NCBI GenBank assembly: GCA_963803805.1
Contig: CAWDOD010000002.1
Coordinates: forward strand, 736,001 to 800,000
Source: an uncultured cyanobacterium
Lineage (GTDB): Bacteria > Cyanobacteriota > Cyanobacteriia > Cyanobacteriales > CAWCAG01
Direction of reading: 5' to 3'
DNA length: 64,000 nucleotides
The notes below the pieces were generated by a model. That model saw nothing but the letters and a program-made list of their open reading frames with translations. It ran no database searches and was not told where the DNA came from. Made by a program: the position numbers and the translations under genes. Below are positions 1-64,000 of the stretch, in pieces. Position 1 is the first letter of the stretch, and each line of letters opens with the position of its first letter.

Positions 1-2
1 AA

Positions 3-3000
3 GTAGTTCTTAATTCTGCCTTACCTGCCATTGATAGAGCGAAAGCGAAGATGGAAAAGGTATTTGCTTCGCCGACTACTAGGGGAACAGCCTCGGAAAT
101 CATTATTAATACTGAGTTTAAAAAATCTAAGTTTACTTTCAAAGATGAAACTCGCTTAGAAATTGCTTACGATGCGGCTACACCTGCGGGTATCCAAGGG
201 GGAATAGGTAAGCCGGCTGTCAATCTCAAAGAAGATGAAACCAGCATCAATGCTTGGCGTTTTCCTGTCGATACAAATAACAACGGTAAATTTGATAGCT
301 TTACTCTCTACAGCTTAGTATTCCGTACTCCGCTTTTTGATCCTGCTGGTACTGATGGTGACTATATCAGGGAAAGGACTCCCATCGAAGCCAGGACAGC
401 CCCTATGGACGATGGAGATGTGGGGGGCTTTTGTGCCGCAGCTTTAGGGACGAGTGCGAGTTTAACCGGTAGTAGTGACTGGTTTGATATTGGTGGAGAC
501 TTAAAGAAAAGCTTTTTTGTTTATGTGGCTACCGTACCAATTACAGATATAACGGAATTAGCCCTTTCTACTACGGAGTATGAAAACTTTCCGGGAACTC
601 CTAACTTCTCTGTGTTGGAATATCAACAAGACCGAGTAGAAATTCCCCCTGCTAACAACGCTATCCTTTATACCGATGACTTGGATGTAGTTTCTGGTAC
701 ACCTTTACGCATTAATGGGCGGATTTTTACTAACAGTAATATGTTGGTGACGGAACTAAACAATGCCCCCATTGAATTTTATCAAGTTAGTAGTGAAGAT
801 TCTTGCTTCTATAGACCAGAAAACGGCAAAATTGTTATTGGAGGGAACTTAGGTTACGGCAGAATTGGTGCAGCTAGCCCTCCTGCTAATAACCTCAAAG
901 CTGACCTTTATAAAAAAGGTAACGTTACTGTCAAAAATGATGCTTTAACCCCTACCAATAAAAGCGTTACCCAAGCTTCAGACTTGTTGGCATACAATAC
1001 CCAAGCTTATGAACAACGCATCAATAAGCTTGTAGAGGAAGGTGCGCCAAATGACGAGGTTTTAGAAACAAAGCAAGCACTCATAGATGAAAAAGGCTTA
1101 GATGCTATCGAGGCTGAGAAACAGGCGATGGATATCTACTTCCGTAACCGTACTCGTCGAGTTCCTTTCGTTGAAGTTCCTGCTGGAGGTGATGGCACAG
1201 TTGGTTTCACAGCAGTACAGGGGGCTGGGACAGACGATATGCGTCCACAAGATAGTTGGATGTTTCCTTTTAATCCTGGTGATGGCAAAACAGGGACTGG
1301 TTTCAGTACTATGACCCTGAATGCCAATGGCACTAAACTTTACCCCGCAGCTACCAATCCAGATAATATCCAAAGTGATAGGGAAGAAAGGGTAGGAGAT
1401 CGCGTTTTAGTTGGTAACGGTTTACCGGCCCTTTGGTACGACAACAGTGGCTTCGTGGGGGAAAAAGAAAAACAACCCATTTCTGGCTTCACCTGGGATG
1501 ATAGTGGGCAACGTTATCGCCAAACTCGCTCTGAGTTGGTTAAAGACTTGGATGCGACAGAAAGGGGTGGTTTTTGGGAACAGGCAGCGGCTGAACATTT
1601 CCAGAAGCCTGAAGATGGTATAGGTGGCTTGCGAGTTGTTACAGGTGCAGGTGTTTATTTACCTTGGGATGCCAATATCACTACGGGTTCTAATGTCAGT
1701 CTGACCTGATACAATGCCTCAGCCAGCTCTGAATACGACTACATATCCGACAGGAGTACCTACAACTACTCCTAATACAGGAAAGGTTTATACAGCAGGC
1801 AGTCCTATAGACTCTGCTGGTACTCGTCCTTACCTACATATGCGGGCAACGGCAGTTTATCACCATAACAATTTTGTTGCTGATGGAGATAAAAATATTG
1901 CTAGAGATCCCATAGCCTGTGTAGCGACTTTCTACGACCCCACTACGAAAGAAACAGCCAGGAATCGTTTAAACGACTTTGGGGGTGCTAGTCTTGCCAG
2001 CGATGCTGATTTTGACTTTGGTGATGGTGCAACTCCATTTGATGATGTTAGTGGTTTTGCTGCCAGGAGGCCTGTAGTAAATCCTCCTAACCCCGTTCTT
2101 ACTCTTGGCAGTATACCGACAAGGGCAACTTTAGTTGGTGATACTGATCCTAACAATGACCCTAACTCCCTCAATGGTATAACCTACGGACCGCCTACGA
2201 CTCCAGATACTGCTCAACTTGATTATCAAGCAGGACTATTTTATCCTAATGGACGCAGGGTCAATCCTTTATTAGAACAGGCTAGGATTAAAGGATATAC
2301 CAGTGCTACACTGACACTTCAAGAGAAAGCTGCGGTAGATACAGCAACTTGCGCCCTGGATATTCTTAATGGAAGTTTAACTCCTACAGGAACTCCAACT
2401 AGTGGTTTTAGCTTGCCCCACGGCACGATTCAGGAAGTATCTTTCCTTGATGCTCGGCAGATTAAGTCCATTGAGAAAGATATTAATACCAATCCAACTA
2501 ATGGGTATGATCCTGAAAACAACTTTGACCCAGCAGCAGGGACACCTAATTTCCAAGGTGTAACCACCCTCAACACATCAAATTACGACTTATCCATTGA
2601 GCTTCGTCAGCCCTTGGAAATCAGGGCTACTCAAATCAACTTAGACAAATTACGTCAAGCTCCTGGTGGAGGAGGTACGCCCACAGAATATATGCTTGCC
2701 CATAGCGGTATTATCTACGCTACCCGCGAGGATGCTTTACCAGACTTGACTGATGCTGATGGTTTACAAGCAAGTGCCTCTGACCACAAACTAGACCCAA
2801 CTCGCAGACCTAACGGCATCTTGCTAGTTAATGGCAAGGAGTTAGGGCGAGAACCAAGCAACAATTATGTAGAAGCGGAAAAAGGTTTAATCTTAGCTTC
2901 TAACTTACCAGTTTATGTAAAAGGGGATTTTAACCTCCACGATCACGAAGAATTTGATACTAAATTACTTCCTGATTGGAGTAACTTTTATACCCGCACC

Positions 3001-4572
3001 GATTTGAATAAAAACTTCGCTTGTCGTAAAAATGATACCAGGTTGCCAGATTGTACTCAAGGGGATAAGTGGCGACCAGCAACTGTATTAGCAGATTCTG
3101 TGACGCTTTTGTCTGATAACTTCCGCTTTGGTTTCCGCGATGAAGGTGACTTTGATTTAAGGAACAATCGCATTGATAACATAGCGGATGCGGATAATGA
3201 TGGAACCACAGATATAGATAACTTCCAAACTATTCGGAATGACCGGGCAAAGAATGGTTTTTGGGATAACAACTTTGTTACTAGCCGCTCTTTTACTGAT
3301 ACTAACTTCTCAACTCCTATTTCTGCTACTGGCGATCCCACTAAGTACAGCTCTTATTTCAATAACTTTGTTACTCCAATTCAAAGACGGAGTGGTTTCG
3401 CAGAGTATGTGATGGAAATGTGTCCCAAACTACCTGTTTCTGAATGTGCTGCGAGTGACTGGATTTTAGCCCCAGGTGTGACATCAGCAACTGTGATAGC
3501 AGGTACAGCAGTTACTTCCCTGACATCAGGAACTACTAAAACAGCCGCAACCAACACAGCGGAGCAACGTTTTCCCCGTAGAGTTGCCTTCCAACGCAAT
3601 GGTTCAGGAAATTTAGTTTTAGTTGGTGGTCGCCCAGTGGCATGGGGAGTAGATAGTAGTAGCAAGGTTCAGCTCTATAGCGGTACGAGTGTTCCTTCTA
3701 ATAAACCAGGTAACACTCTTTGGTTCAAAACCATTAAATCTGGTGCTATCAACTGGGGAAAAAATAATCCACTATTTATTCAAAATCAAGCTGCTCTTAC
3801 AGGCGCAACTCCAGATGAACATCCTCTTTTAGAACCAGTAACACAACTACAAATTGCCACTAAAAATTCCCCTGGCGATGAGGCTAGTTTCTTAAATTTA
3901 ATGAGTAGCAGCAATAATCCAGTTGCGCTGACAGAATGGCTACCTCAAGCTGCTCTAAATCCCTCTGCAACAGGAAACGAAGGAACTACCTTTAACATGA
4001 TTATGGCAGTAGGAGATAATCCTTCCCGTCCTCCTGGTGCTAGTGATGATGGAGACTTTAATGGTGGTGTAGCTAACTTACCTCACTTTTTGGAAAACTG
4101 GAAATCGAATTTAACAAACAATAACAGCCCTACTACCCCTTCCAAAATTAGCGGTTCGTTTATTCAACTCAAACGAAGTAGCTATGCAACTGCTCCCTTC
4201 GTGACAGTACCTATAATTGATGACCAAGACGCTTATACCAGGGTGGCAGACAGTAGATTTGGCACTAAGCTAAGCTACAGGACAGGTAACAGTGACGGGC
4301 GAGTTCCATACTACGAAGCACCAGAAAGACAATGGGGTTTTGATGTCGGCTTGCTTTCTCAGTCTCCTGACTTATTCTCCAAGGAATTCGCTCAATCCTT
4401 TAGCGGTGAACCCAATGAATACTTCCGAGAAATTAGTCGGGATGATGAATGGATAGAAACCTTGCTTTGTGGTAAACCTCTAACCCCAGCAGAAGATGCG
4501 ATCGCATCTACAAAAGCAATCAACGATAGAATACGTCCTAACGGATTCTGTACTGCTAAAACAGGAGGCTAA
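3..4572 (+). pseudogene. hpsA: HpsA-like large protein (hormogonium polysaccharide locus), 5'-truncated by window edge and split into two ORFs (..1709 and 1714..4572)
   Basis: Frame is open from base 3 (VVLNSALPAIDRAKAK). Motifs GGLRVVTGAGVYL, LEIRAT, GIIYATREDAL, GLILASNLPVYVKGDFNLH, NGGVANLPHFLENW and WGFDVGLL resemble cyanobacterial HpsA, and three pseudopilins follow. Break at about 1698-1704; may be a sequencing error rather than a real pseudogene. Confidence 0.75.
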
Positions 4573-4575
4573 ACC

Positions 4576-5298
4576 ATGAAGAAATTACTAAAGCAACCTT
4601 ACTTAAACCCAAACAATCAAGACGGTTTCACCATCATTGAATCCTTGTTAGCGATTATTGTCGTCGGCATCTTAATGACAGCAGTTGCCCCGGTGATTGC
4701 CTTCTCCGTAGCTAACCGAGTCCAGGCACAAAGGGTAGAAACAGCAACGAATGCAGCTAGGGCGTTTATAGAAGGGGTTAGGAATGGTAACATTCCCGCC
4801 TTCGAGGGCGATCCTGATGCTATTCCTCCTATTCCTGCCAAATTAAACCTTAGTGCTACTGCCTTTGAAAATGAACCGGCTCCTGCTAAGGCAGCTCTCA
4901 ACTGTCCCAAGGATCGGGACTTTTGCACCAGCCCCACCACCTTATATTGTATCAACGGTGATGAAAACGCCGGTTGTCAGATCGATAGCTTTAAGGACAT
5001 GATTGTTCAGCCCCACGGCTATCATCCTGATGGTACAGTAGCAGATCCTGAAGATGGTTATATCTTAGGACTGCGGGTTTATCGGGCAGATGCTTTCGGT
5101 AGTAGCGGAACCTTAGAAACAGCTAAAGACGCAGGGGGAGTTGAGTCGGCAGTCACGGGAGGCACTGGTTTGAGGGATTCACAAGCGCCGTTATTAGAGC
5201 AAACCACAGCCATTACCACCGATGAGACGCAATTTGCTGACTTGTGCGATCGCATTAACAAACAAAATTCTGGTGGCGTTGATTCAAATTGTGACTGA
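4576..5298 (+). CDS. Type IV pilin-like pseudopilin (HpsB-like)
   Basis: Prepilin cleavage/methylation motif G|FTIIESLLAIIVVGIL; immediately after hpsA-like gene. Confidence 0.85.
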   Translation: MKKLLKQPYLNPNNQDGFTIIESLLAIIVVGILMTAVAPVIAFSVANRVQAQRVETATNAARAFIEGVRNGNIPAFEGDPDAIPPIPAKLNLSATAFENEPAPAKAALNCPKDRDFCTSPTTLYCINGDENAGCQIDSFKDMIVQPHGYHPDGTVADPEDGYILGLRVYRADAFGSSGTLETAKDAGGVESAVTGGTGLRDSQAPLLEQTTAITTDETQFADLCDRINKQNSGGVDSNCD

Positions 5299-5341
5299 AC
5301 CGTCGGGAACAGGACTTAAATAAAAATGGGGTAAAACAGTA

Positions 5342-6430
5342 ATGATTCAGGATAACAAAACAAAGGAGAGAAACAATCTTAAAAAACTGCTCCTGTTAGC
5401 CCAAAAACCACTGAGGGGTAGAGGGAAGAGTACTGCTGGTTTTACTCTCATCGAACTCCTCGTAGCCATGATTATCGCTGCCCTTGTACTTACTCCTTTG
5501 TTAGGATTTATGATCAACATCCTTAACACTGAAAGGCGTGAAGGAGCAAAAGCCAATGCTGCCCAAGAATTGCAATCAGCAGCAGATTTTATCGCTAGGG
5601 ATTTACAACAGGCCGTTTACATTTATGATGCTGATGGGCTTTATGGCAATACGACCAAAGGCTTCAATAAACCGATTATCGATCAAATAAAAGCTGACAA
5701 TATACCTAATTTATCTAATGCTACTCCGGCATTAGTATTTTGGAAACGCAAACTACTGAAAAATTCTACACCTCGCTCTTCTAGCAATGAGAATGTAACC
5801 TATTGCGAAAATAACCCCACAGACTGCGACGATGCCTTTGTTTATTCTTTAGTTGCCTACTATTTGGTAATAGATGACGCAACTAATGATCTGACCAATC
5901 AATGGCCAGGAAAGGCTCGCTTAGAGAGATTTGAAATTCAAGACGGAGTTAGGAAACGTTCAGATCCAACTAAATATTTAGATGGTAGCAAGTACCCAGA
6001 TTCAGGCTATGTATTCCAGTTAAGTACATTGCCAGGGGATAATCTGGTAGCCCAAATGAATAACTGGGAAAAAGCAGCGGCGGCTTTTTCCAAGCCTACT
6101 CAAGTATTAATAGATAATATAGATGCAACACAAATAAATACTCCAGCTAGCTTTGGTATAGAAAATTGCCCCACTGGTTTCCAACAAATACCAGACTATA
6201 CAAAAGTAGATGCTAAATTTAAGACCTATAGTTTCTATGCCTGTGTTGCTTCCAATGACAATCGTAAAACAGCCGATGCAGTCCAGGTATTCTTAAGGGG
6301 CAACGTCGCACATCGTCTCAATCCTAATCCTTTTAATTCTAGCGACACAGAATACAAAACAGATAATGCAACATTGTTTCCTAAAGCGACGGTGGAAGTT
6401 GATGCTACTGGGGGATTGGGGGACAATTAA
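5342..6430 (+). CDS. Type IV pilin-like pseudopilin (HpsC-like)
   Basis: G|FTLIELLVAMIIAAL motif; DLQQAVYIY and YSLVAYYL segments. Confidence 0.85.
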   Translation: MIQDNKTKERNNLKKLLLLAQKPLRGRGKSTAGFTLIELLVAMIIAALVLTPLLGFMINILNTERREGAKANAAQELQSAADFIARDLQQAVYIYDADGLYGNTTKGFNKPIIDQIKADNIPNLSNATPALVFWKRKLLKNSTPRSSSNENVTYCENNPTDCDDAFVYSLVAYYLVIDDATNDLTNQWPGKARLERFEIQDGVRKRSDPTKYLDGSKYPDSGYVFQLSTLPGDNLVAQMNNWEKAAAAFSKPTQVLIDNIDATQINTPASFGIENCPTGFQQIPDYTKVDAKFKTYSFYACVASNDNRKTADAVQVFLRGNVAHRLNPNPFNSSDTEYKTDNATLFPKATVEVDATGGLGDN

Positions 6431-6431
6431 A

Positions 6432-6454
6432 TTAAGTAATAAGTAATAAGTAAT
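6432..6454. repeat. Short tandem heptamer repeat (TAAGTAA)n, STRR-type
   Basis: taagtaataagtaataagtaata; the same unit recurs at about 27486-27520. Confidence 0.7.
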
Positions 6455-6466
6455 AGGTTATGGGTT

Positions 6467-7126
6467 ATGGGTAAGAGTTATTTTTGGCACAAATCAACTT
6501 CAGCGAAAGAACAAGGTTTTACCTTGATTGAGTTGCTGGTGGTGATTATTATGATTGGTATTTTGAGTGCGATCGCTGCCCCCAGTTGGCTAGCCTTCCT
6601 CAATCGTCAGCGAGTCAACAAAGCGAATGACGCTACTCTTCGGGCTTTACAAGATGCCCAAGTTAACGCGAAAAAATATAAACTTACTTATAAGGTGAGC
6701 TTCAAAAGCGACGCTACAGATGGTATCCAAATCGCAGTTTATCCTGATGGCGCTGATGATATAAATACACGTTGGAAGTCTTTAACAGAAGGGTTAGAAG
6801 TTAAGCCAGATCAGGTAGTATTCTTAAGCAATTTAGTGAATGATACTGATGCTACAGATAATAAGGACGACAGCGATACTAATGAAAATACCACTAACGC
6901 TACAACGACTCCCATCGGTATCGGTACAGAAGTCAAGACTGTTAGTTTTAACAGTTTTGGTAACGTAGATGCCGACGGTTTTGGTGCAGCTAATAATATA
7001 GTCCTTTCTGTAGCTGTTCCCAATAAAAATGGAACACCACCGTATTTTGAAGGTACTGTTCGCTGCACCAAAGTGATGACTCTTTTAGGAGGATTGCAAA
7101 CAGAAAAAACTACTGCTTGCCCTTAA
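6467..7126 (+). CDS. Type IV pilin-like protein (HpsD/FimT-like)
   Basis: G|FTLIELLVVIIMIGILSAIAAPSW motif. Confidence 0.85.
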   Translation: MGKSYFWHKSTSAKEQGFTLIELLVVIIMIGILSAIAAPSWLAFLNRQRVNKANDATLRALQDAQVNAKKYKLTYKVSFKSDATDGIQIAVYPDGADDINTRWKSLTEGLEVKPDQVVFLSNLVNDTDATDNKDDSDTNENTTNATTTPIGIGTEVKTVSFNSFGNVDADGFGAANNIVLSVAVPNKNGTPPYFEGTVRCTKVMTLLGGLQTEKTTACP

Positions 7127-7148
7127 TATCAAGAAATATCTTCTGTCT

Positions 7149-7751
7149 TTACACCTTAATTTTCTGTAACATCCTTCGGAAAAGCCTTGGCTTGACTTCA
7201 TTGTTATTAGAAGCGTTGTAACAGGTAGCAAATTCTGCTAATGCCGCTTCAAGCTCACCTTCAGCCTCTATAAGTTGCCAAAACTTAGGGAAATCTTCTT
7301 GGGCATTTTCCAACCAAAAATCCATCTTTTGGCTCTTATCCTTCAAAAATAATTCAATGTTGCTGTTGACAGTATCACAATAATCTAGAGCAACAGACAA
7401 TGGGGCATGATTACTAAGTGCATTTTCATCGAATGAACCCATTAATACCCCCTCTTTATATGCTTTGACAATGCCGCGAGAAAAACGCTTAACAAAGCTA
7501 CTGGCAGTAGCGTTATCGTCCCTTTTTAAATGAACGTATATAGCATCGTTACCATAAACCCTCTCTAACCTTCCTAAAACCCAGGAAAGTCTGTTATCTG
7601 CTTCTATATGATTTTTGGGATAGTTGAAACGCTCTTCTCCAATCAACTTACTTCTTGATTCATGGGCGCTGCTAAAATTTGATATATGTTGGCACGCTTT
7701 GATGAAAGTAGTTGAACCACATCTGCCAGTATTTAAGATGAAGATATTCAT
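7149..7751 (-). CDS. Sulfotransferase-family / P-loop protein
   Basis: N-terminal IFILNTGRCGSTT resembles the 5'-PAPS-binding loop; YVHLKRD motif. Confidence 0.6.
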   Translation of the reverse strand: MNIFILNTGRCGSTTFIKACQHISNFSSAHESRSKLIGEERFNYPKNHIEADNRLSWVLGRLERVYGNDAIYVHLKRDDNATASSFVKRFSRGIVKAYKEGVLMGSFDENALSNHAPLSVALDYCDTVNSNIELFLKDKSQKMDFWLENAQEDFPKFWQLIEAEGELEAALAEFATCYNASNNNEVKPRLFRRMLQKIKV

Positions 7752-7895
7752 TTTGCCCTTGTTGATGCTTACCAGGTATAGATTTAGTATTCCTACAAAA
7801 CAACAAAAAGTGACATATCTTTTCTAAATCAAATTAGAGTAAAGGGGTAAAAGATTGAATCACCAAGCCTTTTCCCCCTTACCTTTGGTTAATGA

Positions 7896-8102
7896 CTAAT
7901 CTTTCCCCTCAGTTTTAATCACGACAGTAAACGGGGCATCTTTTGTTGCTTCCATAGCAGATTTAACCCCGGCGTTAATAATCTTCTTAAAAGCCTTACC
8001 TGTATCTTCATCATCATTCTTCTTTTTGTCAGGGGGAAACACATCTTTAATAAATAGTGCAGCAACAGTTGTGAAAACAATCAGTGCGGGTAGTTCTACC
8101 AT
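7896..8102 (-). CDS. Small hypothetical protein with N-terminal hydrophobic helix
   Basis: 68-aa ORF, hydrophobic N-terminus then charged tail; divergent from sigma-like gene. Confidence 0.5.
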   Translation of the reverse strand: MVELPALIVFTTVAALFIKDVFPPDKKKNDDEDTGKAFKKIINAGVKSAMEATKDAPFTVVIKTEGKD

Positions 8103-8328
8103 GGTTCGTTAAACTAGTTAAGGTTTATTTTTGGTGATCGCGTGCGATCGCCTCAAAACCTTTAACGCCAAGGTACAAAAGAATATTCCAAAAATTCCGA
8201 AAAATGTTTCTTTCTAGCCGACAGCAACGGCACTAGATAAAATATGTTTGAAGGTTTGCGACAGATAAAGTGATGGTGAGATGATGAGAACCAAACTGTA
8301 ATACAAATCCTCTTCCCTGCTAGTTAAT

Positions 8329-9027
8329 ATGCCGTCTGACTTACCAGATTGTCCCCTTGAAGAATTGTTAGAACGCTATTTCCAAGGGGATGTAGAGGTT
8401 TGCAAGCAGGTAGTAAAGCATTCCCATTATCGTCTTCGAGTTGAGATTATTGCTCGTCAAAAAACAGTTTCAACTTGGTTGCATTGGGAAGACGCGGTTC
8501 AAGAAGTCCATATTCACATCCTTAAAGTAATGGGCGATCGCTGCTTTCGGTGGGGTGGAGAAAAGGAGTTTTATCGTTGGTTAGATCGGGTTGCAGAAAA
8601 TAAGATTCGGAGTTTGCTGCGTCAAGAATACAGGAAAAATAAATGGCTGGGGCGAAGTCTTGATCAGACACTTCCAGGAACAAATATTAAACTAAAAGAT
8701 AGCTTAGCTGATGAGTTTAATTTAGCAGATACCGTCGAATTTGCCGATACGATTGCCCAAGTAGCTGAAGCAGTTAAGAAGATCGATCAGCAGCAACCCA
8801 AAAAGAAGTTTCTCAAATTATGGCAAGGGCTACGTCAAGAAAGAAAACAGGGAGAACTTGCCCAAGAGTTACAGGTTAAGCAAGGGGAAATATCAAAGCG
8901 TAGACAGGAATTATTGAGGTTAGTTGCCGCGGAGTTAGGGCTTGTCAATTTTGGACAAGTTAAACAAGAATTACAGGCTATGCGTCAAGGTAAGCTGAAG
9001 CAGCGTAGGCGTTCTAATAGTTATTGA
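8329..9027 (+). CDS. ECF/sigma-70-like RNA polymerase sigma factor
   Basis: Region-2-like WEDAVQEV..FYRWLDRVAENKIRS and C-terminal HTH QGELAQELQVKQGEISKR. Confidence 0.65.
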   Translation: MPSDLPDCPLEELLERYFQGDVEVCKQVVKHSHYRLRVEIIARQKTVSTWLHWEDAVQEVHIHILKVMGDRCFRWGGEKEFYRWLDRVAENKIRSLLRQEYRKNKWLGRSLDQTLPGTNIKLKDSLADEFNLADTVEFADTIAQVAEAVKKIDQQQPKKKFLKLWQGLRQERKQGELAQELQVKQGEISKRRQELLRLVAAELGLVNFGQVKQELQAMRQGKLKQRRRSNSY

Positions 9028-10316
9028 GTGTAGAGATGAAAATTAATTTGAGCGAATCGGTTACTTCAGATTTACCTCAAATTTCTCCAAATACAATTAA
9101 ACCTGGGGAAATTTGGGAGGTGAGTCGGAAAGTATGGAGTCCTTTAATTTTAGATTGGGAGGAAGAAAATAGTCTTTATCCAGAGGCAGTGCGACAGTTT
9201 TTGGCAGGCAATTCTTCTCCTCGTTATGTGATGATTGTCCGAGAACCAGAAGCATCTCAATCGACGGAGGATGTTTGGCAACTGGTGGATGTGATGTTGC
9301 TTTCTGTACAGACAGAATATATCAGTGAAGTTGATTTAGTGATTCAGCCTCCTGTTTCTGTAACAGTGCCAGCTTTACTAGCTGAAACTTGGCAGGTTGT
9401 ATCTATGCTGACTTGTAATTTATCTCGCTATACAGGATGGCGTTTATCGCGGCAGGTTTACGATGCTTTGCTTGATGTGGGAGATTTTTATCATGATTTA
9501 AGGCCAAAATGCCCTAGCAAGAAAGAGATTGAATCTTTAGGAGTTAAAGTGGGGACAACATCAGCCCAAAAACAGGAAATTATCGCTTTTCATCAACAGG
9601 AACTGAATTGGACAACGGTTTTAGAATTACCTGTAGCGGCTTATCAAACTTACCTGAAAACTATGGAGATAACGGAGATTTTGTTTGCAGAGGCTTTATC
9701 TTTAGAAGAGGAAATTTCTGATGCTAATTTCTTGGTGCAATATTCTCCTGATCAAAACAGTTCTTCTGCCATAGTTGATCTCAGCAAATGGTGGCATCGC
9801 ATCTATGATCAAGACTGGAAACCCGTTGCAGAAATTTTTACCCCCCAACCCTTAAGTTCAGGATTCAGTTTTAGAAAACTTCCTGTAATTGGCGATTCCA
9901 CCCTAAGTATTGCCGATTTGGTCAATTTCATTTTGACAACGGAAGATGAAGAAAGTCTTTGGCAAGCGGTGGAGAAGTTGCGGTGTTTAGAACCAGAACA
10001 TCCTGCTTTAGGGGTAAGAAGGGGCAAGTTGCTAAATTTGGCAGGTTATACTTTTGCCTTGAGCATTAGTTTAATTTTGCAAAAACAAGAAAATGTCTTT
10101 ATCTTTCTCCAACTTCATCCAACAGGAGATAATCTCTATCTTCCTCCTCACCTACAACTGAGTTTGTTGGATGAGTTCGGCAATAGCTTGTTGGATATAG
10201 ACTCTAAAAGTCCAGATGCTTGCGTACGAATTCAGTTATCTGGTTCAGTAGGAGAACAGTTTACCCTCAGAATTGCTTTAGAAAAAGCAGCACTGAGGGA
10301 AAAATTTGTGATTTAG
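9024..10316 (+). CDS. DUF1822-family protein
   Basis: VDLSKWW..W and C-terminal LQLHP..LPPHLQLSLLDE.G..IQLSG..GEQFTL..EKFVI; overlaps sigma stop codon. Confidence 0.7.
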   Translation: MSVEMKINLSESVTSDLPQISPNTIKPGEIWEVSRKVWSPLILDWEEENSLYPEAVRQFLAGNSSPRYVMIVREPEASQSTEDVWQLVDVMLLSVQTEYISEVDLVIQPPVSVTVPALLAETWQVVSMLTCNLSRYTGWRLSRQVYDALLDVGDFYHDLRPKCPSKKEIESLGVKVGTTSAQKQEIIAFHQQELNWTTVLELPVAAYQTYLKTMEITEILFAEALSLEEEISDANFLVQYSPDQNSSSAIVDLSKWWHRIYDQDWKPVAEIFTPQPLSSGFSFRKLPVIGDSTLSIADLVNFILTTEDEESLWQAVEKLRCLEPEHPALGVRRGKLLNLAGYTFALSISLILQKQENVFIFLQLHPTGDNLYLPPHLQLSLLDEFGNSLLDIDSKSPDACVRIQLSGSVGEQFTLRIALEKAALREKFVI

Positions 10317-10371
10317 AGAAAATGATTAAATGTTTAATTATCGATGGTATAACCCTGTGGAGATTAGTATT

Positions 10372-11058
10372 TTACAGGGTTTTCTTGTTTAATTCTTCCT
10401 TGAAAATCCTATGTTCTGGCGCAGCAACACCTTTTTGCAATATTTTCAAGGCTTGGGCTAAGTTTCCCTCTATTAAAGCAGGCAAAGCTAACCATAAACC
10501 CGGAAAAACTTCGCTACGGATAATACCCGCCTCATCTGGTTTTACGGAAATGTATTTTCCTTGTTGCAGTTTAAACCAATCTAAACGACGATCGTAAACT
10601 TGCCACACCAGGTATTCTTGCACCCCATTACGGCGATAAGCTTGGAGTTTGTCTCCCAAGTCATAAGAAGAACTACTAGCTGCTACTTCAACAATTAATT
10701 CTGGCGCACCAACCACATACCCATCTTCGTCAATATGGGACTGCCCTCCTTTATTTTCTTCTATACGTAACAAGGCATCTGGTTGAGGTTCATTATCAGC
10801 ATCTAAGCGGACGGTAGGATTATCTCCTAAATCCACTCCAGGAGTAGCTGCCCAGTAAGTACCCAACAGAGCCATAATCATAGCGTGAGGCCTGCCGTGA
10901 ACAGTAATTCTTACTGGGGATGCCATATAAACAATTCCTTCAATTAGTTCTGCTTTTTTAACTTTTCCCATCCTTTGATAGCGACGTTCAAACTCAAAGC
11001 GAGTTAAGCGATCGCCATTTTCTAAAGGGGGTAGATTTTTGAAGGTGGTAGTATTCAT
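10372..11058 (-). CDS. Uma2-family (DUF820) putative endonuclease
   Basis: LENGDRL, AELIEGIVYM, EPQPDALL, PELIVEVA, YRRNGVQEYLVW motifs. Confidence 0.9.
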   Translation of the reverse strand: MNTTTFKNLPPLENGDRLTRFEFERRYQRMGKVKKAELIEGIVYMASPVRITVHGRPHAMIMALLGTYWAATPGVDLGDNPTVRLDADNEPQPDALLRIEENKGGQSHIDEDGYVVGAPELIVEVAASSSSYDLGDKLQAYRRNGVQEYLVWQVYDRRLDWFKLQQGKYISVKPDEAGIIRSEVFPGLWLALPALIEGNLAQALKILQKGVAAPEHRIFKEELNKKTL

Positions 11059-11136
11059 GAATATCTAGCTGATGGTTGAGGGTAAGGCAATAGGCAACAG
11101 TATTTTGACTTCCTCATCCTAGCTGCCTACTTCCTA

Positions 11137-13731
11137 TCACTCCATTACCTCTTCTACCTCCTCGCTTTCACTCTCTTCCTCTTCCTCTGAGGGGGGGACT
11201 AAAGCAACTGCGGCGATCGCATCGTCATTGTCTAGTCTTTGTACCCTCACTCCTGTAGCCATACGGGATTGGGTGGAGATGGAGTCGGTGGCTTGGCGGA
11301 TAATGATGCCTCGGTTAGTAACTAACATTAATTCATCTTCGGGATTGACTACGTGGGTTGCCACTAATTCATCATCAGAGATGCGGAATTTCATAGCTTT
11401 TAAACCCATACCAGCCCGGTTTTGGAGGCGGAATTGACCAACGGGAACTCGCTTACCATAGCCGCCTCTGGTGATAGCAAGAATCCAAGGGCCACTTCCT
11501 GGTTCTACTACTGCCCCCTCAGTATTACCTTCTTCGAGGTTCTCTTCTTCTTCTTCCCCTGCGGTACTAATGCCTGCGGTTACTTGGGCAGAAAGGACAT
11601 CCATGCTAATTAGTTTATCTCCTGACCGCAGTTTCATAGCCCTGACCCCACGGGTAGAACGTCCCAAGGGACGGAGTTGTTGGTGATTAGTACGGAAGTG
11701 GATAGCCATGCCTTGCCGGGAACCAATGATGATGCTGTCTTCTTCTGTGGCGAGGCGTACCCAACGTAATTGATCTCCTTCTTCTAGGGATATGGCGATT
11801 AAACCATTGGCACGAATTTTACTAAAGGCGGCGAGGGCGGTTTTTTTGATGTAACCGTTTTGGGTGAGCATTACTAAATACTCATCTTCGGTAAATTCGG
11901 TTACTGGAACAATGGAGGTGATTTTTTCTTCCCTGGAGATGGGTAACATTTGAACGATGGGAATGCCCCTGGCGGTACGGGAAGCGGTGGGAATTTGGTA
12001 AGCAGGTAAACTATAAACTACCCCGCGATCGCTAAAGAAAAGAATAGTATTATGGTCACAACAACTTAAGAAATGTTCCACCACATCATTTTCTTTAATT
12101 TTGGCGGCGGCTTTACCACGAGTGGCGCGACTTTGCTGCCCGAAGGTATCTACGGGCATCCGCTTGATGTAACCCTGTTCCGTTAAGAGGATAATTGCCT
12201 GTTCGTTGGCAATTAAGTCAATGTCTAAAAGTTCCCCTTCCCCTTGCAAAATGGTGGTTCTCCGGGGAGTGGCGTGGGTTTCTTTGATTTTGCCAACTTC
12301 TTCTTCAATTATCCCTTCAATACGTTCTTTTCTCGCTAGAATATCTTGTAAATCAGCGATACGAGTCTGTAGTTCTTGGTGTTCTGCTTGAATTTTATCG
12401 GTTTCTAGGGCAGTTAAACGTCTTAGTTGCATTTGCAAGATGGCATCCGCTTGAACCTGTGAGAGTCCAAAACCTTCTGCTAATTCTGTTTTTGCCATGG
12501 CTGTATCGGCCGCGCCGCGAATGATAGCAATGACTGCATCTAGGTTATCTAAAGCGATTAATAACCCCTGTAAGAGGTGATCCCTTTCTTCAGCTTTACG
12601 GAGTTCGTATTGGGTACGTCTGGTGATTGCTTCAACGCGAAACTCAATAAAGACACTGAGGAATTTCTTGAGGGATAGGAGTTGGGGTTCAGAGTCTACC
12701 AGGGCTAGCATATTAGCCCCGAAGTTCATTTGCAGAGGGGTTTGTTTATATAAGTTGTTGAGAGTTACCCTGGGGTGGGCATCCCGTTTAAGTTCAATAA
12801 CGATCCTCATACCATCGCGATCGCTTTCGTCACGAATATCGGAGATGCCATCTAAACGCTTATCATTAACCATCTCCGCGATTCTTTCAATCATGGACGC
12901 TTTGTTGGTTTGATAGGGCAGTTGGGTAATAATAATGGCATCTTTGTCTGGACGGCCCTTTTGTTCGATGATTTCCACCTCTGCAACCCCTCGCATGGTG
13001 ATAGAACCTCGCCCGGTGGTAAAAGTATCCTTAATCCCTTCCCGACCGAGAATTTGTCCTCCTGTAGGGAAATCAGGGCCTTGAATATATTGCATTAAGT
13101 CTAGGTCGGTCATTTCCGGGTTGTGGATTAAGGCCACAACTCCATCAATTAATTCTCCTAGATTATGGGGGGGGATATTGGTTGCCATCCCTACAGCAAT
13201 ACCAGAAGAACCATTAAGTAAAAGTTGGGGAATTCTGGCCGGGAGGACTACTGGTTCTTGTTGAGAACCATCGAAGTTATCAGCAAAATCAACGGTTTCC
13301 GATTCAATATCTCGTAGTAAAGCGTTGGTAGTTAAAGAATGCAGTCGGCATTCTGTATAACGCATTGCTGCTGGGGGGTCATTATCTACCGAACCAAAGT
13401 TACCATGGCCGGCGATTAAAGGGTCGCGCATGGAAAAATCCTGGGCCATGCGGACTAAAGCATCATAAACTGCGGTATCACCGTGGGGATGGTATTTACC
13501 TAAAACTTCCCCCACTACACGGGCGCATTTTCGGAAAGGGCGTTCTGGTATCAAGCCCAATTCATACATTGCATAAAGGATGCGGCGGTGTACGGGTTTT
13601 AAACCATCCCTAGCATCTGGAAGGGCCCTACCTACTATTACGCTCATGGCGTACTCTAGGTAAGAACGGGACATTTCACTTCTCAGATTTGTCGGTACAA
13701 TCCGCTCTTGGGAAAGGGTCATAGGGTTCAA
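11137..13731 (-). CDS. gyrA: DNA gyrase subunit A
   Basis: [26 protein letters not shown] (catalytic Tyr), GyrA-box-like QSRATRG, C-terminal pinwheel repeats. Confidence 0.97.
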
Positions 13732-13950
13732 AACTCCATTAAATTAAGAATAATTCGGCTAAATATGACAAATACGGCAAAAAGCTACTACTTTTGCCCT
13801 AAACTGCTTAAAATTATTTGATTTTCTCCTTCTATTTTAGCACGTCTTACTTGCTAAGATTGGGGTTATTGGGGAGTAGACAGAGGTTTTCTTGAGGCAC
13901 TTTTTCAGGACTGAAAACTCAGGCTAAAATAGAATAAAATCTCTCTTCAA

Positions 13951-14325
13951 ATGGCAGACTTAAGTGGTACTTGGCTAGGTACTTATTGGCAGAGTGGAGT
14001 TCCTACTCGTTTTGAATTAACTTTGGTACAAGGTGGCAATAGTTTAAGTGGCAATATTTTGGATGATAGCCATTTAGGAGAAGCTGCTGTGGTGGGTGAG
14101 GTGGTTGGTAGGCGGGTTGATTTTACTAAAAGCTATCTCACTGGTTCTCGCCATTCTATTATTTATACGGGTTCTGTTTCTGAGGATGAAGATTTTATGG
14201 GGGGACAGTGGCAAATAGATGAATATTTTTCTGGATCTTGGGAAGCACGTCGTAGTGGGGATAATTTGGTGGCGGATCTAGCTAGTCGTGTAGCGAAAAA
14301 AGAACCTGTTTCTTTGGGTTTTTGA
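13951..14325 (+). CDS. Conserved hypothetical beta-rich protein
   Basis: 124-aa ORF, LSGTWLGTYWQ..GQWQI..GSWEA pattern. Confidence 0.7.
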   Translation: MADLSGTWLGTYWQSGVPTRFELTLVQGGNSLSGNILDDSHLGEAAVVGEVVGRRVDFTKSYLTGSRHSIIYTGSVSEDEDFMGGQWQIDEYFSGSWEARRSGDNLVADLASRVAKKEPVSLGF

Positions 14326-14422
14326 AGGGTAGCTAATTGCTAGTGGCTAGTGGCTAGTGGTAAGTTGCTAAAATCTTAGACTTGGTGAGAAGCTTTTATT
14401 AATTGGAGTACTTTCAGCTAAT

Positions 14423-15754
14423 ATGAAACCTTGCTATTCCTTTGCTTTCTCTGGCTTGCTGATTTTATTTGCTTTTAGTGTCAGTGACTTGAATAAGCCT
14501 GTGGCAGCAGCAGAAATTAAGCGCCAAGTCTCTGTGTTGCAAGGGGAAGTGGTTGCACAGGCACAGACAGCAGAAGATTTTTTTAATGAAGGTAATGATT
14601 TTTATGATCAAGGGCGTTATGAAGAAGCTGTGGCTTCTTATGATAAGGCTGTAGAAATTAAACCTGACTATCATGAAGCTTGGTACAATCGCGGCATTTC
14701 TCTATCTGAGTTAGGGAAGTATTCAGAGGCAGTGGCTTCCTTTGACAAAGCTATAGAAATTAAACCTGACGATCATCAAGCTTGGAATTATCGCGGCATT
14801 TCTCTATATAAGTTAGGGAAGTACTCAGAGGCGGTGGCTGCCTATGATAAAGCTGTGGAGATTAAACCTGACTATCATGAGGCTTGGCATAATCGCGGTA
14901 TTTTCCTAGATGAGTTAGGGAAGTATTCAGAGGCGGTGGTTTCCTATGATAAAGCTGTAGAGATTAAACCTGACTATCATGAAGCTTGGAATAATCACGG
15001 CATTTCTCTATATAAGTTAGGAAACTATTCAGAGGCATTAGCTTCCTTTGACAAAGCTATAGAGATTAATCCCTACTATCATGAGTTTTGGTATAATCGC
15101 GGCATTTCCCTATATGAGTTAGGAAACTATTCAGAGGCGGTGGCTGCCTATGATAAAGCTGTGGAGATTAATCCCTACTATCATGAGTTTTGGTATAATC
15201 GTGGCATTTGCCTATATGAGTTAGGAAAGTATTTAGAGGCATTAGCTTCCTTTGACAAAGCTGTGGAGATTAAGCCTAATAAACATGAGTTTTGGTACGG
15301 TCGCGGCATTTCCCTACATGAGTTAGGGAAGTATTCAGAGGCGGTGGCTGCCTATGATAAAGCTGTGGAGATTAATCCCTACTATCATGAGGCTTGGCAT
15401 AATCGCGGTATTTTCCTAGATAGGTTAGGAAAGTATTTAGAGGCGGTGGTTTCTTTTGAAAAGGCTGTGGAGATTAAACCTAATAAACATGAGGCTTGGT
15501 ACGGTCGCGGCATTTCCCTAAATAAGTTAGGGAAGTATTCAGAAGCATTGGCTTCCTTTGACAAAGCTATAGAGATTAAACCTGACAAATATGAGGCTTG
15601 GCATGGTCGCGGTTGGGTGTTGGAGAAACTAGAACAGTTTGATGCAGCCCTGAAGTCTTACGAAAAAGCTATAGAGAATAAACCTGATTTTCAATTAGCT
15701 ATCAATAGCCGCAATGATTTACTCAAAAAATTAGGACGTTCCACTTCTGAATAA
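14423..15754 (+). CDS. Secreted tetratricopeptide-repeat protein
   Basis: N-terminal signal-like segment then about 11 34-aa TPRs (AWYNRGISL..LGKYSEAVASFDKAIEIKPD), encoded by near-identical 102-bp units. Confidence 0.93.
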   Translation: MKPCYSFAFSGLLILFAFSVSDLNKPVAAAEIKRQVSVLQGEVVAQAQTAEDFFNEGNDFYDQGRYEEAVASYDKAVEIKPDYHEAWYNRGISLSELGKYSEAVASFDKAIEIKPDDHQAWNYRGISLYKLGKYSEAVAAYDKAVEIKPDYHEAWHNRGIFLDELGKYSEAVVSYDKAVEIKPDYHEAWNNHGISLYKLGNYSEALASFDKAIEINPYYHEFWYNRGISLYELGNYSEAVAAYDKAVEINPYYHEFWYNRGICLYELGKYLEALASFDKAVEIKPNKHEFWYGRGISLHELGKYSEAVAAYDKAVEINPYYHEAWHNRGIFLDRLGKYLEAVVSFEKAVEIKPNKHEAWYGRGISLNKLGKYSEALASFDKAIEIKPDKYEAWHGRGWVLEKLEQFDAALKSYEKAIENKPDFQLAINSRNDLLKKLGRSTSE

Positions 15755-15871
15755 TTGCTCCTAAATTTTCATTTGCTAATGGCTAGTGGCTAATGGCTAA
15801 TCGCTAGTTATCTTTACTGATCATTGATATTGATCATTGTTCGGCTTGCCGTTGCCGTAGGCATCATTGAC

Positions 15872-16135
15872 TCAATAGTATTCTGATTCAAGCTGGTTAA
15901 AAGGAACAAAAAATTCTTTGGGTAACAAAGCTGGTTTGCGGTGAAAAATTAGGTGTCCTCGGTAGCTGTAACGATCTATCACTACACCGAGAGGACGTTG
16001 AGTAAGGGTAGGATGTACTTCTAAGTAAGTATTGTAAACCAGCCGAGCCGCCCGAATAATCATGGGGTCGATAAAAGCTGACAGATTATTTGGGTCAGTT
16101 TGTTCTTCGAGTCTTTGCCCTGAGATATATACCAC
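15872..16135 (-). CDS. Conserved cyanobacterial hypothetical protein
   Basis: 87-aa ORF ending KPALLPKEFFVPF. Confidence 0.6.
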   Translation of the reverse strand: MVYISGQRLEEQTDPNNLSAFIDPMIIRAARLVYNTYLEVHPTLTQRPLGVVIDRYSYRGHLIFHRKPALLPKEFFVPFNQLESEYY

Positions 16136-16285
16136 TGGTGTGTCCCTAAAGTTTTTCCCTCAGCTTTAATTTACCTAGTAGTCTGTCAATTTTCCATTTA
16201 TGGGTAAAGAATAATCCTCTACTTAAAAAAGTAACCCTCGAACTTAATCTCGACTCACTACTAGAAAGGAGCGCTATAGCAACAG

Positions 16286-17365
16286 CTATAAAACTTTTAT
16301 TAAAGCTTCTCCTATTGCACGACACCCTAGTTGTTCTTTTCCTTCTGACATAATGTCACCTGTACGATAACCTTTGTCAAGAACTTTGGTTACTGCTTGT
16401 TCAATTTTATCAGCAGCTTGGGGTTGGTTTAAACCATAGCGTAACATCATTGCTGCGCTGAGGATCTGAGCTAAAGGATTAGCTTTGTCTTGACCCGCTA
16501 TATCTGGCGCGGAACCGTGAACAGGTTCAAAGACTCCTGGCCCATTTGCTCCTAGACTAGCAGAAGGTAACATCCCAATGCTACCCGTAAGCATGGCAGC
16601 CGCGTCGGAAAGAATATCCCCAAATAAGTTACCTGTGACAATGGTATCAAACTGTTTAGGCCACCGAAGTAGTTGCATGGCGGCGTTATCAACATAAAGG
16701 TGAGATAGTTCTACGTGAGGATAATCTTTGGCTATAGCTATGACGCGATCGCGCCATAGTTGGGAGACATCTAAGACATTAGCTTTGTCAACAGAACATA
16801 ACTTACCTTGGCGTTTTTGAGCAGTTTCAAAGCCGATTTTAGCAATACGATCTACTTCACTTTCTGTATAAGCCATGGTGTTAACTCCTCTTTTTTCCCC
16901 AGTTTCCGAGGCGAAAATTCCTTTGGGCTTACCGAAATAAACTCCCCCAGTTAGTTCCCTCACCACCATAATATCTACTCCTTCAATCACTTCTTTTTTC
17001 AGGCTAGAAGCGTCTATAAGTTGGGGCAATATAGTTGCTGGGCGGAGGTTGGCAAATAAGTTTAAACCCGCCCTCAAGCCTAACAATCCTGTTTCTGGGC
17101 GTTGTTGGCGAGGTAAGTTGTCCCACTTATAACCACCAATTGCAGCAAGTAAGACAGCATCACTATTACGGCAAATATTTAAGGTTTCTGCTGGCAAAGG
17201 TTCTCCGGTTTCGTCAATTGCAACTCCGCCAATGAGGGCTTCGCTAAACTTAAACTCTAAATCGAATTCTTGGCCTATAACTTCCAACACCTCTACTGTA
17301 ACGGTCATTATTTCCGGTCCAATGCCATCGCCGGGGAGTAGGGTAATGTTGTAAGTCTCAGTCAT
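16286..17365 (-). CDS. leuB: 3-isopropylmalate dehydrogenase
   Basis: [46 protein letters not shown]. Confidence 0.97.
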
Positions 17366-17715
17366 GGTTTGTTTGGGGTAGATGTTCAGACTATTTTAAT
17401 TGTTAATGGCTAATTATTATTAGCTTTGACCTTCCCAAAGCAGGCTTGAGATGATATTCTTTACTTGGTGGAAAAGGTGCGCTTCTAAAAAGGACTTTTT
17501 AAGCAAAATTTCTAGATTATTTCCCCTCAGCAACAAAAAACAGTGCTTACACAGAGAATAACCATAAACTTAAAGACTAAGCCTCATAGATATTCCGGAC
17601 TAGATATTCTAAGTTAAGGAAGGGTTAGATAGTTTAAATCACGAGTATTCTTATAATAATCAGGGGCATCTTAAGGTAAACCGAATGTACTTTAAGATAA
17701 AAATTTAGGTAGGAC

Positions 17716-20700
17716 ATGGGTGATGTAGTTTGGTTACTTGGTTGTTCTGGGTTGGTCTTTTTGATGCAACCAGGATTCATGTGTTTAGAGTCGGGGTTAA
17801 CCCGCTCTAAAAATAGCATTAATGTAGCGGTTAAAAACTTAGCTGATGTTAGTGTCTCGGTTATTTTATTTTGGGTTTTTGGCTATGCTTTAATGTTTGG
17901 GGCTTCTGCTGCGGGTTTTGTAGGTACTGAAGGATTTTTCCTAGAAATAGACTCTAGCCCCAAATTAGCAGCCTTCTTTTTATTCCAAGCTATGTTTTGC
18001 GGCACTACCACCACCATCGTCTCAGGGGCAGTGGCAGAACGCTTGCGCTTTAATGCTTATTTAATCATCGCTTTACTCATTTCCGGTTTAGTTTATCCCC
18101 TTTTTGGTCACTGGGCTTGGAATGGCATAGAGATGGCAAATCCTACGGGGTGGTTAGGGAAACTGGGTTTTGCCGATTTTGCTGGTTCAACGGTGGTTCA
18201 TAGCATTGGTGGTTGGGTATCCTTGGCTGCTTTGTTGGTAATTGGCCCCCGCAAAGGACGCTTCAACTCTGGTAAATCAAACAAAATTCATGGTTCTAAC
18301 CTCCCTTTTTCTGTCTTGGGGGCGATGTTATTGTGGTTAGGTTGGTTAGGTTTTAATGGTGGCAGCACCTTTGCTTTAAATGAAGAAGTTCCCCGCATTG
18401 TCGTTCATACCATCATCGCTGGGGCAATGGGAATGCTTACGGCTGGGGTTATTGGTTGGCAAAGGAGTAAATTACTTGAACCGGAAGTCTTAATTAATGG
18501 TTCCATTGCCGGATTAGTTTCGATCACCGGTTCCTGTAATGCCGTAAATATGAAAGAGGCAGCATTAATTGGTGCTATGGGTGGTGCAATTATGGTATTT
18601 ACCACCTATTGGATGGAACGCTGGCACATTGATGATGGGGTAGATGCTTTTGCGATTCACGGTGCTGGTGGTATGTGGGGAACCCTTGCTGTAGGTTGGT
18701 TTGGGGAACCGGAGATTCTTAATACTGGTTTGGGGCATTATAGCCAGTTAGGAGTACAACTATTAGGTATTGGCGTTGCTTTTATTTGGGCTTTTGGTTT
18801 AACCTATTTAGTCTTACGTAACATTAACCGCATCTTCCCCCTACGGGTATCAGAAGAGGAAGAAGATTTAGGTTTAAATGTTTCAGAACATCAAGCTAAG
18901 ACAGAAGTTTACGCCTTATTTCAGGTTATGGATGAACAGGCAAGAACTCAAGATTTTAGCCTACGAGTCCCGGAAGATGCCTATACAGAAGCGGGTAAGA
19001 TTGCTTATCGCTATAACCAAGTGATGGATTCTTTGGAAAGTTATGCCCAGCAAATGGAAGAATTAAACGCTAACTTAGAAGAGAAAGTCACCGAACGTAC
19101 CGCAGAACTTGCTGAAGCGAATTTGGAGTTACAGCGTTTAGATCGCCTCAAAGATGAATTTCTCGCTAATACTTCCCATGAGTTACGTACTCCCCTCAAC
19201 GGCATTATTGGTATTGCTGACTCTTTGATTGATGGGGCAACGGGGCCTTTGCCCCAAGCCACCTATGTTAATTTAGGGATGATTGCCAATAGTGGCAGGC
19301 GTTTAGAGAATTTAGTTAACGATATCCTAGATTTTTCCCAAATCGCCCATAACAAGTTGCAACTACAACTTAAATCAGTTAGTTTGCGGGAAATCGCAGA
19401 ATTAGTATTAACAGTTTGTCAATCTTTAGTTGGTTCCAAAAACATCAAATTAATCAACGATATTCCAGACACCTTACCTCCAGGCTTAGCGGATGAGAAC
19501 CGCTTGCAACAAATTTTATATAACTTGGTAGGCAATGGCATTAAGTTTACTGATGCAGGTTGGGTTAAGGTATCAGCTAAGTTAGGGAGTAAAAAAAAAT
19601 CCCCAATTTATCTCAGTGTTACCGACACAGGTATTGGTATCCGAGAAGATGTTATTAATCGTATTTTTGAATCTTTTGTTCAAGCCGATGGTTCCACCGC
19701 ACGCAATTATGGAGGGACGGGTTTAGGATTAGCTGTAACAAAACAGCTAGTCGAGTTGCATGGGGGAAAAATTTGGGCAGAATCTACTGTTAAGGAAGGG
19801 TCAACCTTCACTTTCACTTTACCCACAGCAGATCAGCCTTCATCTCTACCTAAAAAACAAAAACCACCCACTGTTTTTAAAAAGGAAGACCAACCCCTAA
19901 TTCAGGTTACTAACCAGGAGTTAGTAACTGTTGTACCAGATAAAGATCAATTTAAAATCCTCATTGTAGACGACGAACCCGTCAATCTTCAGGTACTAAT
20001 TAATTATCTAGCCCTAGAAAATTATTCCTTAATTCAAGCCCCTAATGGTATTGAGGCTTTAGAGAAAATCAAACAAGGTTTTATGCCAGATTTAATCTTG
20101 CTTGATGTAATGATGCCGAAGATGACAGGTTATGAAGTTACCCAAAAATTACGGCAAAGCTTCCTACCCACAGAATTACCGATTGTGATGTTAACAGCCA
20201 AAGATCAGATTGCTGATTTAGTAGCAGGATTAACGGCGGGGGCTAACGATTATTTAACTAAACCAATTAATAAACAAGAATTATTAGCCCGCATCAAAAC
20301 TCACTTAGAATTAGCTAATCTCAATCAATCTTATGGTCGTTTTGTACCCCATGAATTTCTCCATCTATTAAATAAACAAAGTATTCTTGACCTCAAAGTT
20401 GGAGAAGCGGTACAAAAAGAAATGTCAGTGCTGTTTTCTGATATTCGCTCTTTCACTACTTTAAGTGAAAATATGAGTGTGGAAGAGAATTTTAAGTTTA
20501 TCAATGCTTATCTTTCGCGCATGGAATCAGCCATTGTCAAAAATAAGGGTTTTATTGATAAATATATTGGTGATGCAATTATGGCTTTGTTTAGCCAGAA
20601 AGCAGACGATGCTGTGCAAGCAGGCATTGCCATGTTAGAAACTCTCAAACGCTATAATCAAACCAGACAAAGACCAGATCGAAAACCTTTAAAAATTGGT

Positions 20701-21138
20701 ATTGGTATCAATACAGGGACTTTGATGATTGGTACAGTGGGGGGAGAAAAACGCATGGATAGTACCGTAATTAGCGATGCGGTTAATCTGGCTTCTCGCA
20801 TTGAGGGTTTGACTAAAAATTATGGTGTTTCTTTGTTGATTTCTCAGCAAACTTTATTACGATTAAATGATCCTAGTCAATATGCCATTCGCTTAATTGA
20901 TAGGGTTAAAGTCAAAGGCAAATCAACCTTAGTTACTGTGTACGAAGTTTTTGATGCTGACGAACCGGAAATTAAAGCAGGCAAGTTAGTAACTAAAGGG
21001 ATTTTTGAACAAGCTTGGGAACTTTATAATCAAAATAGGTTAAACGAAGCTGCTAAATTATTTCTTGATTGTTACCAAAAAAATCCTGGCGATCGCGTGG
21101 CACAAATTTATCTCGAACGTTGTCAAAGTTTGGTTTGA
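17716..21138 (+). CDS. Fusion: Amt ammonium transporter - histidine kinase - receiver - class III adenylate cyclase
   Basis: Amt motifs (DFAGSTVVH, GWLGFNGGS, DDGVDAFAIH); H-box SHELRTPLNG; G-boxes DTGIGI and GGTGLGL; REC ILIVDDE/LLDVMMP; cyclase LFSDIRSFT, DKYIGDAIMA, DAVNLASR. Confidence 0.93.
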   Translation: MGDVVWLLGCSGLVFLMQPGFMCLESGLTRSKNSINVAVKNLADVSVSVILFWVFGYALMFGASAAGFVGTEGFFLEIDSSPKLAAFFLFQAMFCGTTTTIVSGAVAERLRFNAYLIIALLISGLVYPLFGHWAWNGIEMANPTGWLGKLGFADFAGSTVVHSIGGWVSLAALLVIGPRKGRFNSGKSNKIHGSNLPFSVLGAMLLWLGWLGFNGGSTFALNEEVPRIVVHTIIAGAMGMLTAGVIGWQRSKLLEPEVLINGSIAGLVSITGSCNAVNMKEAALIGAMGGAIMVFTTYWMERWHIDDGVDAFAIHGAGGMWGTLAVGWFGEPEILNTGLGHYSQLGVQLLGIGVAFIWAFGLTYLVLRNINRIFPLRVSEEEEDLGLNVSEHQAKTEVYALFQVMDEQARTQDFSLRVPEDAYTEAGKIAYRYNQVMDSLESYAQQMEELNANLEEKVTERTAELAEANLELQRLDRLKDEFLANTSHELRTPLNGIIGIADSLIDGATGPLPQATYVNLGMIANSGRRLENLVNDILDFSQIAHNKLQLQLKSVSLREIAELVLTVCQSLVGSKNIKLINDIPDTLPPGLADENRLQQILYNLVGNGIKFTDAGWVKVSAKLGSKKKSPIYLSVTDTGIGIREDVINRIFESFVQADGSTARNYGGTGLGLAVTKQLVELHGGKIWAESTVKEGSTFTFTLPTADQPSSLPKKQKPPTVFKKEDQPLIQVTNQELVTVVPDKDQFKILIVDDEPVNLQVLINYLALENYSLIQAPNGIEALEKIKQGFMPDLILLDVMMPKMTGYEVTQKLRQSFLPTELPIVMLTAKDQIADLVAGLTAGANDYLTKPINKQELLARIKTHLELANLNQSYGRFVPHEFLHLLNKQSILDLKVGEAVQKEMSVLFSDIRSFTTLSENMSVEENFKFINAYLSRMESAIVKNKGFIDKYIGDAIMALFSQKADDAVQAGIAMLETLKRYNQTRQRPDRKPLKIGIGINTGTLMIGTVGGEKRMDSTVISDAVNLASRIEGLTKNYGVSLLISQQTLLRLNDPSQYAIRLIDRVKVKGKSTLVTVYEVFDADEPEIKAGKLVTKGIFEQAWELYNQNRLNEAAKLFLDCYQKNPGDRVAQIYLERCQSLV

Positions 21139-21360
21139 TTCTAATCGTTATCTAACCTTTTAACTGAGTTAACAATTCCATGTAGCGCTGGCATATGTCT
21201 TTATGGGTTACAGCCTCAGATGCCCCTGTAGGTTTGTTGTAGACGCAGATTGTTGGTATGTTTCTAGGGCGTTTGGAATTCTTTACTGTTTTTGTTGGGG
21301 TTGTGAGGTTTTTGCAAGATTTTAAATCGGTTTTATTCTAAAACTAAGCCCATAGGAATT

Positions 21361-21651
21361 ATGGAGAAAACGGCTGAGACTTCGATAGAAAATAGAAGGA
21401 AGAAATACTTTAAGCTTAGTTCACAAAAGGAGAGTATTCAATCTTTTGTGGAGTACTGGGGTAATAATGAGAACGTTAGTAATTATATGTTAGACAGAGC
21501 AAATGCTAAGTATGAGTTGGTTTTATTCCTAGAATACATACCCTATATTAAGGAAGTAGAGAATACAAATCAGGAAGGACAATTGGTTGATTTTCTTTTA
21601 GATTACACCCCTAAAATAATTATGTACGGTATTAGGTATTATTTGATTTAA
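21361..21651 (+). pseudogene. Short ORF, possibly a remnant of a larger kinase/phosphotransferase-like gene
   Basis: 96 aa with a LVLFLEYIP kinase-hinge-like segment in an AT-rich region; family uncertain. Confidence 0.3.
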
Positions 21652-21931
21652 AGAGATCTAGTATTTTTTCTTGTAAAAAAAAGATACTATGTTCATATAA
21701 ACTATTTTCAAAATATTGATTTTTGATTTATTATTTTTTATAAGTTGGTTCTCATAAGGAACCCGCAAACAACTTGTTACGTCTTAAAGAAGTTAGCGCT
21801 AATTTATTCTAATTATAGTTGCCGATTTTCATTTTTTGAAAGCCTATTAAATCACTTTATCAACTTATTTAAAAAACAAAAATTAGTCTGCAAAATCCAG
21901 ATAAGTTTTTCCGGATAACTAACAATAACCG

Positions 21932-23482
21932 TTGGATGATGGTCTTGACGAATACATAAAAGTTCGCCTTAGATATCCAATGAAAAACTCCTCACCTATC
22001 ACTTTTAAATTTGCCAAGCTTTATTGGTTGTTACTAAGCATTAGCAGCGTTTTCCTCTTCTCATCTATTGCTGAAGCTAGGCAACTAGTAAAATGGAACT
22101 TTGCCACCAACCAAAATCGCTTGGAATTTACCACAGATGAAGGGGTGCAACCTACAGCACAAATGATTTTTAACCCTAATCGTCTGGTCATTGATTTACC
22201 CGGCACTACATTAGGTAAACCTACTGTTAATCAATCTGTGGGGGGTGCTATTAAGCAAGTTAGAGTTGGTCAGTTTGAAAATAATACCACTCGCTTGGTA
22301 GTAGAAGTAGCCTCTGGTTTCGCTATTGACCCTAATCAAGTCAAATTTAAAGGATCTTACACCAATCAATGGTCAGTACAGCTACCCACACCTCAAAGGG
22401 TAACAGCAACCCCTCCTTCTCAACCGAATACGCGGGATTTTGTCATTACTCAAAACGGTTTATTTGCCCGTTTGGGGTCTAGTAATAGCACCGAGAATAT
22501 TGTAGTGACTCGCAGTAGCGATCGCCGTCAAATTGATGTTTATTTAGAAGGAGTTATTTTTCCTAGTACTCTTTCTGACAAAGCCTTTCCCCTTAATCAA
22601 TATGGACTTAGAGGGGTACAGTTTAATCAACAAAATAAGTTTGGCCGTGTCATCCTTAATGTTGATGCTAATAGTCCTGATTGGAAAGCTTACGTTAGTC
22701 CTAGAGGCAATTTAACCCTCTTTCCTGAAGGAGGATTGTTTCCTCTCGATCCTGACAACCCCTTACCTACGACAGGGGGTACTAATTCTCCAGATGCTAT
22801 TGCCCTTTCTGTTCCTCCTCCGGACAGGAATGTGGCTTTGCAAGTTCCTCGCCCAACCCCTACACCAAGCCCTTCTCCAAGCCCTTCAACGCCTCCTTCT
22901 TCTTCTCCTAACCCCAACCTACCCAAGATTCCTCAAGGGAAGGTTTCTATAACCATTGATCCTGGCCATGGAGGTAAAGATCCTGGGGCTATTGGTATTG
23001 GGGGTTTGCGGGAAACCGATGTGGTTTTACCCATTTCCCAAGAAGTGACCAGGATTTTGGAGGCACAAGGGGTTAAAGTAAGGATGACCCGCAACAATAA
23101 CACTTTTGTTAGTTTAGCAGGACGTACTCAATTAGCAAACCGCGCCGGTTCAGACCTTTTTGTTAGCATCCATGCTAACGCTGTGGGAGGGGGAAATTCT
23201 GCTGTTAACGGTACAGAAACTTTCTATTACCAAAGTGGTCGCCGTTTAGCCGAGTCAATTCAAAGTACAATTATTCGTAGGTTGGGGATGAATAACCGGG
23301 GGGTAAAACAAGCCCGTTTTTATGTCTTAAGAAATTCTGCTATGCCTTCTGCTTTGGTAGAAGTTGGTTTTGTTACCGGGCGCATTGATGCACCGAAATT
23401 GAGAGATAGCAATTTTCGTGACCAAATGGCTGCTGCGATCGCCGAAGGAATTTTACTTTATATCCAACGTTACGAACTTTAA
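21932..23482 (+). CDS. amiC: N-acetylmuramoyl-L-alanine amidase (AMIN + Amidase_3); start probably ATG 21980
   Basis: AMIN motif PNRLVIDL, Pro/Ser linker, IDPGHGGKDPGA, FVSIHAN, LVEVGF. Confidence 0.92.
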   Translation: MDDGLDEYIKVRLRYPMKNSSPITFKFAKLYWLLLSISSVFLFSSIAEARQLVKWNFATNQNRLEFTTDEGVQPTAQMIFNPNRLVIDLPGTTLGKPTVNQSVGGAIKQVRVGQFENNTTRLVVEVASGFAIDPNQVKFKGSYTNQWSVQLPTPQRVTATPPSQPNTRDFVITQNGLFARLGSSNSTENIVVTRSSDRRQIDVYLEGVIFPSTLSDKAFPLNQYGLRGVQFNQQNKFGRVILNVDANSPDWKAYVSPRGNLTLFPEGGLFPLDPDNPLPTTGGTNSPDAIALSVPPPDRNVALQVPRPTPTPSPSPSPSTPPSSSPNPNLPKIPQGKVSITIDPGHGGKDPGAIGIGGLRETDVVLPISQEVTRILEAQGVKVRMTRNNNTFVSLAGRTQLANRAGSDLFVSIHANAVGGGNSAVNGTETFYYQSGRRLAESIQSTIIRRLGMNNRGVKQARFYVLRNSAMPSALVEVGFVTGRIDAPKLRDSNFRDQMAAAIAEGILLYIQRYEL

Positions 23483-23598
23483 ATGCTATGGCAATTCCCA
23501 AGCTGCTGAGGTGCATTTCCCTATTTACATAAAAGCGCAAAAACCAGAGTCTAGGTCGTACCTCATGGTATTAGTAATTGCTGTATAACCTTTATTTA

Positions 23599-24993
23599 TT
23601 AAGGAGAAGTATTACGACGAAATTCAAAGTAGTTGTTGCGGAGTTTTTTCCAACTTCTATTACTTTTCAACCTTTGTTTTTGCCACTCTTTAAGTGTTAA
23701 TTCAATTATCTGGGCTGAGGTGAGGTTTGGTTGAGGCAATGAGGCAAGATCATCTACTTTAAGCTTGTTTTTAATGGCGATGGCGAAGATGTTGATTATT
23801 TCTCCTGCGCGATCGCCAACAATATGCGCTCCTATTATATGACCATTTTTCTGAGTAATTAATTTACAAAAACCTGTAGTTTCTCCCTGGATTTGAGCTT
23901 GAGAGATATTTTTATAATATTGTTTGACAACAACAATTTCAGTTCCATAATATTGTTGTGCTTGATGTTCTGTTAACCCAACCCTAGCGATATTAGGTTG
24001 AGTAAAAATGACCCAAGGGAGGTAAGAGTAATCAATTTTTTGTAAAGGGAAAAATAGAGCATTTCTCAAAGCCACATTAACTTCGTGGTGAGTGAGGTTA
24101 GCAAAATTGTAACCTCCTAATATGTCTCCGCAAGCATAAATTGCTGGATTAGTGGTTTGTAGTTTTCCATTAACTTGTATACCTTTTTTAGTAAAATCAA
24201 CACTGACAGATTCTAAGTTCAAACCCATTAAATTAGGTTGTCGCTGTGGAGTGAAAATAATTTCATCTGCTTCTAAAGCTTGAACACCCGCTTGTACCCA
24301 TTTCTTACCGGAAATTTCTTTGATTTGAGTAACAGGGCTTTGGGTATAAATCCCAATGCCTTCTGCTTCTAACTGGGCTTGAATAAGTTGAGAAATTTCC
24401 CAATCTTCTTGGGGGAGTATTCGTTTTCCTGGGATGACTAAAGTAATTTTTTTGCCCAATTTACTTAAGTTTTGTGCCAGTTCAAGAGTGGCAGGTAAAC
24501 CACCCGCTATAACTAAGTTTGGAGCTAAAGATTCGGGATTTTCTAATTGCCAAATATCTTGAGGAGTAAGATAATTTGTTTCCTGTAAAATACCACCTTG
24601 CCTCGGTAAAGTTCCTGTAGCAATTAAATAGTTACGACTCCTAAGACAACGCTTATTGATTATAAAAGCCAATTGAGGAGATTGAGAAAATTCTCCTTTA
24701 CCTTGAATATAATCAACTCCTAAAGCGGCTAATTTAGAAGGAGAATCCCTTGCTGTGATAGTAGATATTACTTCTTCTGTCCATTCTTGAAAAGAGAAAT
24801 TGTCTCGATTGTTAGCAAAATCAAATAACTCTAAACTACGACCATAAATAGCCTCAGCTTCTCCGGAAGAATGATAATTAACTTCCTGCTCAATTAAAGC
24901 AACACGGGCATTAAGATTAGCTGCCATAATAGCAGCATAAATTCCCCCTTGGCTAGCACCGATTACAACTAAATCATATTCAACTTTTGTCAT
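23599..24993 (-). CDS. Pyridine nucleotide-disulfide oxidoreductase family protein (dihydrolipoamide dehydrogenase/MerA-like)
   Basis: YDLVVIG, IATG, IYACGD and dimerization domain; no CxxxxC redox motif visible. Confidence 0.8.
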   Translation of the reverse strand: MTKVEYDLVVIGASQGGIYAAIMAANLNARVALIEQEVNYHSSGEAEAIYGRSLELFDFANNRDNFSFQEWTEEVISTITARDSPSKLAALGVDYIQGKGEFSQSPQLAFIINKRCLRSRNYLIATGTLPRQGGILQETNYLTPQDIWQLENPESLAPNLVIAGGLPATLELAQNLSKLGKKITLVIPGKRILPQEDWEISQLIQAQLEAEGIGIYTQSPVTQIKEISGKKWVQAGVQALEADEIIFTPQRQPNLMGLNLESVSVDFTKKGIQVNGKLQTTNPAIYACGDILGGYNFANLTHHEVNVALRNALFFPLQKIDYSYLPWVIFTQPNIARVGLTEHQAQQYYGTEIVVVKQYYKNISQAQIQGETTGFCKLITQKNGHIIGAHIVGDRAGEIINIFAIAIKNKLKVDDLASLPQPNLTSAQIIELTLKEWQKQRLKSNRSWKKLRNNYFEFRRNTSP

Positions 24994-25021
24994 TTATCAA
25001 TGTCATATAATTCCCAACCCA

Positions 25022-27439
25022 TTACTTATTACTTATTACTTGATTGTAGATAGCCCAAATTGCTGTAGCCCTGAGATAATGACTAGCACGAAAAGTTCCT
25101 GTTGCTGTTATCGCTTCGGGGGTGCGGAATTGTAAGCCGTTGGTGTAAACTTGCTTAACTACCGCTTCTGTTAAACGGAAAGCTTCTTCTGTCATATCCA
25201 TTTGTACTAAATAAGCAGCTAAACCAAAATTGATTCCTGTCCACACTTCTAAAGGATGGGTGTCGTCGGGATTTTCTGGTGAACTATCAGGGCGCAAACC
25301 GTTAGCTGCACCGAGTTTGCCTTCGTTAAAATTGAGAAAGCAAGTTTCATAAACTTTTTTTAGGGCAGACTTGGCATACGGCTTTTCCACCACATCCGGT
25401 AAGCCTAACAATTGGGCATAAAATTGTCCACAAAGTTGATCTGCCATTACAACATCGGAACCACTTTCACTATCAAGACGATAATACTCACCATTCCACA
25501 GCTTTTCTTGATAAACTGGTCTGGCTTGTTTCAACCAACCTTGGTAAGTTGCGATCGCACTTTCTATGGAATCAGGATAATCTGCTGGTTCTAAGTTAGG
25601 ATCTGCGGGGGGATTAGTAATCAGAATTTCAGCGATTTTAATTGCGGCTTCTAATGCTGCAATCCACAACCCCCCACAATAAGCACTAATACCTTTAAGC
25701 TGCCAATCATCAAAGGTTTGATCTGGGGCACCAGAATTTTCTGGTATCCCATCTCCATCAAGATCAAACGCTTTTAAATAAGCCAAAGTTTGAGTAATTG
25801 CCTCCCAACATTCCCACAAAAACAATTCATCTTTAGCACCAGTTAAAAGATAATCTCGATACACCTGCAAAACAAAGTCGCTAGGTAAATCTTTCCACTG
25901 ATTGCAATCTTGATAACTAGTATAGTTAGTCTCTTGCCAAGGATGTTCGTTCGGTGCGCCTAAATCATGGGGAGTTGCCCCCACAGCTTTACGAATGGCT
26001 GGTGCTTGGTTGTAGCCGATAATACGAGGTGTATCATCTCCTGTCGGAATCGCCCTCGCAAAAGCTTCTAATACTGCCTTATCCAACCTTGGCCAAAGCA
26101 GTAATAAAGCAAATGAGCCATACAACCGCACATCTAAACTTTCATACCAACGATAATCCAAACATTCTAAAACCCCAAACTGCCCTACTGGATCATCTTC
26201 TGTGGCGGCTGTCCAAATAGTTCCCCCGTCAGTTAATAAGTACAATTCATTAAATAGGGCCATTTTGAACCAATCACCCAAGTCTTCCCTTTTTAAGATT
26301 GGTGTTTGCCAGTCTTCAATACGTTCAGTCCACATCCCACTATGTTTCAGTGCTGTACGTACTATGGGCCAAACATTATTCCCCGTGCGACCAAAAAAGT
26401 CTGTATAGCGGCGATAATAATTAACTCCTTGGGCAAATTCCATCACTGGGAAGTCCCAAGCGAGGATAAAAGGAATCTTTTTCGTCCTGCCTGGGCGTAT
26501 AGTAAAACGGATGGCGATCGCCCCGGCAATTTGTTCTCCTGGGGAAGCGGGAGTTTCATCTTGAAAATCTGGTAAAGAACCATTCCCGGCAAAATAATCC
26601 CAAACATCCCTGCCATCCCCCACAGGATTCCAACGACAAAGATGAAATACTTCTACACTGGGGTTAGTAACTGTGGCGATGGCCATTTGTCCTTCCCCTT
26701 CTTGAATTTCATCGTCATCTATGCGTACTCGGTTAAATAAGCAACCGACGCGATGAAAGTCAGTAATCCACTGATTATAATTACCCGTACTATTTCCCCA
26801 CCGAGGCTTATATTCATAAACTGGGCTACCGTCATCCCTAACTTGAACTTGAGGAGTTTTGATGGCATTGGTAAACCACCCGACAGTATTTTGCCAAGTC
26901 AGCATAATACTTAAGGTGATGGGCTTATCGGTGGGGTTATGTGCTGTCCATTCAAAAACAGCCACAGGATAACTAGATTCTTGGTAGCTACCAGCCCAAA
27001 CCGGAGAAAACTGTTCACAAGTTAAACTAGTTTGGAAAACCCCTTCATATTCATACCAACTGCGGGGATAAAGGGCCGAGTATGTACCTTGCCCTTTAGG
27101 ATACCATGACCAATGGGATAAACTACCATCGGCTGGGGCTTCTGTTGAGAGGGCATAGGCTTGGACAGAACCATATTCTGGCTGTTCAAAAACGCTAAAC
27201 TGACAAGCAGGAAGAGTTTGAAAGGTATGTTCTCCCCCATCTAAATGCCAAAGATTAAAATCACCACGGGGCGATCGCCCGATGCAACCAGCCCCAAAGC
27301 CACCCAAAGGCATACCATGCCAAGGGCCATCATCTAAGTTGCTTTCGTAGCGAACAGTATAGGGCTTTTCCCAACCAAGACCGATGGGACGTTGCCAAGC
27401 ACAAGCAGGAATTTTAGGAGGGGATATTAAATAACTCAT
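25022..27439 (-). CDS. GH116 glycoside hydrolase (non-lysosomal glucosylceramidase-like)
   Basis: GMPLGGFGAG, YESLDV, PHDLG, WKDL, PDQTFDDW, EVWTG, FRTPEA. Confidence 0.92.
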   Translation of the reverse strand: MSYLISPPKIPACAWQRPIGLGWEKPYTVRYESNLDDGPWHGMPLGGFGAGCIGRSPRGDFNLWHLDGGEHTFQTLPACQFSVFEQPEYGSVQAYALSTEAPADGSLSHWSWYPKGQGTYSALYPRSWYEYEGVFQTSLTCEQFSPVWAGSYQESSYPVAVFEWTAHNPTDKPITLSIMLTWQNTVGWFTNAIKTPQVQVRDDGSPVYEYKPRWGNSTGNYNQWITDFHRVGCLFNRVRIDDDEIQEGEGQMAIATVTNPSVEVFHLCRWNPVGDGRDVWDYFAGNGSLPDFQDETPASPGEQIAGAIAIRFTIRPGRTKKIPFILAWDFPVMEFAQGVNYYRRYTDFFGRTGNNVWPIVRTALKHSGMWTERIEDWQTPILKREDLGDWFKMALFNELYLLTDGGTIWTAATEDDPVGQFGVLECLDYRWYESLDVRLYGSFALLLLWPRLDKAVLEAFARAIPTGDDTPRIIGYNQAPAIRKAVGATPHDLGAPNEHPWQETNYTSYQDCNQWKDLPSDFVLQVYRDYLLTGAKDELFLWECWEAITQTLAYLKAFDLDGDGIPENSGAPDQTFDDWQLKGISAYCGGLWIAALEAAIKIAEILITNPPADPNLEPADYPDSIESAIATYQGWLKQARPVYQEKLWNGEYYRLDSESGSDVVMADQLCGQFYAQLLGLPDVVEKPYAKSALKKVYETCFLNFNEGKLGAANGLRPDSSPENPDDTHPLEVWTGINFGLAAYLVQMDMTEEAFRLTEAVVKQVYTNGLQFRTPEAITATGTFRASHYLRATAIWAIYNQVISNK

Positions 27440-27609
27440 GCTCTTGATTTTAAGATTTTCCTGGAGAAAAGGGGAGGGTGGGGAGAAGTAATAAGTGATA
27501 AGTAATAAGTAATAAGTAAGAGGTTGATGGGATAAGGGGTTTCGTTTATCATAAGGTGATTAAGTGATGGGGATGATAGCAAGTCTCTGAATTTTTAGAG
27601 GGAAATAAT

Positions 27610-28263
27610 ATGACTCAAACTTTAACAGCTAAAGAGCTATTCCGCACTGCTTATGATAATCGTTATACCTGGAATGCCGACTTTCCTGGTTATACTGCCG
27701 ATGTGAATTTTAAAACCGAGACGGAAAGTCATACTGGAAAAGTCCGCATCAATTCTGATCTCAGCTTTGAAGTTTTGGAGGTGAGTGATGATCAAGCTAA
27801 GCGGGCAATTAATAACCAATTATGGGAGATGACTATTCATCGTGTTAGTCATAGCTTCGAGAAAACCCATGGCGAAAATACTTTTACCCTTGGTGAAGTT
27901 GATGATACTGGGGCGACGGAAATTATTATAGGTGGGGCTTCAGAGGGGAATCGCTATAAGGTACGAGACAATACAGTTTGTTTTGTCCATCGCCACATTG
28001 GTAATAAGTTGGTGAATATCAATACTTCTAGCAGCTTGAAGACGGAGGAAGGCTATTTAGCAAAAGAATATAATTCCGTTTATCTGAATCCTGAAACTGG
28101 TGAACCTCAAGGGGCTAAAACTACTTTCAAAGATACCTTTACTAAAATTGGTGATTACTACATTTTGACTAATCGTCTTATTACCACTGAAGAAGATGGT
28201 GAGTTAACAACCACAGAGTTTGGTTTTTCAAATGTTCAGCTTTCAACCCCAGTTGCTGTTTAA
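27610..28263 (+). CDS. DUF3386-family protein
   Basis: ARELF-like N-terminus, AYDNRYTW..FPGY, IHRV..FE..HG.N.F. Confidence 0.8.
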   Translation: MTQTLTAKELFRTAYDNRYTWNADFPGYTADVNFKTETESHTGKVRINSDLSFEVLEVSDDQAKRAINNQLWEMTIHRVSHSFEKTHGENTFTLGEVDDTGATEIIIGGASEGNRYKVRDNTVCFVHRHIGNKLVNINTSSSLKTEEGYLAKEYNSVYLNPETGEPQGAKTTFKDTFTKIGDYYILTNRLITTEEDGELTTTEFGFSNVQLSTPVAV

Positions 28264-28471
28264 TGGCTAAATATTAAGTAGTTGGGCAAAATTAGTTTAA
28301 GGTTTTGTAGGTCAGGGGTTAGGGAACAGCTAATATAACTGAAATAGTAAATATACAAATAATTTGGTGGGACAAGTTACCTTAACCCCTGTCCCTTTTT
28401 CCTAATTCTTCATTAATCATTTATAAAGCTTAATGTACTAGATTGTTTTGGCAAAGTAACGTTACTTGATT

Positions 28472-28642
28472 GTTCATTTGACTTACTCTGCTATTCATTT
28501 GGCTTACTGTGCCATATATTTAGCTTACGGAATCATATATTTGGCTTACTTTGTCATATATTCCACTTACATTACAATACATCGGACTTGCATTGTCATA
28601 TATTTAACTTACTCTGCAATATATTTGGCTTACGGAATCATT
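28472..28642. repeat. Degenerate 21-bp tandem repeat, about 8 copies
   Basis: Consensus about ATATTTGGCTTACNNNGTCAT; gives a 7-residue periodic ORF 28466-28648. Confidence 0.75.
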
Positions 28643-28761
28643 TTTTGATTAATAGAGCAAGTTTGAGGTGCGATTTCTCCTGTCTTTCCCACCTATGGAT
28701 TAGTACAAGGTGATTTTGGTTTGGGAATATGGTATGGATAGATTATTAACAGGGCTTATGC

Positions 28762-29000
28762 AGCTACACCGTATATAGATTTAAGGTGCGTTACGCTACG
28801 TTAACACACCCTACTAATAGCTACACCGTATATAGATAGATTTAAAGGTGCGTTACGCTACGCTAACACACCCTACTAATAGCTACACCGTATATAGATA
28901 GATTTAAGGTGCGTTACGCTACGCTAACATACCCTACTAATAGCTACACCGTATATAGATAGATTTAAAGGTGCGTTACGCTACGCTAACACACCCTACT
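28762..29000. repeat. Four tandem 57-62 bp units each carrying a GTAG-type REP-like hairpin
   Basis: Units start at 28762, 28819, 28881, 28942; each has GGTGCGTTACGCTACGCTAACACACCCTAC (reverse complement begins GTAGGG). Confidence 0.9.
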
Positions 29001-29413
29001 TTAAACTCAGAGATATTTGAGAATTTTTAGTTGGCATAAACTGTAACCCTTGGGGTAACTCTTTCCTATACCCTCACCTTAATGCTTAACAGCTTATTGG
29101 TGACTAATATCACCCAATTTGTTGAGATTTCATCACCGGGAGCTTTCAGATAGTATCACCACAGCAGTCATGTTGAGATCCCTAACTTAGGTAGATAAAG
29201 TTCACCATAGACATAAAGTTGAATCACCAACTTAAGTTGGTGGGAGTGGGATATTAATATGTATCGAAATTATTAGAGTATTTTTACAATTCTCTGATAC
29301 TTTTTGATTTTCAAAAGCTAGAAATAACTTACTTATTACCAAGTAAATTATAGCTAATATTTTCAGCACACACAAGATGAATACCACTATTTTCGTCTCT
29401 TCATTTCGTTAAC

Positions 29414-31099
29414 ATGAATAACCACAAATTCACTGTACTCATTATCAGCAATCAAGCTAATGAACTAACTTATTTAACTGATTTATTGGTTAAAGAAGAA
29501 TATTCTGTAGAAACATTTACATCTATAGAATTAGCTAGAGAAGCAGTAGATAATATCCAAATAGATCTGATTTTAATCGACCTAGAACCACCGAAGATAA
29601 AAGCAAATGAGGTATCTAAAATATTTAGGAATAAAGCTAATACTAGGGATATTCCTATTATCTTCTCAGTTAAATTAGAGAATGATTTTGACAGAGAAGA
29701 AATTTTTGCAATAGATAACTGTGATTATTTAATCAAGCCTTGGCATCAAGGAGAAATTATAGCTCGTCTGGCTAATCAACTTCAAAGAAAATCATCAGAA
29801 AATTGGCAAATAATTCGTCAACTATTCGACTGTAGCCAGCAATTTGTTTTTGTATTAACCGTAGCAGGAAATATCATTGAAGTTAATCAAACAGCACTAA
29901 ACTTTGCTGGTATTAACCCTGAAGATGTGATCAACCTTCCCTTGTGGGAAACAAGCTGGTGGGCAACTTCTGCGGCAAACCAAGAGCAGTTAAGAGAGGC
30001 GATCGCAACTGCGGCTAGGGGAGAATTAGTACGTTACGATACTGAGATTCAGGGACAAGATACTACTGCCAATATTGACTTTACGGTTCAACTTTTAAGC
30101 CATGAAGGAGGAGAAAGCCAAATTCTGATCTGCGAAGGTTGGGAAATTACCTCTAGGAAATTAGCAATAGAATTAGAGAACCAGGGTAAGAGCCACTTTT
30201 TAGTGAATATGAATCACGAACTTCGTACTCCCCTCAACGCTATTATTGGTTTTAGCCAATTATTACTTGGCGAATCTCTAACTTCACAACAGCAGGAGTA
30301 TGTAGCCATAATTGATCGTAATGGTGAGTACTTATTATCCCTAGTCAACGACATTCTGGAAATATCGGCCATTGAAGGAGGTAAAGTTACCCTTCATAAA
30401 ACTAGTTTTGATTTTTATGAATTTCTAGACGCTTTAGAAGAAATTCCCCAAATCAAAGCAGTTTCCAAAGGGTTAGAACTGAATTTCGAGCTAGCTGCCA
30501 ACTTACCCCAACAGATTTACACCGATAAAGCTAAGTTGCGTCAAGTTTTGACTAGCTTGCTTGATTATGCTATCAGGTATACCCAAGAAGGACAGATCTA
30601 CTTAAATGTTTCCTCAAGGGCTAACAATGAGCAACAATTGATTCGCTTTGAAATATCTAGTACTAGTTCTGTTATAAATCCAGAAGAAGTTGAACGTCAG
30701 CCTTTTGAAGGAGAGTCAGAAGCCCAGACAAATCTTGCTTTATTAATCACTCAAAAAATTGCTCACTTACTGGAGGCGCAAATTAGTATTAATAGGGAAA
30801 TAGCACAGGGAAACATCTTTAGTTTGGAAATTTCTGTACAAGAGATGCCCACTGTGACAGCAACTCCAACGGCAACTCCATTACCTAATTCTTTAAGGGT
30901 AGAGGATCTAAGTGTGATGTCAAGGGAGTGGATTGAGGAGTTGTATCAAGCAGCCCTTGCTGTGGATGATCGGCAAATTTTGTTGTTAGTAGAACAAATT
31001 CCTGAAACGGAAGCTAATTTAGCAGAACTAATTACTAACGCAGTTAATAGTTTTCGTTTAGATATATTAGTGGAAGTAATTGAAGATTATCGAAAGTGA
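29414..31099 (+). CDS. Degenerate hybrid sensor kinase (REC-like, PAS, HisKA, eroded HATPase)
   Basis: H-box NHELRTPLNAIIG intact; PAS GNIIEVNQTAL; N and G boxes degenerate. Confidence 0.8.
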   Translation: MNNHKFTVLIISNQANELTYLTDLLVKEEYSVETFTSIELAREAVDNIQIDLILIDLEPPKIKANEVSKIFRNKANTRDIPIIFSVKLENDFDREEIFAIDNCDYLIKPWHQGEIIARLANQLQRKSSENWQIIRQLFDCSQQFVFVLTVAGNIIEVNQTALNFAGINPEDVINLPLWETSWWATSAANQEQLREAIATAARGELVRYDTEIQGQDTTANIDFTVQLLSHEGGESQILICEGWEITSRKLAIELENQGKSHFLVNMNHELRTPLNAIIGFSQLLLGESLTSQQQEYVAIIDRNGEYLLSLVNDILEISAIEGGKVTLHKTSFDFYEFLDALEEIPQIKAVSKGLELNFELAANLPQQIYTDKAKLRQVLTSLLDYAIRYTQEGQIYLNVSSRANNEQQLIRFEISSTSSVINPEEVERQPFEGESEAQTNLALLITQKIAHLLEAQISINREIAQGNIFSLEISVQEMPTVTATPTATPLPNSLRVEDLSVMSREWIEELYQAALAVDDRQILLLVEQIPETEANLAELITNAVNSFRLDILVEVIEDYRK

Positions 31100-31134
31100 T
31101 TCAATAATTTACAATTAGCCATTGGTAAACAAAA

Positions 31135-31170
31135 TAATGTAGAGACATTCTTGGAGCCGTCTCTACATTA
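31135..31170. repeat. REP-like palindrome
   Basis: Perfect 12-bp arms TAATGTAGAGAC / GTCTCTACATTA. Confidence 0.75.
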
Positions 31171-31231
31171 TCCGCTTTAGTTGCACAGGTTATTTGTGGG
31201 AGTAGGGAGTACACGTATTTGATTATAATAA

Positions 31232-34200
31232 TTGAGGGGGCGCTACAGTAAAAGTATTGAGTCAATAATAGAAATTATGCTCATAGAATCTATTATCAGC
31301 GCCTTAACAACCATTGTTAATCCCAGTGAAATCATCAAGGATGAACTGAAACGTAATGAGACAGTTATCAAACTCCTCAAGAGGTTTCACCTTGATCCTG
31401 AACAACCACCCAAGGAGTTTGCCGCAGTTTATGGCTATGCTTTGGTGGAGTATGGTGTGGGGAAATCGCCAACTATTTTAAATGTCTTTCGGCAACAGGA
31501 AATTAAGAAAGTCTTTAAACAAGCTTTTGAAAGTAATCAACCTTCCCGATTATTTCAGGAAGTAGCCAACTTTCTGACTGACCATTCATTAGGGCAACGG
31601 CTAAGGGAAGAAAATGTTGATTGGCAGCGAGAATTATCTGAATTTGCTGGTATTTTCCTGGCAGTAGTAAAGCGTACTCGCACCCCCGCAGAAGTGTTAG
31701 CTAGTCAGCAATTGGGTTCTCTACACAAGACTTTGACTAGTTTACAGCAAGCCTTGGCTAATTTGCCTACTACCGAGAGTATGCAGCGAGAAATTATTAA
31801 ATTGATATCTCAAGGTTATCCTGCTTTGCAACCAGCAAATAAGAAGCCATGTCAAGCTGCTGAGTTGGGGCAGCAATTGCTGGATTGGTTTGAGACTTTG
31901 GGTTATGGGTTTGAAGGTTATCAGGTGTGGGCAGAGGAATATTTTGCCACTATTATCAATGTTCGTGTGTGGAGGAAAAATTATCGTCGCATTTTGGTGA
32001 GGGGGATTGCGGGAGAGGTAGGGCTTAAAGATGTTAGGGCTTTACAAGAAGCGGTGAGTAGCCATAATACCCAGGAAGGTTGGCTAGTTTCTGCTAGACG
32101 AGTGAGTCAAGCAGCCCGTAAAGCCATGGAAAAAGGGGAGAATAGTCACTTAGTTTGCTGTACTTTTGATGAATTGTTAGATGAAGATGCTGATTTTACT
32201 ACTTATTTAGACTGGTTAGCAGAAGAGGTACAACGGCGTAGTATTGACCGTTTTTATGTTCCTTTGGGTTGCAGGAAAGAAGAAGTTGATCCGGAGACGA
32301 AACAGAGATTGGGAGTTAGTTCCTATGGGGAAGAAGATGGTTGGATTGAGGGTTATGTTGATTTGTGGTTAAGTGATCCGGCGAAGGAACACCTTTCGGT
32401 GTTAGGGGAGTTTGGTACAGGAAAAACTTGGTTCGCGTTGCATTATGCTTGGGTTGCTTTACAGAAATATCAAGAAGCGAAAGGAAAAGGTTTACCTCGT
32501 CCCCGTTTGCCTTTGGTTATTTCTTTGCGGGATTATGCTACGGCTGTGAGTGTAGAGTCTTTATTTTCGGAGTTCTTTTTTCGTAAATACGAAATACCTA
32601 TCCCCGGCTACAGTGCCTTTGAACAACTGAACCGCATGGGCAAATTGTTGCTGATTTTTGATGGTTTTGATGAAATGGCCGCCAGGGTAGATCGGCAAAA
32701 GATGATTAATAACTTTTGGGAATTGGCTAAGGTGGTTGTTCCCGGTGCGAAAGTTATTCTTACCTGTCGTACCGAACATTTCCCTGAAGCGAAACAGGGT
32801 AGGGCTTTGCTTAATGCGGAGTTACGTTCTTCTGTGGCTAACTTAACAGCAGAATCTCCCCAATTTGAGGTTTTAGAATTAAATAAGTTTGATGATGAAC
32901 AGATTCGCCAGGTGTTTTCTTTTCAGGCAGAAGAGGCTACGGTGGAAAGGATTATGGGTAATCAGCAACTGCTGGATTTAGCCCGTCGTCCGGTGATGAC
33001 GGATTTGATTTTGGAGGCTTTGCCGGAGATTGAGGAGGGAAAACCTGTGGATATGTCTAGGGTTTATCTCTATGCGGTGCGGCGGAAGATGGAGAGGGAT
33101 ATAAAATCAGAAAGGACTTTTACTTCTTTGGCAGATAAAATGTATTTCCTCTGTGAGTTGGCTTGGGAGATGCTTTCTACTGACCAAATGAGTCTTAATT
33201 ATCGCCTCTTTCCAGAGAGGATTAGGCGCTTGTTTGGGACTACGGTACAGGAGGAGAAGGATTTAGACCACTGGCATTACGACATGATGGGGCAAACTAT
33301 GTTGGTGCGAAACTCTGAGGGGAATTACAGCCCTGCCCATCGTTCTTTATTAGAGTTTTTTGTTGCTTATAAGTTGGCAGCAGAGTTGGGAGTTTTGGCG
33401 GAGGATTTTTTAGATGTGGTGCGGCAGCAGTCAGATTTAGATGAGGGAGTTGCAGCCCAGAGTTATGGTTGGTTTGAGTATTTTCAGCGTCGGAGGAATA
33501 GTGCGGGGGAGATTGTTCCTATTGCTGGGTTGAAAGAGTTTCGTTGTGAGTCTTTGGGGCGTTTGAGAGGAAGTTTAGGACAGAGGCCCCTGGCTAAGGC
33601 AGTTTGGGATTTGTTAGTGCCGATGGTGGATAAGGAGAAAGTGGGGAGGTTATTGGATGTGGTAGAAGGTACGCGGGGCAAGACGGAGGAGGAGGTTGGT
33701 TATGTTGGGGGGAATGCAGCGACGCTTTTGGTTAAGGTTGATAATGGGGCGATTGAAGGTAAAGATTTGAGTGAAACTGTAGTTATTGGAGGGGACTTTG
33801 TTAATGCAAGCTTGCGTGATGTAAATTTTGCGAAAGCAAATCTAGCTAATTCTATTTTTCCAAAAACATTAGGTGCGATTTTAAGTATCGCTTTTAGTCC
33901 CGATGGTAAACTTTTAGCTACAGGTGATGCTAATTGTAATGTTGTTCTTTGGGAGGTTGCTACAGGTAAACAAATCTTACTTTGTCAAGATCACAATGAT
34001 TGGGTAAGTTCAGTGGCTTTTGATTCAACGGGAAAAATTGCTGTTAGTGGTAGTTTTGACAACAATATTAAACTCTGGGATTTATTTACTGGCGAATGTT
34101 TAACAACTCTACAAGGTCATACTAACAGAATTCACTCAGTTGCTATCAGTCCTGACAACAAAATTCTAGCTAGTGGTAGTGCTGATTGTACAGTAAGGTT

Positions 34201-35728
34201 ATGGGATCTGGTTACAGGTGCTTGTCTACAAACTTTATCAGAGTATACCAGCATTGTACGTACAGTAGCTTTTAGTCCAGATGGTCAAATGTTAGCCAGT
34301 GGCGGTAGCAATAAACGAATTAAATTTTGGTATTTGCCAGCAAAAGAGTATAGACAAACTTTACAAGGTCACACTGATTTACTCATGACAGTAGCTTTTA
34401 GTCCAGATGGTAGAACTTTAGTTAGTAGCAGCCAAGATGGAACTCTAAAACTATGGAATCTAGAAACTGGAGAATGTATTCAAACATCAGAGGAACATAC
34501 AGATTCGATTAGATGCGTTGCTATTAGTTCTGACAGTAAAACTATCGCCAGTGCAAGCGATGACAACACAGTAAATATCTGGAGTTTGGAAACTGGAGAA
34601 CGTATTCAAACACTAGAGGGACATACAGATTGGGTTAGAGGTGTTACCGTTAGTCCTGACAGTAAAATTATTGCTAGCGGTGGAGAAGATCAAAGCATTA
34701 GATTTTGGAGTAGAAACACTGGAGAATGCCTCAAGATTATACAAGGTCATTCAGGAGGTATTAGAGGAATAGCATTATACCCAGATGGTAAAACAATTAT
34801 TAGTGGTAGTGAAGACAGTGTAGTCAGAATTTGGGATTTTTCTACTGGTAAATGTCTAAAAACTTTGCGTGGACATACCAGTCGTATTAATGATGTAGCT
34901 ATTACTTCAGATGGCAATATTATTGTGACCTGTAGCTATGATAAAACTATTAAGCTATGGGATAAAATAACAGGTAAATGCTTACAAACTTTGCAAGAAC
35001 ATGAGCGACCAGTTAATTCATTAGCACTTAGTTTAGATGGACAACTTTTAGTTAGTGGTAGTGCAGACAAAACTGTTAAGATATGGGATCTCGCAAAAGG
35101 AGAATGTATCAAGACTTTGCAGGAACATGATGATTGGACTTGGTCTGTAGCAATTAGCCCTGATAATCAATTTGTTGTTAGTTGCAGTGATGACCAGACT
35201 GTGAAAATTTGGGAAGTCTCCTCTGGCAAGTGTTTGTATACTTTGCAATTATGTGTCAAGGGTCTGAGGTCAATAGCTTTTAGCAAAGATGGAAAAGCTT
35301 TAGCAATTGGGACTATTGATTCTGTTATAAAAATTCTAAATTTCAAGACACTTACCTGTTTTAGAAATTTAGAAGGGCATAAGAATAGCATTAAATCAGT
35401 AGCATTTAGTCCAGATGACAAAATTCTTGCCAGTAGTGGTGCAGACCGTATAATTAAATTATGGGATATGCAGACAGGAAAATGCCTCCAAACCTTAACA
35501 GGACATACGAACATAGTACAATCAATAACATTTAACATCGACGGCAAAACTCTAATTAGTGGTAGCTACGACGAAACCATCAAAATCTGGGACGTTGAAA
35601 CAGGGCAATGTCTCAAAACCCTCAGCAACAAACCCTACGCCAACATGAACATCACCGGAGTCAAAGGATTAAGCCCAGAACAAATCAACTCCCTCAAGGC
35701 TTTAGGGGCAGTGGAAAGTGGGCAATAG
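31232..35728 (+). CDS. NACHT NTPase with pentapeptide and WD40 repeats; N-terminal Mrr-like segment; start probably ATG 31277
   Basis: Walker A GEFGTGKT, Walker B LIFDGFDEM, pentapeptide stretch, about 14 WD40 repeats, C-terminal PY..MNITGVKGL..Q..SLKALGA. Confidence 0.93.
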   Translation: MRGRYSKSIESIIEIMLIESIISALTTIVNPSEIIKDELKRNETVIKLLKRFHLDPEQPPKEFAAVYGYALVEYGVGKSPTILNVFRQQEIKKVFKQAFESNQPSRLFQEVANFLTDHSLGQRLREENVDWQRELSEFAGIFLAVVKRTRTPAEVLASQQLGSLHKTLTSLQQALANLPTTESMQREIIKLISQGYPALQPANKKPCQAAELGQQLLDWFETLGYGFEGYQVWAEEYFATIINVRVWRKNYRRILVRGIAGEVGLKDVRALQEAVSSHNTQEGWLVSARRVSQAARKAMEKGENSHLVCCTFDELLDEDADFTTYLDWLAEEVQRRSIDRFYVPLGCRKEEVDPETKQRLGVSSYGEEDGWIEGYVDLWLSDPAKEHLSVLGEFGTGKTWFALHYAWVALQKYQEAKGKGLPRPRLPLVISLRDYATAVSVESLFSEFFFRKYEIPIPGYSAFEQLNRMGKLLLIFDGFDEMAARVDRQKMINNFWELAKVVVPGAKVILTCRTEHFPEAKQGRALLNAELRSSVANLTAESPQFEVLELNKFDDEQIRQVFSFQAEEATVERIMGNQQLLDLARRPVMTDLILEALPEIEEGKPVDMSRVYLYAVRRKMERDIKSERTFTSLADKMYFLCELAWEMLSTDQMSLNYRLFPERIRRLFGTTVQEEKDLDHWHYDMMGQTMLVRNSEGNYSPAHRSLLEFFVAYKLAAELGVLAEDFLDVVRQQSDLDEGVAAQSYGWFEYFQRRRNSAGEIVPIAGLKEFRCESLGRLRGSLGQRPLAKAVWDLLVPMVDKEKVGRLLDVVEGTRGKTEEEVGYVGGNAATLLVKVDNGAIEGKDLSETVVIGGDFVNASLRDVNFAKANLANSIFPKTLGAILSIAFSPDGKLLATGDANCNVVLWEVATGKQILLCQDHNDWVSSVAFDSTGKIAVSGSFDNNIKLWDLFTGECLTTLQGHTNRIHSVAISPDNKILASGSADCTVRLWDLVTGACLQTLSEYTSIVRTVAFSPDGQMLASGGSNKRIKFWYLPAKEYRQTLQGHTDLLMTVAFSPDGRTLVSSSQDGTLKLWNLETGECIQTSEEHTDSIRCVAISSDSKTIASASDDNTVNIWSLETGERIQTLEGHTDWVRGVTVSPDSKIIASGGEDQSIRFWSRNTGECLKIIQGHSGGIRGIALYPDGKTIISGSEDSVVRIWDFSTGKCLKTLRGHTSRINDVAITSDGNIIVTCSYDKTIKLWDKITGKCLQTLQEHERPVNSLALSLDGQLLVSGSADKTVKIWDLAKGECIKTLQEHDDWTWSVAISPDNQFVVSCSDDQTVKIWEVSSGKCLYTLQLCVKGLRSIAFSKDGKALAIGTIDSVIKILNFKTLTCFRNLEGHKNSIKSVAFSPDDKILASSGADRIIKLWDMQTGKCLQTLTGHTNIVQSITFNIDGKTLISGSYDETIKIWDVETGQCLKTLSNKPYANMNITGVKGLSPEQINSLKALGAVESGQ

Positions 35729-35814
35729 GTAATAGGCACTCTTGCAATAGTATTATTACTTTTTGCACCCTCAGCTTTACTTAGTCTGATTATCCGGATT
35801 TGATATCATTGATT

Positions 35815-36007
35815 AGTCATCTTCAGATGACTTTTGCTATTAGCCTGAAATTTATTTCTAGGCGAGATGAAATCTCAAAACAGGAGAATGCTTCAAAACT
35901 CTCAGCAACAAATCCTACACCAATGTGAACATCACCAGAGTTAAGACTTAGAAACCGCTAGGGATTAAAATCCCCAGCTTACAGCTTAAGTCATCTCAAA
36001 GATGACT
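35815..36007. repeat. Inverted pair of REP-like elements flanking a decayed copy of the WD40 gene 3' end
   Basis: AGTCATCT-N2/3-AGATGACT hairpins at 35815-35832 and 35989-36007 within oppositely oriented elements. Confidence 0.65.
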
Positions 36008-36053
36008 CGGAGTCCTTAGACTTCTCACTTGGAGTCTAAACATTGATGAATAG

Positions 36054-36140
36054 GTAGGTTGGGTAGAGCGATTGCAACACCCAACGCACTCGCTCTCACG
36101 CCTTGCTGCTGTTGGATTTTCTCCGTCAATCCAATCTACA
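36054..36140. repeat. Degenerate REP doublet (GTAGGTTGGG...CCAATCTAC)
   Basis: gtaggttgggtaga..cccaac .. tgttggat..tcaatccaatctac; a related half-element lies at about 61375-61407. Confidence 0.6.
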
Positions 36141-36633
36141 GTTCATGACTTTTGATCTAGATTTGAGATTAGTTACTGAGGATTTTTGTAGCCCATAAAT
36201 AAGCAAGAAATTATTTTACTAATTCTCTTGGTACTATCTTCTTGACATGATATATTTGATAATGGGGAATATATATTTTCATTCAAAAAATTGCAAATAT
36301 TCCCATTATCTAAAATAATTATACTACGTCAAGGGAAAATAAAAATTGAATTTAGAAAAAGATTTTTTTCGTAATATTTGGAAATGTTTAAATTAGCGAT
36401 CGCAAGCCTTCTACTTCGACTGCCATCCTCCTCAAACATTAGTAGAAAGAGGCTATTGCCTTAAAAATAGTACAAAGTTAGGGTAATCCCTCAACTTAAC
36501 TTCCTACCCCTAACCACTCAAACAACCCAACAGAATAGCATTGCGGCTTAAATGTAGCCAATTTGCCTTGGGGAACATACCTCTATTTACCTTAAGTATG
36601 TACAGTTAATCAACCTTAAAGAGGTATTCAACA

Positions 36634-36789
36634 ATGCTAACCAACCAAAAATCCAGCGTTTGTTTCCCTAAAGCTAGTGTTTGCTTTCCCCAAGCTAGCG
36701 TATGTTTCCCTCAACAAAGCTCTACTAATCAAGCACGTCCGACTGTTTCTCTGGTTCTAGAAGACTTGTCTAAGAGCTTGAAGCGTTAA
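36634..36789 (+). CDS. 51-aa peptide with three SVCFP repeats (candidate precursor peptide); absent from the ORF track
   Basis: MLTNQKSSVCFPKASVCFPQASVCFPQQSSTNQARPTVSLVLEDLSKSLKR; AAGAGG RBS ending 9 nt before ATG; repeats differ synonymously. Confidence 0.8.
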   Translation: MLTNQKSSVCFPKASVCFPQASVCFPQQSSTNQARPTVSLVLEDLSKSLKR

Positions 36790-36814
36790 TAACTTTATTG
36801 CGGCTTATTTATAT

Positions 36815-36844
36815 TGTAGGGGCAAGGGGCCCCTTGCCCCTACA
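36815..36844. repeat. Perfect 30-bp palindrome (GTAG-type REP / mRNA stem-loop)
   Basis: TGTAGGGGCAAGGGG|CCCCTTGCCCCTACA. Confidence 0.85.
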
Positions 36845-36918
36845 GAACTGGCTATTGCCACGAAATGGAGAAAAAGGACGCTACATATCATTCCCTCATC
36901 CTATCAGGAGGTTAAATA

Positions 36919-37734
36919 GTGAAAAACCCTGCTGGTTCCTACGGTTTTGAATCCTTAGAAACAAGCGCCCAGGAACAAGAAATATGGCGATTAAAGAATC
37001 AAGCAAACACTATTGTTCCTCCTCAAAGCGCTTTTTTGCAACAACTAGGGATTAAACCAGGGATGAAAGTACTAGATCTTGCTTGTGGCTCTGGTGTGAA
37101 TAGTTGCCAAATTGCTAAATTCGTCACTCCAGGAAAAGTAATTGGCGTGGATCTCAGTAAGTCAATTTTGGCTAAAGCAGAACTTATCAAAGCCAGGCAA
37201 GGTATTAATAACGTCGAATTCTACCAAGGAGATGCCTATCAACTTGACTTTCCCGAAGCATCATTTGACTTTGTTTATGTTCGGCTTTTGTTTCAACATC
37301 TTACCCATCCCCTCGAAGTACTCAAAAATATTCATCGAGTTTTGAAACCAGGGGGACTCTTGTGCGTATTAGATATTGATGAAGGTTGGGCAACCCTCTA
37401 TCCTGAACCAGAGTCTTTTACTTTGTATCGCCAAAGTTTTGCTAAAATGCAAAAAAAACTAGGCGGTGACACCTTTGTGGGGCGTAAGCTTGGTAGCTAT
37501 TTACAAAAAACAGCATTAGTCGAGGTAAAAACTCATGTAGAAATTATCTCCAGCGACGATATTGGCTTAGATAATTTTCTTAATCTCCTTTCTTTTGGTA
37601 CTCCTTATAACTCTCAACAAAAATATTTAGCAGAAGTAGCTACTCAAGCAAAAGAAGATGCCTATGCTTTATTGCTTATTCCCTACGCTTGGGCTGGGTT
37701 AGGAATTTTTGTGGTTACTGGACGTAAAGTTTAG
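36919..37734 (+). CDS. Class I SAM-dependent methyltransferase
   Basis: Motif I VLDLACGSG, GVDLS, GDAYQL, SFDFVY, VLKPGG; AGGAG RBS before GTG start. Confidence 0.92.
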   Translation: MKNPAGSYGFESLETSAQEQEIWRLKNQANTIVPPQSAFLQQLGIKPGMKVLDLACGSGVNSCQIAKFVTPGKVIGVDLSKSILAKAELIKARQGINNVEFYQGDAYQLDFPEASFDFVYVRLLFQHLTHPLEVLKNIHRVLKPGGLLCVLDIDEGWATLYPEPESFTLYRQSFAKMQKKLGGDTFVGRKLGSYLQKTALVEVKTHVEIISSDDIGLDNFLNLLSFGTPYNSQQKYLAEVATQAKEDAYALLLIPYAWAGLGIFVVTGRKV

Positions 37735-37766
37735 GTGAATTTGAATAGTTTATTCCTTGAATTTAA

Positions 37767-37797
37767 AAAGGACATCTTGGGAGGTGAGATGTCCTTT
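37767..37797. terminator. Probable bidirectional intrinsic terminator between convergent methyltransferase and psbK
   Basis: AAAGGACATCT-N9-AGATGTCCTTT stem. Confidence 0.65.
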
Positions 37798-37820
37798 AAA
37801 CAGATTTGCAAATTGAAAAT

Positions 37821-37958
37821 TTACTTGAATCCGACTGCTGCTTGCCAAACAAAGGCAAGTAAAAGAAAAAAGAGAGGAATAATTGGTAAAACATCCACTA
37901 AAGGATCGAAAAGAGAATAAGCTTCGGGTAATTTCGCCAATAGCATTGCTACTTCCAT
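37821..37958 (-). CDS. psbK: Photosystem II reaction center protein K; absent from the ORF track
   Basis: [45 protein letters not shown]; downstream of tgt. Confidence 0.97.
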
Positions 37959-38085
37959 ATTATTTTTTTACCTTCCTAAGACAATTTTTAATCATATTTA
38001 AGGAAAATTTTAACATGAGTTGGTTGGCCGCTTCGCGGTAAGTCAAAAGGCAAAAATCAAAAGTCAAAAGTCAAAGAATTGTTTC

Positions 38086-39198
38086 CTAATCCTCTATACC
38101 CTTTAGCCAATTGCCAAAATCCTCTACAAAACTGCCAGCAATGATCGCTCTTCTGATATCTTCGGTGAAGCGGATTAATTCTCTAACGTTGTGTAAAGAC
38201 AGTAAAATATAACCCAACATTTCCCGCGATCGCACTAGATGATTAAGGTAGGCGCGGGAGAAAGTCTGGCAAGTGTAACAGCTACAAAGGGAATCTAGGG
38301 GAGTAAAATCTTCTCGAAAGCAAGCATTTTTGAGATTCAAACGTTTTCCCCTTACCAAAGCCGTACCATGACGGCCAAAACGTGTGGGAATAACGCAATC
38401 AAACATATCAATTCCGGAAGCAATTCCCTGCACCATTTCTCGATATGTACCTACCCCCATTAAATATCTTGGCTTATGGTCAGGCAAAAGGGGAGCCGTT
38501 GAGCGTACAATCTCATTAATAAGTTCTGGAGGTTCCCCTACACTTACCCCTCCTATAGCATAACCAGGCAAGTCTAGATCTGCTAAATCCTGAGCTGCCT
38601 TTTGGCGCAAATCAGTATAAACTCCCCCTTGTACAATGGCGAATAAAGCCTGTTCCTGGGGGCGTTGGTGGGCTTGGATAGAACGTTTTAACCAACGATA
38701 GGTACGTTCAGTAGCTGCAACCACCTCAGAACGCTCAGCAGGGTAAGGGGGGCATTCATCGAAGGCCATGATAATATCCGCACCAAGGGCATTCTGAATC
38801 TGAATAGAACTTTCTGGAGTGAAGTTAATTATTCTGCCATCTCTAGGAGAGCGAAATTCAACTCCTTGTTCAGTTATTTTCCGTAGTTTGCTAAGACTAA
38901 ATACTTGAAAGCCACCAGAATCAGTTAAAATCGGTTGCCGCCAACCCATGAAGTTGTGGAGTCCCCCCGCTGCTGTGATAATTTTTTCTCCTGGTTGGAG
39001 ATGTAGATGATAAGTATTAGCTAAAATAGTTTGAGCCTGACAATCTTCTAACTGCGCCGGAGTCAAGCCTTTAACTGTTGCCAAGGTTCCCACAGGCATA
39101 AATTTAGGAGTTTCCATGTTGCCATGAGGAGTATGCAACACTCCAGCCCTAGCCTGGGTTTGATGACAATGCCCTTGATGCTGAAAAGAAAATCCCAC
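38086..39198 (-). CDS. tgt: Queuine tRNA-ribosyltransferase
   Basis: [31 protein letters not shown], CxCxxC zinc site. Confidence 0.97.
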
Positions 39199-39239
39199 TA
39201 ATTAAATTGCTATCATCATAAATTTGCAAGTTGCAAGTG

Positions 39240-39689
39240 CTAAAAAGGGCAATCATCCTCATCAATCTGCACATCCCATTTAGCAGAGAGAACTTGAGCT
39301 ACCATCGCTTCTAAAGCGTCTACATCAAAATTTTTATTAACTTGCTCTTCTAAGGGACTAGACAGAGGAATTAGCCGCAACTGGCGATTCTCTTGAATTA
39401 GATCAAAGTAAGCTTCTCTATTTTCAGAGCAATGTAATTGTAAATAATCAAAACTTTGTACATTAAGATGAAGAGAGCCATTGGCAATTAAGGTAGATTG
39501 GTGAGGATCGCTAAATATCTCCACCACAAAACCTTCATTTTCAACTTGTAATTTCTCTTCTAAAGTGTGAATATATTTGACACGACCAAGGTTAGTAAGA
39601 AGACGACGCATATCGTCCTTATTAACAATAATGCCGTTATCAACAATACAAGGAGCTGGTAATTGGTGTATGGATTGTTCGTGACTCAT
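39240..39689 (-). CDS. Conserved cyanobacterial hypothetical protein
   Basis: 149-aa ORF, co-oriented upstream of tgt. Confidence 0.7.
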   Translation of the reverse strand: MSHEQSIHQLPAPCIVDNGIIVNKDDMRRLLTNLGRVKYIHTLEEKLQVENEGFVVEIFSDPHQSTLIANGSLHLNVQSFDYLQLHCSENREAYFDLIQENRQLRLIPLSSPLEEQVNKNFDVDALEAMVAQVLSAKWDVQIDEDDCPF

Positions 39690-39960
39690 AGGGAAAAGCC
39701 TGTGATGCTTTTGGGGTGTCTAGATTGCAACGCTATTGTTAAGGGAAATTAAGGTGATTAACCTAATTTGTTGCTGATTAACCGAAGCAATAACTGTCAA
39801 GAAAACGACTTAAAGTGAGTTTAACTCTACCAAGGCAGTTCCAGCAACAAAAGATCAATGGCTTGCTATTTAATTTTAGCTAGACTACTAGACGATCTTA
39901 GCCCAAGTATAGGCTGGTGTTGCCATAAATTTTTGCGACTCATTAAATTTTCGATTAAGA

Positions 39961-40752
39961 ATGAAGCAATTTTTGCATCATGAATCAGTAAAATCAAGCA
40001 AGTACGTCCTCAAGTCCTTTTTGGGAGCGATCGCTTTTTATACTTATATACCGTTACCTTCTCAGTGGAAATTGGAATGGCAAAGGATCGCTCGTTTCGC
40101 TCCCCTAATAGGTATGATGATTGGTGGCTTTCTGGGGTTAATTGATCTGGGTTTAAAGCAATTAGCTATGCCTGAGTTAACTCGCAGCGCTTTAATTGTC
40201 GGTATTTGGATTCTCCTCACAGGGGGCTTACACCTAGATGGGGCGATTGACAGTGCCGATGGTTTAGCAGTGTTGGAACCCAAGGAACGGCTAGAAGCGA
40301 TGCAAGACAGTCGTACAGGTGCTTTTGGGGCAATGGCCGCAGTCATAGTCATACTCTTAAAAACGGCTGCTTTGAGCGAAATAACTAACTATCGTTGGTT
40401 AGCTTTGATGGCTTGTGCTGGGTGGGGGCGTTGGGGACAAGTTTGGGCGATCGCTTACTATGATTATCTTAAACCAGAAGGCAAAGGAGCATTTCACAAA
40501 GAGTCGATACAGCTACCTCAAGACCTACTTTTAGGTTTAATTGCCTTAATAGGTTTAAGCGCGACTCAGCTTTATTTTCATCCCCAAGTTTGGCAGCCAC
40601 CTCTAGTAATAATACTCGGTGGGGCGTTAACTACAATAGCTGTAGCTGCCTGGTTTAAACGCCAACTAGGAGGCCATACAGGGGATAGCTATGGTGCAGT
40701 GGTAGAGTGGACAGAAGCTTTACTAATGTGCCTTTTGACCATGGTGTTCTAA
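39961..40752 (+). CDS. cobS: Adenosylcobinamide-GDP ribazoletransferase (cobalamin synthase)
   Basis: TGGLHLDG..D.ADG, MQDSRTGAFG, GGHTGDSYGA. Confidence 0.95.
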   Translation: MKQFLHHESVKSSKYVLKSFLGAIAFYTYIPLPSQWKLEWQRIARFAPLIGMMIGGFLGLIDLGLKQLAMPELTRSALIVGIWILLTGGLHLDGAIDSADGLAVLEPKERLEAMQDSRTGAFGAMAAVIVILLKTAALSEITNYRWLALMACAGWGRWGQVWAIAYYDYLKPEGKGAFHKESIQLPQDLLLGLIALIGLSATQLYFHPQVWQPPLVIILGGALTTIAVAAWFKRQLGGHTGDSYGAVVEWTEALLMCLLTMVF

Positions 40753-40764
40753 GGATTTACCCAC

Positions 40765-41301
40765 TTAGTTGCAATCACAAGTTGCTGTACTATCTGTGGG
40801 TCGCAAACGGGTTACTTTAAGAGAGAATGTACCACCACCAGTTTCTCCAAAAGCTTTAACCCGAACAACATATTTGCCTGTTTCTGCAATTCTGGAAAAT
40901 AACAAAGAATTAGTACTACCATCTGGACCATCATCATTTTCTCCTACAGCCGAACCATCATCAGCAATTAAGGTAATGACTGTATCAAACTCTTCAGAAA
41001 TAAGGTCTATAGCAACTTGATCTCCTTTCTGTAAATCTACCAAATAATCTCGAAAAAAACCGCCATCACCTGTAGGGATATCTTTTTCTGAAAGCCGATC
41101 AGAAATTTCATTGCTTTGAGGTATGGGAATAGGGGCATAGCTGCTTTGTGCTTGAGTTGGTTTGATTTTCATTCCCAAGGTTAGGAAGACGGTTCCCATC
41201 AACAAAGTTGAGTACCAGCAGAGATTAGAGGATTTGATCATGGAGAATAATATTAGGTGATACCATTTATCATTAAACATTAAACATTTATCATCGACCA
41301 T
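40765..41301 (-). CDS. Secreted pre-peptidase C-terminal (PPC) domain protein; true start probably about 41241
   Basis: Signal-like segment, GDQVAIDL.SEEFD, ENDDG, G.Y.V.V..F. Confidence 0.8.
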   Translation of the reverse strand: MVDDKCLMFNDKWYHLILFSMIKSSNLCWYSTLLMGTVFLTLGMKIKPTQAQSSYAPIPIPQSNEISDRLSEKDIPTGDGGFFRDYLVDLQKGDQVAIDLISEEFDTVITLIADDGSAVGENDDGPDGSTNSLLFSRIAETGKYVVRVKAFGETGGGTFSLKVTRLRPTDSTATCDCN

Positions 41302-41318
41302 AGTTCACTTCACACTAA

Positions 41319-41428
41319 TAGACATCTCCGATAATTAAAAATCCAATCAATTCTCATACCGAAATTATCAATTCTTACCACTGTTCCCTGTTCCCCGTTC
41401 CCCGTTCCCTCTTTTCCGGAGATGTCTA
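41319..41428. mobile_element. 110-bp MITE-like element with TA-ended terminal inverted repeats
   Basis: TAGACATCTCCG ... CGGAGATGTCTA; internal (GTTCCCC)n heptamers. Confidence 0.65.
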
Positions 41429-41522
41429 ATAGATTCTGCTCAACAAGCCAGTATATTAACGGAAGCTAATAAGACAGGTAAGATATAATCCAAAGTTGGC
41501 CATCTTAGTTCCGCAATAATTT

Positions 41523-41891
41523 ATGACACCACAAGAATTAATTCTTCTTCTCTTATCAATATCAATTAGTGCTTTAGGACAGTTTTGTTTAAAGCTAGGG
41601 GCCCTCAAGTTAGGGAAAGTTACTGCTAATAATATGGTTAGTCATGTTCTCAGTATTGCTACCACCCCAGAATTAGTTGCTGGTTTGGTTTGTTATGGAT
41701 TAGGGGCAATTTTTTATATTATGTTGCTTACCCGCGTTAAGCTTAGCGTGGTTGGCCCTTCAGCTTCCTTAATCTATATTTTTTCGGTTTTACTAGGTTA
41801 TTTTGCTTTCAACGAAACTATTCCTGTTAGTCGTCTATTTGGGCTAGGTTTCATTGTTTGTGGTGTGGTTTTAGTAGTTTGGCAACAGTAA
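41523..41891 (+). CDS. Small DMT/EamA/SMR-like membrane transporter
   Basis: 122 aa, four hydrophobic helices, GQ..LK.G and F.E....R..G motifs. Confidence 0.8.
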   Translation: MTPQELILLLLSISISALGQFCLKLGALKLGKVTANNMVSHVLSIATTPELVAGLVCYGLGAIFYIMLLTRVKLSVVGPSASLIYIFSVLLGYFAFNETIPVSRLFGLGFIVCGVVLVVWQQ

Positions 41892-42068
41892 TTTCTTGAC
41901 ATACTAGTAGTACGTCTAGATTAATAGGCATAATTTTCTCAAACCTGCGCGGCTAAACACCGATCTGGTATTACTAGTTTAAGAACTGTCACATTAATTC
42001 TTTTTTGTACGGATTTAGGATGAAAAAGACTGCATTAGTGAATGAAGCGTCTCATAGGAGTGTTCGCT

Positions 42069-42293
42069 ATGCAAATTCAGGGTTCGGTTTTATTAACAAG
42101 CTTATTAGTTACTGGTTTGGTTAGTCATTACCATCAAGCAGAATATCAGCAGCAAATGCCAACACAATTTGAGACTCATAAACAAGGAATTCTTGCTCAA
42201 AATGAACAGCAAGGTAGTAATTCTCGTGGTGATGGCCGTCGGGGTGAGGATCAAGGGAAGGAGAAGAAGCAGGAACATCGTCATCAAACTTAA
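42069..42293 (+). CDS. Small PatX-like protein with RGDGRR motif
   Basis: AGGAG RBS before ATG 42069; hydrophobic N-terminus SVLLTSLLVTGL; hydrophilic tail with RGDGRR. Confidence 0.55.
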   Translation: MQIQGSVLLTSLLVTGLVSHYHQAEYQQQMPTQFETHKQGILAQNEQQGSNSRGDGRRGEDQGKEKKQEHRHQT

Positions 42294-42302
42294 AGGATAG
42301 AG

Positions 42303-43349
42303 TTACTCCTCATGGTCAAATCCCATAGATTGCAACATATTTTTTCTTCGCTTACGGGCAATTTCTTGGAGATCAATAATTCTATCTGTTTCATCAACTA
42401 TCTCTCCTGTGAGTACCTCAAGTACATCTTCTAAGGTGACAACTCCTGAGACACCGCCATACTCATCAAGGACAACAAAGAGATGTTCATGGGTAGATTG
42501 AAAAGTTTTCAGTAGTTTATCTGCCCTAACTGTTTCTGGTACGTAATGGACGGGACGAACTAAATTAGCAATTTGGCGATCGCTCTCATCTTCTACCATA
42601 GCAGCAAGTAAATCTTGCTTTAAGGCTACGCCAATTACTCGATCTAAAGAGTCTTCTACCACAATGATCCGGGTATGCTGAGAGTTTAGGACTTTGTCTT
42701 TGGCCTCTTTAAGGGTTAATTCCCCTCGCAAATAGGTAACAATTACCCTTGGTGTCATTAGGTTCGCAGCATTGAGATCATTCAGTTGAAAGACACGCTG
42801 AATCATTTCTGCTTCGTCGTCTTCAATGACTCCTTCTTGATAACCGATTCTAGCTAAAAATCGAATTTCTGCTTCGTTAGTGGTAGGGAGTTTTGTTCCT
42901 TTAATGAAGGGAGATGTTACTTGTTCCATTAACCACACTAAAGGAGTGAAGAGGAAAGTTAGCCCTTTAACAGGAATGGCCACAAAAAGAGCTATATGGT
43001 GAGCATAGCGTTCTCCTAAAGTTTTAGGAATTATTTCAGCAAATACAATAATTAAAAAGGTTAATACTGCCGAAAATAGCCCTAACCAAGCATCTCCTAA
43101 TTCTTGAGTTGCTAAACTGCCAATAACAATACTGCCAATAATATTGAAGGTATTGTTAAGGATGACAATAGTAGCTATAGGACGATTTATCCTTTGCCGG
43201 ATTGCTAAAAGGGCTAAGGTGGCAGGTTGTTTAGACTGGGCTAATTGGCGAACTTTAACTGTAGATATAGATAGTAAAGCAGTTTCTGCACAAGAACAGA
43301 TGGCCGAACCTGAGAGAACAATAAGGACAGTAATGAAAATCTCAAGCAT
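42303..43349 (-). CDS. CNNM/CorB (DUF21 + CBS) hemolysin-family membrane protein
   Basis: S..ETAL, EIIPKT, MTPR, VVLDEYGG..GVVTLED..E...GEI.DE. Confidence 0.92.
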   Translation of the reverse strand: MLEIFITVLIVLSGSAICSCAETALLSISTVKVRQLAQSKQPATLALLAIRQRINRPIATIVILNNTFNIIGSIVIGSLATQELGDAWLGLFSAVLTFLIIVFAEIIPKTLGERYAHHIALFVAIPVKGLTFLFTPLVWLMEQVTSPFIKGTKLPTTNEAEIRFLARIGYQEGVIEDDEAEMIQRVFQLNDLNAANLMTPRVIVTYLRGELTLKEAKDKVLNSQHTRIIVVEDSLDRVIGVALKQDLLAAMVEDESDRQIANLVRPVHYVPETVRADKLLKTFQSTHEHLFVVLDEYGGVSGVVTLEDVLEVLTGEIVDETDRIIDLQEIARKRRKNMLQSMGFDHEE

Positions 43350-43475
43350 GGGGATGGCAACAGAGGTTAGGCGAAACTGATGGAGAATGGGAAGTTGGTT
43401 TACTTCCTTTATCTTCCCATCTCATCAATTGCTAGTATCAGTTATTATTGCCATGGTGTGCTAGTTAATTATTGC

Positions 43476-43901
43476 TTATTTGCTGTCTTGTGCTTCTTTC
43501 TTTTGAGCAGAACCTTGGCTTCCTAGTTGAATCAATTCAATTTTATAACCATTAGGGTCTTCGACAAAGGCTATTACCGTTGAACCGTGTTTCATTGGCC
43601 CTGGTTCCCTAGTAATTCTACCTCCTCGCACTCTAATTTGAGCGCAGGTATCATAAATATTATCTACTCCAAGGGCAAGATGTCCAAAACCATCACCAAG
43701 TTCATAACTATCTACCCCCCAGTTATGGGTTAGTTCAATGACACTATGTTCCGACTCGTCGCCATATCCCACAAAGGCTAAGGTGAATTCGCCGCCGGGA
43801 TAGTCTTTTTGACGGAGTAATTTCATACCTAAAACGTCGCAGTAGAATTTCACCGATTCTTCTAAGTTGCCAACCCTAATCATGGTATGTAGCATTCGCA
43901 T
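43476..43901 (-). CDS. gloA: Lactoylglutathione lyase (glyoxalase I)
   Basis: [30 protein letters not shown]. Confidence 0.96.
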
Positions 43902-44009
43902 AGTTTTATACTCTCCGTTTTTATTATTAATTGTCAGCGATACAATTATTTAGTCTAGCTTGCAAAAATGACTACAGTAGATTAAGGCTAAATTGAACAT
44001 TTTAAATGC

Positions 44010-45695
44010 GTGAAATCCCTTCGTCTTTACTTCCTCAACTGGCATATTTTTTGGAGTTTTATTTTGCTTCTTGCGGTGTTTTGGTCATTGCAAGTTGGCG
44101 GCATTTTTCAAGGTAATTTAATTAATCTCGGAGGCATTACCTTAGTTTTACGCTTTCTCCGTGCAGGTATTTCTCCTAAAATTAGTCCTGACTTTTTGCT
44201 TCTGACTTTAAAAGCAACATTAACCACCTTAGCTTTTGCTACCTGCGGGACTTTTTTTAGCTTACTTATTGGTGTTGTGGGAGGGGTATTTTCTTCTCAA
44301 GTTTGGTGGCATTCTTTATTACCTAATAATTCTATAGTTCCTTGGTTATTAGTAAGAAGTCTTTTAGCAATACCTCGCTCAATTCATGAAGCAATTTGGG
44401 GCTTATTTTTCGTTAACATTTTTGGCTTAGATCCTCTAGTAGCCATAAGTGCGATCGCCCTTCCTTTTGGAGCCATTACGGCTAAGGTTTTTGCCGAAAT
44501 TTTAGATGAAACACCCCCCCAAGCTTTACATAGTTTATTAGGTAGTGGTGTTTCTCCTTTATCAGCTTTTTTTTATAGTATAATTCCTCAAGCTTTTCTC
44601 AATCTTCTTTCCTACACTTTCTATCGTTTTGAGTGTTCTATTCGTTCTGCTGCGGTGTTAGGGATTATTGGTGCAGGAGGATTAGGTTATGAAATTTTAC
44701 TTAGTTTGCAAGCCCTAAATTACGAGCAAATGTGGACTTTTTTAATTGCTTTAATTATTTTAACTGGTAGTGTTGATTTATGGAGTTCTTTGTTGCGTCG
44801 CGGTTTGGATGCCCCTTCTCGCTTGGATTTGCATCTTCTAAGTTCAGTAAAGAGAAATGATAACACCGAAAAAACAAAAACTTTTAGTAAAGGCAAATCT
44901 TACTTAATTAACGCCTCTGCTATTGGTGTAGTTATCTTAATGATTTTTTCTTTTTGGTACATTAGAGCAGATTTTTCTCAACTTTATTCTTCTCGTACTA
45001 TTAGTAATCTTAGTAACCTAGTCAAAGAAGCCTTTCCACCGAATTTTAGCTGGCTATCTTACCTTTGGGAACTCTCTCAACAAACCTTAGCTATGTCGAT
45101 TTTAGCAATAGTTATAGCTGGTTGCGGAGGCATCTTACTTTCTTTTGCTGCTGCTAATAACTTATTCCTATCAGGAGGAGTATTCAACCCAGTTAAAAAC
45201 CAGAAAATACTCTTTCTTTTCCTATTAATTACTACTCGTTTAATTTTACTTGTAGCCAGGGCTATTCCTGAACCAATTTGGGCGCTAATTTTTCTTTTTG
45301 TCTTCTTTCCAGGCATTTTACCCGGTGCGATCGCTCTGGGTTTACATAATTTAGGTATCCTAGGACGTTTAATGGCAGAGGTAATAGAAAATCTTGAGCA
45401 ACAACCCTTAAAATCTCTCTCTGCTTTGGGGGCAACATCAGGACAAGTTTTTCTCTATGGGATTTTACCCCTAACTTTACCTCGCTTTCTTGCTTATATT
45501 CTTTACCGTTGGGAAGTTTGTATCCGTGCCACTGTTATTGTCGGTTTAGTAGGGGCAGGAGGGTTAGGTAGGTTATTAACAGAGCAATTAAGTAATTTCG
45601 ATTACCCTAGTGTTGTTACTATTTTGATAGTGTTTATAGTACTTACTTCTATTGTTGATATTATTAGTACTTCAGTAAGGCAAACTTTGAGATAA
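44010..45695 (+). CDS. PhnE/PtxC-family ABC permease with two fused permease domains
   Basis: Two repeats: YRFECSIRSAAVLGIIGAGGLG and YRWEVCIRATVIVGLVGAGGLG. Confidence 0.88.
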   Translation: MKSLRLYFLNWHIFWSFILLLAVFWSLQVGGIFQGNLINLGGITLVLRFLRAGISPKISPDFLLLTLKATLTTLAFATCGTFFSLLIGVVGGVFSSQVWWHSLLPNNSIVPWLLVRSLLAIPRSIHEAIWGLFFVNIFGLDPLVAISAIALPFGAITAKVFAEILDETPPQALHSLLGSGVSPLSAFFYSIIPQAFLNLLSYTFYRFECSIRSAAVLGIIGAGGLGYEILLSLQALNYEQMWTFLIALIILTGSVDLWSSLLRRGLDAPSRLDLHLLSSVKRNDNTEKTKTFSKGKSYLINASAIGVVILMIFSFWYIRADFSQLYSSRTISNLSNLVKEAFPPNFSWLSYLWELSQQTLAMSILAIVIAGCGGILLSFAAANNLFLSGGVFNPVKNQKILFLFLLITTRLILLVARAIPEPIWALIFLFVFFPGILPGAIALGLHNLGILGRLMAEVIENLEQQPLKSLSALGATSGQVFLYGILPLTLPRFLAYILYRWEVCIRATVIVGLVGAGGLGRLLTEQLSNFDYPSVVTILIVFIVLTSIVDIISTSVRQTLR

Positions 45696-45789
45696 ATCTA
45701 GTTGTAATGACCTGGATGTTGAATATTTTCAAAAGTTGATTTGTTGATAAACTAGTATGTGCATCTAGTCTACCTAGAAAGAGATATTG

Positions 45790-46695
45790 CTATGAACAAA
45801 AACTGTCGTATTCAGAAATTTTAATTTTAGTTTCTTGGGCAAGACACATAGCAATTCCTTTTTCATAGTAAGCAACTTCATTAATAAAAAGCGGCCAAAC
45901 AGTTTCTTGACCTTCATAAAATATTGTTTTCCCCTCAAAGGTTAGAAATATAGGCTCTCCTGGTTGAAGCTTTTGATAATCTTTATTCTCAAGTTGAGGA
46001 TGAATCATTGCTTGGATTTCTCCTGCCTTATTCTTAGGATAATCAATAGTTCTTAAATGCTGGTAGATAGTTAACTCCTGATCTATTTTTGGTAAAAAAC
46101 CTTGGTTGTATTTATCTAAGTAGTCTAGAACATGATGAACTAAATTTTCTGTTTTTTGAAGCATAGTAGCTTTGAGAGTCCCCGGTACAATTGGCCCTAA
46201 TTCAAGAGAAAAACCTAATTCGCATAAGGAATTAAGGAAAGGGTTTTCCTGGGTTTTTTCTGTCCAATAATAAACTTTTAATTTGGGTTCTATCAGGCTT
46301 AAATAAGCAGCTAACCTAAGATTAAAAGGATGCTGATTTACTAAAATTATTGTTAATCCCATGTTGGCACTACTACTATGTAAATCCAAGATAAAATCAG
46401 CTTGAGAACTACCTTGAAAACCGATGGTTTGATGAATGATTTTCGCTCTTTTCTCTTCGTAGGTACTTAGGGCAGGATTATGTAAGTCTTGGGTGACAAA
46501 GCAGCGATTCAGGTCTTTATCAAGATACCTTCTAGCTGCTTGAAAAGCTCTGGGGTTAGCTAATATTGCTTGGGTTTGGAAACTTTTTCTGTTGATTAAC
46601 TCAGGGAAATTATCAAACTTCTTTACTAAGTAGATCCCAGTAAATTCATTGCCGTGAGTTCCCCCGACAACGGCAACTCTATCGATATTTACCAT
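45790..46695 (-). CDS. Aspartoacylase
   Basis: GGTHGNE, DLNR, DLHS, FINE.AYYEK. Confidence 0.92.
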   Translation of the reverse strand: MVNIDRVAVVGGTHGNEFTGIYLVKKFDNFPELINRKSFQTQAILANPRAFQAARRYLDKDLNRCFVTQDLHNPALSTYEEKRAKIIHQTIGFQGSSQADFILDLHSSSANMGLTIILVNQHPFNLRLAAYLSLIEPKLKVYYWTEKTQENPFLNSLCELGFSLELGPIVPGTLKATMLQKTENLVHHVLDYLDKYNQGFLPKIDQELTIYQHLRTIDYPKNKAGEIQAMIHPQLENKDYQKLQPGEPIFLTFEGKTIFYEGQETVWPLFINEVAYYEKGIAMCLAQETKIKISEYDSFCS

Positions 46696-47075
46696 TGATG
46701 ACTATAACTCCTGTTTAGCTGTACTTGATTCAAAATTTTCTTTTGATTGTCTACTATTTCACTAAAAAGAGATATTCTCAGGATAAGAACCTTTTTAAGA
46801 TAATTTTCTTTTCAATTAATCAATAGTTGATACTAAAAAAAATGCTCCTTTAGTTATAAATTTAGCGACTTCTCTAAAAAAATGGAGAATATACGGAAAA
46901 ACAACTTGTCTAAGCTATTTTATTATCCTTGAGCTTAACTAGTTAAATTTACAAACTTCAGTATTACTAATAAATCTTGTTTACTCTCAAGGAAAAATAA
47001 AAAAAGTGTCAGTATTAACTAAGCTATTTACTATATTCACATTTCCAAGAGAATCATTATATTAAATTGTCATTT

Positions 47076-49373
47076 TTAGGGAATAGCTAAAGTTGTATCT
47101 TCTATCCTTCGGTGTAAATCAGGAGTAACTTGACAATCGCTTTGCAGACATTTGATGAGAAATTGATTAGTATCATAGTACTTTTGTAGTAATTCTTCTT
47201 GTTGAAGAGTAAACTGCCATTCATAACCAATTTGTCTGTATTCTATTAATAAATCTCTAAATTTGCTTACCCATTCTGTACCATTGCTATACCACCAGTT
47301 CTGGAGATTTTCTTTGCCTATTTCTAAATCAGGTAGTTCTTTCTTCAAAACTTGGAGTGCTTCTTGTAACTGCTCTTCCATCTTAAAATTGCGTTCTAAA
47401 TCTAAAGCAAAACCCAAATTAATAATATTTTTAAGCTCAGGATTTTTAATCAAGATTAAGCTTATACGAAAAGCACGAGCTAAAGCTAAATCCAAAGCTA
47501 ATTCGGGAGATAAATCAGAAGCTAAATTAGGGTCTAAAGATAAAGCTAAATTCAAATCTCGATCATCAAAAAGAGTAAAATAAAAAGCCCTCACTGCTCC
47601 TAAATGGTAAGATACATCTAAGCTATTAACCTTTTTGTTGAGAGATATAATGAAAGTTTTTAGTTCTTCTTTTCCTAGTAAGATTTTATCAACCTCTTTC
47701 TTCATTGCTTGCAAAAGAAAATCTGCATTGGGTAGCATACTTGCCGTTAGCAAAATAACTTCTTGCCATTGCGGATTAGTGGTATGACTAGTAAGGGTAG
47801 TCAAAGACTTTTCTGGTGTCTCTTCTTTGAAGTTAGCAACGATTTTTCTGGCAGTAAGATACTCTTGAAAAGTTAAATGAGAAAAAGAATAAATATCCCT
47901 AGCTCTTTCTACCAGTAAACCATGTTGCAATTCAATGGCTGTCAGAATCGCCTCGCTGTCTAGCCACAAAGTTTCTGGATCTGGGTTACTATTAGGTAAA
48001 CTAGCTAAATGATTGCTAATAATATCGAGGATTTCACTCTTTTCAAAAAAGAAACTACCTCGTTCAAAGTTTGTAGCAGCAATTTGGCTGAGAAGCTTAA
48101 TTTTATCAGCCAAGGATAGGTTACGGTAAGCTTTATCTCTTTGAATTCCCCTTGCTTGGTCCCAACGTACCAAAAGAATATCCAAACCTGCTTGATAAAG
48201 TTTAGAACGTTTAGTGGGAAAGGTTGCTCTTTCTTGAAATACAGAGCAAATTAAACTTAATAGAATAGGTGTAGCAACCAATTCTCTAATTGGTTGATTT
48301 TCCTGAGATTCTAACTGTTCAAAAAACTTCTTAGTTAAAACAAGTCCTTCTGTTTCAGAACCAATAGAGTTGGTAACAAACCACTTTTGAGCAAAGGTTC
48401 TAATTTGTGTCGAATCAAAGTCAGCAATTTCTACATAATTAAACCCTCTAAAATAATATTGTTGGGCGGCGATACGACAAGTAATAATAATTTGGTTTTG
48501 ATAGTAGTTATTGGCGAAGAGATCAATTTCTTTTAAAACTTCCTGACTGTATTCTTTAGGAACTTCATCTAATCCATCTAAAAGTACTAAAATCTTGCCT
48601 TTTTGAAGGAGAATATCTACTTGTTCTAGAGTAACTTGACAACTATTCCAACTGCGAGTGATATAGTTTAAAAAACTAAAATCTTCTTCATCTTTGGTTT
48701 GGGCTACAAAATTGCGAAGCTGAATAAAAACGGGTATGCAATCATCCTTATATTCACCTTTACTACATTGAATAGCTAAATGTTGTAAAAAAGTGGTTTT
48801 ACCAGCTCCCGGCTTACCTAAAATCATCAACTTAGCACTATCGGTAGCTGCTTGAATACCTGCTACTACCTGCTGATTTTTTGAGGTTAACCGAGGACGT
48901 TCCACCTGTGGGTGAGAATCTTGCAAATCAGATACTTCTAACCACCTTTGATTAGTAAGATGGGGCAGAATGTTAACGCTAGTGTAAATAGAATCTAGCA
49001 ACAAAGGCTGAGTCATATCAAAAGATGACTGCAAAATGCCACATTGAGCTTGAATTTGCTCCTTAGTTTGGGATCGCAAAGTTGCTACCCAATTTTCAAC
49101 TCCGGCATGGTTATCTAACCCAGTAGAGGGAGGTAGAGATTCAACCTCCGGAGGTAAATCAGCGATAGATTGCCATTCAAGATCCAATTGGAAGCAAATA
49201 TCAACAAAAAGATGCCTTTCAATCGGTCTGCCTGTAAAAAACTTCCAGATGGATTGACGAGTAGATAAGCCCACTTCTGCGGCTAAATACTCCTGAGTCC
49301 AGCCTTTTCTCTGAAAAGCTTTCTTGGCTCTAGTAATACCTTCTGGGGATGCTTTAAGCGATCGCTTAGCCAT
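47076..49373 (-). CDS. HTH-NACHT NTPase
   Basis: N-terminal XRE-like HTH (WTQEYLAAEVGL), Walker A GKPGAGKTT, Walker B LLDGLDE, FSHLTFQEY. Confidence 0.9.
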   Translation of the reverse strand: MAKRSLKASPEGITRAKKAFQRKGWTQEYLAAEVGLSTRQSIWKFFTGRPIERHLFVDICFQLDLEWQSIADLPPEVESLPPSTGLDNHAGVENWVATLRSQTKEQIQAQCGILQSSFDMTQPLLLDSIYTSVNILPHLTNQRWLEVSDLQDSHPQVERPRLTSKNQQVVAGIQAATDSAKLMILGKPGAGKTTFLQHLAIQCSKGEYKDDCIPVFIQLRNFVAQTKDEEDFSFLNYITRSWNSCQVTLEQVDILLQKGKILVLLDGLDEVPKEYSQEVLKEIDLFANNYYQNQIIITCRIAAQQYYFRGFNYVEIADFDSTQIRTFAQKWFVTNSIGSETEGLVLTKKFFEQLESQENQPIRELVATPILLSLICSVFQERATFPTKRSKLYQAGLDILLVRWDQARGIQRDKAYRNLSLADKIKLLSQIAATNFERGSFFFEKSEILDIISNHLASLPNSNPDPETLWLDSEAILTAIELQHGLLVERARDIYSFSHLTFQEYLTARKIVANFKEETPEKSLTTLTSHTTNPQWQEVILLTASMLPNADFLLQAMKKEVDKILLGKEELKTFIISLNKKVNSLDVSYHLGAVRAFYFTLFDDRDLNLALSLDPNLASDLSPELALDLALARAFRISLILIKNPELKNIINLGFALDLERNFKMEEQLQEALQVLKKELPDLEIGKENLQNWWYSNGTEWVSKFRDLLIEYRQIGYEWQFTLQQEELLQKYYDTNQFLIKCLQSDCQVTPDLHRRIEDTTLAIP

Positions 49374-49525
49374 TAATCTATCTGGATTCCTCTCTAAACA
49401 GAGCTAAGAAGTTTATTCCTTCTTATATCCATAATATTCCCCATTTAAGTTGATCGTAGATAGGGTAATTGCTTCAATTAAACTAATTAGGGTTGCCCCA
49501 GGGCATTTTCTGACACTAACTTTGA

Positions 49526-49747
49526 TCAACTAATCAGTTGATCACTATTTAACTTATTGGTAATATCCAAAGCACCATCTTGAATATACTGTATGTACTT
49601 CAGGCGTTTTTCTTCAGACCAAGTTTCACCATGATTTTTAAGCAGTTCGGCAGAAGATAAGATTTTGGTCAAAGGAGTACGCAGTTCGTGATGAAAATTG
49701 GTCAAAAACTTTACCAGATCGGTTTCGATCGGCTCTTCATCCTTCAT
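49526..49747 (-). CDS. Stand-alone HisKA (phospho-acceptor) domain protein
   Basis: FLTNFHHELRTPLTKILSSAELL; no ATPase domain. Confidence 0.7.
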   Translation of the reverse strand: MKDEEPIETDLVKFLTNFHHELRTPLTKILSSAELLKNHGETWSEEKRLKYIQYIQDGALDITNKLNSDQLIS

Positions 49748-49907
49748 TTTTTTTTTATATTTCTAGTGGTATTAGTCATTTTTAGCTGTTAACTTGGCTA
49801 TTAGGCATCTGTCCTAAAGTCTAGATACTTAGAACTTTTGATACAACTTGAGGATTACTTACAAATACGCAGATAGAGAATGATTTGAAGCTAATACTAA
49901 ACCGGGT

Positions 49908-51755
49908 TTAGTTGTGGGGAGCAGGGAGCAGGGAGGGGGGAGAAGTTGGTATCACATTGCCTTTTGCTAAACGCTTTTTAATCGTCCCTAAAACATCTTC
50001 TAACTGTACATCCTTAGACTCTTTCGTTGCCCTTTCTACTAACTCCACCTTGCCTTCTTGTAAAGAGCGTCCGGTAACAAGGCGATAGGGAATGCCAATT
50101 AAATCTGCATCTTTAAACTTAACCCCTGCCCTTTCTTGGCGATCATCGAGTAGGGTTTCTATACCAGCTTGATTCAACTCCTCATATAACCTTTGCGCTG
50201 CTGCCATTTGCTGTTCGTTATTAATATTAGGAACGGTAATAATTACGTGATAAGGTGCGATCGCTACGGGCCAAATAATGCCATCTTTGTCATAGGATTG
50301 TTCTACTGCTGCTTGTGCTAAACGGGAAACCCCCACGCCATAACAACCCATCCATAAAGGAAAAGACTTTCCCTCTTCATTGGTATAGGTTGCACCCATA
50401 GCCTCAGAGTATTTTGTTCCCAACTGAAATATATGCCCTACCTCAATTCCCCTAGCACTTTGAAGGATTTGTTTGGGGTTATGAATAGCGCGATCTCCTA
50501 CTGTTGCTTTACGCAGGTCTATCACCGATTCCGGCAGGGTAAATTCTGCCCCCCAATTTGCCCCCACAACGTGATGCCCTAGTTCATTTGCTCCGGTAAC
50601 GAAGTTTTTGACCTCAACAACGGTTTGGTCTGCTAGACGCAAAAATTCACTAGCAAAATTCTCTACTTTTTTGATGTAATCATCCTTCAGATCCGGGGCA
50701 ATGTAACCTAAAGGTAGGGGTTGAGCAGCCCATTTTCTTTGAGCATTTTCATCAGGTACATTAAGAGCAAGAATTGTATTGGCGTTGTAGTTTCCAGCTA
50801 ATTTAACCAATTCATTTTGCAACTTCACTTCATTAACATCCTGATCGCCACGAATGCTAACTAAAACCAATACCGTCATGCCGTTATCATAAACAGTTTC
50901 ATACAAAACATTTTTAATTGCTACTGTAGGAGAACAACCTAAAAAGTCGCACATAGTAGCAATGGTGGCTGTGTTAGGAGTTTCTCGCTTCTCGTAGCTA
51001 GTAAAAGGAGATGCTTCTATTTCTGGAGGTAAAGAAGTTGCCTTTTCCACATTAGCGGCATAGTTGCCATCTTCTGTGTAGAGGACTTCATCTTCCCCTG
51101 CTTCTGCTAAAACCATAAATTCTTGGGAACCAGAACCGCCAATGGCTCCAGAGTCTGCTTCCACAGCCCGAAAAGCTAAACCAGAGCGGGTAAGCATATT
51201 ACGATAGGCCCTATCCATAGCTTGGTAAGTTTCTTTCAAACTCTCCTCATCACTATGGAAAGAATAGCCATCTTTCATAATAAATTCTCGCCCTCGCATT
51301 AGACCAAAACGAGGTCGAATTTCATCACGGAATTTAGTTTGAATTTGATAAAGGTGGAGGGGTAGCTGGCGGTAGGAACGGATTGTATCTTTAGCAATGG
51401 TGGTGATAACTTCTTCATGGGTGGGGCCTAATGCTAATTGTCGCTCCTGCCTATCGGTAAGGGAAAACATAATCCCTTCCGCTTTAGTATAGGTATCCCA
51501 ACGCCCTGATTCTTGCCACAATTCTGAGGGTTGCAGTTGGGGTAACAAGCATTCTTGCGCCCCAGTAGCATTCATTTCTTCCCGAACAATTTGAGAGACT
51601 TTTTGCAACACCCGCCACATTAAGGGTAAGTAAGCATAAACGCCACTACCAATGCGACGAATATAACCTGCCCGAAGCAAAAGCTTATGGCTAGGAATTT
51701 CTGCTTCCCTTGGTGCTTCTCGCAGGGTGACAAACAGCATTTGAGACAGTCGCAT
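49908..51755 (-). CDS. proS: Proline--tRNA ligase
   Basis: [35 protein letters not shown]. Confidence 0.97.
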
Positions 51756-51891
51756 TACTTACTTACCTTATCTGTACCGAAGAATGATTATTTCATTCAG
51801 TCTATGGCATTAAGGAAGTTATACAAAATCTAACTTTGATAGACTACTATATATTCTCTTAAAAGAGATGATTAAGTTAAAATAACCTTGG

Positions 51892-52275
51892 TTAATCTTG
51901 TACATATTCTGTGCCGTTAACCAAAGCCATTTCTGCTTTGACAAACTCCCTACCCAAATAAAGGGCATGAGCTAAGTAAGAAAGGGGACAAGGTTGAGCA
52001 ACTTCGGTAATTTTCACCCCTAATTCTTTGGCTGTTCTACCGGTAAAAGTAGCTGTAGGAGTTCGCTTTAAAGGTTTGTCACAAGGAAAAGGCTTTCCGG
52101 TTTCGGGATCTACGGCTAAACCTTTTTCGTTAATCTCATTGGTATAGTGTTCTGCACAAATCAAACTTTTCCCTCGATCTAAATAAATAATAAAATAACC
52201 AGCCGGATCTAGTTCAATGAAGCGTTGGGAAAGTTCTTCATCAATAGCGGCTAAATTATCGAGCTTTATAGTCAT
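51892..52275 (-). CDS. DUF4346-family protein
   Basis: LDPAGYFII, G.TAKEL, HA.YLGRE, Y.QD C-terminus. Confidence 0.8.
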   Translation of the reverse strand: MTIKLDNLAAIDEELSQRFIELDPAGYFIIYLDRGKSLICAEHYTNEINEKGLAVDPETGKPFPCDKPLKRTPTATFTGRTAKELGVKITEVAQPCPLSYLAHALYLGREFVKAEMALVNGTEYVQD

Positions 52276-52512
52276 ACAAAATAAGTGTTTATTTGCAAGT
52301 TTGGGTAAGCTGTTGAAATGTATTCTTAATAGTCAAGCATCATAAGCAGAAATTTGATAATTAGCAGCAATTAAAAAAGCAGATTCCATTAGTTCAGTAG
52401 TAGATAAGCTGTCAGGCATTTAATTTACTTATTAGGTTTGATGGGGAGATAGGGAGATAGGGAGATGGGGGGAGGGTTTTAGGGCTTATTTCCTAGTTGA
52501 GTAATACACAGT

Positions 52513-52617
52513 TTAACGGTAGATGTATTCGTAGAGGACACTTTCAATACCTATGCGGCTACCTTTGATGCGGATGTCATCAGGGGCTAGAAAGTTGAAG
52601 TAATCTTGGATTTGCAT
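52513..52617 (-). pseudogene. Truncated DUF433-family antitoxin-like gene (34 codons)
   Basis: MQIQDYFNFLAPDDIRIKGSRIGIESVLYEYIYR-stop. Confidence 0.6.
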
Positions 52618-52646
52618 ATCTATGAAATTTTGATTGATTTTAAAAC

Positions 52647-52991
52647 TTAACTTTCTGCTTCAATTGCTTCTGTTACTTGCTCAATTAGAGGTTCAAGATC
52701 GTTACTATATGTATCCCAGATAATATCTAAATTTACACTAAAGTAAGCATGAACTAATCTATTTCTCATACTAATTATATCTATCCAAGGAATTTCTGGA
52801 TATCTCTCCTTACAAGCACTAGAAACTTGATTTGCGGCTTCGCCAATAATTTCTAAGTCCTTAACTATAGCTAAAGTTAACACCCTATCCTCATCTAAAC
52901 TATCTCTTGATTTTCCAGCAACAAAATCAAGTATTTCTCTTGCTGCATCTCGCATATGTTGAAGGCGTGTCAAGTCGTCAATTGCTGTCAT
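52647..52991 (-). CDS. HEPN (DUF86/HepT-like) toxin
   Basis: LEIIGEAA, IPW..I..MRNRLVHAY (Rx4HxY). Confidence 0.92.
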   Translation of the reverse strand: MTAIDDLTRLQHMRDAAREILDFVAGKSRDSLDEDRVLTLAIVKDLEIIGEAANQVSSACKERYPEIPWIDIISMRNRLVHAYFSVNLDIIWDTYSNDLEPLIEQVTEAIEAES

Positions 52992-53289
52992 ATTGTACTA
53001 ATGCCTCAGCTATGACGCGATCGCGGAAGTAAATACTTAATTCTTCAGGTGTTCTCAAATCAATTTTGCGTCCCCATAGCATCGTCGATAATTCTCTTTC
53101 CATTCTCGCTATCTTTAGGAAACCTGGGGTTTTTCCTGGCTCAAATTCTACCAAGAAATCAATGTCGCTATCAGGGCTAAAATCATCTCTTAATACTGAA
53201 CCAAATAGAGATAGTTTACGAATGTGGTGAAGTTGACAAAATTGAGCTAATTTTGCTGATTCTATTTTAATAGGTAAAGTTTTATTCAT
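52978..53289 (-). CDS. Minimal nucleotidyltransferase antitoxin (MNT)
   Basis: LFGSVLRDDF.PDSDIDFLVEF; overlaps HEPN gene. Confidence 0.92.
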   Translation of the reverse strand: MNKTLPIKIESAKLAQFCQLHHIRKLSLFGSVLRDDFSPDSDIDFLVEFEPGKTPGFLKIARMERELSTMLWGRKIDLRTPEELSIYFRDRVIAEALVQYDSN

Positions 53290-53348
53290 AAGTTTGCTTA
53301 ATTGCTATTATATTTTTGACTTTGTTCTCTAGCAAATTATTTAAAGGG

Positions 53349-53543
53349 TCAAAACCGACCAGTTTCAAAATCATCTAGCCCTTGTTGAATACCTTCAATT
53401 GCTGCTTGGGAATCTTCTAGTTCCCACTCTAAGATTTTTTTGAGTAGTTCGGCAGCAACTACGCTTATGTTTTGACCTCGTTTTCTGGCCTGTTCCCAGA
53501 GTTGTGCTTCTAACTCTGGACTCAAATCAATGCTGATTGTCAT
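53349..53543 (-). CDS. Orphan RHH/CopG-like antitoxin, possibly truncated
   Basis: MTISIDLSPELEAQL...GIQQGLDDF. Confidence 0.6.
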   Translation of the reverse strand: MTISIDLSPELEAQLWEQARKRGQNISVVAAELLKKILEWELEDSQAAIEGIQQGLDDFETGRF

Positions 53544-53584
53544 CTCAATTTGGTTGTCTTTTTAAAGTTCTATTTTATCAAAAC

Positions 53585-53920
53585 CTAACCAACGGCGAAA
53601 TCTGTAAACTTACGTGCTAAAGGTTCATGAAATGCTATGACAATATCTTGCTTAGAGATACCCTGCTCAATTAGTTTATTGGCAAAGTCTACTTCTGTAC
53701 CATCATACTGAATCCAAACTTTGTTATCTTTAAGATCAATATGAATAGAACATCCGTAGATACGTCTGTGCTTGTTCCAACCAGTCCTAATTACTTGATA
53801 ATGCTCTCCTTGTTCATCAAAGCTAGTATAAACTTCAACATCGCCATAGGAAGGCTTTATATAGCTATACTCAGTGAGGATTTGTTTGACAATTGCACGA
53901 TGATGTTCTAGTTTTTCCAT
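53585..53920 (-). CDS. xisI: XisI-family protein
   Basis: HY....GW...R..G...HID....KVWIQYDGTE, DIVIAF. Confidence 0.92.
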   Translation of the reverse strand: MEKLEHHRAIVKQILTEYSYIKPSYGDVEVYTSFDEQGEHYQVIRTGWNKHRRIYGCSIHIDLKDNKVWIQYDGTEVDFANKLIEQGISKQDIVIAFHEPLARKFTDFAVG

Positions 53921-54324
53921 TGTACGATTACCTCTTGGAATGGGTTGAATACAATTAATTTAAGCTGTACTTCTTCAATTATCATTTGGGTAAATCGTCT
54001 TGAGAAGAAGTCTTCATAACTAGCAAGGGGAACAGCAAGATACAGAGTTCTTTCTGGTTCTTCTGCTTTTAGAGCAAAACGGTAGTTGAAATATTGTCCT
54101 AAAGCAGTATGAAACTGATAAATTTCAGAGGTTCCCAGAAAGCTTTTGACTTCCACGGCAATTTTTTCCCCTTGTCTTTCTGCGCCAATTAATTTTTCTG
54201 CACCCAGATCAATTTTCATCGTTACATCACCAAAGTCTACATCCAAAGGATCATGGGTAATAGTCCAGCTTTCTTTTTCTAAAGTGTGGCGAACGGCATC
54301 ATGGTAGAAATCTTTAGCTGCCAT
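53908..54324 (-). CDS. xisH: XisH-family protein
   Basis: AKD.YH, W.ITHDP, IDLGAE, IAVEVKSF, ALGQY..YR. Confidence 0.94.
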   Translation of the reverse strand: MAAKDFYHDAVRHTLEKESWTITHDPLDVDFGDVTMKIDLGAEKLIGAERQGEKIAVEVKSFLGTSEIYQFHTALGQYFNYRFALKAEEPERTLYLAVPLASYEDFFSRRFTQMIIEEVQLKLIVFNPFQEVIVQWKN

Positions 54325-54401
54325 CTATTTATCTTAATCGTCTCTGATTAATTTTATATATATTAGGCTGCCCTGGATATAGCTTGGCTTGCTTTGCGAT
54401 G

Positions 54402-54740
54402 TTAAGAAACTGCAAAATCTGTAATCTTCCGGCTTTCAAGAGTTTTGTAAGCTAGGACAATTTGTTGAGGAGGTATACCTAAATTAACAAGTTCGTTAGC
54501 AACGCCTTCTTCTGTACCATCTTGTTGTATCCAAATCTTTTGGTCAATAATATCGATATGAGTTAAAGTTCCATAGATACGTCTACTTTTATGCCAACCT
54601 ATGTCTACAAGTAGATAATGGTTACGAATTTCATCTATGACTAGTTGGCTTTCCGTTTCAGGATCGTTACTGATAAATTCAAGGTAGTCTTGTAAGACTT
54701 GAATTGTTGCTTGTTTGAGGTTGGTTTTTAGGGTATCCAT
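54402..54740 (-). CDS. xisI: XisI-family protein (second copy)
   Basis: HYL..IGW...RIYG..HIDI..KIWIQQDGTE. Confidence 0.9.
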   Translation of the reverse strand: MDTLKTNLKQATIQVLQDYLEFISNDPETESQLVIDEIRNHYLLVDIGWHKSRRIYGTLTHIDIIDQKIWIQQDGTEEGVANELVNLGIPPQQIVLAYKTLESRKITDFAVS

Positions 54741-54778
54741 TTAACAATTACCTCCTCTGTAGGATTAAAGCTAAAAAG
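54728..54778 (-). pseudogene. 3'-end remnant of an xisH gene overlapping the second xisI
   Basis: Reads LFSFNPTEEVIVKWIP-stop versus LIVFNPFQEVIVQWKN in the intact XisH; same overlap geometry. Confidence 0.7.
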
Positions 54779-54783
54779 ACAGA

Positions 54784-55032
54784 TCATTTTATTCTTCCTC
54801 CTTCTCTAATTAATTCTGTACTATCGAGCCATTGAATATTAGTTTGAGTTGCTCGTTTTTTCTTTCTTGCTTCTATATTGGCAAGAATGATTTTGGCATT
54901 TTTACGTCTTTCTTCCCAAGTAGGATCAGTTTCAGGAGAAAGGTTGATTTTTAGAGTTGTTTCAGTTTTTGCTAATGCTGTTTTTAAGAGTTCAATTGCT
55001 TGCTCATTAACAGAATTGATAGTAAAAATCAT
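54784..55032 (-). CDS. Small hypothetical, antitoxin-like
   Basis: C-terminal DSTELIRE resembles tails of VapB-like antitoxins. Confidence 0.4.
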   Translation of the reverse strand: MIFTINSVNEQAIELLKTALAKTETTLKINLSPETDPTWEERRKNAKIILANIEARKKKRATQTNIQWLDSTELIREGGRIK

Positions 55033-55062
55033 GTATATAAAAATAATAAATTTAATTTCCCT

Positions 55063-56112
55063 TTAAACTAGCTTGAACCAATATTTATAATTTTTTACCT
55101 TATCAATAAGCTTTACATTTTTAATGTGAACCTCGTATCTAGTATTAGTATTAAGGTTATCTATTTTCCAACTCAAGATGTTTCCAAGTCCAGGCATATC
55201 ATTGCTATAATCTATTGCATTAACTTTAACTGATTTTTCATTTTCATCTAATATTTCAATATTGACATTTGAAAAATCTACTTTTTGGCTATTCTTTATA
55301 CTTATTTTATCTGCTACTACACTAAAAGATAAAGCAGGATAACCTTCTGAGTTTTGCAGAAATAATTCAGAGGGATATTCGTTATAAGGATACGCGATAA
55401 AATTAGGCTCTAAAGACATCAAGTTTTCTGGTCTGTAGTTTTCAATACGAATTGCCATACTACTTATTTGATAGGCTCTGATTTCCTCTCCGTTTTTCTT
55501 GATTGATTGTTTCTGGAGCGATCCATCAAACCGACCAAAAGATAACTCTGAAACAAAAGGATTTAAAAAAACAAATCTTTTAAAAGTTTTCCTGTTGAAA
55601 GCAGCTTCTAATAATTCTTTTGTACTAACAAATTTATTAAGATATTGATCATTTGTAGTCGTTACCGATGTAGGCACATAAATCAAAGATGTTTGCACAG
55701 TGTCTTGCTGGCTTTCTGATGTAGAATTAGACCAACATCTATAGTTTTTATTAGGTTTGCCGTTTTTGTCATGGTTAGAGGCTCTTACTAAAGCAGCTTC
55801 TGAAGCGCGATATTCGTCCTTATACCGATAAGTAATTGGTCTTAAATTGTGTAGTATTCTAATTCTGTTTACGGTTTCAACAAATTCCTGAATTTCAGTA
55901 TCTCTTAAGATACCTTTAATACATTTTTTAGAACTAGGAATAGTAGTGTAAATGCTTTCAATACTGATTTTGGTATCATCTACTCTAACTTTTTCCATAC
56001 CAAGTTTTTCTAATCGCTTTTTGTTTAATCCTTTCAAGAAATAGTTACCAAGTGATACGGTAAGCAAAAGAATAATTAAAGATAAAATATTTTTATTTAA
56101 CCTAATTTTCAT
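55063..56112 (-). CDS. Membrane-anchored protein with degenerate CAP/SCP-like domain
   Basis: N-terminal TM; VNRIRILHNL.P; AT-rich. Confidence 0.55.
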   Translation of the reverse strand: MKIRLNKNILSLIILLLTVSLGNYFLKGLNKKRLEKLGMEKVRVDDTKISIESIYTTIPSSKKCIKGILRDTEIQEFVETVNRIRILHNLRPITYRYKDEYRASEAALVRASNHDKNGKPNKNYRCWSNSTSESQQDTVQTSLIYVPTSVTTTNDQYLNKFVSTKELLEAAFNRKTFKRFVFLNPFVSELSFGRFDGSLQKQSIKKNGEEIRAYQISSMAIRIENYRPENLMSLEPNFIAYPYNEYPSELFLQNSEGYPALSFSVVADKISIKNSQKVDFSNVNIEILDENEKSVKVNAIDYSNDMPGLGNILSWKIDNLNTNTRYEVHIKNVKLIDKVKNYKYWFKLV

Positions 56113-56149
56113 TTTTAGCTGCCTTACTTTCCGTTAGCTTATACTTATG

Positions 56150-59100
56150 TCATTCTCTAAAAAAAGGCTTATACCCATTGTTGTACCAGATTGATACATC
56201 AAAAAGATTGTCAATTTCCTGAGCAGTAAAAGGATTTTTCCCAATGGCTAAAGAATCAATCCATTCTTGACGGTTGATTTCTTGGTGCTTTGAATCATCT
56301 AATTCTATTGACTCCTGAAGGTCTTTAATAGCTGCCTCAAAGTTATTAACCAGAGCAAATGCTAAAGCTCGACTTGTTAGTGCATAAGCTCTCATCCATT
56401 CCTTATCTGCAAGTTCTACAGCTTTATTACAAGCCGTCATCACCTTAGAAGCTTGTTTGTGTAAGCTACCAAACCAGCAAAGCTGATTCCAAGAAGATGC
56501 TGGGATTCCTATTTCTGGCTCCGATGGTCGTTGTTTTGCATAAATCTCTGCAAACTGCTGAGCCTCTTTAAAAACATCAATTGCCTCGTCAATTTGCCCC
56601 TGTCTTGCCAAAGCTTCTCCTCTAGTAACTAAGGCTGGTATCACTAAGCGTAATACTTCCAATTCAGGATTCAAGACTAAAGTTTTGTCCATCTCAATTG
56701 CTTGTTTGAATTTTGCTAATGCGGCTTTTGTTTTCCCTTGTCTGGCAAAATGACTACCTTGATCAATTAATAATTGAACGGATAATTTAGCATCATTGCA
56801 TAGCTGACGATCATCATTAGCTACGTTAGAATTATTTTTGATATATTCATTAATCCAATAACAACCGCGTTGTATTAAATCATCTAAATCTAAATTCCAT
56901 ATAATCCCTGGTTCATAACCTGTTGAAGCTAGTTTCATTCCATTCGAGCTGAAACTTACGCTACTTATTCCTGAACTTATTCCTTTTGTCTGCTCTTCTG
57001 TGTTTAAATTAGAAATCAAATTACCATCATAATTCCAGAGCTTTATGACATTATTGCCCCCACCAGAAGCAATAATACTATATCTATAATTGTGGTCTAA
57101 ACTACTCACTTTACCATCGTTACCTGTGAGAGTTTTTCGTAAATTACCGTCTAAAGTCCATGTTTTTATAGTACTATTAAAATCAAAGTCAGAATTGCTT
57201 GATGCACCGGCTGAAATCAAAAGATTTTCTTGGGGAATAATGAGTACATCCAGAGCATTTTCTCCATGTGTAATTCTATGCTGTAAACGGTTATCTGTAT
57301 TCCAGAATTTTATATCTTTATCATAACCACCTGTAACAATTTGATTGTTTGGTGTAAATTGAACACTTTCTAAAGAATCTTCTGTCTCAATTCTGCTTGA
57401 AACTAAATTAACATTAAATATTCGACTATTTTGACGAGCTATTTCTAAAGTATATCTAGAGCCTTCCTGCTTTGCATTATCTAAAAACTCATTAAGAAAA
57501 TCACGAAAATTTCTGACTCCTATATTACTCAAATTGGTTCCATTAATACTTACAATACGATCTCCTACTGTCAAACCTGCTAATTGTGCTGGTGAATTAT
57601 TAACAACTCTACCAATAATCAAACTTTGCGCTTTATTATCTGGGATTGGATAAAAACCTAACCCAACATAGTAGTTTCTCCACTTACTTATTTCTCTGCC
57701 AGATAAATTCCAAGTTCTGATTGTACTATCTCCCCCTACTGTAACTACTCTTTTACCATCAGGGCTGAAATCTATATCATTAACATAGTCTCTAGAGTCT
57801 CTCCCAGGATTATCTACTTCATCTTCTCTTCCATGTCCATAAAAAGTCTGTATTAGTTCTCCATTACGCTGCCAAATTTTTGCTGTCTTATCTTCACTAG
57901 CAGAAGCAATGATTTTGCCATCAGGACTAAACTTAACTTTGGTAATATTTTGTTGATGTGCTTTGATAGTATTAATTAATATGCCATTGTGATTATAAAG
58001 CTGAATATTTTTACCATTTGCGTGAGCAATTGTTCGATCGTCTGGGCTAAAACTGATACTACTTCCACCATTATTGAGCTTAGTTAAAGGAATACCATCA
58101 AGCTCCCAAAATTTAATCGTCGTATCCTGACTAGCAGAAGCTAAAGTTTTGCCATCTGGACTAAACTTCACGCTAGTAATGAAGCTACGGTGTCCCTCAA
58201 TGGTTTTAATTAACTTGCTGTCACGTTGCCAGATTTTGATTGTATTATCATAACCAGCAGAAGCAATAGTTTGACCATCACGACTAAAAGTTATACTCCG
58301 TATCCCACGACTATGACCAGAAAAAGTATTAATTAAAGTTCCATCGAGATTCCATAAATTTATTTCGCTCCCTATAGATGCAAGAATGCGCTGACCATCA
58401 GGACTAAAAGTGACAGTGTTCCAATCTGACACTTTGGGTTCTCCCTTTCCTACCAAATTTTTAACAAGTTTCCCATCACGACCATAAAGTCTGATGATAG
58501 AAAGATTAGAGTCACTAGCTGGAGTAAAACGACTAGCTAATGCAATTAGTTGACTATCTGGACTGAAAGTAGCACTTGTAATTTCTTCATCACTGTCAGT
58601 TAATTTAGCTAATAGTTGACCATTAATATCCCAAAGTTTAGCCCCCTGTCTTCCAGCAGAAATTATACTTTTTCCATCCGGACTAAACTTTACGTCAAAA
58701 ATCAGACTACCATCATGTTCAAGGTTGGCAATAAGTTGATTATCTAAAGTCCTCAATTGAACTAAATTATTGCCTCCTAATGCGATCACTTTACCATCAG
58801 GACTAAAAGTTAAACTTTTTGAACCTCCTGATAATGAAGCACCATTCAATTGTCTTAAAAAGCTTCCATCAGCTTTCCATAGCCGAACGCTATTTAAGCC
58901 CGATGAAGCAATAAATTCACCATCAGGACTAAAGTCTATCATCGTAACTTCTGATGAATGCCCATCTAAACGATTACGTTCTTGAATTCCATAAACTATT
59001 TCTCTTAAAGCTGTGATGACCTTGATTTCTGTCTCAAGTTTTGCTTTACCAGAGCGTTTCAATTCCTGTAATCGCTTTCCCACTTTTACTGCTTGTACTA

Positions 59101-61318
59101 TGGCATCAAGTTCTTGATTAAGTGTAAAACGCGATTGAGCGTCGGTGATATCAGTAATGACCTGATTGTTGATACTTTGGATTTGAGCATTGCGCCATTG
59201 GAAAAATGCAACAATACCGGCTATGCTCACTAAAATAGTGGAAATAATTGCCACTCTTGTACGGGATTGAGCAGCTTTTCTAGCCTGTCTTTCTTGCTTT
59301 AACTCTCTATCTCTTCTTTCATTTTCCTCTTTAATGATGCGATCGCGCTCTTTCCGACTCTCCCTAACAAACTCCCTCGCCAAACCAGACAAAGGAACAA
59401 TCTCAACCTTCTCCTCAACAAACTCCTCCGCCTCCCCTAACTTCACTCCCTCCAAAAAATAGCCCTTGCCTTCCTCTTCTGTGGGCTTACCTTGTGCCTG
59501 CCATTCCTCAGCAGCCCTCTGGATCTTCCTTTCTGTCCTAATCGCCTCTCGATTATTTTCCAACAAATTCTGCAACCATAACCAATTGCCAATCAACGCC
59601 TCATGAATAATCTCAACAGTTTCTTGTTCCGTTTCCTCTCTTCTATTCGTCACCACCAAACGCACAGAAGCCAACCTCGTCACCAAATCCCAATTATCTT
59701 CCCCCACTTCATCACGGGTAGCAATGCGGCGAGTATCTTCTGTTCCTTCCCCTGGTTGCACCAACTGAATAAAAATTCGTTCTGCCCGCTTCTTATCCTC
59801 CTTACTTAAACTGGCATATTTCCCCTCGGCATACTTAGCCAAAGCCCCTTCCACACCACCAATTTCTTCATAAACCTCATGGGTTAACAGGCCATGTTGC
59901 TGTTTTGCCCATAACAATTCCAAAGCAAACTCCAAGGAAGGCAAATTTCCCGGTTCCTTCTCCACCGCCTGCAAAATCCGTTCCGTTAACCCAGACTCAA
60001 TCCTCACTCCCAACTTTTGTGCGGGTTTTTCAATAGCCCCTTGCAACTCTTCCCGGTTCATAGGGCCAAGTTTGCGGTCAGCATCTTGCAAAGCATCAGC
60101 GAAAGGACGATAATCAAGAGCATAGCCTAAAAAGTCTGCCCGTAAAGTTAGCACTAACTTGAAGTTCTCTATATCGTTGACTGCTGACAACAATTGCTCT
60201 AAAAATAACTGACGTTCTGTATTATCTCGACAAAGGGTGTAGATTTCTTCAAATTGGTCGGCTATGAGTAACAAGTAAGTGCAGTTGTTCTTTTCTAAAA
60301 TACGCTCTATTACATCCCGTAATTCTATCTTTCCTTGCTGCAACTTTTTAGCTTGTTCGTTAATCTTCTCAAGGCGAATATCTTCATCTGTTTCCCTTTG
60401 CCACAGAGGAAATAACTTTGCGGCTAAGTTACGAAAAGGGCGATCGCCGGGACGAAATACCTCAATTAACCAACCTTCCTCTCCACGCAACTGAGGAACT
60501 AACCCAGCAAAGACAACAGAAGACTTACCACTTCCAGAAGCCCCAATTACTGCCACCAGAGGCTGTGTCTGTACCGCTTGTACCAACTGCTGAGTAAACG
60601 TTTCTCTACCAAAGAAAAACTCTGTATCCTCTTCTCGGAAAGCAAACAAACCCCGATAGGGAGAAGTAGAAATAATCTGCTCTTCTAATTCTGGACAAGC
60701 ATTGATAAGCTGGTCTATGGGAATAATAAAGGCAGCCCTAACTTCTGGTCGCAGACTATCAATAGCCACCGTCATACCAACAACAACCTCTAGTAGCTCA
60801 TCCCAAACCGGAGAACCACTAAAACCTGGTTCAATAGGATAAGCAGAAGATGGGGGAACTTCTATCTGTACTCGACCATTTGCTTGTCGCTCTCTGATAA
60901 TGCCATCAGTATAAACGCCAACCTCTTGCCCTTGGGGAAAACCAAAAACTTGAAAAGAATGCTTCCACAGGTTTTCTGTTCTAACCAGTCGTACAGGCTG
61001 AGTTCCTGGTGGTAAGGGATTTTCTAGTTCTAACAAAGCTATGTCAGCCCCAGTCTCCGGTAAAATAGAGGGACTCGGTTGGACTGGTAGCCAGCGAATA
61101 ACTCGCCCTCTGAGAATGTTTTTCGATGCTATTAAGGGAAAATCTAAATGAATTTCTTGATTTGGTTCATTTGGGGCATTTAACGGTTGACCAATTGCTG
61201 CATTAATCACATGGGCGCAGGTGAGAACATATTTATCGGAGACAAGAAAACCTGCACCAACAACTTTTCCGTTGGTTTGACGAATTCGGGCAACAGCAAA
61301 CTTCAATTGGCTAGTCAT
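56150..61318 (-). CDS. Trypsin-like protease - nSTAND1 NTPase - TM - WD40 (PDZ insertion) - TPR protein
   Basis: Catalytic triad LTCAHV / DIALL / GFSGSP; PYRGL..F; Walker A GASGSGKSS; DQFEE; WD40 repeats; PDZ SPA..AGL.VGD.I..ING; C-terminal TPRs. Confidence 0.92.
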   Translation of the reverse strand: MTSQLKFAVARIRQTNGKVVGAGFLVSDKYVLTCAHVINAAIGQPLNAPNEPNQEIHLDFPLIASKNILRGRVIRWLPVQPSPSILPETGADIALLELENPLPPGTQPVRLVRTENLWKHSFQVFGFPQGQEVGVYTDGIIRERQANGRVQIEVPPSSAYPIEPGFSGSPVWDELLEVVVGMTVAIDSLRPEVRAAFIIPIDQLINACPELEEQIISTSPYRGLFAFREEDTEFFFGRETFTQQLVQAVQTQPLVAVIGASGSGKSSVVFAGLVPQLRGEEGWLIEVFRPGDRPFRNLAAKLFPLWQRETDEDIRLEKINEQAKKLQQGKIELRDVIERILEKNNCTYLLLIADQFEEIYTLCRDNTERQLFLEQLLSAVNDIENFKLVLTLRADFLGYALDYRPFADALQDADRKLGPMNREELQGAIEKPAQKLGVRIESGLTERILQAVEKEPGNLPSLEFALELLWAKQQHGLLTHEVYEEIGGVEGALAKYAEGKYASLSKEDKKRAERIFIQLVQPGEGTEDTRRIATRDEVGEDNWDLVTRLASVRLVVTNRREETEQETVEIIHEALIGNWLWLQNLLENNREAIRTERKIQRAAEEWQAQGKPTEEEGKGYFLEGVKLGEAEEFVEEKVEIVPLSGLAREFVRESRKERDRIIKEENERRDRELKQERQARKAAQSRTRVAIISTILVSIAGIVAFFQWRNAQIQSINNQVITDITDAQSRFTLNQELDAIVQAVKVGKRLQELKRSGKAKLETEIKVITALREIVYGIQERNRLDGHSSEVTMIDFSPDGEFIASSGLNSVRLWKADGSFLRQLNGASLSGGSKSLTFSPDGKVIALGGNNLVQLRTLDNQLIANLEHDGSLIFDVKFSPDGKSIISAGRQGAKLWDINGQLLAKLTDSDEEITSATFSPDSQLIALASRFTPASDSNLSIIRLYGRDGKLVKNLVGKGEPKVSDWNTVTFSPDGQRILASIGSEINLWNLDGTLINTFSGHSRGIRSITFSRDGQTIASAGYDNTIKIWQRDSKLIKTIEGHRSFITSVKFSPDGKTLASASQDTTIKFWELDGIPLTKLNNGGSSISFSPDDRTIAHANGKNIQLYNHNGILINTIKAHQQNITKVKFSPDGKIIASASEDKTAKIWQRNGELIQTFYGHGREDEVDNPGRDSRDYVNDIDFSPDGKRVVTVGGDSTIRTWNLSGREISKWRNYYVGLGFYPIPDNKAQSLIIGRVVNNSPAQLAGLTVGDRIVSINGTNLSNIGVRNFRDFLNEFLDNAKQEGSRYTLEIARQNSRIFNVNLVSSRIETEDSLESVQFTPNNQIVTGGYDKDIKFWNTDNRLQHRITHGENALDVLIIPQENLLISAGASSNSDFDFNSTIKTWTLDGNLRKTLTGNDGKVSSLDHNYRYSIIASGGGNNVIKLWNYDGNLISNLNTEEQTKGISSGISSVSFSSNGMKLASTGYEPGIIWNLDLDDLIQRGCYWINEYIKNNSNVANDDRQLCNDAKLSVQLLIDQGSHFARQGKTKAALAKFKQAIEMDKTLVLNPELEVLRLVIPALVTRGEALARQGQIDEAIDVFKEAQQFAEIYAKQRPSEPEIGIPASSWNQLCWFGSLHKQASKVMTACNKAVELADKEWMRAYALTSRALAFALVNNFEAAIKDLQESIELDDSKHQEINRQEWIDSLAIGKNPFTAQEIDNLFDVSIWYNNGYKPFFRE

Positions 61319-61427
61319 GGGATTTTAGGTTGTAGGTTTGAGATGTCCCCTAAAAAGACTAATATTCAAGTAAATGTTGGGTTGTGCTGTCGCTTAACCC
61401 AAGCTACAGGATTTTGTGCAAGTGATA

Positions 61428-61757
61428 TCACTTCTTCCACTTCAAAGTTATTTCGTAGTTACCTTCTACATTAGCAGAAGCAATAACAGCACCCATTTCT
61501 GCTGTCATCTTAACTCCAAATTTCACCTCTACTTCATCAGGAGAATCTTTTAACTCGCGGATTTTACCAATAATATTGCTAGCAACTGGTTTAATGCTAT
61601 CCATAGCCTCAGCAAAAGAGGTTTGGGCTTTAACGACAATTTGTTGCCCAGGGTAATTTGCTACTAAACCTTCATCTACTTCATTACTTGGCAACTCTTC
61701 TACTTCTACCAAAATAGAGTCATCACCTTCGAGGCGAAATTCAATTAAGGGTTTCAC
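61428..61757 (-). CDS. Trypsin-co-occurring domain 1 (Trypco1 / CU044_2847-like) protein
   Basis: ILVEV, PDEVEVKFGVK..AE.G..IA....E.N..ITLKW; directly upstream of trypsin-STAND gene. Confidence 0.85.
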   Translation of the reverse strand: MKPLIEFRLEGDDSILVEVEELPSNEVDEGLVANYPGQQIVVKAQTSFAEAMDSIKPVASNIIGKIRELKDSPDEVEVKFGVKMTAEMGAVIASANVEGNYEITLKWKK

Positions 61758-62005
61758 TATTAACCTCTGTTCTAGATATTTTTGTTGTTGAATTACCAGT
61801 GAATTATAGTTTTCCTTTTCAAAGACTCGCTGATATCATTAGACACAATTTTTACAATTTGGCTAGCTTGTGGCCCGGCTAACAAGTAATACAGCACCTT
61901 GAAACTCATTAGGTACATTATTTTAATGTCAAACTGTTCACTAATAACTTTTTGCTGGGTCAACCTCACCTTAAGCTAATCAATCCTGTAGGCTTTACAA
62001 AAATA

Positions 62006-62063
62006 ACACTATCAATAGTGGGTTTTTGCGTATAATACTGATCCATTACACTGTCTATGGTGT
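62006..62063 (+). promoter_or_regulatory. Two NrdR-box-like operators flanking a TATAAT -10 element
   Basis: ACACTATCAATAGTGG (62006-62021), TATAAT (62031-62036), ACACTGTCTATGGTGT (62048-62063) upstream of RNR gene. Confidence 0.7.
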
Positions 62064-62122
62064 TCGATTTGCTTACGGCACATCAAGCAGTCTCAATAAA
62101 GTTAGAACTTATTACATCAGGT

Positions 62123-64000
62123 ATGCAACAGACCCTATCAACAACGGCAACGGCAAATTCCCATAATCGAGCCAACATTCAAGTTATCAGACGAAATGGC
62201 GCGAAAGCGCCTCTCAATGTCTCTAAAATTCGGTCTGTTGTTGACTGGGCTTGTGCAGGAGGTGAAGCTAATCCCATCACCCTAGAAGCAGGATTAAAAA
62301 CCCGCCTCAGAAATGGTGTCACCACCAGAGAGATCCAAGATAACTTAATTAACTGCGCTTTGGAAATGTGCAGCCCCACTGAACCAGACTGGCGCTATGT
62401 AGCCGGGAGACTCCATATTTGGAGTTTGTGGAAAGATATTTTGGTATCCCGTGGCTATCAGTATGGTCATTATGCCCGAACAGTGGCAGATAAAGTCAAA
62501 AGTAACCAATATGATCGGGCCATTTCTGTTTATAGCGAAGCAGAATTAACAGAGGCAGGGAGTTGGATCAATCCAGATTGGGATACAGATTATGATTATG
62601 CTGGGGCTGTTCTATTAACCAATCGCTATCTCCTTGATGATGAATTACCCCAGGAAGCCCTCTTAACCTGTGCTTTATTGTTGGCATCCACCGAAAGTCC
62701 ACATGAACGCTTAGGCTGGGCTAAGAAGTTTTATGTAGCGATCGCCACTCGAAAAATTTCTTTAGCAACACCGATTTTAGCTAACTTGAGAGTTCCTAAC
62801 GGTTCACTCAGTAGCTGTTTTATTGCCGCAATGGACGACAATTTAGAAAGTATTTTTGAAACTATTACTAATACGGCGAGAATTTCCAAAAACGGCGGTG
62901 GTGTAGGCTGTAACGTCAGTCGTATAAGGGCTACGGGTAGTTGGGTAATGGGCAAAAAGAATGCTTCAGGGGGAGTAATTCCTTGGATTAAGTTGCTCAA
63001 TGATACTGCGATCGCCGTTAACCAAGGAGGGCGTAGGGCTGGGGCTGTTACCGTTAGCTTAGATATCTGGCATCTTGATGTACCAGAATTTTTAGAGATG
63101 CAAACAGAAAATGGTGATCAGCGCCGCAAAGCTTACGATATTTTTCCTCAATTGGTTATTAGCGACGAATTTATGCGTCGGGTGAAGGATAAGCAAGAAT
63201 GGACATTAGTAGATCCTTATGAATTACGTACCAAGTTGGGTATAGAATTAGCTGAACTTTGGGGAGATAAGTTTGAAGCTGCTTACCAAAAAATTGAAGC
63301 TGCTTTAGACAAAGAAATCAAGCTTTATAAAAAAGTTAATGCCCGTGAACTTTTCAAAGGCATCATGAAAGCACAAGTAGAAACGGGAATGCCCTATCTC
63401 TGGTTTAAGGATGCTGCTAACCGTGCTAACCCCAACCAACACGAGGGATATATACCTGGTGGCAATTTGTGCCAGGAAAGCTGGTCAAATGTTAAACCAG
63501 GGGTAGAAGCCCACACTTGCAACCTTTGTAGCATCAACTTAGCTAATACAGAAGAAACTGAGTTACCCAACATTAGCCGCATTGCTGTACGGATGTTGGA
63601 CAATACCATCGATTTAACCTCTCCTCCCTTCCAAGCTAGCCAAACCCACAATGACAAGTATCGTACTATTGGAGTCGGTTGTATGGGCTTAGCGGACTGG
63701 CTAGCCAAGCGCAAGCTATCTTATAGCAGTTTGTCTGAGATAAGTTACCTTTTTGAGGAAGTTGGCTACTATTGCACCTATGCCTCCATGGAATTAGCCC
63801 AAGAAAGAGGGGCTTATCCTGCTTTTGCTGGTAGTGAATGGAGTAAAGGAAAACTTATCGGTGCTAAATCTGTAGACTGGTTTAAAGCTAATGCTAGAGA
63901 TCACGGGCGTTGGGTTGCCCTGGCAGGGGAGATTATTAAACATGGCATTCGCAATTCCCATATTACGGCGATCGCCCCTAACACCTCTTCATCTTTAGTC
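62123..64000 (+). CDS. nrdA: Ribonucleoside-diphosphate reductase large subunit with ATP cone (runs off window); absent from the ORF track
   Basis: IQVIRRNG ATP-cone start; SLATPILAN, LSSCF, NQGGRRAGA, GNLCQE, CNL.SINLA, IGVG.MGLAD, GIRNS..TAIAPN. Confidence 0.9.
   Translation, partial: MQQTLSTTATANSHNRANIQVIRRNGAKAPLNVSKIRSVVDWACAGGEANPITLEAGLKTRLRNGVTTREIQDNLINCALEMCSPTEPDWRYVAGRLHIWSLWKDILVSRGYQYGHYARTVADKVKSNQYDRAISVYSEAELTEAGSWINPDWDTDYDYAGAVLLTNRYLLDDELPQEALLTCALLLASTESPHERLGWAKKFYVAIATRKISLATPILANLRVPNGSLSSCFIAAMDDNLESIFETITNTARISKNGGGVGCNVSRIRATGSWVMGKKNASGGVIPWIKLLNDTAIAVNQGGRRAGAVTVSLDIWHLDVPEFLEMQTENGDQRRKAYDIFPQLVISDEFMRRVKDKQEWTLVDPYELRTKLGIELAELWGDKFEAAYQKIEAALDKEIKLYKKVNARELFKGIMKAQVETGMPYLWFKDAANRANPNQHEGYIPGGNLCQESWSNVKPGVEAHTCNLCSINLANTEETELPNISRIAVRMLDNTIDLTSPPFQASQTHNDKYRTIGVGCMGLADWLAKRKLSYSSLSEISYLFEEVGYYCTYASMELAQERGAYPAFAGSEWSKGKLIGAKSVDWFKANARDHGRWVALAGEIIKHGIRNSHITAIAPNTSSSLV

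Follow-up and report, generated by a model that had tools for sequence, protein, structure and literature searches.

The window analyzed here is a 64,000-nt stretch of DNA from an uncultured cyanobacterium, in which a short peptide gene is followed by a co-oriented gene for a class I SAM-dependent methyltransferase (MT). The features of the locus, in window coordinates, are as follows:

31232..35728, + strand: gene for an NNH5-NACHT-WD40 STAND NTPase of 1498 aa, the co-oriented upstream neighbor (Pfam NNH5, 6e-48, and many WD40 propeller families)
35729..36618, no strand: approximately 900 nt without a long ORF, mostly dispersed repeats, between the NTPase gene and the ribosome-binding site of the peptide gene
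36619..36624, + strand: AAGAGG ribosome-binding site of the peptide gene, 9 nt 5' of the ATG
36634..36789, + strand: peptide gene, 51 aa, with ATG at 36634 and TAA at 36787-36789, reading MLTNQKSSVCFPKASVCFPQASVCFPQQSSTNQARPTVSLVLEDLSKSLKR
36815..36844, + strand: perfect 30-bp palindrome TGTAGGGGCAAGGGGCCCCTTGCCCCTACA, a 13-bp GC-rich hairpin, terminator- or attenuator-like, between the peptide and MT genes
36906..36911, + strand: AGGAGG ribosome-binding site of the MT gene, 7 nt 5' of the GTG
36919..37734, + strand: class I SAM-dependent methyltransferase (Pfam), GTG start, 271 aa
37770..37794, + strand: hairpin GGACATCT...AGATGTCC, then TTTAAAC, a possible MT terminator

The ORF at 36634-36789, its AAGAGG site, three synonymous SVCFP units, the 30-bp palindrome, and the co-oriented class I MT had all been named in the original prediction, and all were present. 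The terminator placed after the MT in that prediction is plausible only, because the hairpin at 37770-37794 and its TTTAAAC are there but are absent from the consensus terminator scan.

The encoded peptide has a polar N-terminus, three (S/A)SVCFP(K/Q) cysteine units at residues 7-27, a spacer, and RPTVSLVLEDLSKSLKR. Its cysteines lie at positions 10, 17, and 24; an RP motif at residues 35-36, 11 residues after the last cysteine, is followed by TVSLVLED, and the C-terminus reads ...DLSKSLKR. Adjacent repeat units abut directly, without flanking recognition sites. At the nucleotide level, SVCFP units 1 and 2 differ at four positions, units 1 and 3 at one, and units 2 and 3 at five, and all of these differences are synonymous and fall in third codon positions. 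In a Monte Carlo simulation, five substitutions placed at random within a 15-nt unit were all silent with a probability of approximately 8e-5. This bias and the conservation of the family described below agree with the earlier proposal that selection acts on the peptide, and on the evidence of sequence, the 51-codon ORF is a real gene, conserved and under purifying selection. A Pfam "Myotoxins" match of the peptide (E value, 0.017; 15.8 bits vs. a cut-off of 25) was dismissed as chance, and an ESM Atlas search with the peptide gave a top score of 0.76 and no lead.

The repeats upstream of the peptide gene include an element of approximately 220 nt (window ~36179-36396), which recurs across the genome in 10 or more copies of 74-84% identity, as well as a repeat of approximately 55 nt at window ~35952-36013. 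The promoter of the peptide gene presumably lies within 35729..36618; the promoter scan for this gene did not rise above shuffles. The palindrome is single-copy both in the window (0 expected in shuffles) and in the 5.3-Mb genome, and two computations of the RNA fold between the peptide and MT genes gave z = -3.3 and z = -5.5. A search of Rfam over 35700-38100 returned nothing at E ≤ 1.

The peptide family and its methyltransferase

A search of 1.84 billion protein representatives with the family profile returned 40 matches at E ≤ 1e-3, of which 37 were 42-68 aa long and had the same layout. The family plan consists of one to four cysteine units, a spacer of approximately 10 residues, and the RP motif; the Cys, the P of RP, and one Leu are invariant, and the R is nearly so. 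Two close homologs, P0002 and P0003, carry three and two units, respectively. The last cysteine is located 7-13 residues N-terminal of RP (9-11 residues in 36 of the 41 peptides measured). At least two cysteines were found in 43 of 45 peptides, and most peptides have exactly two, supplied either by two units or by one CxC/CxxC unit. Tandem units are identical within 25 of 34 tandem-type peptides, yet they differ between peptides: over six positions, the mean unit distance was 0.54 within a peptide and 2.57 between peptides.

Pfam and NCBIfam hold no model for this family, in line with the original remark that the motif was not recognizable from any described family. In the literature covered on GRDP/DUF1399, UCP032817/PF27765/PF07173, EAD4/STAND, and follower RiPPs, excepting the supplements of PMC7159879 and PMC8195603, which may list GRDP-like neighbors, no description of the peptide, of a bacterial GRDP-peptide-MT cluster, or of its link to STAND proteins was found. 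The analysis defines a small-peptide family without a database model and connects it through fusion and splitting to the widespread PF07173/PF27765 domain, as set out below.

The peptide was present in 6 of 401 genomes of the order. A phylum-wide six-frame search with an eight-peptide profile gave matches outside the genome of the window (G000) only at E values of 0.002-0.008, and these were rejected; the 5 of 10 weak matches that were inspected all proved to be known genes, ATP synthase subunit b among them, read in the wrong frame. Weak first-round peptide matches, such as 25 in G050, were set aside as low-complexity or repeat matches.

The MT matched the Pfam families Methyltransf_31/11/25 with E values of 4.5e-27 to 5.4e-24, and it is the ortholog of the MT downstream of the peptide at seven other loci. 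In the 401 genomes, MT orthologs occurred at seven loci in six genomes, and the peptide was directly upstream at six of the seven; the exception (G110) has no peptide beside the MT. Two more complete peptide-MT loci, in G695 and G696, bring the number to eight with the window. The expectation that (S/A)VCFP-type ORFs of variable copy number would stand upstream of MT homologs was borne out at these six of seven loci, with one to four units. The orthologs have 41-53% identity, further orthologs are those of G695/G696, and the window MT keeps all 65 columns that are invariant across seven orthologs including itself. A search of genome contigs with the single MT protein found just four distant MTs at 35-38% identity. 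As a negative control, 80 distant-MT loci on metagenome contigs, whose MTs had at most 41% identity and were kept from MT-alignment patterns that were too generic, were inspected, and none carried the peptide.

A GC-rich hairpin stands at the same position in 8/8 peptide-MT loci with unrelated sequences, so the stem-loop that had been noted between precursor and enzyme is a conserved feature. Peptide genes without an adjacent MT were also found (G190:C199 and G262:C1). The divergent peptides of G262 adjoin an MFS transporter, the only such case. A prediction of the complex of MT, SAM, and peptide gave a score of 0.00 (mark, 0.32), which speaks neither for nor against binding.

A GRDP/UCP032817-like partner and STAND neighbors

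A GRDP/UCP032817-like gene (PF07173/PF27765) precedes the peptide in seven of the eight peptide-MT loci, the eighth being the window. The system had been described as minimal; with this third partner in seven complete loci, that description no longer holds. Among the best 30 GRDP loci, the GRDP-like protein carries a fused Cys...RP tail in 20, is split from the peptide and MT in 4, is tail-less in 5, and has a Cys tail without RP in 1. The free-peptide HMM matched six fused GRDP proteins with E values of 2e-5 to 5.5e-4, and across 17 fused forms, the tail residues C144, R154, and P155 are invariant. In most GRDP-like proteins of related cyanobacteria, the domain that bears the tail has six helices. 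Because the same Cys...RP tail is fused to GRDP in 20 of 30 loci, we conclude from these comparisons of sequence that the window peptide is a free-standing copy of the tail of a GRDP-like protein, which appears to have been separated into its own gene in one subclade. In the GRDP tree, the seven split-type genes form one group (90/84 support; 98% of bootstrap trees).

No MT was found within 1.5 kb of any of the 26 non-split GRDP loci. Fused forms work without the MT in these loci, and methylation is therefore not central to the family. The most conserved part of the peptide is C-terminal, so its layout is follower-like, as had been suggested; but because the tail is fused to GRDP where the MT is not nearby, the conserved C-terminal motif more likely docks the GRDP-like domain than the MT. 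In an AlphaFold2 (AF2) model of one fused form, the block with the RP motif had a mean pLDDT of 72 compared to 39-41 in the preceding linker blocks, and the Cys segment had no confident placement.

The PF07173/PF27765 domain occurs in 113 of the 401 genomes and also in plants. Within it, D71, H75, C88, and H98 are invariant, and H77, D80, and D87 are nearly invariant. No fold could be assigned to the GRDP model among solved structures (Foldseek top E value, 0.66; VIA-align wide top Z, 4.0), and the GRDP profile reached a top E value of 0.22 against PDB sequences. Since the domain has no solved structural relative, calling it an enzyme is a guess from the invariant His/Asp/Cys residues.

In the genome of the window, the cognate GRDP-like gene is tail-less and lies on another contig (G000:C11:647142-647535), divergent from an EAD4-NB-ARC gene; in the GRDP tree it is sister to the seven split-type genes (87/83 support). 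A tblastn search of 35729..36618 with five GRDP proteins found no GRDP remnant there. The C11 gene is read as two frames in the assembly. An independent contig (run X1) is one base shorter at L033:1739, inside the overlap of both frames, which makes an assembly error a possible cause of the frameshift; X1 has a depth of 4.9 at this position and may be the sample from which the genome came. In a genome of the same genus (G001), the peptide and MT have been lost and a truncated GRDP is kept; there, the ortholog of the NACHT-WD40 gene of the window is followed by the truncated GRDP-like remnant. The genes are also unlinked in G262, where a tail-less GRDP stands beside EAD4-NB-ARC and the peptide genes are elsewhere.

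The neighborhoods of these genes are rich in STAND proteins. Downstream of the MT, 5/5 split loci examined have a convergent NB-ARC(-TPR) gene, with EAD4 in four of them. Elsewhere, one or more STAND-type neighbors (NB-ARC/NACHT, TPR_MalT, EAD4-TRADD_N-DUF1822, GerE-NB-ARC, or AAA_35) were present at 21 of 23 other GRDP loci, although cyanobacterial genomes are STAND-rich and part of this signal could therefore reflect shared islands, not function. Pfam analysis of 17 neighbor proteins (15 from the five split loci, the NACHT-WD40 protein of the window, and the C11 neighbor) identified STAND NTPases, WD40, TPR, CHAT-TPR (two loci), and GerE/TRADD_N/DUF1822 proteins. No RiPP-type peptidase, cyclase, or exporter/transporter was found among the 17; the extra radical SAM, YcaO, peptidase, or exporter genes that the original prediction suggested looking for were not seen among the neighbors scanned, and STAND NTPases were seen instead. 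In PADLOC-DB 2.0, the peptide and two GRDP proteins had no match, the EAD4-NTPase weakly matched STAND_TPR and Avs1b, and the MT matched mad2 at 1.1e-28, solely over the generic SAM-binding domain.

Proposed working and alternative readings

We estimate the chance at approximately 0.5 that the locus encodes a RiPP-like peptide module of NTPase conflict systems, in which the peptide is docked on GRDP, methylated by the MT, and intracellular, and is not an exported antibiotic. The RP motif would dock the peptide on the GRDP-like domain, and the peptide cysteines, normally at least two, would be bound or modified at the conserved His/Asp site of that domain. The free peptide would then be methylated by the MT, most likely at a Cys thiol, and may serve as an intracellular substrate or ligand of the neighboring STAND NTPase (NB-ARC-TPR) conflict system. 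A bolder version, which we put forward as speculation that is unlikely to be right, is that the GRDP-like domain is a new peptide-directed and probably metal-dependent enzyme or receptor acting on its own Cys tail. The tail freed and methylated in one lineage would then be an endogenous ligand that the adjacent NLR-like NB-ARC NTPases detect with their TPR sensor and that either activates or restrains them. On this view, STAND immunity or programmed cell death in multicellular cyanobacteria would use a second messenger made as a ribosomal peptide.

The original prediction regarded the locus as a classical RiPP system, with each Cys heptad a core that is methylated by the MT (S-, N-, or O-methylation) and released, and with a C-terminal follower recognized by the MT. 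The tandem units, alike within and different between peptides (0.54 vs. 2.57), would be expected of such cores, as would a unit number that varies from one to four in free peptides and reaches seven in one fused tail; a dedicated MT and a hairpin follow the precursor, and minimal RiPPs of a precursor and an MT are described, such as the imiditides (10.1101/2023.04.07.536058). We nevertheless consider this reading unlikely, given the lack of any RiPP-type peptidase, cyclase, or exporter among the neighbors at five loci (CHAT-TPR stands at two), the 20 of 30 loci in which the tail is part of the GRDP-like protein and the MT is not nearby, and the prevalence of exactly two cysteines. This two-cysteine rule, whether reached through a pair of units or one CxC/CxxC unit, runs counter to heptads as independent cores and seems to fit cooperating thiols better than independently excised ones. 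Another reading is a metal, metalloid, or redox module, in which the paired Cys and the GRDP His/Asp residues bind metal or form a redox-sensitive disulfide and the MT acts on a metalloid or caps the thiol. The 43 of 45 peptides with at least two cysteines, the His/Asp/Cys residues that the GRDP-like domain keeps unchanged or nearly so, and ArsM-type models among the weak NCBIfam matches of the MT (E values, 4e-21 to 2e-18) are compatible with it. The ArsM matches, however, are far under their cut-offs (NF041537, 75.2 bits vs. 510; NF008823, 66.8 vs. 263) and no better than UbiE-type matches, no conserved metal transporter or resistance gene stands beside the loci scanned, and the flanks of the cysteines are hydrophobic without additional ligand residues, so that this module appears quite unlikely.

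Two further readings concern the state of the locus itself. In this genome, a rearrangement might have parted the peptide and MT from GRDP and left a stranded pair that no longer works. The GRDP gene on another contig in two frames, the repeat-rich 900 nt upstream of the peptide, and the sister species G001, with its truncated GRDP and without peptide and MT, would be understandable on this account. We judge it very unlikely, because both genes are intact, the MT keeps its 65 invariant columns, and the repeat units have diverged only synonymously; the X1 contig (depth 4.9) also contradicts the frameshift, and the unlinked arrangement recurs in G262. A short ORF and a strong hairpin directly 5' of the MT in 8/8 loci could likewise suggest a regulatory leader peptide (uORF), whose translation would attenuate MT expression together with the hairpin while the peptide itself had no function. 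This is extremely improbable for a peptide whose amino-acid sequence is conserved across families, with invariant C and P and a near-invariant R, whose homologous sequence is a protein tail fused to GRDP, and whose genes also exist without a downstream MT. The leader-peptide, cyanobactin-like, and ArsM readings were accordingly set aside.

Comparison with known systems

Borosins are RiPPs whose precursor and modifying enzyme form a single protein in some lineages and separate ones in others, and the borosin alpha-N-methyltransferases have a tetrapyrrole-methylase-like fold. Our family resembles them in that 20 of 30 loci encode the peptide as a C-terminal extension of its partner, while one subclade has it as a gene of its own. 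It differs in that the partner is an all-helical domain and not a methyltransferase, with a separate class I MT only in the split form; no tetrapyrrole-methylase model was among the 25 best of the 27 Pfam families matched by the MT, all 25 of which are other methyltransferases or unrelated families. For the RiPP field, this would be the second case after borosins of a precursor that is both fused and split, with the MT solely in the split form.

Multi-core precursors are known from the PatE type of cyanobactins, and bottromycin-type precursors have follower peptides. The present peptides resemble these in their near-identical tandem units and in the conserved, recognition-like segment C-terminal to the units. 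Cyanobactins employ the subtilisin-like proteases PatA/PatG, and PatE-like recognition sequences flank each core. Here, in contrast, PatA/PatG-type proteases and YcaO were not seen among the neighbors scanned, the units abut, and two cysteines are the rule. The loose resemblance to the cyanobactin LAELSEE motif that the original prediction had suggested for the C-terminal helix found no support in the analysis.

Imiditides are described in their preprint as minimal RiPPs made from a precursor and one PIMT-type methyltransferase (10.1101/2023.04.07.536058). The present loci share with this description a short precursor beside a single SAM methyltransferase, without a protease or exporter. Unlike imiditides as described there, they have a GRDP-like third partner, and the conserved target-like residue is Cys, not Asp. 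The Pfam PCMT match of the MT (E value, 3.2e-11) is far weaker than those of generic class I models (4.5e-27), and the NCBIfam PIMT model gave 36.6 bits against a cut-off of 359.

The partner protein shares PF07173 with plant GRDP/DUF1399 proteins, which are described in the publications covered as long and rich in glycine, with ties to stress and development. Those publications, on plants or on unrelated uses of the acronym, contained nothing on bacteria, a Cys...RP tail, an MT, or STAND neighbors. The fused and split tail would give PF07173/PF27765 a concrete partner for the first time, and with it a biochemical handle that can be tested.

A parallel in neighborhood may be drawn with the FxSxx-COOH systems. 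According to the main text of Kaur et al. (2020; PMC7159879), NTP-dependent conflict systems include FxSxx-COOH peptide-processing modules that are coupled to AP-ATPase/NB-ARC-TPR proteins, and the peptide is proposed as a signal or toxin of the conflict system. That main text contains none of the terms "methyltransferase," "GRDP," or "DUF1399." The loci studied here differ from the systems described there in that an FxSxx motif is absent and that no zincin peptidase or radical SAM/SPASM protein occurs among the neighbors scanned; the partners are instead a GRDP/UCP032817-like helical domain and a class I MT, and the host is a cyanobacterium and not an actinobacterium. The best NCBIfam match of the NB-ARC-TPR neighbor is FxSxx_TPR, a weak match confined to the P-loop region (E value, 4.9e-8). 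As in the FxSxx-COOH systems, a small, fast-diverging peptide with a conserved C-terminal part is found together with modifying enzymes and an NB-ARC-TPR neighbor, and the present family would bring a new kind of peptide module into the STAND/NLR-like NTPase neighborhoods of multicellular bacteria.

The peptide gene and its family

Re-reading of the window confirmed the elements on which the original prediction was built, namely a ribosome-binding site, a three-unit ORF, a palindrome and a methyltransferase (MT) gene.

36619-36624: ribosome-binding site AAGAGG of the peptide gene
36634-36789: peptide ORF, ATG start, 51 residues, three (S/A)SVCFP(K/Q) units
36815-36844: perfect 30-bp palindrome
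36919-37734: MT, GTG start behind AGGAGG, class I SAM enzyme (Methyltransf_31/11/25; E 4.5e-27 to 5.4e-24)
37770-37794: hairpin 3' of the MT, real in the sequence

The last hairpin was not among the results of a consensus terminator scan. The palindrome occurs only once in the window and in the whole 5.3-Mb assembly, and it is therefore not a dispersed repeat. The DNA of the repeat units differs at four sites between units 1 and 2, one between 1 and 3, and five between 2 and 3, every one a synonymous third position. If five substitutions fall at random within a 15-nt unit, all of them are synonymous in approximately 8 per 100,000 trials. As originally predicted, this codon pattern shows that the peptide sequence has been under selection, and it excludes recent slippage.

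Pfam and NCBIfam contain no model for the peptide, and no paralog was found in its genome (G000). A word-based search returned two close relatives, P0002 and P0003, with three and two units, respectively, of a longer form than in the window (KASVCFPHQSSS). Six-frame searching of 61 related genomes gave a single clear homolog, in G017. This 45-aa ORF contains two S(A/S)FCFPR units, shares the C-terminus of the window peptide and precedes an MT ortholog by 220 nt. When a profile built from eight peptides was searched against 1.84 billion representatives, 40 proteins were recovered at E<=1e-3, 10 of them at E<=1e-10; 37 of the 40 are 42-68 aa long, and their names in the sources, where any were given, are "hypothetical protein." The common layout consists of a polar N-terminus, one to four units of the consensus [Q/K]-A-S-[F/I/L/V]-C-[F/L/I/V]-[P/L/I/C], a spacer placing the last Cys 7-13 (mostly 9-11) residues before an RP dipeptide, and a conserved end of 14-19 residues of the form RP(S/T)VxLxLxDL.... 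The peptide gene is thus real and belongs to a family.

Among 42 aligned peptides, Cys, the Pro of RP and one Leu are invariant, and the Arg is nearly so. At least two cysteines are present in 43 of 45 peptides, through either a duplicated unit or a CxC/CxxC unit. The units are identical within the peptide in 25 of 34 tandem-type peptides, yet they differ from peptide to peptide. Held identical through synonymous divergence, the units of the window would fit a specificity element co-evolving with a partner. A 134-aa protein of the representative library, P0027, has a hydrophobic N-terminus followed by the complete module twice over (PPK.SGCSLKDVSQQ.RPS..LELEDL), so that the entire peptide is duplicated in tandem.

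Linkage to the methyltransferase and the GRDP-like protein

MT orthologs (E<=1e-40) were found in only 6 of 401 genomes of the order, at seven loci, and the peptide ORF lies immediately upstream at six of these, the exception being G110. At two new loci (G695 and G696) from the family of G190, where 4 of 39 genomes have the peptide, the MT again follows just downstream, and the search proposed in the original prediction, for small Cys-repeat ORFs upstream of MT homologs, was therefore positive. A peptide-profile search of these 401 genomes led back to the genomes already identified, G000, G017 (twice), G190 (twice), G191 and G315, with a weak, divergent extra match in G262. As a negative control, 80 metagenomic loci with distant class I MTs were examined, and the peptide was absent from all of them. 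A strong GC-rich hairpin 3' of the peptide stop codon is conserved in all eight peptide-MT loci; the hairpin sequences are mutually unrelated, with T-runs after several, and fold with z values of -2.0 to -6.1 (in five loci, 0 of 300 shuffles folded equally well).

The system had been proposed to be minimal, which was not the case: in seven of the eight peptide-MT loci, all but the window, a gene for a GRDP-like protein of approximately 130 aa precedes the peptide, which is thus tied to both genes. These proteins match Pfam GRDP-like (PF07173; E 3e-7 to 8e-3, three of five above the cut-off) and the newer PF27765, "UCP032817-like." The AF2 model is confident (pLDDT 90.2) and has six helices, and no solved structural relative of it was found. 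A conserved His/Asp/Cys-rich patch, VDxVWHxHxLDTxKYxxDC...FGxFxxH(x)PY, hints at a putative metal site or active site. The GRDP-like family, present in 113 of the 401 genomes, is far broader than the peptide-MT pair.

A fused C-terminal tail built like the free peptide (for example, ...KKPGVCVLVEHTNAMRPSVDIKVEISDFFG) was present in 20 of the best 30 GRDP-like loci; the other ten comprise one Cys tail without RP, five tail-less proteins, and four split loci in which the peptide and the MT are encoded separately. Some fused tails have two Cys units, and the highest number observed is seven, as tandem K(A/P/S)SDCLF units before SRPRPVRI, in L162 (G342:C218:3827-7294, minus strand 1303-1995). The free-peptide HMM matches six fused proteins (E 2e-5 to 5.5e-4), and C144, R154 and P155 are the sole invariant tail residues of 17 aligned fused forms, with a ten-residue spacing like that of free peptides. 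These results demonstrate that the free peptide is the detached tail of the GRDP-like protein, existing both fused and split. In distant high-GC relatives of the GRDP-like domain (P0059-P0079; 40-47% identity), the fused tail is rich in Cys and follows the pattern ...QPAASAC..HGDGSDCCVGC...RPRP, and the Cys...RP theme probably extends beyond cyanobacteria.

No A4-type MT was found within the 1.5-kb flanks of 26 non-split GRDP-like loci. In a maximum-likelihood phylogeny of the GRDP domain (32 rows; near-duplicate fused L147, L148, L149 and L169 omitted), the seven split-type genes all fall to one side of a branch that has 90/84 support and is present in 98% of bootstrap trees; most fused forms are in the other half. 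From this grouping, tail split and MT arrival look like a single event. In the AF2 model of a fused form, the domain is well placed, the RP-motif block (residues 151-160) has a mean pLDDT of 72, and the blocks over residues 131-150, which hold the Cys, have 39-41. The model lends mild support to docking via the RP motif and none to any Cys placement.

Unlinked arrangements in G000 and its relatives

No GRDP-like gene or remnant was found in the window. The approximately 900 nt upstream of the peptide (35729-36633) are dispersed repeats, including a ~220-nt element (about 36179-36396) with at least 10 genome copies at 74-84% identity and a ~55-nt repeat (about 35952-36013), with a tandem array of ~211-nt period at G000:C6:171161-172357; the gene beyond this spacer encodes an NNH5-NACHT-WD40 NTPase. 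The cognate GRDP-like gene, sister to the split-type clade in the tree, is on contig C11 (L033 = G000:C11:645642-648878), divergent from an EAD4-NB-ARC gene. It is assembled as two overlapping frames. A contig of an independent assembly (Logan, run X1) has one base fewer at L033:1739, inside the overlap, so that the frameshift may have arisen in assembly; the contig has a depth of just 4.9 there, and run X1 could be the source sample itself. A second, more distant paralog on C4 has a short Cys-bearing end.

In the same-genus genome G001, neither peptide nor MT was found, and a truncated GRDP remnant, 90% identical in DNA to the C11 gene, lies ~700 nt downstream of the NACHT-WD40 ortholog (L184 = G001:C5:711086-715292). 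Between them in L184 is a small ORF (2984-3295; remnant at 3428-3700) that, judged by eye, resembles an alkyltransferase-like/MGMT DNA-binding domain. G262 is also unlinked: its tail-less GRDP gene neighbours EAD4-NB-ARC, and its two divergent peptide genes lie in tandem at another place. The latter (L052 = G262:C1:17880-21056, minus strand 1489-1707 and 1810-1992; 72 and 60 aa) each have two AA(I/M)CNPP(L/F)CNG units with RPxVELxLxDPL at the end, form a divergent family branch with two Cys per unit, and are flanked by RsmD-like MT and MFS transporter genes.

STAND NTPase neighbourhood and proposed role

The GRDP-like/peptide loci sit among STAND NTPase genes. In all five split loci surveyed with long flanks, a convergent NB-ARC protein of ~770-825 aa with C-terminal TPRs follows the MT, with an N-terminal EAD4 domain in four. 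The divergent upstream genes encode EAD4-NTPase and WD40, nSTAND and TPR, or GerE/TRADD_N/DUF1822 proteins, or a 270-aa protein without assignment plus a TPR-CHAT protein. Large TPR-CHAT (caspase-like) proteins of this last kind (L137 1712-5347 and L140 314-3733, minus strands), each preceded by the conserved ~270-aa protein without a Pfam match, lie divergently upstream of split loci G017b and G315. At 23 non-split loci (Pfam on 41 of 56 ORFs of at least 110 aa), an NB-ARC/NACHT, MalT-like TPR, EAD4-TRADD_N-DUF1822, GerE-NB-ARC or AAA_35 neighbour was present at 21, L173 being counted on a TPR_12 match alone; L162 and L174 had no such domain among the ORFs scanned.

We propose that the RP motif would dock the peptide onto the GRDP-like domain, with the cysteines as its functional groups, and that the free peptide would be methylated by the MT and act inside the cell for the neighbouring NTPase system. 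The tandem units would suit a classical multi-core antibiotic, but we consider this reading unlikely; the neighbours scanned included no protease, cyclase or exporter of the classical RiPP kind. A metal or redox module, to which the multiple cysteines and the putative metal site would be suited, appears slightly less likely. It is slightly more doubtful again that the pair in G000 is a stranded remnant; the unlinked GRDP-like gene would favour this, and the synonymous-only divergence of the peptide units speaks against it. A regulatory uORF ahead of the MT is highly improbable, given the fused tails.

The proposed intracellular role can be compared with known systems. PMC7159879, the study in which EADs are defined, concerns them as adaptors in NTP-dependent conflict systems. 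Its main text mentions neither GRDP or DUF1399 nor methyltransferases, and that of PMC8195603 likewise lacks GRDP or DUF1399 and mentions histone methyltransferases only. Literature and database scans returned no account of the peptide family, a bacterial GRDP/UCP032817-like role, or the three-gene module. Peptide-processing modules (FxSxx-COOH peptide, zincin peptidase and radical SAM) are, according to PMC7159879, coupled to AP-ATPase-TPR proteins, with the peptide proposed as a toxin or signal. By kind, we place the three-gene system among RiPP-like peptide modules that belong to NTPase conflict systems.
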